From Fidelibacterota bacterium (GTDB taxonomy: Bacteria; Fidelibacterota; Fidelibacteria; Fidelibacterales; Fidelibacteraceae), in NCBI GenBank assembly GCA_034723415.1, contig JAYEOX010000125.1, forward strand, positions 1 to 11,623: DNA of 11,623 nt, given 5' to 3'. Below the pieces are notes generated by a model. The model saw only the letters and a list, made by a program, of their open reading frames with translations. It did not search any database and was not told where the DNA came from. The translations under genes and the position numbers were made by a program. Position 1 is the stretch's first letter, and the number at the start of each line of letters is the position of its first letter. Below are positions 1 through 11,623 of this stretch, piece after piece.

Positions 1-208
1 CAATAACAATTGTAATTCTAATCCATTCAATAGCTCCCAAAATTAAAACTATCTGAACTAATCTGGCAATCCAAACTCGTTTAACAAAAAGAGTAAATGG
101 TAAAATTACACAAAAAATTACAAGTGGTAACCAACCTGCTTTATTAAAATGTGCACCAAGTAACAACAAACTCAAAATTATTGGGGAAAATATAAGAATA
201 TTTATCAT
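1..208 (-). CDS. Small hypothetical integral membrane protein, 3' end truncated by the window edge
   Basis: Not in the ORF track; translated by hand. ATG at 208-206 has GGAG (214-217) upstream. The frame is open to the edge: MINILIFSPIILSLLLLGAHFNKAGWLPLVIFCVILPFTLFVKRVWIARLVQIVLILGAIEWIRITIVI, with about three hydrophobic segments. An alternative in-frame ATG lies at 271. Confidence 0.75.
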   Translation of the reverse strand, partial: MINILIFSPIILSLLLLGAHFNKAGWLPLVIFCVILPFTLFVKRVWIARLVQIVLILGAIEWIRITIVI

Positions 209-455
209 TATTTCTCCAAATCCTAATTTATCATTGCTATTTATTTCACTATCACTACTTATTTTTAACATATAAACTTCATTGTCATTTTGCTATCTCT
301 TTAATCAATTATAAGATACAAAATTATATTACTATCTTCAAAATAAATTTGAGACATTTTATGTTTAAAAAATATTTAGATTTATATATTAAAAGTTTTA
401 ATCTAAAAAAAGTCTCAGATACTAAATTAAATCGATATGGAATTTATTTAATCAA

Positions 456-1340
456 TTATTCTTTAGGTTCCAAATGAACCATAACATCAATTATTTTTGG
501 ATTGCCTTTTATTAGGGCATTTTTGACTTCTTCAGAAATTATATGTCCTTTTGTTACCGATAAGTTGCCATCTACTTCCAAATGCAGATCTAAATAAATA
601 GAACTTCCTAATTTTCTCGTCCTTATTTTATGAAATCCCATTACATCATCATTAGTTTTTATGATCTTAGAAATATAATTAATTTCTTTTTGGGATACGC
701 CGGTATCAATGAGCTCTTTGATATTTTTGAAAATAATATCAAAAGATAATTTTAAAATAAAAGCAGCTACGATTAGGGCTCCAACATGGTCAAGAAATAA
801 TAATTTAGGATTGATCAAAGCAGCCACAACAGCAATTAAAACAGGTATTGAAGATAGTGCATCTGTTCGATGATGCCAAGCATTCGCCTTAACTGAAGAT
901 GAATTCGTTCTTACACCAACTTGATATGTTTTTCTAAATAACAGTTCCTTAAATATAAGTGATATTATTGGACCGGCAATTGTGAAAAGTTTTAATTGTT
1001 CCGTATGGTTCTCATTTATAGTTATAATTGCATTGTAACCAATACTGCATGCTGCGAATAATAAAAGTAATCCAATTATTATGGTAATAAATGATTCTAT
1101 CTTTTTATGACCAAACGGATGTTTGCTATCAGGTGGTGCTGTCCAATACTTAACACCAAATAATATTATAATATCTGTAGAGGAATCTGAAAAACTATGT
1201 GCCGCATCAGCAACTACTGCCTGACTGTTTCCCAATAATCCTATTATAAACTTTATAATAGATAATAGAATATTTACTACTAATCCCCAAATTGTAATTT
1301 TTTTAATTTCATTTTTATTGTTATTTATTTTTTTAATCAC
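456..1340 (-). CDS. Cation diffusion facilitator (CDF, FieF/YiiP-like) metal transporter
   Basis: 294 aa with a GTG start. CDF signature SQAVVADAAHSFSD (TM2 HxxxD), HPFGHKKIE loop, TM5 AWHHRTD, and a C-terminal dimerisation domain (IRTRKLGS..LDLHLEV..GH..VHLEP). Confidence 0.93.
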   Translation of the reverse strand: MIKKINNNKNEIKKITIWGLVVNILLSIIKFIIGLLGNSQAVVADAAHSFSDSSTDIIILFGVKYWTAPPDSKHPFGHKKIESFITIIIGLLLLFAACSIGYNAIITINENHTEQLKLFTIAGPIISLIFKELLFRKTYQVGVRTNSSSVKANAWHHRTDALSSIPVLIAVVAALINPKLLFLDHVGALIVAAFILKLSFDIIFKNIKELIDTGVSQKEINYISKIIKTNDDVMGFHKIRTRKLGSSIYLDLHLEVDGNLSVTKGHIISEEVKNALIKGNPKIIDVMVHLEPKE

Positions 1341-1358
1341 TTTGAAAAAAACTTCTTT

Positions 1359-2777
1359 TTATTTTCGTTTTAACACTTTGCCGGTATTTCTCTCGGCTTT
1401 TTTAATAAGTTCATCCGACATTTTCTGATGTTCTGCAATCAATTCTTTTTCGTTCAGATTTACAATTTTCCCATTTTCTACAACTACTTTCCCGTTTATA
1501 ATTGAATAGTCAATTGGATTCATTGCAGTGTCAAATATAATTGCTCCGGCCGGATCGTGTTGTCCTCCGGAATATTCTAATCTGTCCATCGAGATCATTG
1601 TGATGTCCGCACATTTTCCCGGAGCGATTTGACCAATATCATTTCGTCCGAGAACTTTAGCACCACCAACTGTCGCCATCCACAACACCTCTTCTGTTGA
1701 AAGCCATTTATTAGGTTCGCGTAATCTTGAGAGCAACATTGCATTTCGCATCTCCAAAAGCATATTTGAAGAATCATTTGAAGCCGAGCCGTCAACTCCA
1801 ATACTTACATTTACACCGGCATTGAGTAATTCTTTGATCGGAGCAATCCCGGAGCCAAGCCGCATATTTGAAGATGGACAATGAGAAACGCCAACTTTAT
1901 TTTCACTAAATCCTTTTATCTCTTCTTCATTAAGAAAAATTGAATGGGCAAACCAAGAATTTGGAGTCAACCAATCAAGCGATTTTATCAATTCATAAGG
2001 TCGCTTTCCGAATTTTTCTTTACAGAATTCAACTTCGTCTTTTGTTTCCGCAAGATGAGTGTGTAATTGTAAATTATTTTCTTTTGCGATCTTTGCTGTT
2101 TTTCTCATCAACTCAGGTGTAACAGAAAATGGTGAACACGGAGCAAGTGAAATTCTAGTCATGGCTCCAAAAGAATTATCGTGATATTTTTTTATCAAAC
2201 GATATGTATCTTTTACAATTTCATCTTCTGTTTGAATAACATCATCCGGTGGCAACCCGCCATCTGATTTACCCATTGACATTGAGCCGCGAGTTGGCTG
2301 AAACCGAAGTCCAAGCTCTTTTGCTGCTTCAATTTCTCTATCTATTAATGTTGGCTCTGTCTTATTGGGAAATAGATATAAATGATCCGAGCTGGTTGTA
2401 CATCCGGATTTCAGAAGTTCACTTATCGCTAGTTTTGCGCTTACATAAAATGCATCTCCACTAATTTCTCGCCAAATTTCATAATTTGTTAAAAGCCAAT
2501 CAAATAATTCTGCCTTCTGTGTAGATAAAATATTTCTCGTTAGTGTTTGATAAAAATGATGATGGGTATTTATGAATCCGGGCAACACAATCATTCTGCT
2601 TGCATCAATTATTTTATCGGCATTCCCTGTAAATTCTTCTGGACCTGCAGACATAATTTTATTATCTTCAATTAGAACATGTCCTCCGGAAAAACTATCT
2701 AATACATTGCTATCAAAAATATCGTTTTTCATTCTGACGCACAATAACGGATTTTTAATTAAAATTGATTTTGCCAT
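1359..2777 (-). CDS. Amidohydrolase-superfamily deaminase, 8-oxoguanine deaminase / isoxanthopterin deaminase type
   Basis: 472 aa. Motifs PGFINTHHHFYQTLTR (HxH), DHLYLFP, RGSMSMG..GGLPPD, APCSPFSV, HTHLAET, HCPSSNMRLGSG and GVDGSASND. The PCSPFS and HHxYQ motifs are typical of the 8-oxoguanine deaminase clade. RBS-like AGGAA at 2784-2788. Confidence 0.88.
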   Translation of the reverse strand: MAKSILIKNPLLCVRMKNDIFDSNVLDSFSGGHVLIEDNKIMSAGPEEFTGNADKIIDASRMIVLPGFINTHHHFYQTLTRNILSTQKAELFDWLLTNYEIWREISGDAFYVSAKLAISELLKSGCTTSSDHLYLFPNKTEPTLIDREIEAAKELGLRFQPTRGSMSMGKSDGGLPPDDVIQTEDEIVKDTYRLIKKYHDNSFGAMTRISLAPCSPFSVTPELMRKTAKIAKENNLQLHTHLAETKDEVEFCKEKFGKRPYELIKSLDWLTPNSWFAHSIFLNEEEIKGFSENKVGVSHCPSSNMRLGSGIAPIKELLNAGVNVSIGVDGSASNDSSNMLLEMRNAMLLSRLREPNKWLSTEEVLWMATVGGAKVLGRNDIGQIAPGKCADITMISMDRLEYSGGQHDPAGAIIFDTAMNPIDYSIINGKVVVENGKIVNLNEKELIAEHQKMSDELIKKAERNTGKVLKRK

Positions 2778-2928
2778 ATTAAATTCCTAAATGTTTTTAA
2801 CACAAAGAACGTAAAGATTTTTCAAATTAAGTATTCTTAAATTATAATTCATTATTCATTATTTTAATTCGTTCTATTTGTGCTATTCCTTGTAACTATT
2901 TTCGTGTGTTTTCGTGGCTAATATTTTA

Positions 2929-4389
2929 TTAAACCAACCCTGTTCTATCATTGAATTCATTTATCAAGTTATCAATTTTGCTGCTCAATTTATGAATCGC
3001 TCCCCAATAATTTTTTTGATCATACCATTGATCATTTAATTCAGATAATTTTTTCTCTTGTTGTTCAATCCAAGTATAATATTTTAAATTATGGACCCTT
3101 TTCTTTTCATAATAATTCAATTCCACCATATTATCTGTTTTTACATTTCTTAACAATTCAAAATCTCGATTGGCATTTATGTTTGTATATTTCCCGTAAG
3201 TTTTATTTAAATCATTCATACGTGAATCATACAATTCCATCGAATCGGTAAAAACAGTTAGCACAACATCATTCTCTGTTAATTCATAATATTTTGCATA
3301 TTTAATCGCTGCCAACATATTTCCAATCGAAGAAATTCCAAGCAAATCCAAGTTGTTTATAATATTTTCATCAACTCCCTGTTGCTTCAAAAATTTTCTT
3401 CCTTCCGGCTCATTAAAGAATCTCATCAAGCGGATATTAATTTCATCATCAACGGCAACAATCATATCACTATTTTTCACATTATGGATCCATGGAACAT
3501 GTTTATCACCAATTCCTTCGATACGATGACCACCGAATCCATTTTCGAGAAGTGTCGGACATTGCAACGCCTCTGCTACTGCGATTTTTGAAGCTGGATA
3601 TTTTTCTTTCAAATAATCACCGCTCCCGAGAGTTCCGGAAGAACCTGATGTTAATACCACACCGGAATAATTATCATTTTCTTTCATAACTTTTTTCAAT
3701 ACTTTTTCCATTGCATCACCTGTTACTTCATAATGCCAAAGGTGATTCCCAAATTCGTCAAATTGATTAAATATTACAACATTATTTCTTGTTCTTTTTA
3801 ATTCCCAACATTTGTCAAAAATTTCCTTCACATTACTTTCACAACCCGGAGTTGGGATCACTTCACCGGCAACTTTTTCTAACCAGTGGAATCTCTCTTG
3901 AGACATTCCTACAGGTAAAATCGCAATCGATTCACAAGCTAATAATGCAGCATCATAAGCTCCACCACGACAGTAATTTCCTGTTGAAGGCCAAACAGCT
4001 TTTTGATTTACAGGATCAAATTGTCCGGTAATTAACCGTGGAGCAAGACATCCCAAAGTCGCCCCGACTTTATGTGATCCGGTAGGGAACCATTTCCCAA
4101 CAAGTGCTATGATTCTTGCTTTCACACCTGTCAACTCTGATGGAAGTTCAACATAATTCACATCGCCATATTGCCCGCCTTTTTCAACAGGTTCATTCTG
4201 CCAAGTTATTCTAAATAAATTTCTTGAATGCACATCCCAAAGTCCGATGTCTTTCAACTCGTTTTTTATTTTAGTTGGAACCGTCTCGGGATTTTTCATC
4301 TGTTTAAATGTTGGCATAATTATACCCCGTTCCTTACATCGCTTTACAGTGCTTTGCAACTGTTTTTCATTAATCTTTAAATCTATCAT
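2929..4389 (-). CDS. Large PLP-dependent enzyme, fold type II (tryptophan synthase beta / cysteine synthase superfamily); substrate unknown
   Basis: 486 aa. PTGSHKVG (Schiff-base Lys), PSTGNY, phosphate-binding SGSSGT, and HRIEGIG (compare CysK HKIQGIG). Long N- and C-terminal extensions relative to CysK. Strong RBS AAGGAG at 4395-4400. Confidence 0.88.
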   Translation of the reverse strand: MIDLKINEKQLQSTVKRCKERGIIMPTFKQMKNPETVPTKIKNELKDIGLWDVHSRNLFRITWQNEPVEKGGQYGDVNYVELPSELTGVKARIIALVGKWFPTGSHKVGATLGCLAPRLITGQFDPVNQKAVWPSTGNYCRGGAYDAALLACESIAILPVGMSQERFHWLEKVAGEVIPTPGCESNVKEIFDKCWELKRTRNNVVIFNQFDEFGNHLWHYEVTGDAMEKVLKKVMKENDNYSGVVLTSGSSGTLGSGDYLKEKYPASKIAVAEALQCPTLLENGFGGHRIEGIGDKHVPWIHNVKNSDMIVAVDDEINIRLMRFFNEPEGRKFLKQQGVDENIINNLDLLGISSIGNMLAAIKYAKYYELTENDVVLTVFTDSMELYDSRMNDLNKTYGKYTNINANRDFELLRNVKTDNMVELNYYEKKRVHNLKYYTWIEQQEKKLSELNDQWYDQKNYWGAIHKLSSKIDNLINEFNDRTGLV

Positions 4390-4390
4390 T

Positions 4391-4400
4391 CCTTCTCCTT
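4391..4400 (-). promoter_or_regulatory. Shine-Dalgarno site of the PLP enzyme gene
   Basis: The minus strand reads AAGGAGAAGG just upstream of the ATG at 4389. Confidence 0.75.
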
Positions 4401-4469
4401 TTTCTGATTACAATAAGTAAAATTTAATCATTTTTGTTGCCTTATTCAAGGTTATTCATTAAAAACCAT

Positions 4470-4982
4470 TTAAACATCATTTGTGCTCCATTGTGAACTT
4501 TGTGGTGTGATCTCAATAATATTAAACTCATCAACATCAAATACTTCAACAAATTCATCTATCATATCATTTCTAACTGTCAAAAAACATTCTCTTTCAC
4601 TATTTAAAACTACCTTTATCAACTTATAAAAACCTTTTTTTAAGTTAATTTCAACAGGTCCGATTTCATCAATAAATATTGGTTCAACATTATTCTTAAT
4701 CACAGAATTTATTATTTTTTCTGCAAATTTTATCCCCTCTTCTGAAAAACTAAATCTGCTAAATTGAAATTTTTTATTCCAATTTCTTGATGTATATTTT
4801 TTTAAGTAAGCAAAAGAAGTATGCTTTTTGCTTTGCAAATGTATAATATCATATCCAATAAATTTGCCATTTTTAATAACTTTTTTACAAGCAAACCCAT
4901 CACCTTTTTTATCTTGCTCAAACAATGAAATTAACTTTGTTGTTTTTCCAGATCGAATGTCGCCTGTAATTATATTTATCAT
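4470..4982 (-). CDS. Small P-loop NTPase (NTPase_1/THEP1- or DUF2478-like)
   Basis: 170 aa. N-terminal Walker A GDIRSGKTT, GF..GYD strand motif, and Walker B IFIDEIG. Confidence 0.82.
   Translation of the reverse strand: MINIITGDIRSGKTTKLISLFEQDKKGDGFACKKVIKNGKFIGYDIIHLQSKKHTSFAYLKKYTSRNWNKKFQFSRFSFSEEGIKFAEKIINSVIKNNVEPIFIDEIGPVEINLKKGFYKLIKVVLNSERECFLTVRNDMIDEFVEVFDVDEFNIIEITPQSSQWSTNDV
4480..4507 (+). repeat. Degenerate (TTTGTG-type) repeat copy in the 3' end of the NTPase gene
   Basis: TTGTGAACTTTGTG (4491-4504) versus TTGCGAACTTTGCG (5858-5871) is 12 of 14, with both differences C>T. Both encode QSSQ. Confidence 0.6.
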
Positions 4983-5065
4983 TTTTTAATTATTTTACCC
5001 TTTATGAGTTTCCATTTTGAAAAACAGAAAACATTCTGTCTTTACCTCTTCTTTTTTTGCCACAA

Positions 5066-5136
5066 TTCTTCTTTGCGACTTTGCCTGTCCGCTACAGGCG
5101 AGCGTGAACTTATTCTTTGCACCTTTTGTGTAAAAC
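5066..5136 (+). repeat. Intergenic repeat copy interrupted by a 19-nt hairpin
   Basis: TTCTTCTTTGCGACTTTGC (5066-5084) is identical to 8370-8388. GCGTGAACTT (5102-5111) is identical to 5843-5852. The inverted repeat GCCTGT/ACAGGC lies at 5083-5088 and 5094-5099. Confidence 0.85.
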
Positions 5137-5137
5137 C

Positions 5138-6022
5138 TTATTTATCCCGCAAATGCTTCACATCTTTCCCGTAACGAATTGCTTGAATTTCCGAAACTAT
5201 CGAAATAGCAATCTCTGGCGGTGAAGCACCACCGATGTCAATTCCGACAGGCAAATAACAATAACTTAAATTCGGATTGTCAACTTCGGATTTCAATTTA
5301 TCAAATATAATTTTCTTTTTACTTCGTGATGAAACCATACCGATATATTTTGGGTTCCAATTGGATTTATAAATTTTATTTAAAACTAAACTATCATAAT
5401 TATGTTCATAAGTTGCAATAATAAAATAAGAATTTGGTGAAACTTCTTGATTTGAAAGTACATCTTTAAATTTACCAAATATTTTATTATCTGCTCCTTC
5501 AATTTTTCCCAACACATCTTTTCTATCATCAATTAAAGTTACAAAATAATCAAGATTTTTAAAATGATACACCAATTCCTTTCCTATATGTCCTGCACCA
5601 AAAATATAAATATAATTTTTCGTTGCGAAATATTCATAAAACAAAGTTGCATTCCCACCGCAGATCATGTTTGTTTTTTGTCCGTCTGCTTCGTCATCAA
5701 GATTATATTTTACAAGTTCGTTTTTTTTAGTTTCAAAAATTTTTTTTGCCTTTGCTATCGCCATTCTTTCAATTGTTCCACCACCGACAGTTCCCAATAT
5801 TTTATTTTTTACCTTATTTACCCTTTGCGTCTTTGCGTCTTTGCGTGAACTTCCTTTTTGCGAACTTTGCGAGAAACTTTTTCTTTCTTCAGGATACACG
5901 ATCATTTTCGCACCTGTTTTTGACGGACCGGATCCTTCTGTTTTAACAACAGTAATTATCACACCGGGTTTCCTTCCCTGATGCAATTCAAAAATCTCTT
6001 TATTCAATGTTTCATTTTTCAT
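5138..6022 (-). CDS. xdhC: XdhC/CoxI-family molybdoenzyme maturation factor carrying an in-frame insertion of about 27 aa
   Basis: 294 aa. GSGP..GAKMIV..GTVGGG..E, MICGG, Rossmann IFGAGHIG, IATYEH..D, YIGMVSSRSK, PVGIDIG..SPPEIAISIVSEI. The start overlaps the upstream stop (ATGA at 6019-6022). The symbol follows Rhodobacter accessory-factor usage. Confidence 0.92.
   Translation of the reverse strand: MKNETLNKEIFELHQGRKPGVIITVVKTEGSGPSKTGAKMIVYPEERKSFSQSSQKGSSRKDAKTQRVNKVKNKILGTVGGGTIERMAIAKAKKIFETKKNELVKYNLDDEADGQKTNMICGGNATLFYEYFATKNYIYIFGAGHIGKELVYHFKNLDYFVTLIDDRKDVLGKIEGADNKIFGKFKDVLSNQEVSPNSYFIIATYEHNYDSLVLNKIYKSNWNPKYIGMVSSRSKKKIIFDKLKSEVDNPNLSYCYLPVGIDIGGASPPEIAISIVSEIQAIRYGKDVKHLRDK
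5823..5877 (+). repeat. Octamer repeat element (CTTTGCGT)x3-GAACTT-CC-TTTTTGCGAACTTTGCGAGAAAC inside xdhC
   Basis: Three perfect CTTTGCGT copies at 5823-5846, then two further TTTGCGA units. It encodes FSQSSQKGSSRKDAKTQR. Confidence 0.92.
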
Positions 6023-6744
6023 TGAAAATCCTTCTTGAAAATTGTTACATATTCTTTACCTTTCATAAATCTTGTTGGTGTCGCTTGAATTACATTTGTT
6101 CTAAACACAGAATAATCGTTAATAATCGTACCGGAAACAACATCAATCCCAAAATCAAATAAAATTGGAGAAAGTGGAGTTGACGGACCGAGCATTACAA
6201 CGAAACTTTTTTTGGAAACAAATTTCATTACTTCATCAAAAGTATGATTTGTAATTGAAGTTGCTGTTAATGCAATAATATCTGCATCTGGAAGATAGTT
6301 TGGAATTTCATTTTCTGATAAATCATTCTCTTGTGGTTGTTTTTCGAATATTTGTAATTGTTTGAATTCATTTTTTAATTCAATTAAAAAAGGAAAGTGG
6401 CCAATCACTCCGATATTTTTCCCTTTCCCTTTTTCAAGTATAATATTTTTCGCATTTATTTTGCTGTAATTATTGTTAGCAAATGCTGCGGCAGAATTTA
6501 TAGCCGCCATTCCAACTGACGCTTCTATTAAATTATCCGACAATGAAAATTCTGCCAATTCTCTTAATGAATATTTTTCCAACGAACCGGAATTCTTAAC
6601 TTTTTGATGAGGCCGCTCATAATGAAGTGTGCTTGCAACTCCTTCATATTTTCCGGCTTTAATCAATGTAGAAAAAACGCCTATTATCACTTCTTCTACC
6701 GGAATATCGGGAACTTCGTTTATTAATCTATTTAATAATTTCAT
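6019..6744 (-). CDS. DUF364/DUF4213-like protein (putative heavy-metal-chelation family)
   Basis: 241 aa. EASVGMAAINS, VIGHFPF, ADIIALTATSITNHT, MLGPSTPLSP.LFDFG.D.VSG, recognised as DUF364-type motifs. Confidence 0.85.
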   Translation of the reverse strand: MKLLNRLINEVPDIPVEEVIIGVFSTLIKAGKYEGVASTLHYERPHQKVKNSGSLEKYSLRELAEFSLSDNLIEASVGMAAINSAAAFANNNYSKINAKNIILEKGKGKNIGVIGHFPFLIELKNEFKQLQIFEKQPQENDLSENEIPNYLPDADIIALTATSITNHTFDEVMKFVSKKSFVVMLGPSTPLSPILFDFGIDVVSGTIINDYSVFRTNVIQATPTRFMKGKEYVTIFKKDFQ

Positions 6745-6746
6745 CT

Positions 6747-7376
6747 TTAGAAAATTAGCGAATTACCTATTTCACAAAAAACAGCTACAAGTAGAAGTGA
6801 GATCGGAGCAACAAAACCAACTTTATTAAAATTATATTTTATTATTTGAAACTTCGAATTTTGTTTCATTTTCAAAAATGTACCAATAATCATTCCACTA
6901 ACAATTGTATTTACAATTAGAAAACTAACAATTTTTATGACTGGTTCTAAATATAATCCTTCGGCCGGATGAAAAATAAATTTCTGTGAAAAAGTAAAAA
7001 GCAAAATCCAACCTAAACTCATTATTGCAGATTTTACATAAATTTTATTTTCGGAATAAACTTTAATAAAACCGAATACGATTAATGATTCTAAAAGGAT
7101 TGAAACTGCCGGATTAATTGCAAACATTGCACTTCTTAACGGAATAAATAGATCACTAAGTTTTATCATACTAGCTACCAATGCAGTATAAAAAATTGTA
7201 GATTGTTTCCCGGTGCTTTTATACGAGGTAAACATAAAATAAAAAGCGATCGGGAACATTATCATTCCGGGAAAACCGGTTGGTAAAAAATGAACTAAAT
7301 AACCAAGCGTCGCTTCGATAATTCCCCAAAGTCCACCGAAAAATAGTATTGTTAAAATTGTTCTTTTGTTACTCAT
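6747..7376 (-). CDS. Uncharacterised integral membrane protein with about 6-7 TM segments
   Basis: 209 aa, hydrophobic throughout, with N-terminal LWGIIEATLGYLVH. RBS AAGGGA at 7381-7386. It ends 2 nt before the DUF364 start. Confidence 0.8.
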   Translation of the reverse strand: MSNKRTILTILFFGGLWGIIEATLGYLVHFLPTGFPGMIMFPIAFYFMFTSYKSTGKQSTIFYTALVASMIKLSDLFIPLRSAMFAINPAVSILLESLIVFGFIKVYSENKIYVKSAIMSLGWILLFTFSQKFIFHPAEGLYLEPVIKIVSFLIVNTIVSGMIIGTFLKMKQNSKFQIIKYNFNKVGFVAPISLLLVAVFCEIGNSLIF

Positions 7377-7460
7377 AATTTCCCTTTTGTTAATTTTTAT
7401 TTCATTGTTTGTAAATTACTGAATTTTTTTATTATAATCAATTTAATATTTTACAATTTA

Positions 7461-8870
7461 TTATTTACTTTTTATAATCTTCCCAAAAAATTCTTTCAAT
7501 ATCCTAATACAAACATCTTTTCTATAACTTTTTGAAGACCGACTATCATCAATAGGTTTAATAAGTTTATTGTATTTTTTGACAACTTCAAAATAAACAC
7601 TATCTATTTCCCGTTTCGTTTTCCCTATCATTTTCTTTTCCAAATCTCTCGATCGAACAACAGTAGAAGCCACTGCGCCAAATGCAATTCTAACATCAGA
7701 AACTTTATCATTTTCAAAATCTACCATCCCAATGAAAGATGCTTTTGATAAACTCATTCCCTTTCGTGAACCGGCTTTTTTATAATAATTTATGTCATAA
7801 CTTTTAGCAGGAATAATTATTTTATATAAAATTTCGTTTGAATCTATAATCGTCTTTCCCGGACCATAAATAAATTTATCTATTGTAATTGTCCTCTCAT
7901 TTTGTTTACTTTTCAAAACTAATTCTGCATCTGCTGCATATAAAAATGGAAGTGTGTCACCGGCAGGAGAAGCATTGATTATATTTCCGCCGATTGTCGC
8001 GAGATTTCGTGTTGGAAATGAAGCCATTTCTGAAATTAATTCTTTGAATACTTCCGGAATATTTTCATTCATCAACAATTCATTTAATGTAACAGCAGAA
8101 CCAATGTGAATTTTTTCATCAATCAATTGAATCTTTTTTAATTGATCCAAATTCCCAATAAATAAAAGTTGTTTATTGAATTTAGGCTTAACTCCGGAAC
8201 TACCGGCATTTTTCACCATCAAATCAGTCCCACCTGAAATAATCGTAACTTCTTCATTATCTAAAATTTCTAATGCTTCATCAATAGTATTTGCAAATTC
8301 TCCTTTTTTGCTTACTATTTTTTGCGACTTGGCGATTTGGTGAGCATTATTCCCCAAGCTATAATTATCTTCTTCTTTGCGACTTTGCGACTTTGCGAGA
8401 GGGATTTCTTTTTCCATTTTCTCCACCGCTAACTTCACACCTTCAACAATCATCTGATAACCCGTGCAACGACATAAATTCCCCGAAAGTGCCTCTTTTA
8501 TCTCGGTTTCATTCGGATTTTTATTTACATTTAACAGTCCGGCAGTTGACATTACCATTCCCGATGTACAGAATCCACACTGAACAGACCCGGCTTCCAA
8601 AAACGACTCTTCAATCAATTTATATTCATCTGTTTTGTTGAATTCTTCCAAAGTTAAAATACTTTTCCCATTAATCATTCCGGCCGAAATCAAACAAGAA
8701 TTTACTGCTTTCCCATCAAGTAAAATTATACAAGCCCCACACTCACCTTCACCACAACCTTCTTTTACTGACTTTAACCCAAAATCATCTCTCAAAATAT
8801 CCAATAATCTTCGACTTGGATCTACTTCTATTATCTCATTTTTATTATTTAATTGGAACTCTATTTTCAT
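7461..8870 (-). CDS. Xanthine-dehydrogenase-family fused [2Fe-2S] + FAD-binding subunit
   Basis: 469 aa. N-terminal CGEGECGAC..NSC and QCGFC..NLCRC bind two 2Fe-2S clusters. The C-terminal FAD domain has ISGGTD, RNLATIGGNIINASPAGD, RIAFGAVA and PIDDSRSS..YR. ATGA overlap with the Mo subunit and RBS GGAGG at 8881-8885. Confidence 0.93.
   Translation of the reverse strand: MKIEFQLNNKNEIIEVDPSRRLLDILRDDFGLKSVKEGCGEGECGACIILLDGKAVNSCLISAGMINGKSILTLEEFNKTDEYKLIEESFLEAGSVQCGFCTSGMVMSTAGLLNVNKNPNETEIKEALSGNLCRCTGYQMIVEGVKLAVEKMEKEIPLAKSQSRKEEDNYSLGNNAHQIAKSQKIVSKKGEFANTIDEALEILDNEEVTIISGGTDLMVKNAGSSGVKPKFNKQLLFIGNLDQLKKIQLIDEKIHIGSAVTLNELLMNENIPEVFKELISEMASFPTRNLATIGGNIINASPAGDTLPFLYAADAELVLKSKQNERTITIDKFIYGPGKTIIDSNEILYKIIIPAKSYDINYYKKAGSRKGMSLSKASFIGMVDFENDKVSDVRIAFGAVASTVVRSRDLEKKMIGKTKREIDSVYFEVVKKYNKLIKPIDDSRSSKSYRKDVCIRILKEFFGKIIKSK
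8321..8343 (+). repeat. Degenerate second octamer repeat copy in the FeS-FAD linker
   Basis: TTTGCGACTTGGCGATTTGGTGA matches 8376-8398 at 19 of 23 nt and encodes HQIAKSQK. Confidence 0.75.
8375..8400 (+). repeat. Octamer repeat element (CTTTGCGA)x3 + GA, inside the FeS-FAD linker
   Basis: Three perfect tandem copies at 8375-8382, 8383-8390 and 8391-8398. It encodes LAKSQSRK on the minus strand. Confidence 0.92.
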
Positions 8871-10975
8871 TTTTTCATTGCCTCCATTAAATATTCAGAA
8901 GTTATTGGAATCTTTTTTATTGTGATTGAAAGAGCATTTGAAACAGCTTCCGCAATTGCCGGTGGCGGGCCTGTCAATGGTAATTCTCCGGCACACTTCG
9001 CACCAAAAGGACCAAATTCATAAGGATTTTTTACAAATTCACTTTGGAATTTTGGTATATCTTTTACTGTTGGAATTTTGTAATCAGTCATATTTTTTTG
9101 AACTAATTTTCCTTTAGATGAATTCATTACTTCCGTTGTAGCCCAGCCGATTCCTTGAAGCATTCCGCCTTCCATCTGTCCTCGTAAAGCTCGCTCGTCA
9201 ATTACCGTTCCTACATCATAAACCGCCCACATATTTTTAACATCTATTTCGAAAGTAACAGGATCAATTTCTACTTCAGCAACATTTACTCCATAAGAAT
9301 AAACCGGATAAGCATCGCCTTCAAATTTGTCATCATCCCATTTCAGAAAATCCGGATGCTTATAAATTCTAGTAACTGTAATATCTTTTTGCTTTTCCCA
9401 CTTTTCCTTCAATTCCACACTTGCACTTTTTAGCAATCCCCCAACGATCATTGTTGTTCTTGATGCAACTGTCGGACCTGAATCCGGAACTTTTTTGGTA
9501 TCAGGAATTTCATAAATCACTTGTTCTATCGGTATTGAAAGAGTGTACGAAACAATTTTTCTGAGAGCGGTTTCAGCTCCTTGCCCCATCTCTACACTGG
9601 AAACATTGATAGAAACTTGATTGCCTTTTTTTTGTAAAATAATCTTTCCTTTAATATCATTTTCACCCTTTCCTGTAAATCCACATCCGTGCAAAAACAG
9701 TGACATTCCCATACCTTTGAATTTCTTTTTTTCCGTAGAATGTTTTTTATAATTGGACATTTTTTCAACAATTTCAATCATCTTCGGTAACTTCACCTCT
9801 TCACGGATTATTCCCTTTGTAGCTGTAGAATCACCACTTTTCAACAGATGCCGTTTCTTAAAATCTAAAACATTAATTTTTAATCTTTTTGCAATATTTG
9901 TCATCAACATTTCAATTGCAAATATAACTTGTGGGGCACCAAATCCACGATATGCACCACAAGGAACGGTATTCGTTTTATAATTTTTGCCTGTTACTTT
10001 TAAATTGTGAAAATTGTAAACTCCCGTTGCAGAAAATATTCCTCTCTGAAGAACGACAGGTGAAAGCCCGGAAAAAGCTCCGGCATTGAAATTTACATCA
10101 ACTATTAATGCGGTAATATTTTTATTTTTATCAAGACCAATTTTGTAATGAATAATTGACGGATGTCTTTTTGTGGAAGAAATAATATCTTCATTTCTAT
10201 CGTAAATTATTTTTACCGGATGTTTTGTTTTCAATGAAGCGACTGCAACTTGACCGGCAAGTAATGATGGAAATTCCTCTTTGCCGCCAAAAGCTCCACC
10301 GGTTGTAGAATGAGTTACTCGAATTTGATCTGTTTTCCAACCAAGCACATCTTGAATTGCACCTTCGATAAAAAACGGACATTGCATCGATCCAAAAATA
10401 TGCATCTTATCATCTTTGAATTCTGCAACAATTCCCTGCGGTTCAATATAAATATGTTCTTGATAACCTGTTTGATATTTCTCTTCAATGATCGTTTCCG
10501 CTTCTTGGAATGCTTTTGTCGGATCACCTTTTGAATAATTGTATTCTGTAAAAATTGCTTTATTATTGACCGCTTCTTTAATTGATAAAATCGGTTTTTT
10601 CTCTTCATATTCAATCTTAATTTCATTTACAATTTTACTTATTATTTCACGATCAGCTCCAACAACCAACAATATCGGCTGACCAACATAATGGACTTCA
10701 TTTTCAGCAAAAATCGGATGATCGGAAACAACAGTCCGCATTCTATTAATTCCCGGCACATCATTTTTATCAATCACAAAATAATTTTTGGGTAAATTTG
10801 GAATTTTTATAGACAATATCTTTCCTTTCGGAATTTCACTTCTTACGGTTTTCGCATAATATAAATCTTTAAATTTTACATCGTCAATGTATTTTGCTTT
10901 ACCACTAATTTTCCCTTTCCCATCAACTCTGTAAATTGCTTTACTAATATTATTTTCCACAATATTCCTCGTCAT
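8867..10975 (-). CDS. Xanthine-dehydrogenase-family molybdopterin-binding large subunit
   Basis: 702 aa. QEHIYIEP, SMQCP, GGAFGGKE, KRHP, AYRGFGAPQ, EMGQG, GPTVASR, GQMEGG, DYKIPT, and GAKCAGE (catalytic Glu). Confidence 0.95.
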   Translation of the reverse strand: MTRNIVENNISKAIYRVDGKGKISGKAKYIDDVKFKDLYYAKTVRSEIPKGKILSIKIPNLPKNYFVIDKNDVPGINRMRTVVSDHPIFAENEVHYVGQPILLVVGADREIISKIVNEIKIEYEEKKPILSIKEAVNNKAIFTEYNYSKGDPTKAFQEAETIIEEKYQTGYQEHIYIEPQGIVAEFKDDKMHIFGSMQCPFFIEGAIQDVLGWKTDQIRVTHSTTGGAFGGKEEFPSLLAGQVAVASLKTKHPVKIIYDRNEDIISSTKRHPSIIHYKIGLDKNKNITALIVDVNFNAGAFSGLSPVVLQRGIFSATGVYNFHNLKVTGKNYKTNTVPCGAYRGFGAPQVIFAIEMLMTNIAKRLKINVLDFKKRHLLKSGDSTATKGIIREEVKLPKMIEIVEKMSNYKKHSTEKKKFKGMGMSLFLHGCGFTGKGENDIKGKIILQKKGNQVSINVSSVEMGQGAETALRKIVSYTLSIPIEQVIYEIPDTKKVPDSGPTVASRTTMIVGGLLKSASVELKEKWEKQKDITVTRIYKHPDFLKWDDDKFEGDAYPVYSYGVNVAEVEIDPVTFEIDVKNMWAVYDVGTVIDERALRGQMEGGMLQGIGWATTEVMNSSKGKLVQKNMTDYKIPTVKDIPKFQSEFVKNPYEFGPFGAKCAGELPLTGPPPAIAEAVSNALSITIKKIPITSEYLMEAMKK

Positions 10976-11537
10976 AATATTTCTTTATTTTTTCATAATC
11001 TTCTATAGTGTCAACATCAAGATGAATTCCCAGATCATCAACATCAAGTTTATAATCATCTATCTTGTGAATGAAATCACGAAGGATTTCATCATCTGAC
11101 ATATTTAACATTTCTTTAATTAATTTACTTTTGAAAAGTATTGGATGTCCCTTTTTCCCATTGCATCTTGGCGAAACAATGCCGGAATTTATCTCTAACA
11201 TTTTTCTATAAGTTGACGATTTCACCAATGGTTGATCACCGGGAATAATAAAAAACCGTTCTGCTTTAATTTCGCGAACACCTCTGCGAATTGATGAGAA
11301 CATTCCCTTTTCATAATTTTTATTTATAACTGTTTCAACATTTGACAAATTATAAGTTAGCTTTTGAATTCGCTCACATTGATGCCCTGCAACAACAATA
11401 ATCCGATCACAAATACTTTCCATTCCTTCAACACATCTTTCTAAAATATTTTTATCACCTAATTTCAATTCCATTTTAAACTTTTTCATTCGTCGTGAAA
11501 AGCCACCTGCTAAAATTATTCCTTCTACTTTTTTCAT
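10950..11537 (-). CDS. mocA: Molybdenum cofactor cytidylyltransferase (MocA/YgfJ-like NTP transferase)
   Basis: 195 aa. IILAGGFSRRM, GMFSSIRRG, PGDQP, GHPILF, LDVDT..DY. It lies next to an XDH-family enzyme, many of which use MCD, and overlaps the next gene by 26 nt. Confidence 0.8.
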   Translation of the reverse strand: MKKVEGIILAGGFSRRMKKFKMELKLGDKNILERCVEGMESICDRIIVVAGHQCERIQKLTYNLSNVETVINKNYEKGMFSSIRRGVREIKAERFFIIPGDQPLVKSSTYRKMLEINSGIVSPRCNGKKGHPILFKSKLIKEMLNMSDDEILRDFIHKIDDYKLDVDDLGIHLDVDTIEDYEKIKKYYDEEYCGK

Positions 11538-11556
11538 TCGTTTATGTTTCCTTTCT

Positions 11557-11582
11557 TCTCGCTAAGTCGCAAAGTCGCAAAG
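11557..11582 (-). repeat. Octamer repeat element copy, opposite orientation, upstream of mocA
   Basis: The + strand reads TCTCGCTAAGTCGCAAAGTCGCAAAG. Its reverse complement CTTTGCGACTTTGCGACTTAGCGAGA matches 8375-8400 at 25 of 26 nt. Confidence 0.9.
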
Positions 11583-11623
11583 TTGTTTTATATTTTATTT
11601 TGTTCATTATTTTATATTTCCAA

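Follow-up and report, generated by a model that had tools for sequence, protein, structure and literature searches.

The octamer triplets scattered through the window (the whole 11,623-nt stretch of DNA analyzed here) are, on a reading whose chances we judge to be evenly balanced, mostly orphaned terminal inverted arms of a cassette of ~450 nt with a GxxExxY gene, whose predicted nuclease product likely spreads it; by extension, we infer that the repeats themselves are moved by the nuclease. All six repeat stretches were found where the original prediction had placed them (Table 1), and the copy at 8375-8400 matches the reverse complement of that at 11557-11582 at 25 of 26 nt, as had been claimed. 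Within the window, the triplet pattern has 3 matches, compared with 0 in 200 shuffles. In the genome that holds the window contig (G000; 94% complete), the originally proposed search pattern recovers 20 clusters versus 0 in 5 Markov simulations, loose chains of at least 3 units number 79 versus 0 in 3 simulations, and a profile scan finds 80 copies on 45 contigs, where 0-1 would be expected by chance. Two of the six stretches are to be read differently: that at 4480-4507 is not an octamer copy but a degenerate member of a sister nonamer family (CACAAAG), while the octamer arms at 5066-5136 are confirmed, with a separate 19-nt hairpin (5083-5101), overlooked earlier, nested in an arm unit. Arms of a sister family (CACGAA nonamer) also occur at 2900-2916, a site absent from the original list.

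Table 1. Repeat arms and host genes in the window.
Feature	Position	Strand	Remarks
Right-type arm, three octamers + GAGA	11557..11582	-	Ends 20 nt ahead of the MocA-like nucleotidyltransferase start
Left-type arm, in frame	8375..8400	+	First half of the XdhS-XdhM linker
Degenerate second left-type arm	8320..8345	+	Same XdhS-XdhM linker, 55 nt from the first
Fused xdhS-xdhM gene, 469 aa	7461..8870	-	2Fe-2S (XdhS) + FAD (XdhM) subunits
XdhC-family maturation factor	5138..6022	-	Host of the insert
In-frame xdhC insert, 81 nt / 27 aa	5807..5887	-	Ends uncertain by a few nt
Left-type arms	5066..5136	+	Directly 3' of the xdhC stop
19-nt hairpin, separate small repeat family	5083..5101	.	Nested in the outer arm unit, after CGC
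Degenerate left-type arm, sister nonamer family	4480..4507	+	Translated as an NTPase C-terminal extension
Left-type arm, CACGAA nonamer family	2900..2916	+	3' of the PALP-enzyme stop

The element had been described as a tandem direct repeat, neither palindromic nor bounded by terminal inverted repeats. The units are direct repeats, and hairpins occur only in the nested 19-25-nt elements, but every triplet makes up one of two inverted arms, and its polarity at gene junctions is fixed, so that the 26-nt triplet is not established as the mobile unit, and most copies have the appearance of arms that have eroded or been amplified locally. One orientation (left-type) follows stop codons and the opposite one (right-type) precedes start codons: between co-directional genes there are 26 left versus 3 right arms near stops and 8 right versus 3 left near starts (p=2.7e-4). 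Gaps between divergent genes hold only 1 of the 48 intergenic copies, though they make up 19% of intergenic DNA. Close neighbours of the same orientation are spaced 33-59 nt apart in 14 of 16 pairs, and only 4 octamer left-right pairs at most 1.5 kb apart occur in G000, which counts against the cassette; most copies there are solo arms. Stop codons were rejected as the source of the coding-strand bias, the consensus with its GAGA end being open in all frames on both strands; integron attC sites, suggested by arms that end in GTTAA, were also rejected, as arm ends vary (AGA, TGA, GTA).

This marked positional polarity, which the heptamers of Xanthomonas and Nostoc share according to the available part of PMC4692102, lends weight to a reading in which slippage created the copies and selection retained them near stops and starts as host regulatory sites acting in termination, in translation or in the binding of nucleoid proteins, of the kind put forward for the GGGAATC and TAACTGA repeats. 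We hold this to be highly improbable in view of the patchiness of the triplets inside the genus (1 to 79 per genome), the different repeat families that congeners carry at one and the same junction, the insertion inside a protein loop (xdhC) and the close tie to a cargo gene. Called genes, which cover 88.5% of the genome, yet contain only 16 of the 80 copies, most of them at gene ends. Just 4 copies in the genome are over 100 nt away from a gene end, and all of them lie in the window; the colonization of coding sequence that had been reported is therefore genuine in the window and atypical of the genome, and deep coding insertions are rare.

The GxxExxY partner that had been suspected elsewhere does exist: GxxExxY genes lie outside the window and are bounded by the same type of arm. 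A complete cassette with octamer-family arms occupies G000:C82:30476-30967, the octamer also flanks a second G000 GxxExxY gene, located on C73, and both genes match TIGR04256 (142.6 and 133.2 bits). The protein is a predicted PD-(D/E)XK nuclease, with catalytic D67, E77 and K79 invariant in 20 proteins and a structure model (pLDDT 96) that comes closest to Cas4 and lambda exonuclease. Among the best 80 of 595 GxxExxY loci, from many phyla, a left arm lies upstream in 55, a right arm downstream in 63 and both in 52, compared with 3 and 2 of 152 control windows. The sequence of the arms tracks the nuclease tree, as does their end: the type of arm end changes once on a tree of 77 proteins versus 24.4 times after shuffling, although the lone change is a single event and linkage by itself would give the same pattern. 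The GAGA/GTGA ending to which the original prediction drew attention marks one nuclease clade, in which the C73 protein sits; the C82 protein belongs to the GT-end clade. Three of 24 triplet-bearing genomes (those 70-93% complete) have no GxxExxY match, which counts against the nuclease cassette. No empty allele, circle, arm-to-arm joint or joint skipping an arm or the cassette was found in contigs for the window and the C82 cassette region (4 DNA runs from one study), assemblies from which rare forms drop out.

Four-helix-bundle genes that have no nuclease motif show an identical layout with other repeats, so that a shared host factor might be what moves them. Such non-nuclease cargo is consistent with passive spread, in which slippage and the host's homologous or microhomology recombination propagate recombination-prone arms, genes of the GxxExxY and four-helix types travel along while serving another purpose (e.g. 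defence or addiction) and the junction bias reflects selection only. The tandem amplification of arm plus spacer, the general exchange of DNA between G000 and its congener G003 and the candidate status of the mobility enzyme point the same way. However, the two arms of each element remain matched, agreeing at 24.2 of 30 nt within an element versus 15.7 between elements (38 elements), and the arm consensus with its three terminal bases is retained across more than 10 phyla while the proteins are only ~50% identical, which points to a constraint linked to the protein; passive spread is therefore considered unlikely, if a serious contender.

An action at the RNA level would instead have the arms of a transcript pair as in 23S rRNA intervening sequences, looping out the cargo and bringing the upstream stop beside the downstream start, with RNase III processing and movement through an RNA intermediate. 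When folded, the C82 cassette pairs its two arms (z -2.9), the layout is like that of the IVS elements in the available part of PMC4990558, and the arm starts at most 35 nt past the upstream stop in 19 of the 23 cassettes with a called upstream gene (neighbour-gene calls are noisy in GC-rich loci, where only 14 of 38 have two co-oriented neighbours, and strict co-orientation is not claimed). Against this, the arms show no G-U strand bias (60 on the sense versus 71 on the other strand, 54 elements), solo arms predominate in G000, and a reverse transcriptase was not found in G000 and is present in only 11 of 61 genomes, all of which makes RNA action decidedly unlikely. All copies in the window lie in or between protein genes, none in an rRNA helix. 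Mobilization in trans of REP- or MITE-like elements by a Y1 (RAYT) or DDE transposase, for which the small size, terminal inverted repeats and intergenic bias would speak, is barely credible: relatives often carry Y1 genes (found in 49 of 61 genomes searched, a frequency that also counts against the nuclease), but G000 has no Y1 match at 94% completeness, the gene between the arms encodes a PD-(D/E)XK protein, and a target duplication, sought in 38 complete cassettes, was not found (mean shared flank 3.79 nt versus 3.69 nt shuffled).

Comparison with relatives bears out the prediction of a dispersed, non-autonomous repeat with empty sites, as illustrated by empty alleles among xdhC homologues and by empty alleles and turnover at operon junctions. 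The junction that carries the 11557-11582 arm is empty in G001 and 7 family relatives; the left arm of this junction is from a nonamer family and lies outside the window, and the thrC-mocA arm is flanked by one imperfect 11-12-nt repeat that could be a deletion scar. The xdhC-NTPase junction spans only a few nt in 8 family relatives, and the NTPase is 170 aa long here versus 157-159 aa in most relatives. The prediction that enzymes gain new peptide segments is likewise supported, by the XdhC loop and the XdhS-XdhM linker. The xdhC insert contains two left-type arms (5823-5848 and 5856-5877), is missing in 18 of 19 homologues and is modeled by structure prediction as a disordered loop between two strands; pattern scans of metagenomes for additional xdhC alleles found 0. 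In each of the 8 relatives from beyond the genus, xdhS and xdhM are separate, overlapping genes, and here the two subunits are, as read from the sequence, joined through a linker built from arms. Both coding insertions carry left arms only, which counts against the cassette model and leaves the entry of a solo arm into xdhC unaccounted for.

The xdhC tract is identical to that of G003 at 120 of 126 nt (95%), compared with 415 of 534 nt (78%) for the rest of the gene, despite G003 being the first branch in the genus, and the insert has likely crossed between species. Other near-identical tracts are abundant between these genomes (63 in 125 kb), so that the xdhC tract may be the product of ordinary recombination. 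Short tracts lie near arms in 8 of 59 cases, where near-arm positions make up 1.6% of columns, and arm sites at least 93% identical between the two genomes number only 4 of 18. As arms are alike by family and high-identity sites are few, the case for arm-centred transfer tracts as a general rule appears weak, and the short shared xdhC tract is no more than suggestive of homing-type copying.

Under the preferred reading, that of orphaned cassette arms, the nuclease would bind the three CRCnRAG units in each arm and cut at or near the arm end, and the break would be repaired off a filled copy, so that cassettes and gene-less derivatives would be copied together with short flanking tracts. Insertions would persist mainly at stop-start junctions, where the cassette gene and one arm could then be lost by deletion or replacement, and the leftover arm with ~10-35 nt of neighbouring DNA could amplify in tandem. 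Left-type arms are stop-free when translated and encode polar S/R/K/Q/D peptides, and may therefore be tolerated as C-terminal tails, as the XdhC loop and as the XdhS-XdhM linker. A bolder proposal, advanced tentatively and with less than even confidence, is that of a minimal mobile element, in which a PD-(D/E)XK nuclease of 125-145 aa would recognise its own three-unit arms and transfer both itself and arm modules devoid of the gene from one species to another, with no target duplication. Stop-start junctions would be its targets, and metabolic enzymes would in the process acquire new loops, tails and fused subunits; the class would be widespread and undescribed. No published description of the GxxExxY cassette was found in a search of the main texts of papers available without subscription.

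Polarised junction arrays of 7-9-nt units are known in several bacteria, their origin unreported, and for one such family a connection to a particular nuclease clade now emerges from the last three bases of the arm, which are conserved in more than 10 phyla. The window documents what arms do to proteins, with a 27-residue loop in XdhC and two subunits that are fused here and known in unfused form from relatives. If the nuclease moves the arms, they would rank with the smallest units capable of moving themselves and would offer a route by which genes become fused; if it does not, they are an orderly example of junction repeats.

Similar short tandem repeats include the cyanobacterial STRR and SDR repeats. 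The GGGAATC and GGGGA(C/T)T heptamers of Xanthomonas and Nostoc (PMC4692102) and the TAACTGA repeats of Beggiatoaceae (PMC4679880) resemble the octamers, in the available parts of these sources, in being short tandem 7-9-mers that form inverted pairs, are few between divergent genes and sometimes code for peptide, with the purine-rich strand 3' of stops and its complement ahead of starts. They differ in sequence, and the same parts attribute to them a role as quadruplexes or in regulation and mention no connection with mobile elements (PMC4692102, PMC4679880). The octamer arms, by contrast, go together with a nuclease gene and with sites that are filled in some relatives and empty in others.

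REP/REPIN-RAYT systems combine numerous short gene-less copies with a few enzyme-gene copies flanked by the same repeat. The octamer arms share this pattern of many gene-less copies and few with an enzyme gene, but the enzyme is not of the HUH/Y1 type and the arms consist of direct repeats in tandem that, instead of folding as hairpins, pair solely with an arm some distance away. Of the hallmarks of a MITE, terminal inverted repeats are seen in complete elements, while most window copies are single arms and target site duplication is absent. Free-standing homing endonucleases spread selfishly through break repair with short co-converted flanks. A spread of this type may operate here, with neither intron or intein nor a single conserved target. 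The nuclease fold is shared with PD-(D/E)XK homing endonucleases such as I-Ssp6803I, and PDDEXK_3 is tabulated as of unknown function with multiple transfers, in the available part of PMC3424549.

The 23S rRNA IVS with an ORF (S23p four-helix bundle) is, in the available part of PMC4990558, a small gene between ~28-bp complementary ends with patchy distribution and horizontal spread, as here; G000 itself has 10 S23p-type four-helix genes above the cut-off, between or near repeat arms. The present elements differ in their protein-coding operon sites, their GxxExxY partner and the lack of RNA-strand bias. Finally, Rickettsia palindromic elements (RPEs) and in-frame MITEs also add peptide to enzymes through in-frame repeat DNA, RPEs being ~150 bp long and nearly half of them in genes (available parts of PMC10969869, PMC3184786). 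By comparison, the in-frame copies here are solo arms, rare, of a single orientation and without target duplication, and the insert is 81 nt rather than a ~150-bp palindrome; the likeness to RPEs originally drawn lies in the outcome and not in other respects.

The octamer-triplet repeats are real, and they are small inverted-arm repeats with a GxxExxY nuclease (predicted PD-(D/E)XK family, PDDEXK_3) as candidate mover. All of the repeat stretches that the original prediction placed in the window are present, the likeness of oppositely oriented copies at 25 of 26 nt is exact, and the expected genome-wide enrichment of the octamer pattern was borne out in G000, the 1.94 Mb, 29.6% GC genome holding the window (20 strict clusters versus 0 in 5 simulations). 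A profile search for these arms returned 80 matches across 45 contigs (0-1 expected in simulation), a count that is descriptive since the profile was trained on 53 G000 copies, so that unbiased enrichment comes from the fixed patterns; 53 of the 80 copies end in AGA or TGA. Across the phylum, 24 of 61 genomes contain a triplet pattern, for which the controls gave 0 matches.

Located features of the window and of G000 contigs
Feature	Location	Strand	Remark
Purine-degradation operon	window	minus	MocA-like transferase, xanthine dehydrogenase subunits, XdhC, NTPase, PALP enzyme, 8-oxoguanine deaminase
Contig join, two runs	window 291-1448		leaves out cation-efflux gene
Tiny hairpin	window 5083-5101		within arm units
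Second copy of window 10773-11623	G000:C172:1-851		96.7% identical (28 differences/851 nt)
Amplified left arms	G000:C35:1009-1076		42-nt steps, 5' end of gene

The second copy of the window's end, likely a strain variant, runs on into thrC and provides the mocA junction with its left arm. Some strain may lack, or have replaced, the cation-efflux gene.

Three GxxExxY genes and ten four-helix-bundle matches above cut-off were found in G000. The GxxExxY gene on contig C82 is enclosed by left (CGCAAAG on the mRNA strand) and right (CTTTGCG) octamer arms, the latter extending into the ribosome-binding site of the next gene; a second, on C73, is flanked by repeated right arms, a third has a different repeat beside it, and the four-helix genes mostly carry inverted arms made of other short repeats. 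The best 80 of the 595 genomic loci for this nuclease clade include 52 with both a left arm upstream of the gene and a right arm downstream of it, compared with 3 and 2 of 152 control windows, and nearest-arm scoring gave 49 left-gene-right versus 7 right-gene-left arrangements. Within the 38 simplest elements, the two arms of one element match at 24.2/30, versus 15.7/30 across elements, and this also holds at variable positions (29/38 versus 15.2). No target duplication was detected, the flanks of these 38 elements sharing no more sequence than chance, and no sense-strand G-U bias was found in the arm mismatches. One genome, G053, holds 30 GxxExxY matches, many fragmentary.

Arm type and nuclease go together. 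In a tree of 32 phylum proteins, with arm labels assigned by eye before the tree was built, the 16 whose arms are of the CRCnRAG type fall together on one side (98/94), whatever their host family. In a 77-protein tree (9 of 86 removed, label absent or tied), the outer arm end, GAGA/GTGA-type in 31 proteins across many phyla, including that of C73, and GT in 46, splits the proteins with one change versus 24.4 when shuffled. As read from this tree, the split is a single evolutionary event, not proof of recognition, and shows an arm end conserved over a long time along the nuclease clade. The family is given as of unknown function in PMC3424549. The protein retains D67, E77, K79, Q91 and Y95, and its good-quality predicted structure is nearest, at modest E-values, to Cas4 and lambda-type exonucleases. 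A GxxExxY match is present in 21 of the 24 triplet-bearing genomes and 22 others have the gene but no triplet (those inspected having mostly other arm types), counts that include non-independent kin. Near-identical GxxExxY proteins in different families (locus L045 of G049 and L046 of G059; L053 of G058 and L044/L047/L048, apparently at the same junction) suggest, by their similarity, recent transfer.

The arms are polar. Left arms follow stop codons (26 left versus 3 right near stops) and right arms precede starts (8 right versus 3 left); octamer copies are scarce in divergent spacers (1/48) and avoid genes in G000, where the 1736 genes come from a self-trained caller, so that assignments at gene edges may in a few cases be in error. 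Within G000 genes of at least 100 aa, 11 of 12 arms are left-type, and all four deep-in-gene copies lie in the window. Several other G000 repeat families likewise place left arms after stops. The left-arm amplification on C35, seen also at L094 (G003:C90), would, provided that the start was called correctly, give an N-terminus in which the peptide SRKVAKSQR is repeated. Two tiny hairpin families of about 19-25 nt occur within arm units at many G000 and G003 loci, occupying the variable fourth position directly behind CGC. A left-type unit lies no more than 22 nt away from 31 of the 55 copies, through either repeated targeting or descent from few events.

Empty alleles, as predicted, exist in relatives, both for the xdhC insert and at thrC-mocA. 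The 27 additional residues of the maturation factor XdhC, which hold left arms only, are missing in 18 of 19 homologues and are modelled as a low-confidence loop (48-71) joining two strands of an intact domain; the congener G003 has the same insert with a nested 24-nt hairpin. The thrC-mocA junction, empty in the congener G001 and seven family relatives, carries a nonamer left arm plus an octamer right arm in G000 and an amplified left arm without the octamer in G003. The relatives G006 and G010 have a complete GxxExxY cassette at a different gene junction of this operon. At the C181 site, the congener G002 has a GxxExxY cassette; in G000 the same place holds a decayed copy of that cassette's left arm and, after it, a four-helix cassette. 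Judged from these sequence states, gene junctions are repeatedly filled, replaced and eroded. XdhS and XdhM, separate overlapping genes in all eight relatives outside the genus, form one frame in G000, G002 and G003, joined by linkers that contain arms and are different from species to species (in G001 a contig end falls inside the linker). At the NTPase-PALP junction, G002 has an extra opposite-strand 273-aa gene (L034, C133), presumably resembling a BRO-N family protein; a similar gene is common to G000 and G003 elsewhere.

G003 is the first branch in the genus (96), and its xdhC insert matches that of G000 at 120/126 nt, compared with 415/534 in the remaining aligned gene; the thrC-mocA spacer is 96% identical, versus 81-84% for flanking genes. 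This higher identity would not follow from precise loss in G001 and G002. Since G000 and G003 have numerous other tracts that are nearly identical, ordinary recombination may account for the shared ones. Between these two lineages, stretches of 250-920 nt at 95-98% (e.g. L083/C71, L110/C145, L096/C30; otherwise about 78%) show, at the level of identity, recent gene flow.

What is observed is that arms and nuclease genes are linked, that the arms are polar, that relatives hold empty alleles and that duplications are absent. In the model that we favour, at about even odds, the cognate GxxExxY nuclease would recognise and cut the arms, break repair would copy the element, and the copied arms would then erode and amplify in tandem. 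Binding, cutting and targeting by the nuclease are steps that we infer, and the model does not account for the left-only arms in xdhC or for the non-nuclease four-helix genes that share the layout. Searches of G000 found neither a reverse transcriptase nor a Y1 transposase, and contigs from four DNA runs of one study, covering the window and the C82 cassette region, yielded no empty allele or circle.

No description of an arm-bounded GxxExxY cassette was found in the literature searched. New here are the match between arm end and nuclease clade, the XdhS-XdhM fusion and its unfused counterpart, and the XdhC loop that probably crossed between species. Of the tested features that define MITEs, REP-RAYT, RPEs and IVS, the repeats fail at least one in every class. 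Other heptamer repeats have the same polarity, with no cargo link in the available portions of the reports (PMC4692102; PMC4679880). The arm inserts recall the in-frame insertion of Rickettsia elements (PMC10969869), and the arm-enclosed gene has the same layout as 23S intervening sequences (PMC4990558).
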